Part shown: piece by piece, positions 1 to 11,252 of the stretch | Layout: every line of letters starts with the position of its first letter | How positions within the stretch are numbered: position 1 is the stretch's first letter | Source of the DNA: Myxococcota bacterium | GTDB taxonomy: Bacteria > Myxococcota > JACRCW01 | NCBI GenBank assembly: GCA_040752415.1 | Contig: JBFMGU010000320.1 | Coordinates: forward strand, 1 to 11,252 | DNA length: 11,252 nt | Reading direction: 5' to 3' | Made by a program: the position numbers and the translations under genes | The notes under the pieces: model-generated | Database searches by the model: none | Seen by the model: the letters and a program-made list of their open reading frames with translations, nothing else | Told to the model about the DNA's origin: nothing

Positions 1-455
1 AAGATGAGTTGCCCATCTGGTCCTGACCGCGTCCAGCGGACCACGACCTGGAGTGCGGCGGGCCCTCGCCGCCCTGGTCAGCGTCGAGCGGTTTGGACAA
101 CCGTCAAGGGTCCACGCGCACGAGGCAGAGCCTCGCCCGACGTCATTGAGCCCCCAGGGCTGTCGGCCCGTTGTGAACGCGCTCGGCGCTGGCCAGGGCG
201 GCGAGGGCCCGCCGCACTCCAGGTCGTGGCCCGCTCACGATGTCTGCAACCCCACTGGGCATCTTGTTCCCACCGAGCCCCTCACGTTGGGCGCCAGGGG
301 CAATGGCCCACCGCGCAATAACAGCGCGCCAGGTGGCGAAACAGCCCATTGACACCCAAATCCACCGTCGTGGAGATTGGGCGCCCCAGGCCCCAGTGAA
401 ATCAGAAGGGCCGGACGTTGCGGCACATGACGTCGCGCGCGTGAGGAGAAGAACC

Positions 456-1538
456 ATGCGGACGCTTTCCGCGGCAATCCTGGTCTTCCTGGCGGCATGC
501 ACCAACAGCACGCAGGAAGGTGAATCGGCCAGCAAGCAACCCTCGACCAACGTGTCCCTGCAGCCGCCCGCCGCGGGACGGGGATTCCAGTACACCACGG
601 GTGAGTTCGAGGTGGCGCCCGGCCTGGACCTGCAGCAGTGCTTCTTCTTCCAGGTGCCCGGCAACGCGGGCGAGGAGATCTTCGTCAACCGGATCGAGGT
701 GGCGCAGAACGAGGGCACCCATCACATGAACATCTTCCGGGTGCGCACCATCACCCCCGGCCCCAATGGCCTGGGACCCGAGGGCGGCCTGGTGCAGCGC
801 TCGGAGAATGGGCTCGGCGCGTGCTTCGATGATTCAAACTGGGCGGACTGGCCGTTGGTCATCAACTCCCAGACGGGCGGCTACATCGAGTGGAACCTGC
901 CCGGTGGCGTGGCCCACAAGTTCACCGGCGGCGAGTGGATCATGCTGCAGTCGCACTACGTCAACGCCGCAACGCAGGAGACGCCGGGCAAGGGAAACGT
1001 CTTCGTGAATTTCCACTTCGTGCCGCGCACGGAGGTCCAGCACGAGGTGGGAACGCTGTTCGCGTCCAAGCAGTCCATCCGCATCTGCCAGCACGACCAG
1101 CGGTCCGTCTACCATGGCACCTGCCAGATTCCGTCGGACCAGCCGGTCCACATCATTGGCGCCAATGGCCACTTCCACAGTCGTGGCACGCGGTTCGAGA
1201 TGTACGCGTGGGACGGCGTGAGTCCCTCGCCACCCGCCGACAGCGAGCGCTTCTACGTGTCCGAGGACTGGAAGGACCCGCCCATGCTGCGGAGCCCCGA
1301 GCTGGACCATGTGGTCCCCGCCGGTGGCGGCATCTGGTACACGTGTGAATACCAGTGGCGGGAACCCACCGACGGAATCACCTGCGACAAGCTCAACGAG
1401 GAAGACACCAAGGAGCTGGGCACTCCGCCGGAGGCCTATGACTGCTGCTACACCTTTGGCGGGCCGGTGGATTGGGCGGAGCACTGCAACGTGTTCGCGT
1501 ACTACTACCCGGCGAGCAACTACGTTCACTGCTACTGA
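456..1538 (+). CDS. Predicted lipoprotein with copper type II ascorbate-dependent monooxygenase (PHM/DBH-like) N- and C-terminal domains, 360 aa
   Basis: ATG at 456 is preceded by GAGGAG (443-448). Signal peptide with lipobox MRTLSAAILVFLAA-C15. Copper-ligand motifs are THHMNIF (H89,H90), LQSHYVN (H167), GHFHSRG (H239,H241) and AEHCNVF (H343 at the EMC position). The ORF-track start at 240 is probably over-extended. Confidence 0.8.
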   Translation: MRTLSAAILVFLAACTNSTQEGESASKQPSTNVSLQPPAAGRGFQYTTGEFEVAPGLDLQQCFFFQVPGNAGEEIFVNRIEVAQNEGTHHMNIFRVRTITPGPNGLGPEGGLVQRSENGLGACFDDSNWADWPLVINSQTGGYIEWNLPGGVAHKFTGGEWIMLQSHYVNAATQETPGKGNVFVNFHFVPRTEVQHEVGTLFASKQSIRICQHDQRSVYHGTCQIPSDQPVHIIGANGHFHSRGTRFEMYAWDGVSPSPPADSERFYVSEDWKDPPMLRSPELDHVVPAGGGIWYTCEYQWREPTDGITCDKLNEEDTKELGTPPEAYDCCYTFGGPVDWAEHCNVFAYYYPASNYVHCY

Positions 1539-1560
1539 GCCAGCGCCCCCCGACGTCACC

Positions 1561-1596
1561 CGCCCATGGCCACCGCCGTGGCGACGGAAACCAGGA
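1561..1596. repeat. 36-bp direct repeat, copy 1 (34/36 identical to 6348-6383)
   Basis: cgcccatggccaccgccgtggcgacggaaaccagga versus cgccaatggccaccgccgtggcgacggaaaacagga; exact 25-bp core 1566-1590 = 6353-6377. Confidence 0.9.
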
Positions 1597-1603
1597 CGGC
1601 CCT

Positions 1604-3559
1604 TCAGCCGGCTCCTGACCCCGGCGTCACGGCCAGCGGCGTGACCGACGCGCGACGATCCTGCTGGAACAAGAGGCCGGTCAGCCGCGCCTCATCCAGG
1701 AACCCCACCACCTCCCCGCCCTTCCCCACCACCAGCAGCTCGCGCACCTGGGAACGCAGGAGGCGCTCGGCGGCCACGCGCACCGTGTCCCCCGGCGTCA
1801 CGGTCACGGCCGGCTGCATCACGTCCGCGGCCACCACCACGTCGGCATGGCCGTGTTGGGAGGCCAGCACCCGCAGGGTATCCGCGGTCACCATCCCGCG
1901 CAGGATGCCCGCGTCGTCGTAGATGGGGAACACGTCCTGCCACAGCGTGTCCCCCATGCGGCCCAACATGTCCTCCGCCGGCGTCGAGAGCCGGAAGGAG
2001 ACCGCGTTCTTGCGGACCGTCATCAACGGTTCAACCGTCAGCGTGTCCAACACGCCAGACGGATGCTCCGGGCCCGCACCGCGCACCGTGCTCAGTTGCT
2101 CGTGGTAGAGGCTGGTCCTGCGCAGCGCGACGAAGACGATCCCCAGGGCCAGCATCAGCGGGACCATGAGGTCGTAGTTGCCCGCCATCTCGCACACCAG
2201 CACCAGCGCGCTGAGCGGCACGTGCGCCACGCCGCCGTAGAACGCTCCCATTCCCACCAGCGCAAAAGCTCCCGCATCAATCCGGGCATCACCGGAGACC
2301 AGCTGCAGGGCGCGACCGAACGCCCCGCCAAAGAGCCCGCCAATGACCAGCGACGGCGCAAAGTCCCCGGCGCTGCCGCCGGAGCCGATGGTGACCGCGG
2401 AGGCGAGGATCTTCCCGGCCACCATCAGGCACAGCAATCCCACCGCGGTCCAGCCCGTCGACAGCCACGGCGCTCCGCTGATGGCCGCCTGCACGGCGCC
2501 GTAGCCGCTCCCCAGGATTCCCAGGCCGCTTCCGGGCTCGTCGACCTGGGGGCCCAGCACCATCAGCAGCGGCGCCATCACCAGGCCCAGGAGCAACGCC
2601 CCCGCGCCGGGCTGGACCCAGGCCGGGAGGCCGGAGCGCGTGCTGGCGCGACGCACGCCCTCCAGCGTCCGCACGAACACGTGAGCCAGGAACGCAATGC
2701 TCACCGCCAGCAGCGCGTAGTACGGGAGGTGCGCGGGGATGAACGCAAAGCGCGGCGCATGGGCAAACAGCGTGGACTCGCCGTAGACCGAGATGACCAC
2801 GGAGTAGGAGACCACGCTGGCGAGAATGGCGGGGACCAGCGCTTCCTGCTCGAACCCGTCGCGGTAGAGCACTTCCACGGCCAGCAGCGCGGCGCCCAGC
2901 GGCGTGCGGAAGACCGCGGAGATTCCCGCCGCCATCCCGGCCACCAGGAGGATGCGACGCTCCCGCGGGGTCACCGCCAGCACGCGCCCCACCGTCGAGC
3001 CGATGGCCGCGCCGATAAGCATGGTGGGCCCCTCCCGTCCGCCCGAGCCTCCCGTCCCCAGCGTCACCAACGACGCCAGCGGCTTGATGGCCAGCACCCT
3101 GGGATGCACCACCCCACCCGCGTGATGGAACGCCGCAATGGCCGCGTCCGCGCCGCCGCCTCGCGTCTCCGGGGCCAGGCGCACCAGGAGCCCGCAGGCC
3201 AGGCCGCCCAGGAGCATCACCACCGGCAGGAGCCACGGGCGGAACACCAGGTCTTCCACCGCCGAGGTGATCTGCTCGCCATGCGCGCGCAGCGGCTTGT
3301 ACCCGACGAGGATCTCCAGGAACACCCGCTGGCCGTACTCCAGCGCCGCGAAGAAGGTCGCCCCGACCACGCCGGCCACCAGCCCCACCACAGCGGCGTG
3401 CATCAGGGTCTTGCCGACGAGACGGAGGTCCACCGGGGCGGAGTCGTCCATGAGCAGCAGCAGGAGCCTCCGGTTCCGTGACCGCCACCACGAGACAAGC
3501 GCCGCCACCGCCGCCAGCGCGCCGCGGTGCCACGTCCCGAGTCGTTCTTCCCATCTCAT
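1604..3559 (-). CDS. CLC-family (EriC-like) chloride channel/transporter with C-terminal CBS domain pair; start uncertain (ATG 3559, ATG 3598 or TTG 3607)
   Basis: Motifs GGSGGREGP (gating Glu), FRTPLGA, GGSAGDFAP and SLY, with many hydrophobic helices. The C-terminus is CBS-like (VEPLMT...VFPIYDDAGILRGMVT...AADVMQPAVTVTPGDTV...LLVVGKGGEVVGFL). Confidence 0.92.
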   Translation of the reverse strand: MRWEERLGTWHRGALAAVAALVSWWRSRNRRLLLLLMDDSAPVDLRLVGKTLMHAAVVGLVAGVVGATFFAALEYGQRVFLEILVGYKPLRAHGEQITSAVEDLVFRPWLLPVVMLLGGLACGLLVRLAPETRGGGADAAIAAFHHAGGVVHPRVLAIKPLASLVTLGTGGSGGREGPTMLIGAAIGSTVGRVLAVTPRERRILLVAGMAAGISAVFRTPLGAALLAVEVLYRDGFEQEALVPAILASVVSYSVVISVYGESTLFAHAPRFAFIPAHLPYYALLAVSIAFLAHVFVRTLEGVRRASTRSGLPAWVQPGAGALLLGLVMAPLLMVLGPQVDEPGSGLGILGSGYGAVQAAISGAPWLSTGWTAVGLLCLMVAGKILASAVTIGSGGSAGDFAPSLVIGGLFGGAFGRALQLVSGDARIDAGAFALVGMGAFYGGVAHVPLSALVLVCEMAGNYDLMVPLMLALGIVFVALRRTSLYHEQLSTVRGAGPEHPSGVLDTLTVEPLMTVRKNAVSFRLSTPAEDMLGRMGDTLWQDVFPIYDDAGILRGMVTADTLRVLASQHGHADVVVAADVMQPAVTVTPGDTVRVAAERLLRSQVRELLVVGKGGEVVGFLDEARLTGLLFQQDRRASVTPLAVTPGSGAG

Positions 3560-3640
3560 CGGCTGAACCGCGTCCGCCCCAGGTCGCCCTGCCGTCATGA
3601 CGTGCAACGCGGGCGGGCTTAGTGACGGTGCCCTGACCTG

Positions 3641-4771
3641 TCAACCAGGACTGACCAGCCGGTCATCCCCGAGGTGGCGACGTGCCCCTGCGTGGTGACG
3701 TCGTGTGGTCCTCCCCGCGCAACCGCTCGGCGTTGGCGGTGGTCTCTCCGCGTATGTCACGCGCGGTGACGTCGGAGATGTTGGCCAGGTGATTGTGGCA
3801 ACCCGGCTTGGCGCGAGCGAGGCCTTCTCTTCGGCGCCCACGTCGGGACCGGGACCAAGCTGCGCCATCGCGCCGACGAAGGCCACGTAGAGCGCCAGCA
3901 GCAGCCATCCCCGACGACGTCCCAACACCCCGGTGGACGGAGGATAGGAGATCACCACCATCAGGGCGCCAAATGCCAACGCCACGCCCATCCGCGCCAA
4001 CGCCACCTCGGGCGGGTGGATGGTGGCCGCCACGCCGACGATGAACAGGTTGTTGAAGATGTTGCTCCCCAGCACCGTGCCCAGCCCCACCTCGTCATGT
4101 CCGCGCCATCGGCTCAGCACGGTGGTGGCCAGCTCCGGCACGGACGTGCCCACCGAGACGATGATGGCGCCAATGACAAAGGGCTCCAGCCCCCACCACA
4201 ACGCGATTCCCGTCGCGCCGCTCACCACCAGGCGCCCCGCCGCAAACAGCAGCACCAGGCCCGCCAGCCCCCGCGCCAGCGCGCGAAGACCGTGACTGCG
4301 CGCCAGCACATCCACCCTCTTGTCGGCGCCACGACGTGCGTCCCGCACCGTGACCCCCAACCACGCACCAAACATGCCCATCATCAGCAGGCCGTCCAGG
4401 CGGGACAGGCGTCCGTCGACGGCGAGGATGGCGGTGAGGACCGGCGCCAGGAGCGCCACGGGGAAATCACGACGCATGGAGCCGGTGGCACAACGGATGG
4501 GCCCCAGCGTCAACGCCAGCCCCAGGATGAGCCCGATGTTGACGACGTTGCTGCCCAGCGAGTCGCCCAGCGCGATGTGCGGCTCTCCGTCCCACGCCGC
4601 GTTGATAGCCACGGAAAGCTCCGGCGCGGACGTGGCGAAGGCCGCAAACGTGGCAGCCACCACGCCGGCGGAGATGCGCAACCAGCGTCCCAGGGCCACG
4701 GTGGCCCCCACAAACAACTCACCTCCGAGCGCCGCGAGGGCGAGACCGGCGAGGAGAAGGAGCACGTCCAT
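3641..4771 (-). CDS. Calcium/sodium:cation antiporter (CaCA superfamily, YrbG-like)
   Basis: Two alpha-repeats: ATSAPEL...GSNVVN and GTSVPEL...GSNIFN. About 10 TM segments. GAGGAG lies upstream on the minus strand (4785-4790), and the start is 17 bp after the nhaP stop. Confidence 0.92.
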   Translation of the reverse strand: MDVLLLLAGLALAALGGELFVGATVALGRWLRISAGVVAATFAAFATSAPELSVAINAAWDGEPHIALGDSLGSNVVNIGLILGLALTLGPIRCATGSMRRDFPVALLAPVLTAILAVDGRLSRLDGLLMMGMFGAWLGVTVRDARRGADKRVDVLARSHGLRALARGLAGLVLLFAAGRLVVSGATGIALWWGLEPFVIGAIIVSVGTSVPELATTVLSRWRGHDEVGLGTVLGSNIFNNLFIVGVAATIHPPEVALARMGVALAFGALMVVISYPPSTGVLGRRRGWLLLALYVAFVGAMAQLGPGPDVGAEEKASLAPSRVATITWPTSPTSPRVTYAERPPPTPSGCAGRTTRRHHAGARRHLGDDRLVSPG

Positions 4772-4788
4772 GCGGACACCCCCGCTCC

Positions 4789-6408
4789 TCAGCCGCCAGC
4801 CGCGCGCGCATCGGGCGGGGCCGGCGCCGGTGCGGAAGCCGTGGGGGCGGGAGCCGGCGCGTCCTCCAGCGAGGTGAGCCGGGCGTCAATGTCGGCCAGC
4901 AGCGAATCCAGCGCTTCGGATCCCACCACGCCCTTCTGGGCGGCCTGCAGCGCGGCGTCGCGCTCCGCCACCAGCACGCGACGACGGGCCGCACGTTCCT
5001 CCTCGTGACGGATCTCCGCGCGCTCCAGGTGCAGGCTCTTGAGCACCGCGTCCGCCTGCTCCACCTGGCGCCGGTATTCCGCCTCCAATCCGTCCAGCAC
5101 CGCGGAGGGCGCGGCATGCTCCCGACGCATCCGCTCCACCTCCTCGAGACCGGCTCCCGCGGCCTTCAGTCGCCCGCGCTCCAGCTCGTAACGCTGCTGC
5201 TCGTCGGAGCGGACACCCACGATCTTCAGGCGGCGCAGCAGGGGCGCCATGGTCAGTCCCTGCAACAGGATGGACAGCAGCACCACGCCAAAGGTCATGT
5301 TCACCAGCAGCACGCGGTGCGGGAAGTCCTGCGGCAGGCCCAGCACCAGCACCATGGACAACGCCCCGCGCAGGCCACTCCACACCACCACCGTCGACCA
5401 CGACCAGGGCACCCGCTCACTGGTGCGCTGCAGCAGCGCCGTCACAACGAACACCACCAGCGCGCGCCCCGCCATCACCGCCACCCACGCAATCACGATG
5501 GGCAGCCACGAGGCGAGGAGCTGGTCGACGTGGATCTCGAAGCCGATGAGCAGGAACACCACCGAGTTCAGCGCAAACGCGAGGTACTCCCAGAACGTCT
5601 CCACGGCCACGCGCGTGGTGGGGCTCATGCCGGTGCGCGCCGCGTAGTTGCCGCACAACATGCCCGCGCCCACCGCCGCCATCACGCCGGAGACGTGGAA
5701 GCGCTCCGCCAACACGAAGGAGCCGTAGGCGGCCACCATGGTGAGCGTCAGCTCGATCATGGCGTCGTCGATGTTGCGGATGATGTGGGAAGCGGCCAGC
5801 CCCACCGCCACGCCCACCAGCGCGCCCAGACCGGCCACGCGGATGAAGTCCACGACGGCGGAGCCGAGCGAGATGCCCCCGCCCGCCATGGCGCCGAGGA
5901 TGATCGTGAACACCACCACGCCGGTGCCGTCGTTGAGCAGGCTCTCTCCTTCCACCATGACCGCGAGCCGCTTGGGAGCGCCAAGGCTCTTGAACAGGCC
6001 CACCACCGCAATCGGGTCGGTGGCGGCGATCAGCGCGGCGAACACCAGGCCGTGCATGAAGGTGAACCCGGTGACGAACGCCAGCGCGTTGGCTGCCGGC
6101 ACCAGGATGGCCGCCGTGGCCAGGATGGCGACGATGAGCCCGGGAATCGCCAGCGCGTGGATGCTGGTCTTCTCCTTCCAGAACTTCGCGGCGTCGAGGT
6201 GGAACGCCGCCTCGAAGATCAACCCGGGCAGGATGACGGCGAAGAGGAGCTCCTTGGTGAGGTGCGGCGGCTCGAAGGCCTTGACCGTGCCCAGCGCCAG
6301 CCCCGCGAGCACCAACGCCACCGTGTAGGGCAGCTTCAGCCACCGCGCGCCAATGGCCACCGCCGTGGCGACGGAAAACAGGATCACGAAGAGGAATTCA
6401 GCGTGCAT
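4789..6408 (-). CDS. Na+/H+ antiporter, CPA1 family (NhaP/NhaG/YjcE-like), 539 aa
   Basis: ATG at 6408 with GGAGGT RBS (6414-6419). Motifs LPGLIFEAA, AATDPIAV, EGESLLNDG, HVSGVMA and GLRGA, followed by a charged cytoplasmic C-tail. The ORF-track extension to 6720 is probably spurious. Confidence 0.95.
   Translation of the reverse strand: MHAEFLFVILFSVATAVAIGARWLKLPYTVALVLAGLALGTVKAFEPPHLTKELLFAVILPGLIFEAAFHLDAAKFWKEKTSIHALAIPGLIVAILATAAILVPAANALAFVTGFTFMHGLVFAALIAATDPIAVVGLFKSLGAPKRLAVMVEGESLLNDGTGVVVFTIILGAMAGGGISLGSAVVDFIRVAGLGALVGVAVGLAASHIIRNIDDAMIELTLTMVAAYGSFVLAERFHVSGVMAAVGAGMLCGNYAARTGMSPTTRVAVETFWEYLAFALNSVVFLLIGFEIHVDQLLASWLPIVIAWVAVMAGRALVVFVVTALLQRTSERVPWSWSTVVVWSGLRGALSMVLVLGLPQDFPHRVLLVNMTFGVVLLSILLQGLTMAPLLRRLKIVGVRSDEQQRYELERGRLKAAGAGLEEVERMRREHAAPSAVLDGLEAEYRRQVEQADAVLKSLHLERAEIRHEEERAARRRVLVAERDAALQAAQKGVVGSEALDSLLADIDARLTSLEDAPAPAPTASAPAPAPPDARAAGG
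6348..6383. repeat. 36-bp direct repeat, copy 2 (inside the 5' end of the CPA1 antiporter gene)
   Basis: Matches 1561-1596 at 34/36 positions and encodes LFSVATAVAIG on the minus strand. Confidence 0.9.
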
Positions 6409-6440
6409 CGTCCACCTCCCGGCACGGGGGCGGGATGACG
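6409..6440 (-). promoter_or_regulatory. Putative RBS-sequestering hairpin of the antiporter operon
   Basis: On the minus strand, CGTC-A-TCCCG (6440-6431) can pair with CGGGA-GGTG-GACG (6421-6409), which covers the GGAGG Shine-Dalgarno immediately before the ATG. Confidence 0.45.
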
Positions 6441-6535
6441 GTGCGCGCGCCCGCGCGGAGTGCGCGGAGCAGGTTGATGAGATGGCGCCGTCCCAAGAAG
6501 GACCCCCAGCGGTCGCCGCCGCAGCGACGAGACCC

Positions 6536-6595
6536 GGGGGCGGCCCGACCCGCCGGGATACCTGCGGCGGCGGAATGGCCACCACACCCTTGGCT
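6536..6595 (-). ncRNA. Putative nhaA-I motif / Li+-I riboswitch aptamer
   Basis: Minus strand reads AAGGGTG-TGGTGGCCATTCCGCCGC-CGCAGG-TATCCCGGCG-GGTCGGGCCGCC-CC. The GGGUG, CAGG and GGUCGGGCCGCC blocks match my recollection of the nhaA-I consensus. GGGUG can pair with CGCCC, and GUGGUGG/CCGCCGC forms an internal hairpin. It lies in the 5' leader of a Na+/H+ antiporter gene. No covariance model was run. Confidence 0.65.
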
Positions 6596-6614
6596 CTGCA
6601 ACGAGAGCGGACGC

Positions 6615-6644
6615 CACGTAACCGGCGCGCCTTGCACGGGTCAA
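6615..6644 (-). promoter_or_regulatory. Possible sigma70-type promoter for the antiporter operon
   Basis: TTGACC (6644-6639), 17-18 nt spacer, then TTACGT/TACGTG (6621-6615). The implied TSS near 6608 lies just upstream of the putative riboswitch. Confidence 0.4.
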
Positions 6645-6912
6645 ATGCGTGCCGTGGCGCTGGCCCGTGCCGCCGCCCGGTGCCGGCCCGCACCACGTCC
6701 GCGCCTCCGCCCCGCACCATGATGGAGGACTCCCCGCAACCGCCTCGCTAGACCCTGGGGCCCACCCGCACTGGGGCGCGCATGCTCGAACGGCCGCGGC
6801 CGCGTGTCTCCGGACCTGCGCTTCACCGCCGCGAATGAGCAGGGCCGGCGGGCTGGCGGAGGGAACGGATTCTGCGTCGCGCCGCGGGTGGCGCAGGAAT
6901 GGGAGGACACGG

Positions 6913-9633
6913 ATGTCCGAGCTCATGCGAGATGGCTGGCACGCGCTGGACTCGCAAACCGTGCTGCACCGCCTGGCCGTGGAGCCCGCGCAGGGCCTGT
7001 CCGAGAGCGAGGTTGCGCTCCGACGACAACGCCACGGTCTCAACACACTCAAGCCCAGGCGGCCACGCCCCGCGCTGCTGCGCTTCCTGTCCCAGTTCCA
7101 TCAGCCGCTCATCTACATCCTGCTGGCGGCCACGGTGATCACCGCGGCGCTTCGCGAGTGGGTCGACGCCAGCGTCATCCTGGCCGTGGTGGTGCTCAAT
7201 GCCGTGGTGGGCTTCGTGCAGGAGTCCAAGGCGCTGCACGCCATTGCCGCGCTGGCGCGGACGCTGGTCTCCGAGGCCACCGTCATCCGTGACGGCAAGC
7301 GCCGCCGCGTCTCCGCCGCCGAGCTGGTGCCGGGGGACGTGGTGGTCCTGCAGTCCGGAGACAAGGTCCCGGCGGACCTCCGCCTCCTCACCACCCGCGA
7401 CCTGGAGGTCGACGAGTCCACGCTCACCGGAGAATCCCAGCCCGTACCCAAGCAGGCCGACATCACCCTGCCCCCCGACACGCTGCTCGCCGAGCGGCTG
7501 AACACCGCGTACGCCTCCACGAACGCCACCCGTGGGCAAGCGCTGGGCGTGGTGACCGCAACGGGCGACCGCACCGAAGTGGGACGCATCTCCGAGCTGA
7601 TGGCCAGCGCCGAGCAGGTGGCCACGCCGCTGACGCGCAAGATCCATCACTTCAGCCACCTCCTGCTCACCGCCATCCTCGCCCTGGCCCTGGCCACCTT
7701 CATCCTCGGCGTCTGGCGCGGAGAGTCGGCCTTCCACATGTTCATGGCCGCCGTGGCCCTCATGGTGGGCGCCATCCCGGAGGGACTGCCCGCCGCCATC
7801 ACCATCATGCTCGCGTTGGGCGTCTCCCGCATGGCCCATCGCCGCGCCGTGATCCGCAAGCTCCCGGCGGTGGAGACCTTGGGAAGCACCAACGTGATCT
7901 GCTCCGACAAAACCGGCACGCTGACCGAGAACCGCATGACGGTGACGCGCGTGCTCGCCGGCGGGGAGGTTGTGGAGGTGCCGGGCGCCGGGTACGCGGC
8001 CACGTCGTGGGAGGCCGCCAGCCGTCCCGCCCTGCGCGAGTGTCTCCGCGCTGGCCTGCTGTGCAACGACAGCCGCGTGGTCGAGCGCGAGGGTCACTGG
8101 CGCACGGAAGGAGACCCCACCGAGGGAGCCCTGCTGCTCGCCGCGTCCGCCGCCTGCCTGGACCTCGCGCTCGAGGAGCAACGGCATCCACGCCTGGACA
8201 CCATCCCCTTCGAGTCCAGCCACCAGTACATGGCCACGCTGCACGCTCCCGCGGGCGAAGGCCCAGCCGTGGTCTACCTGAAGGGTTCGGTGGAAGCCGT
8301 GCTCGCGCGCTGCGACCAGGTACTCGACGCCGCGGGAGCGACCATCCCCATCGACGCCAACGCCATCCACGGTGCCGCGGAGCGCATGGCCTCCGACGGA
8401 CTGCGGGTGCTCGCCCTGGCCCGCACCACCCTGCCCCCGGGACGTCGGGTGCTGAAGCCAGGTGAAGTGGCGCGCGGACTTACGTTCCTGGGGCTGCAGG
8501 GCATGCTGGACCCGCCGCGCGACGAGGCCCGCGTCGCGGTGCGCAAGTGTCGGAACGCCGGCATCGACGTCAAGATGATCACCGGTGATCACGCGCTGAC
8601 GGCGCGGGTGATTGCCGAGAAGCTGGGGCTGGGACCCGTGGGACGGAGCGGGCGGCCCGTGGCGCTGACCGGCCGGGAGCTGGACACGTTGGGCGAGGAG
8701 GAGCTCCAGCTCGCCGCGGAACAGACCACCGTCTTTGCGCGCGTCACGCCGGAACAGAAGCTGCGGCTGGTCAGGGCGCTGCAGACCCGCGGCCACGTGG
8801 TGGCCATGACCGGCGACGGCGTCAACGACGGCCCCGCGCTCAGGCAGGCCAACATCGGCATTGCCATGGGCATCACCGGCACGGACGTGGCCAAGGATGC
8901 GGCCGACATGGTGCTCATCGACGACAACTTCGCCTCCATCGAGGCGGCGGTGGAGGAAGGCCGCGGCGTCTTCGACAACCTCACGAAGTTCATCGTCTGG
9001 ACGCTGCCCACCAATCTGGGGGAGGCGCTCATCGTGCTGGCCTCGGTGGTGCTGGGGACCACCCTGCCGGTGCTGCCGGTGCAGATCCTGTGGATCAACA
9101 TGACCACCGCGGTGCTGCTGGGCCTGACCCTGGCCTTCGAGCCCGCCGAGCCCGACGTCATGGAGCGCCCGCCCCGCCCACCCGACGAGCCCATCCTGAC
9201 CCATGACCTCATCATGCGGACGCTCTTCGTGGGGAGCCTCATGCTGGTGGCGGGCATGGGACTGTTCGAGCTGGAGCTGGTGCGCGGCGCCTCGGAGGCG
9301 CAGGCCCGCACGGCCACCGTCAACAGCGTGGTGATGATGGAGCTGTTCTACCTCTTCAACTGTCGCTCCCTGGTGAAGCCCATGCGCGCGGTGGGCTGGG
9401 GGAGCAATCCGTGGGTGTTCGTGGGCTGCGGCGCCATGCTCCTCGTCCAGCTCCTGTTCACGTATTCCCCGGTGATGAACCGCCTGTTCAGCTCGGCGCC
9501 CATGCCGTTCGAGAGCTGGCTCCTCATTGTCCTGGCGGGAGTTGCCGTCCTGTTGCTGGTGGGCTTGGAGAAGAGCATCCGCCTGCGGCATGGCATGGGA
9601 GGGCCGCAGCGCGCGGTGGGTTCGGCCACCTGA
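6913..9633 (+). CDS. Cation-transporting P-type ATPase, P2A-like (CtpF/Pma1-type subgroup), 906 aa
   Basis: ATG at 6913 with GGAGGA RBS (6902-6907). Motifs LTGES, AIPEGLP, CSDKTGT (phospho-Asp codon 7906-7908), GDPTE, YLKGS, DPPR, MITGD, GDGVNDGPAL, TLPTNLGE and QILWINMTT. Confidence 0.96.
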   Translation: MSELMRDGWHALDSQTVLHRLAVEPAQGLSESEVALRRQRHGLNTLKPRRPRPALLRFLSQFHQPLIYILLAATVITAALREWVDASVILAVVVLNAVVGFVQESKALHAIAALARTLVSEATVIRDGKRRRVSAAELVPGDVVVLQSGDKVPADLRLLTTRDLEVDESTLTGESQPVPKQADITLPPDTLLAERLNTAYASTNATRGQALGVVTATGDRTEVGRISELMASAEQVATPLTRKIHHFSHLLLTAILALALATFILGVWRGESAFHMFMAAVALMVGAIPEGLPAAITIMLALGVSRMAHRRAVIRKLPAVETLGSTNVICSDKTGTLTENRMTVTRVLAGGEVVEVPGAGYAATSWEAASRPALRECLRAGLLCNDSRVVEREGHWRTEGDPTEGALLLAASAACLDLALEEQRHPRLDTIPFESSHQYMATLHAPAGEGPAVVYLKGSVEAVLARCDQVLDAAGATIPIDANAIHGAAERMASDGLRVLALARTTLPPGRRVLKPGEVARGLTFLGLQGMLDPPRDEARVAVRKCRNAGIDVKMITGDHALTARVIAEKLGLGPVGRSGRPVALTGRELDTLGEEELQLAAEQTTVFARVTPEQKLRLVRALQTRGHVVAMTGDGVNDGPALRQANIGIAMGITGTDVAKDAADMVLIDDNFASIEAAVEEGRGVFDNLTKFIVWTLPTNLGEALIVLASVVLGTTLPVLPVQILWINMTTAVLLGLTLAFEPAEPDVMERPPRPPDEPILTHDLIMRTLFVGSLMLVAGMGLFELELVRGASEAQARTATVNSVVMMELFYLFNCRSLVKPMRAVGWGSNPWVFVGCGAMLLVQLLFTYSPVMNRLFSSAPMPFESWLLIVLAGVAVLLLVGLEKSIRLRHGMGGPQRAVGSAT

Positions 9634-9698
9634 GTGGCGGCCAAGTGGCGGCAGGGGGTGAGACCGTCCCCAGAGCCGCGGCGCCGGTTGCGGGGCAG

Positions 9699-9815
9699 GG
9701 TCGGAGAGGGCCCGCCAACGGGTCGGAGTTGGCCCGCAGGCGGTCGGAGTTGGCCCGCAGGCGGTCGGAGTTGGCCCGTAGGCGGTCGGAGTTGGCCTTC
9801 GGGCGGTCGGAGTTG
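9699..9815. repeat. 21-bp tandem repeat GGTCGGAGTTGGCCCGCAGGC: 4 full units, 1 partial and 1 degenerate
   Basis: Units start at 9721, 9742, 9763 and 9784, with a partial unit at 9805-9815 and a degenerate 22-bp unit at 9699. Confidence 0.95.
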
Positions 9816-9832
9816 TGATCCTGCTCACGCAC

Positions 9833-9853
9833 CCGACCCGCCGGAGGGGTCGG
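9833..9853. terminator. GC-rich hairpin just 3' of the hypothetical gene; possible terminator or RNA-stability element
   Basis: CCGACCC (9833-9839) and GGGTCGG (9847-9853) form a 7-bp stem with a 7-nt loop, 11 nt beyond the stop codon. There is no U-tract. Confidence 0.3.
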
Positions 9854-9864
9854 AGGCGGTGCGC

Positions 9865-10725
9865 TCAGGCGTCGACCGGCTCGGGGGTCCCCGCGGCCTT
9901 CTTGGCGCCGCCCTTGGGCTTGAGGAAGTAGCTGCTGGAGGCGATGGGCTGCAGGAGCGGGACGTTGGGGTCGTCCTGGCGGGTGGCCCCAAACAGCGAG
10001 CGCAGCGCCGTCATGTGCGAGAGCACCCGGCCGTCCTGCTCATCCAGCTGCGCCTGCGTCACCGGTCCGGACACGCCGGCTCCGCTGGCCTTTCGCGCTG
10101 CGGCCTCCACCTCGTTGGCCAGCGCCGCGGCGGCCGTGAAGCGCTCGGCGGTCACCCGCGACGCCGCCAGGCGCCGACCCTGCACCGCGCCGGAGCTGAG
10201 CCACTGCAGTCCCAGCGCGCTGAGCTGCTTGAGGGATGCCACCAGGCCGTCGGTGTCCGGCGCGGTGCCGTGCGCGGTTTCCACGGCCGCCTGCGCGGTG
10301 TTGTCGCGAGCCGCGTTGCTCAACATGGCGTAGAGCGCGCGTCGCTCCGCCCTGCCCTGCAGCACCTTCTCCTCGGCGGCGGTGGCGTCCACCTCGCGCT
10401 GGTCGCTGACCACCTCGGCGCCGGCCCGACGGGCGCGGTTCCGCTGGTCCAGCTCCACCACGTCCTTCCAGAACACCCGCAGCTGCGCCGTGGAGAAACC
10501 CATCTGCTGCAGCTGTTCCGGCGTGGCCTGCGCGCAGAATTGCGCCACCTGGCCGCCCCAGCGGATGGCGTCGGTGAGGATCTTGCCGCTGCTGATGAGT
10601 CTGCCCATCTCCACCAGCTCCGCGGACGTGAGCGCCACGCTGAAGAGCTCGATCTCCTCGGGCGTGGCGGTCCCGACGAGAGCGGAAACGCTCTGCAGCG
10701 TGAAGGTGGCATTGGTGGTCGTCAT
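9865..10725 (-). CDS. Hypothetical, predicted all-alpha-helical protein (286 aa)
   Basis: ATG at 10725 with AAGGGGG RBS 5 nt upstream. Codons are GC3-rich and the Ala/Leu/Glu-rich composition looks natural, with amphipathic helices and a basic low-complexity C-tail. No catalytic motif was recognised. Confidence 0.8.
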   Translation of the reverse strand: MTTTNATFTLQSVSALVGTATPEEIELFSVALTSAELVEMGRLISSGKILTDAIRWGGQVAQFCAQATPEQLQQMGFSTAQLRVFWKDVVELDQRNRARRAGAEVVSDQREVDATAAEEKVLQGRAERRALYAMLSNAARDNTAQAAVETAHGTAPDTDGLVASLKQLSALGLQWLSSGAVQGRRLAASRVTAERFTAAAALANEVEAAARKASGAGVSGPVTQAQLDEQDGRVLSHMTALRSLFGATRQDDPNVPLLQPIASSSYFLKPKGGAKKAAGTPEPVDA

Positions 10726-10850
10726 GGAAACCCCCTTGGGTAGGTTGTGGTGGCCGGCGATCTAGCGGGGGCGCTCAGGATTGGGAAGCGAGGTCCAGGA
10801 AGTTCCAGCGAAGCGCATAGTATGCGGGCCTATGGGGCCGACGCTCTCCC

Positions 10851-11015
10851 GCCAATGAGATTGGGCGCGGCTCTCTTGGGACGACGCCCTGGACTCCCTG
10901 CCAATCTCATTGGGCGCGCCTCTATTGGGACGACGCCCTGGACTCGCTGCCAATCTCATTGGGCGCGCCTCTATTGGGACGACGCCCTGGACTCCCTGCC
11001 AATGAGATTGGCAGG
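10851..11015. repeat. 49-bp tandem repeat (3 full units plus partial) with palindromic CCAAT-NNN-ATTGG core
   Basis: Units are 10851-10899, 10900-10948 and 10949-10997, with a partial unit from 10998. Consensus GCCAAT(GAG/CTC)ATTGGGCGCGCCTCTATTGGGACGACGCCCTGGACTCCCT. Confidence 0.95.
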
Positions 11016-11252
11016 CAACAAGACGACAAGTCCTGCTCACCTCTCGCGGCGGTGTCGATTTCGCAGGACTACCCTGGAAGAGGCGTGCAGGCGGAGAGGG
11101 ACGACCGAGCACCGATCCACTCACCGTCAGTCCTTTTGTGGGAGGGAATGTCAACACAGATCTGCCCGTCACGTCCCACGTCCGAGCTTTGCGCTGGACA
11201 TGGAGCGTCCGCCACGAGTCGGCACGCGCTTCGGGCGGCGAAATGGTGTCGA

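Follow-up and report, generated by a model that had tools for sequence, protein, structure and literature searches.

The window analyzed here, the whole 11,252-nucleotide stretch of DNA from a Myxococcota bacterium, very probably carries an nhaA-I (Li+-I) riboswitch aptamer that looks functional and belongs to the 5' leader of a transporter operon encoding an NhaP-type antiporter and a YrbG-type Ca2+/cation (CaCA) exchanger, possibly with a CLC gene as its third member. When the entire window was compared with all 4227 Rfam models using cmscan, nhaA-I (RF03057) was the sole match above the gathering score, at positions 6589-6536 of the minus strand (46.4 bits versus a gathering score of 37; E = 8.6e-7), and this match spanned the full model (positions 1 to 55 of 55). 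A permissive scan of 6300-6900, run to E = 10, gave no other RNA family below E = 2.6, so that the DUF1646 (Na+-I) and nhaA-II models have no match up to E = 10 in this region.

The conserved blocks GGGUG, GCAGGU, and GGUCGGGCCGCC, the hairpins P1 and P2, and the CGGGCC loop are all present in the aptamer, and the invariant nucleotides of nhaA-I are intact throughout 6589-6536. Read on the minus strand, GGGTG lies at 6589-6585, and P1 is a hairpin of 8 bp (6585-6578 with 6571-6564), perfectly paired and built with G-U and G-C pairs unlike those of its paralogs. The conserved joint GCAGGU comes next, with CAGG at 6564-6561, followed by P2 (6554-6548 with 6541-6536), which consists of 6 bp plus one bulged C and carries the CGGGCC loop; GGTCGGGCCGCC is located at 6550-6539. 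The initial annotation had proposed an nhaA-I motif, and the cmscan match, with none for DUF1646 or nhaA-II, bears this out. The elements that it had listed (GGGTG, a hairpin, CAGG, GGTCGGGCCGCC, a further hairpin, and a stem around GGAGG) also lie where it had placed them. Judged by its sequence, the element at 6589-6536 is thus a genuine member of the known class.

Transporter genes and genomic context

On the coding strand, 127 nt separate the aptamer from the downstream gene for an NhaP-type (CPA1) Na+/H+ antiporter of 539 amino acids (4789-6408, minus strand). The encoded protein matches Pfam PF00999 with 228 bits and passes the cutoff of NCBIfam TIGR00831 (a_cpa1; 282.3 versus 279.6), its homologs align from residue 1, and it ends in a coiled, charged C-terminal tail. 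Seventeen nucleotides after the NhaP stop codon begins the gene for the YrbG-type CaCA exchanger (3641-4771, minus strand; 376 amino acids), in which PF01699 (Na_Ca_ex) is found in two stretches and TIGR00367 scores 182.2 (cutoff, 179.65) over residues 3-298. Its translation carries the GTSxPE-type signatures ATSAPEL and GTSVPEL, and its last ~75 residues show neither homology nor a coding GC3 signal.

The last gene on the minus strand before a convergent ORF encodes a CLC chloride channel/transporter with a C-terminal CBS domain (1604-3598); ATG codons at 3598, 3559, and 3451 are all candidates for its start. Only Pfam identifies the protein as a CLC (Voltage_CLC, 279 bits, and CBS), and it remains below all NCBIfam equivalog cutoffs. 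Alignment with StClC (1kpl) showed that GREGP, with the gating Glu, and the central Tyr are kept, while GSGIP is changed to GGGAD (Ser to Gly) and the inner Glu to Val. A ClcA/ClcB-type assignment was therefore rejected, given the missed equivalog cutoffs, the Gly in place of the anion-site Ser, and the Val in place of the inner Glu.

The first two genes of the NhaP-CaCA-CLC operon described in the initial annotation are closely spaced, but the CLC gene is a less certain member, because about 250-300 nt lacking a coding GC3 signal separate it from the NhaP-CaCA module. No terminator or promoter was predicted in the CaCA-CLC stretch, the terminator-like sites between genes did not exceed what shuffled sequences give, and a search for a second structured RNA in the gap (3400-3950) returned nothing from Rfam at E <= 10. 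The CLC gene is possibly a third operon member under the riboswitch, since it lies on the same strand and no terminator is predicted ahead of it. A second structured RNA was also sought with Rfam in the leader of the divergent ATPase gene, where nothing meaningful was found.

A whole-genome search of the source genome (11 Mb) yielded three nhaA-I copies over the cutoff, the two further copies preceding an otsA-otsB fusion and a CPA2-type exchanger. Five copies were found in a genome from a sister genus, the one other genome of the family that was searched. These precede NhaA, a DctM-type transporter gene, a CaCA gene, a family-less gene followed by a gene for an Rnf/Nqr-type subunit, and a string composed of a small ORF, Usp, and NhaP. 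Among 60 further leaders from the phylum, the gene behind the RNA was NhaA in 36 cases, a PF00999 exchanger in 2, and a CaCA, a P-type ATPase, and an Mrp-like gene in 1 case each; copies before glycosyltransferases and Usp genes also occur, and all 10 phylum leaders that were rechecked passed the Rfam cutoff. The class thus recurs before CPA and CaCA genes within the phylum. YrbG-type CaCA genes stand under nhaA-I in three of its lineages, behind NhaP in the window and directly after the RNA in two other genomes. The gene association that the initial annotation had regarded as unusual is therefore a recurring one as far as CaCA is concerned, while CLC was directly downstream in none of the 70 leaders examined.

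We found no orthologous leader for the NhaP gene of the window among 80 genome and 80 metagenome loci of NhaP homologs. The best homologs are 62-66% identical, and the closest ones are labeled deltaproteobacterial or Polyangia. The motif occurred upstream of NhaP in 1 of the 80 genome loci (L056, the G001 copy), about 1 kb off behind two small genes, and in none of the 80 metagenome loci; in metagenome locus L143 it lies downstream of NhaP, before a glycosyltransferase-like gene. A loose regular-expression match at genome locus L077, situated on the opposite strand and inside or behind the gene, was taken as chance. For the alphaproteobacteria, no nhaA-I example was present in the 5 genomes reached via the loci or in 26 genomes of one order, and a pattern search across one class gave three pattern matches in 206 genomes.

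Ligand and relation to known ion-sensing RNAs

The window RNA shares with the Li+-I riboswitch (RF03057; Weinberg et al. 2017, PMC5737381; White et al. 2022, PMC9646797) the two-hairpin aptamer, the conserved blocks, and a U at the discriminator position, as well as its location in the 5' leader of a Na+(Li+)/H+ antiporter gene, the lack of a terminator, and the presence of several copies per genome. It differs in its first gene, which is NhaP/CPA1 (PF00999) rather than NhaA, although the 130 unnamed "sodium/proton antiporter" cases in the table of PMC9646797 may include NhaP-type genes. It also differs in the genes that follow, CaCA and possibly CLC, neither of which is named in that table, and in its spacer to the start codon of 127-130 nt (the NhaP start codon lies 130 nt after GGUCGGGCCGCC), compared with 23-65 nt in most of 70 related leaders. 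The specificity base is the U at 6548, located 5' of the CGGGCC loop (GGGUCGGGCC); we took the U/C discriminator from the wild-type and C54U (M4) templates of Desulfobulbus propionicus in the supplement of PMC9646797, which differ 5' of CGGGCC.

Validated nhaA-I members turn expression on in response to Li+, and the U-type members tested so far need about tenfold more Na+ than Li+ (PMC9646797). If the window RNA works like these members, bound Li+, or Na+ to a lesser degree, would stabilize the two-hairpin fold, so that the P2 3' strand would no longer be available for its competing pairing with leader sequence further downstream. Release of this pairing would switch expression on, such that accumulation of the ion would lead to more cation exporters being made. 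We infer the ligand, the ON polarity, and the existence of a route for the signal over the 127-nt spacer to the hairpin-buried ribosome-binding site (RBS).

A different ligand is conceivable, if doubtful: the nhaA-I fold could answer Na+, and hence salt or osmotic stress, in this lineage, with the genes acting as an NaCl-extrusion operon in which NhaP would handle Na+, CaCA Na+/Ca2+, and CLC Cl-. Na+-sensing variants of nhaA-I do exist and were found in Deltaproteobacteria, with an intrinsic terminator marking their Na+-II group (PMC9646797), and the closest homologs of the window's NhaP carry deltaproteobacterial or Polyangia labels. The authors of that study consider that trehalose-linked members might be Na+ sensors, and sibling copies of the window RNA stand before otsA-otsB, the Rnf/Nqr-type string, the DctM-type gene, and Usp, while copies elsewhere in the phylum stand before glycosyltransferases, Usp, Mrp, and the P-type ATPase. 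The trehalose, Nqr-like, and DctM neighbors of the sibling copies fit a salt/osmotic regulon at least as well as a lithium defense, and a chloride transporter in the operon would suit NaCl better than Li+. The U at the discriminator is no proof of Li+ exclusivity either, because the C54U exchange in the Na+-II variant resulted in a response to Li+, Na+, and NH4+ alike (PMC9646797).

On the other side, the discriminator is nevertheless U and not C, and the tenfold preference of the tested U-type members for Li+ speaks against a Na+ sensor. The Na+-II example from D. propionicus (PMC9646797) has the overall fold, the CGGGCC loop, and a deltaproteobacterial-type host in common with the window RNA, whose sister copies are likewise associated with osmotic-stress genes. 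However, it combines C with GGGGUC, GGAGGU, and a terminator platform, whereas the window RNA combines U with GGGUG and GCAGGU, as in Li+-I, and no intrinsic terminator-like site was found in 6400-6600. With this base and this lack of a terminator, the Na+-II class was rejected for the window RNA. Na+-I (the DUF1646 motif) has a similar two-hairpin architecture and similar regulated genes (PMC9646797), but the window leader is unmatched by its model at E <= 10.

Leader architecture and possible routes to the start codon

The minus strand contains a promoter-like TTGACC (6644-6639) and TTACGT (6621-6616), 17 nt apart, which end some 20-25 nt before the aptamer begins. The letters pointed out in the initial annotation are present, but a sigma-70 consensus scan of 1400-7000 returned no promoter-like site, and we retain 6616-6644 as a candidate only. 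Directly 3' of the aptamer, the sequence contains a hairpin, UCGUCGC-UGCG-GCGGCGA (6513-6530, minus strand), and most short leaders of relatives have a small hairpin at the same place. Its 3' part, CUGCGGCGGC (6524-6515), is a perfect 10-nt complement of 6571-6562, which comprises the 3' strand of P1 plus CAG, and a pairing between the two is a possible alternative structure that would disrupt the aptamer; the minimum free energy (MFE) and centroid structures of the leader differ in exactly this choice. Taken as a whole, the 206-nt leader does not fold more stably than shuffled versions of it (z = -0.73). In the ligand-free MFE structure predicted with ViennaRNA, the P2 3' strand CCCCCGG pairs with a downstream CUGGGGG, in the arrangement that short leaders also use to mask their Shine-Dalgarno (SD) sequence.

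A signal from the aptamer might cross the spacer directly, via an upstream reading frame, or via transcription polarity. The direct route corresponds to the translational ON switch of the initial annotation, in which the aptamer would itself control the stem that occludes the GGAGG and AUG of NhaP, with no relay. The predicted hairpin (6401-6448, minus strand; ViennaRNA) is real and strong, enclosing both GGAGG (6419-6415) and, six bases further on, the ATG (6408-6406). Furthermore, GGGACGG (6493-6487) pairs with the anti-SD strand once the aptamer and an open RBS are both imposed, and according to a speculation in PMC9646797, the RBS of the neighboring gene is the target of most members. However, the RBS bases are paired with a probability of about 1 whether the aptamer is forced or not. 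Opening the RBS costs 14.9 kcal/mol with the aptamer unforced and 13.5 kcal/mol with it forced, a gain of only 1.4 kcal/mol; a second calculation gave 1.9 kcal/mol, compared with a median release of 3.9 kcal/mol when it was applied to 54 related short leaders (above 2 kcal/mol in 37 of 54 and at or below 2 in the other 17). Moreover, about 90 nt lie between the aptamer and the anti-SD strand. The occluding stem of the initial annotation thus exists, but the aptamer is predicted to ease its opening only slightly, and we regard direct control as a tentative reading that is more probably wrong than right.

A relay through translation is somewhat less probable still. The ORF list and inspection of the sequence revealed a candidate frame of 32 codons (6398-6507, minus strand, counted with its SD-like element), which has GGGGG at 6507-6503, six bases, UUG at 6496-6494, and a UGA stop at 6400-6398, 8 nt inside the NhaP gene (AUGCACGCUGA). 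Within it, the tract at 6492-6453 is C-rich and G-poor, with a C-minus-G skew of up to 0.25, the 96.6th percentile of the window. The riboswitch might gate the GGGGG/UUG start at 6507-6494, with ribosomes on the frame melting the NhaP hairpin, stopping at UGA, and reinitiating by coupling; the same ribosomes may additionally cover the C-rich tract and prevent Rho-dependent termination, an option to which the skew of the tract would lend itself.

Several features favor such a relay. The UUG lies 42 nt after GGUCGGGCCGCC, within the 23-65 nt range of the real starts in most related leaders and hence at the canonical start position, while the real NhaP start is at 130. CUGGGGGU sits where the leader of the paralogous otsA copy has its SD, CUGGAGGU, and in the MFE structure predicted for the ligand-free leader it is base-paired to the 3' strand of P2. 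The frame's stop codon lies across the start region of NhaP, an overlap that points to coupling and not to attenuation. Three of the four long-spacer leaders that lack an intervening gene (the window, L221, and L008) have a frame ending +1 to +8 of the main start, whereas 11 of 54 short leaders contain an out-of-frame stop there (a post hoc comparison, with p roughly 0.03). In L221, a clean relative with this arrangement that precedes an Mrp-like antiporter gene, the coupling at the start of the upstream frame is canonical (3.6 kcal/mol), while it is absent at the main start (-2.2 kcal/mol). A Li+-validated construct from Azorhizobium caulinodans, as we read it by hand from the supplement of PMC9646797, has GGAGA, 5 nt, and AUG just after the aptamer, opening a 28-codon frame whose UGA overlaps the nhaA AUG, although the terms uORF and leader peptide have no occurrence in the text of that paper.

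Against these points, UUG with GGGGG makes a weak initiation site, and the calculated coupling at UUG is -0.2 kcal/mol in one calculation and between 0 and 3.0 in another, according to the point at which the RNA is truncated. Open frames are usual in DNA of 70% G+C, and a stop in another frame lies close to 20% of ordinary starts. The long leader of L218 lacks the overlap, the frame of L008 starts far from the aptamer, and the four leaders come from related genomes and were chosen after the pattern had been seen. With respect to Rho, a skew at the 96.6th percentile of the window favors the option only weakly.

Relays through a leader ORF, in which a short translated frame determines whether the genes behind it are expressed, are known from ion-sensing leaders such as the Mg2+ leader of Salmonella mgtA with its mgtL, and tnaC is an example involving Rho. 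The window resembles these systems in its short frame within a long leader and in a C-rich tract that could serve Rho; it differs in that its frame is only predicted and in that the stop overlaps the main start codon. No relay of this kind is described for nhaA-I in the text of PMC9646797.

Finally, a chance or decayed match that has no regulatory role is highly improbable: the atypically long leader, the weak in silico coupling, and the failure to find a conserved orthologous leader would fit it, but the E value is 8.6e-7 over the window and 2.0e-7 over the 11-Mb genome, the three genome matches all stand before ion- or osmo-related genes, the invariant nucleotides are intact, P1 is perfect with pairs that differ from those of the paralogs, and strand and position before a cation antiporter gene are correct.

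Implications for nhaA-I leaders and CaCA exchangers

Both the literature and Rfam already cover this riboswitch class, together with its ligand family and its association with Na+/H+ antiporters, and the window adds one member. Its long leader, with a hairpin that in the folding model behaves almost independently of the aptamer and a frame that overlaps the start codon, suggests an expression platform that has not been described for nhaA-I. Li+-I riboswitches with long leaders, this one included, may, though less probably than not, act on a short upstream frame that begins at the canonical start position and ends on the real start codon, rather than on the RBS of the transporter gene, by translational coupling and possibly by shielding of a Rho site.

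The function of YrbG-type CaCA proteins is poorly defined in bacteria, and the lithium capacity of the CaCA superfamily is debated. PMC12571890 reports that NCLX, the eukaryotic "Na+/Ca2+/Li+ exchanger," has recently been argued to be an H+/Ca2+ exchanger, and it cites the engineering of Li+ transport into an archaeal exchanger. The link to a riboswitch provides a concrete hint that the bacterial proteins transport Na+ or Li+. Since their genes recur under an ion-sensing RNA, YrbG-type CaCA exchangers are nominated as Li+/Na+-coupled exporters.

A leader RNA of the nhaA-I family

The initial annotation had proposed an nhaA-I riboswitch on the minus strand before the NhaP gene. When all 11,252 bases were searched with cmscan against 4,227 Rfam families, nhaA-I (RF03057) was the sole match above its gathering score (6589-6536, 46.4 bits against 37, E = 8.6e-7; model positions 1 to 55), which bears out this identity. 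DUF1646 (Na+-I) and nhaA-II, the other models named for comparison, gave no match in a permissive scan of 6300-6900, where no other family did better than an E value of 2.6. As the two scans leave nhaA-I alone, the observation is genuine rather than a coincidental likeness. Read along the minus strand, GGGTG (6589-6585) is followed by an 8-bp hairpin and GCAGGT, and then by a second hairpin with the loop CGGGCC within GGTCGGGCCGCC (6550-6539). Next, at 6530-6513 and 3′ of the aptamer, comes a small hairpin; after ∼90 more bases, another encloses the GGAGG (6419-6415) and the ATG at 6408, the ribosome-binding site (RBS) and start of NhaP. At the level of sequence, the element has all the characters of the nhaA-I/Li+-I family and does not qualify as Na+-II, Na+-I, or nhaA-II. 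Over its full 206 nt, the leader does not fold more stably than its shuffles (z = −0.73). A promoter-like TTGACC/TTACGT noted earlier is present but fails a consensus scan, which returned 0 sites in 1400-7000. Whereas a typical nhaA-I member has NhaA as its first gene, the window has NhaP, with a CaCA exchanger gene located behind it, and a long leader with an aptamer-independent RBS hairpin.

According to White et al. (PMC9646797), Li+ turns expression on through nhaA-I RNAs, which bind Na+ about tenfold more poorly. The same source describes Na+-sensing variants as rare and deltaproteobacterial, marked by an intrinsic terminator and by C instead of the common U; a single C54U change in such a variant led to a response to Li+, Na+, and NH4+ (PMC9646797). 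According to templates in its supplement, the discriminating base directly adjoins the CGGGCC loop on the 5′ side, and in the window this base is U. The GGGUG and GCAGGU of the Li+ consensus likewise occur in the window, in contrast to GGGGUC and GGAGGU in the Na+ variant, and no intrinsic terminator was found in its leader. Judged by these positions, the window RNA is of the Li+-I type, and we somewhat favor Li+ as its preferred ligand. The genes linked to nhaA-I in the source and sister genomes include trehalose synthesis, an Nqr-like subunit, and Usp; together with the chloride transporter of the putative operon, they fit salt stress as well, and a salt role for trehalose-linked members was left open by the authors (PMC9646797). 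A physiological response of the window RNA to Na+ appears less likely.

Genes behind and around the riboswitch

The NhaP gene (4789-6408, minus strand) encodes 539 amino acids with a Pfam Na_H_Exchanger domain (228 bits) and passes NCBIfam TIGR00831 (CPA1 Na+/H+ antiporter; 282.3 against 279.6); its start at 6408 is sound, since homologue alignments begin at residue 1. The CaCA gene (376 amino acids; 3641-4771) begins 17 bases past the NhaP stop, and its product contains two Na_Ca_ex repeats and exceeds the cutoff of TIGR00367 (“calcium/sodium antiporter”; 182.2 against 179.65), with the match limited to residues 3 to 298. Third-position G+C (GC3) in its frame falls from ∼0.9 to ∼0.6 to 0.7 over ∼3860-3560 and recovers only within the gene for the CLC transporter with its CBS domain (1604-3598; candidate starts 3598, 3559, or 3451). 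The CaCA and CLC cores are separated by ∼250 to 300 nt (within 3560-3860) that lack the GC3 signature of coding DNA, even though the CaCA frame is open to 3641, and a TTGACA-like hexamer lies in this stretch at 3634-3629. A disordered tail, a lost stop, and an internal promoter region are possible explanations of the stretch; predictions for the CaCA-CLC gap gave neither a terminator-like nor a promoter-like site, and no Rfam family matched there. Of the NhaP-CaCA-CLC operon first suggested, NhaP and CaCA thus stand as a tight pair because of the 17-base spacing, whereas CLC is a plausible candidate for membership in the transcription unit.

Aligned to StClC, the CLC protein is atypical: its GSGIP anion-site motif reads GGGAD, so that the central Ser is missing, and Val stands in place of the inner proton Glu; the gating Glu (GREGP) is retained, as is the central Tyr; the CBS domain is C-terminal. 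Upstream of the leader and divergent from it lies a type-IIA-like P-type cation ATPase gene (6913-9633, plus strand, start probably 6913), preceded by a leader of ∼270 nt. It scores below all NCBIfam equivalog cutoffs (best, PMR1-type Ca2+, 679 against 798). In another genome of the phylum (locus L252), an nhaA-I RNA directly precedes a P-type ATPase sharing N-terminal domains with this one. Two long plus-strand open reading frames (ORFs), 240-1538 (432 amino acids) and 9634-10743 (369 amino acids), had no Pfam match at an E value of ≤0.001.

nhaA-I RNAs in the genome, sister genus, and phylum

The source assembly (11.0 Mb, 520 contigs, the window being contig 247) contains three nhaA-I copies above the cutoff, including that of the window. 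Downstream of the second copy lie an otsA-otsB fusion and a DUF389 gene; downstream of the third, a CPA2-type exchanger and, after it, a histidine kinase. The closest NhaP homologues (62 to 63% identity) are labeled Polyangium, Polyangiaceae, or “delta proteobacterium.” Among 61 relative genomes, counting the source, five had nhaA-I at an E value of ≤0.001, four of them above the cutoff. The sole other genome searched from the same family (G001) has five copies. Four lie inside 19 kb of one contig, before a DctM-type transporter gene, NhaA, a gene of no recognized family with an Rnf/Nqr-type subunit gene behind it, and, directly, a CaCA gene; the fifth stands before a small ORF-Usp-NhaP string. 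The four-copy cluster (contig C141, 26596-45151; L093 and L094) includes an MscS-like channel gene and looks like a cation/osmotic-stress island.

Across the phylum, a strict sequence pattern was present in 80 of 401 genomes, some matches being coding-region accidents; a reversed control pattern also matched now and then. The resulting set of 70 leaders comprises 67 that passed a P1/P2 pairing filter, plus the window and two Rfam-validated copies added by hand; all 10 leaders rechecked passed the Rfam cutoff. Downstream genes were scanned with Pfam for 60 leaders; of the other ten, seven had been annotated before and three had an uncertain main frame. The scanned genes encoded NhaA (36), family-28 glycosyltransferases (5), PF00999 exchangers (2), and one each of CaCA, family-4 glycosyltransferase, Usp, Mrp/NuoL-like, P-type ATPase, and a doubtful isochorismatase, with no family in 11; these counts are a description rather than statistics, since relatives are not independent. 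The leaders before family-28 genes (L220, L231, L236, L237, and L241) form a conserved subgroup with a distinctive P1 (GUGCGUCGCG...), corresponding to the “glycosyl transferase” class of the published table. At the Mrp/NuoL-like locus (L221; G468 C145, ∼22438-23248), a 32-codon frame begins at the canonical distance from the RNA and ends in a TGA that overlaps the GTG start codon of the antiporter subunit gene.

The association with CaCA and CLC genes had been called unusual. The published gene-association table for 944 nhaA-I RNAs lists nhaA, “sodium/proton antiporter,” otsA, nhaD, and others, and CaCA and CLC are not named in it (PMC9646797). For CaCA the description is overstated, as the gene recurs under nhaA-I in three lineages (within the operon in the window, directly after the RNA in G001 and in a further genome of the phylum, G553); for CLC, 0 of 70 leaders lie directly before one. 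NhaP, CaCA, and CLC tend to adjoin even without a riboswitch: among loci of NhaP homologues, a CaCA gene lies directly upstream in three, and a CLC gene is nearby in loci standing for three places. The sister genus has its CLC upstream of the riboswitch; there (L095; G001 C34, 3734-5722, minus strand), a CLC+CBS homologue with 29% identity immediately precedes the nhaA-I RNA, followed by a small ORF, Usp, and NhaP, so that the CLC-NhaP neighborhood is kept in a changed order. The motif occurs upstream of NhaP in 1 of 160 homologue loci, that of the sister genus only; no orthologous leader was found.

Possible routes of signal transfer to NhaP

The spacer from the conserved block GGUCGGGCCGCC to the start codon is 23 to 65 nt in most of the 70 leaders and 130 nt in the window. 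As a control for direct action on the RBS, we calculated how much free energy it takes to open the Shine-Dalgarno (SD) sequence and start in 54 short leaders, with and without a forced aptamer. With the aptamer forced, this cost was lower by 3.9 kcal/mol in the median (gain of >2 kcal/mol in 37 leaders, <0 in 7), showing that the calculation picks up the expected design. Against this median, the gain at the NhaP site is 1.9 kcal/mol, or 1.4 in the full-leader calculation (14.9 to 13.5), and the RBS is paired with a probability of ∼1 in both ensembles. The stem proposed to occlude the GGAGG is thus present but without thermodynamic support as a direct switch, and we consider direct control of the NhaP RBS by the aptamer doubtful.

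A slightly less probable alternative is a relay through a short upstream frame. In the predicted ligand-free fold, the 3′ strand of P2 (CCCCCGG) pairs across the small hairpin with CUGGGGG (6509-6503); the same geometry hides the SD in short leaders, and the equivalent position in the paralogous otsA leader holds the real SD, CUGGAGGU. Six bases past the GGGGG, a UUG (6496-6494) opens a 32-codon frame that traverses the spacer and RBS hairpin and stops at a UGA (6400-6398) eight bases inside NhaP, which suggests that the riboswitch might gate this frame. Its translation would open the hairpin and bring ribosomes to the NhaP AUG, and may also cover a C-rich tract in the spacer (C-minus-G of 0.25, 96.6th percentile of the window) that could otherwise admit Rho. 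Where no gene intervenes, three of four long-spacer leaders have a stop-start overlap (the window, L221, and L008, but not L218), against a background of 11 of 54, although these four are related and were selected post hoc, and a G+C content of 70% makes open frames common. In silico, the short-frame start of L221 has canonical coupling (3.6 kcal/mol) and its main start none. In the window, UUG with GGGGG is a poor start, with a calculated coupling of −0.2 kcal/mol (0 to 3.0 depending on RNA ends). In the supplement of PMC9646797, as read by hand, the aptamer of the validated A. caulinodans construct is directly followed by an SD-like GGAGA and an AUG, from which a 28-codon frame runs to a UGA overlapping the nhaA AUG; the text of that paper makes no mention of an upstream ORF or leader peptide. 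Mechanisms beyond the relay and direct RBS control, transcriptional polarity among them, account for the rest of the probability. The parts of this system that deserve experiment are the link to CaCA and the possible upstream-frame relay.

Follow-up and report, generated by a model that had tools for sequence, protein, structure and literature searches.

Mixed core orientation in a 49-bp palindrome array of a Myxococcota genome: probably the outer arm of a REPIN-like foldback element

The BIMEs of Escherichia coli are mosaics of REP/PU units with fixed linkers, and they are served by TnpA-REP. Nunvar et al. are said to have reported, in 2010, a GT[AG]G tetranucleotide with which REP sequences start at the 5' end and which is conserved. 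The gene-less derivatives of IS200/IS605 are known as PATEs. Insertion sequences of the IS110/IS1111 type combine a DEDD transposase with a guide RNA that matches both the target and the element ends.

In the account of Bertels & Rainey (2011, PMC3116915), which also mentions the BIMEs of E. coli, REPIN clusters adjoin RAYT genes, REP and REPIN tandem arrays occur, REPINs insert beside existing REPINs, and excision products do not cover the REPIN in full. A RAYT-like IS200 group was noted by Bertels et al. (2017, PMC5581495). REP-targeting insertion sequences are described by Tobes & Pareja (2006, PMC1525189) and, for ISPpu9, in PMC12288879; the guide RNAs of IS110/IS1111 are treated in PMC11208160 and PMC11187229. 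REPIN-RAYT systems have been studied as long-lived, vertically inherited replicators in bacterial genomes, mostly those of Proteobacteria.

The window analysed here is a stretch of 11,252 nucleotides on one contig of a Myxococcota bacterium. Direct reading places four CCAAT-NNN-ATTGG palindromes at positions 10852, 10901, 10950 and 10999, with a period of 49 and the cores GAG, CTC, CTC and GAG: CCAATGAGATTGG occupies 10852-10864 and 10999-11011, and CCAATCTCATTGG occupies 10901-10913 and 10950-10962. The three 36-nt linkers between these palindromes all run in one direction. Tandem Repeats Finder agrees with the direct reading (10846-11003, period 49, 3.2 copies, 92% matches, score 267), and a repeat search of the window finds a 63-nt direct repeat three times, at spacings of 49 and 49. 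The 49-bp tandem array with mixed cores that had been claimed in an earlier sequence-only reading is therefore real; of the limits given there, 10851 to 11015, the end holds and the start does not, the first motif beginning at 10852. The long-range inverted repeats described in the same reading are exact (10897-10913 with 10999-11015, 17 nt; 10947-10962 with 10999-11014, 16 nt), its terminal palindrome with a 9-bp stem was confirmed at 10995-11015, and its GGGCG/CGCCC pair was found in the array units. A second linker subfamily differs at both sides of this pair (GGGTG/CGCTC). The window holds four matches to CCAATNNNATTGG against 0.09 expected, and none of 200 shuffles reaches four, so the array palindromes are not a product of chance.

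Between the array and the contig end are 237 bp; the left side of the array is joined to unique sequence. It begins 126 bp upstream of the start codon of a gene of 286 amino acids (Table 1); no coding bias was seen in 10744-11252 from GC content by codon position. The contigs of the single sequencing run listed (X1, share 0.10) cover 10391-10435 and 11126-11252, with the array outside both. The predicted fold of 10830-11134 beats shuffles (z = -3.9) and pairs H1 with H2 and H3 with H4. The segment 10947-11134 is 93.9-96.6% identical to copies on contigs C24, C36, C357 and C171.

Table 1. Features in and around the palindrome array (window coordinates)
Feature	Position	Strand	Basis
Neighbouring gene, 286 aa, no Pfam family	9865..10725	-	GC by codon position 0.70/0.51/0.92, typical of real genes here
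Possible degraded additional linker module, ending in ...GACGCTCTCCCG; outer edge of left arm	10830..10851		Weak assignment: by-eye likeness to the 3' part of linker S; context classed as 'other'
Hairpin H1, CCAAT-GAG-ATTGG, 5-bp stem, usual orientation relative to linker	10852..10864		GAG in 24/28 linker-hairpin-linker contexts
Linker S1, 36 nt, direct	10865..10900	+	~90 S-like modules genome-wide
Hairpin H2, flipped core CTC	10901..10913		Among only 4 flipped hairpins of linker-hairpin-linker context in the genome
Linker S2; two changes common with S3, absent from S1 (GCGCGCC..CTATT)	10914..10949	+	Sequence reading, BLAST of linkers
Hairpin H3, flipped core CTC, duplicate of H2	10950..10962		Sequence reading
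Linker S3	10963..10998	+	Sequence reading
Inner hairpin H4, CCTGCCAAT-GAG-ATTGGCAGG, 9-bp stem, 3-nt loop; conserved left-end hairpin of family A	10995..11015		Invariant in 20/20 aligned elements
Family-A body: left-arm blocks GTCCTGCTCACC (11030-11041) and TCGCAGGACT (11061-11070), variable centre, first 9 nt of right arm GTCAGTCCT (11126-11134)	11016..11134	+	Alignments
Left end of multi-copy insertion splitting right arm at GTCAGTCCT^GCGA; contig ends inside insertion	11135..11252	+	Junctions on other contigs

The array motif is not local to the window. The 13-nt motif has 99 exact copies in the genome (52 forward and 47 reverse) against 0 for a backwards control; the genome is a draft of 520 contigs with 4.29% contamination, and the family is known from this one genome. 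By a crude GC3 criterion, 55 of the 61 motif clusters lie outside likely coding ORFs, and the copies adjoin every sort of gene end without a consistent relation to strand. The earlier idea of a REP/BIME-like element is borne out to this extent: the motif belongs to a genome-wide, mostly intergenic repeat. Copies are concentrated near contig ends, 36 of the 99 lying within 400 bp of one against 3.7 expected, and the repeats, together with the insertion targeting them, account for many contig breaks in the assembly.

The majority of motif copies form foldback elements of approximately 200 bp, here family A. Within each arm, a 36-nt linker (S) lies on the outer side of the 13-nt hairpin (H) and conserved blocks on its inner side, and the two arms are inverted; linker modules were located genome-wide with BLAST. 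Neighbouring motif pairs 170-200 bp apart have GAG as the left hairpin and then CTC, CTT or TTC in 22/22 cases. One family-A copy has a predicted fold of -135.6 kcal/mol (z = -17). Arm-to-arm pairing holds in 96.7% of 917 cells, compared with 28-47% when the partner is slid by 1-3 columns. Covariation is weak: both partners have changed in 7 pairs, where shuffles give 5.2, and a value of 7 is reached in 68 of the 500 shuffles. The matching of the arms may simply be inherited within subfamilies. Classical MITEs of DDE transposons combine terminal inverted repeats with a target-site duplication of fixed length; family A has inverted arms, and inspection by eye of the flanks of about 25 outer ends, where the boundary is blurred by a worn hairpin copy, gave no consistent target duplication. 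The end hairpin of family A also delimits at least two further foldback families, 630 and 353 bp long.

Family A is a REPIN-like foldback, and the best explanation of the whole locus is that the array forms the outer portion of the left arm in one such non-autonomous, hairpin-forming element, a reading that we consider probable. Its 49-bp periodicity probably derives from tandem multiplication of the end module (H + S). The array belongs to a familiar type of bacterial repeat and has a local peculiarity; it is no novel switch.

A profile search with PF01797 finds two loci in the genome. The gene on C24 (5888-6289; 59.6 bits, cut-off 23) is intact; H(GAG) at 5762 and H(CTC) at 6373 enclose it, and none of the four conserved arm blocks is missing: one longer family-A copy holds an IS200-like Y1 (HUH) transposase gene between the same arms. 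The proposal in the sequence-only reading that a RAYT gene be sought thus led to a Y1 transposase gene with the motif on both flanks in inverted orientation. A short family-A copy lies directly upstream of it. The C24 protein (134 aa) can be aligned with IS608 TnpA so that the HUH motif and the Tyr of the catalytic region coincide, and its best solved relatives are the TnpA proteins of IS608 and ISDra2; it falls below the curated NCBIfam cut-offs for IS200 (NF033573, 51.7 versus 55) and RayT (NF047646, 25.7 versus 80). In this draft of 520 contigs the gene is present once at 100% identity, along with one 39% paralogue that has low-copy hairpins of its own. The second Y1 gene (C12) was rejected as the driver of the family because its flanking hairpins are a different low-copy repeat.

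The C24 enzyme rather likely mobilises the short family-A copies in trans. Its substrate would be the H hairpin in single-stranded form, as it is for the Y1 enzymes of IS200/IS605 and those associated with REPs. The link between the C24 protein and the repeats is drawn at one locus, and family A is a putative mobile element.

The insertion that ends the window was traced by its junctions. Its left junction is present on five contigs (C247, C119, C422, C248 and C367) and its right junction on six (C42, C11, C94, C5, C161 and C27), always with the same target position. The insertion is found at a single fixed site within a conserved repeat stem, in five or more copies that belong to two subfamilies. 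There is no evident duplication, and CCT closes both junctions. A 9-nt copy of the left target flank lies approximately 130 nt inside the left end and is the one lead towards the IS110/IS1111 family; 125 of 2000 shuffles give some 9-nt match anywhere in the 35-nt target. PF01548 has 0 matches in the genome, and the insertion body and transposase are absent from the assembly. Among 300 other genomes of the phylum, the 332-nt left end has only a 37-nt and a 31-nt match; the 37-nt match, in genome G001, is flanked by ordinary genes and does not represent an insertion sequence. Contigs C11 and C42 are candidates for the missing right arm of the window element.

Flipped cores are rare. Where a hairpin stands between two linkers, 24 of 28 cores are GAG and four are CTC: two on C247, one on C11 and one on C24 (47646). 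The arm on C11 matches that of the window in its GAG-S-CTC-S-GAG(inner) layout and in bearing the insertion, but has different linker variants; the flipped state is kept between two arms that are ~8-10% diverged. A mutated right-hand core, TTC, is inherited unchanged in four copies of one subfamily, which indicates that cores are stably copied. The other core variants seen are mostly single changes; to this extent the earlier argument that "three coordinated changes" are unlikely as three point mutations stands. The count of three does not, as units 2 and 3 share two linker changes that are absent from unit 1 and GAG-CTC-GAG recurs on C11, which reduces the series to one event plus tandem duplication. 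Only one base distinguishes H2+S2 from H3+S3, and we therefore regard them as a tandem duplicate. The flip traces to at most two or three events, and the CTC cores look like a relic, fixed since a single old event and later duplicated in tandem, rather than a working switch.

As the origin of the flip we prefer, tentatively and at somewhat less than an even chance, a scar left by the loss of an element. When a palindrome is deleted precisely between short direct repeats, one copy of the repeat stays behind at its base. Two elements would once have stood head to tail with one linker in common, as is still the case on C36, C93 and C308, and the body of the upstream element would have been lost between the direct repeats CCTGCCAAT that open both its end hairpins, either by slippage across the foldback or by transposase excision. 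The distal CTC hairpin of the lost element would thereby be left between two direct linkers. Units 2 and 3 would then have formed by tandem duplication of the flipped unit. The site-specific, multi-copy insertion later split the right arm at 11134/11135. Filled analogues of the proposed ancestor, with the order linker-H(GAG)-body-H(CTC)-linker, are found at C36 13328-13553 and C93 96-316; a third stretch, C308 7557-7761, has this layout with a family-B module and matches the flipped site at C24 47646. The CTG flank required by the scar model is present at 4/4 flipped sites and also at 14/24 unflipped ones (p ~0.15, our own calculation). Two further models were rejected. Insertion of linkers into the hairpin loop with duplication of that target predicts identical cores, and the cores of the window are mixed; inversion of a larger segment between two hairpins is incompatible with linkers that stay direct.

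A deletion scar explains the flipped sequence equally well as a minute inversion of the hairpin loop in place, as both predict the same sequence. Such an inversion, the micro-inversion suggested in the sequence-only reading, is possible but, in our view, doubtful; during replication the nascent strand would switch template across the CCAAT/ATTGG stem and take the 3-nt loop from the opposite strand, and the identity of the element would be unchanged. It accords with a change that is an exact reverse complement limited to the 3-nt core, with both flanks untouched, and with remaining core variants that are mostly single substitutions; template switching at quasi-palindromes occurs in bacteria, and small hairpin inversions are a described class of change in chloroplast genomes. 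However, the outer hairpin, with a stem of only 5 bp and a 3-nt loop, is a poor substrate, and the 9-bp inner stems should flip more readily, yet 22/22 doublets keep GAG on the left and CTC on the right. The inheritance of the private TTC core unflipped in four copies, and the total of only two or three events among 99 hairpins, also count against it. To our knowledge, neither loop inversion nor palindrome deletion has been recognised as a source of core polarity differences in bacterial REP arrays. Active, reversible inversion by a recombinase or nuclease, which would make the array a phase-variable control region of the gene at 9865-10725, is extremely unlikely. The inverted arms and asymmetric core do look like recombination sites, as the sequence-only reading had remarked in proposing a recombinase, and the array is close to the gene start (126 bp); but Pfam finds no recombinase family among the window ORFs, the orientation is fixed in all 22 doublets, and the flipped state has been conserved between the diverged window and C11 arms. 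Moreover, the motif is a dispersed repeat not tied to one promoter, the scan found no promoter-like sites, and an invertible segment of 3 bp is far below anything known to us. A regulatory-switch annotation of the array would be inappropriate.

It is also improbable that the units are functional host sequence, whether a structured RNA family with ~49-nt products or an operator array for a regulator that binds CCAAT-N3-ATTGG. REP sequences elsewhere have secondary roles in mRNA stability and host-protein binding, and the region folds better than shuffles, as given above. Against this, an Rfam scan of the array and the insertion ends found nothing except one sub-threshold miRNA match outside the array, and the promoter and terminator scan returned 0 sites, so nothing points to the alternative RNA folds once suggested for the cores. 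The position of the copies beside every sort of gene end and on no consistent strand, the absence of the family from the three other genomes of the class, and a best-conserved motif context that is a transposase-bearing foldback argue in the same direction. That the array itself, or its unit number and mixed cores, arose in assembly from collapsed or chimeric repeat copies is very improbable. The array does lie near the end of a contig in a fragmented draft, as do 36/99 motif copies (within 400 bp), units 2 and 3 differ at one base only, and the count of 49-bp units may be wrong in an assembly made from short reads. The contig break is, however, explained by a different repeat, the insertion at 11135; the left side of the array is joined to unique sequence; and an independent contig, C11, has the same mixed-core layout with different linker variants.

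A more speculative proposal, which we consider unlikely, is that the 3-nt loop of the end hairpin is a strand selector for the Y1 transposase, with GAG marking one strand and CTC the other, that the 49-bp unit is a minimal substrate, and that the flipped cores are scars. If this were true, a flipped hairpin between direct linkers would make the two direct end hairpins a left-end/right-end pair of 62 nt, and the 49-bp unit itself could be excised, reinserted and amplified by the enzyme. Flipped cores would then be readable scars of single transposition or excision events, and the 13-nt joint would be a common docking site for at least three foldback families.

Real copies of the motif were not found in any other genome or metagenome searched. 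An 18-mer has 20 single matches in unrelated taxa among 185,579 species genomes, where we calculate that approximately 17 are expected by chance, and a 20-mer has two matches in metagenomes, both to one sequence that has 49-50% GC, looks coding and is without the other conserved blocks. The relatives, which had been suggested as a place to look, gave only single matches: one for a 15-mer in 40 relatives, and one for a 13-mer in the three other genomes of the class, taken as chance. These three class genomes contain no close homologue of the C24 transposase gene, and the orthologous locus, sought in metagenomes with a 26-nt unique flank, gave 0 matches.

The palindromic units and conserved linkers of the array, in intergenic tandem and with units oriented by the asymmetry of the palindrome, resemble BIMEs. 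In a BIME the whole unit alternates and there are two kinds of linker, distinct for head-head and tail-tail junctions; here, in contrast, the linkers are one module in one direction and only the 3-nt core differs, at 4/28 sites, the remaining 24/28 being GAG. With IS200/IS605 the family shares a Y1 HUH transposase (PF01797), hairpins at the element ends and the lack of an obvious target duplication. The ends of IS200/IS605 carry similar hairpins on the same strand rather than long inverted arms, and the autonomous element is normally multi-copy, whereas here a gene present once is set against many short foldbacks, and the inverted arms that flank it are common to ~30 gene-less foldbacks; whole-element multiplication is not what we find. 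Nor does the locus match a site-specific invertible switch, with no recombinase family among the window ORFs and a fixed orientation in 22/22 doublets.

The flipped cores themselves can be compared with two known processes at stem-loops, the minute loop inversions described from chloroplasts, in which a loop is reversed between short inverted repeats, and the deletion of a foldback palindrome between direct repeats; either would give a CTC core. The insertion at 11135 is similar to the described REP-targeting insertion sequences in its fixed site within a conserved repeat stem, without evident duplication, and differs in that it is known here from its ends alone, the body and transposase not being in the assembly.

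The closest comparison is with REPIN-RAYT systems such as that of Pseudomonas fluorescens SBW25, and several differences are apparent. The C24 protein is nearer to IS200 TnpA than to the curated RayT model, reaching 25.7 of the 80 bits that NF047646 calls for, and its place on the IS200 side is relevant to the question of whether domestication of this kind arose more than once. The family-A arms are approximately 100-140 nt long and modular (outer worn hairpin, linker, inner hairpin and a second local hairpin), while a typical REP has 20-60 nt. Family A is without the GTAG-type 5' motif, no GT[AG]G tetranucleotide being seen by eye beside the hairpin in the window or the aligned copies. Its end hairpin is found as well at the borders of two or more other foldback families; a 13-nt joint common to several families, together with rare flipped cores, could record element loss or movement. 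The likenesses to the systems as described are extensive: abundant extragenic palindromic repeats, arranged as inverted doublets of fixed spacing that fold into a hairpin; tandem arrays, with elements inserted beside elements; and a single-copy Y1 (HUH) gene with inverted repeats on both flanks and a repeat cluster adjoining. The host is a Myxococcota lineage, and the same organisation of abundant intergenic foldbacks and a flanked, single-copy Y1 gene is thus now found in a poorly sampled part of that group.

The window is one complete contig, C247. The array near its right end consists of four copies of a 13-nt hairpin, CCAAT-NNN-ATTGG (H, whose core is usually GAG or CTC), separated by three 36-nt linkers (S) that share one direction. 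Tandem Repeats Finder places the tandem array at 10846-11003 (period 49, 3.2 copies, 92% matches), a repeat search finds three 63-nt direct copies in it, and the four motifs compare with 0.09 expected in the window (four or more in 0/200 shuffles). The array of flipped cores described in the sequence-only reading is borne out, its start moving by one base, and the long-range inverted repeats of 17 nt and 16 nt described there are both exact. The one sequencing run found, with a small share, does not cover the array. The second and third units, H2+S2 and H3+S3, differ by one base and have in common two linker changes that are missing from S1; they are a tandem duplicate of a single flipped unit. 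By BLAST, window positions 10947-11134 are 93.9-96.6% identical to copies of a REPIN-like foldback of ~200 bp (family A) on contigs C24, C36, C357 and C171, which identifies the array as the outer part of the left arm of such an element. No coding bias was detected in 10744-11252 by codon-position G+C. Elsewhere in the window, a run of ion-transport genes spans 1604-9633; a 1001-aa minus-strand ORF opposite the ATPase gene was rejected as a shadow frame by codon-position G+C, and the gap between the ATPase gene and a 286-aa gene contains a 21-bp tandem repeat (9699-9815, 5.5 copies, 88% matches).

Positions and layout of the features discussed (plain positions refer to the window; C-numbers are contigs of the same draft genome)
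Feature	Position	Strand	Details
ClC channel with CBS domain	1604-3607	-	
Na/Ca exchanger	3641-4771	-	
Na/H exchanger	4789-6720	-	
P-type cation ATPase	6649-9633	+	
True neighbouring gene of the array	9865-10725	-	286 aa; start codon 126 bp from array
CCAAT-NNN-ATTGG motifs (H1-H4)	10852, 10901, 10950, 10999		cores GAG, CTC, CTC, GAG; direct sequence reading
Last-unit palindrome (H4, inner hairpin)	10995-11015		CCTGCCAAT-GAG-ATTGGCAGG
Arm interior and centre	11016-11134		reaches first nine bases of right arm, GTCAGTCCT
Multi-copy insertion	11135-11252; C119:18587-18918; C42:1-115; C11 end; C94:8-127; C5 end		
Flipped sites (four)	window H2, H3; C11 34239; C24 47646		
Family-A inner hairpin H			9-bp stem
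Family-A conserved blocks			GTCCTGCTCACC and TCGCAGGACTGAC, inward of H
Family-A variable centre			~50 nt, then mirrored blocks and H(CTC)
Family-A linker S			36 nt, outside each H; farther out usually a worn H-like motif
Y1 gene	C24 5888-6289		134 aa; 59.6 bits (cut-off 23)
Second Y1 gene	C12:24-440 (locus L027)		at contig start; 39% identical to C24 protein
Other H-bounded foldbacks	C42:18025-18654; C71:177-1044; C479:1389-2189; C357:4001-4353		GAG left, CTC right

All 22 pairs of neighbouring motifs 170-200 bp apart have GAG on the left, with CTC (17), TTC (4) or CTT (1) on the right. Aligned family-A doublets (one alignment of 21 copies and one of 20) form a long imperfect palindrome, and one copy, folded as single-stranded DNA, reaches -135.6 kcal/mol (z = -17). 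When the arms of 20 copies are compared, 96.7% of the 917 cells are paired; sliding the partner by 1-3 columns lowers this to 28-47%. There are 41 cells with changes on both sides, compared with 17.9 +/- 4.3 in shuffles (reached in 0/500). Pairs with both-side changes are not unusual in number (7 versus 5.2; 68/500 shuffles reach 7). The arms thus match within subfamilies, a pattern that shows copying of the arms as a unit and is not proof of selection on structure.

The draft genome (11.0 Mb, 520 contigs, 68.9% G+C) contains exact copies of CCAATGAGATTGG in both orientations (52 forward and 47 reverse) and none of its backwards control; with other spacer lengths the palindrome is found 0-1 times. 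GAG or CTC forms the core of 99 of the 111 CCAAT-N3-ATTGG sites, and the remaining 12 cores are mostly one change off. Of the 99 copies, 36 lie less than 400 bp from a contig end (3.7 expected); the assembly is broken by the repeats or by something within them. A crude test of codon-position G+C puts 55 of the 61 motif clusters outside ORFs that are likely to be coding, the other six overlapping stop-to-stop frames that possibly overrun the true start; where both flanking genes are visible, the pairs are tandem (15), convergent (8) or divergent (2). The repeat was found in no other genome or metagenome searched: a motif 15-mer occurs 59 times here and has a single match among 40 relatives, and the three other genomes of the same class (all there are) hold one single motif match in total. 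Among 185,579 species genomes, an 18-mer had 20 single matches, in unrelated taxa, with ~17 expected by chance by our estimate. The two metagenome matches to a 20-mer both fall within one and the same coding-looking sequence, of 49-50% G+C, and are without the other conserved family-A blocks. A search for an orthologous site with a unique 26-nt flank of the array gave 0 metagenome matches.

Two loci in the genome carry the Y1 transposase domain (PF01797, Y1_Tnp). The gene on C24, encoding an IS200-like HUH transposase, is flanked by H(GAG) at 5762 and by H(CTC) at 6373 with all four arm blocks present, and directly upstream lies a family-A copy without a gene, plus an extra [H+S] unit. Its protein matches IS608 TnpA (E = 5e-8), with the HUH motif and the tyrosine of the C-terminal helix in register, and scores 51.7 bits on the NCBIfam IS200 model (cut-off 55) and 25.7 on RayT (cut-off 80). 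No close homologue was found in 40 relatives (best 34% identical), nor one in the three class relatives. The stretch comprising gene, arms and gene-less copy (C24:5475-6385; locus L028 1076-1986) lies between flgE and flbD, as identified by Pfam, inside a flagellar gene cluster. After the second Y1 gene come two direct copies of another double hairpin (C12:449-632), one that recurs in only three contigs; this gene and its double hairpin may represent a further repeat-transposase pair, now close to extinction.

Family-A similarity in the window ends at 11135, where different sequence begins. This left junction (GTCAGTCCT^GCGA) is also present on C119, C422, C248 and C367 (at least five left-junction contigs), and the complementary junction, ...GATGCCT^GCGAAAC, on C42, C11, C94, C5, C161 and C27 (at least six). 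The junctions involve two family-A subfamilies and fall at the same base every time; they mark a multi-copy insertion that targets a single position of the conserved stem and whose presence accounts for the end of the contig at 11252. The final three bases are CCT at both junctions, with no duplication evident. The insertion body is absent from the assembly, an IS110-type DEDD domain was not found in the genome, and neither Rfam nor a 300-genome phylum search gave an assignment. Nine nt of the left target flank recur ~130 nt inside the left end of the insertion, which would fit a guide-RNA element of IS110/IS1111-like type, but 125/2000 shuffles also yield a 9-nt match at some point of the 35-nt target. 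On C119, an unrelated ~230-bp dispersed repeat (18301-18530, and at least 40 other places; 80-90% identity between copies) adjoins a truncated family-A element.

Flipped cores are rare. When all 99 exact hairpins were sorted by 10 nt per side and oriented by context, those between a linker and an element interior had GAG (51), those between a linker and another linker (or the start of a family-B or family-C module) had GAG (24) or CTC (4), and the 20 in other contexts had mostly GAG. C11 ends in a genuine right arm that belongs to the subfamily of the window element, carries the same insertion and reads GAG-S-CTC-S-GAG inward; this arm is probably the missing right arm of the window element itself rather than a copy. 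In the alternative right arm, on C42, the linker is truncated and the outer hairpins are worn and unflipped. Since the flip is common to the window and C11, whether missing arm or copy, the genome records two or three independent events. The cores are stably inherited: four copies of one family-A subfamily combine a left GAG with a right TTC. This makes a switch in frequent operation unlikely.

Two origins each give the observed sequence exactly. We tentatively prefer, at somewhat less than even odds, that the flip is the scar of a lost element. Two elements would have stood head to tail with one shared linker, and a body would then have been lost between direct repeats of CCTGCCAAT, by slippage across the foldback or by transposase excision, leaving linker-H(CTC)-linker as in the window and C11; the same loss beside a family-B module would leave linker-H(CTC)-B, as on C24. 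Slippage deletion is a well-known fate of palindromes. Both end hairpins of one element start with CCTGCCAAT; on C36 (13328-13553) and C93 two elements lie head to tail with a single linker between the first H(CTC) and the second H(GAG), and on C308 the H(CTC) of an element adjoins a family-B module. REPIN excision products short of the whole element are described in PMC3116915. The CTG flank that such a loss needs is found at all four flipped sites (4/4), but also at 14/24 unflipped ones. The micro-inversion suggested by the sequence-only reading, in which template switching across the 5-bp stem inverts the 3-nt loop, fits the sequence equally well and ranks only a little lower, also at less than even odds. 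We lean towards loss of an element since its precursors exist in the genome and since no flip is seen in the stronger hairpins, those with 9-bp stems. Whatever its origin, the flip affects folding: in the single-strand fold of 10830-11134 (z = -3.9), H1 is joined to H2 around one linker and H3 to H4 around another, so that the flipped core is predicted to turn direct repeats into 62-nt mini-foldbacks mimicking a left-end/right-end pair. A more novel reading, of low probability, is that the Y1 enzyme uses these as substrates.

H also bounds larger foldbacks, one of 630 bp (87% self-complementary), with longer relatives of up to 870 bp, and one of 353 bp (80%). Their first ~25 nt resemble the linker S, and the larger ones have internal subrepeats of ~145 bp and no obvious gene. 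H is thus a joint common to several families of a modular repeat system. Such a shared joint recalls the organisation of BIMEs, but what defines BIMEs, whole units that alternate and linkers of two types, is not seen here. For REPIN/RAYT systems, PMC3116915 describes a single-copy Y1 gene, inverted flanking copies of an abundant intergenic repeat and a repeat cluster alongside. The C24 locus has a matching layout, but its protein falls on the IS200 side instead; an IS200 group with RAYT-like behaviour is described in PMC5581495. The suggestion of a REP-like element agrees with the genome-wide inverted-arm foldbacks and the Y1 gene flanked by H, and the array is explained by a known type of system, in which a Y1 transposase accompanies REP/REPIN-like foldbacks. 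As a variant of that type, it has an enzyme that is IS200-like, arms that are long and modular, a 13-nt joint that several families share, rare flipped cores and an insertion element for which the repeat is the target.
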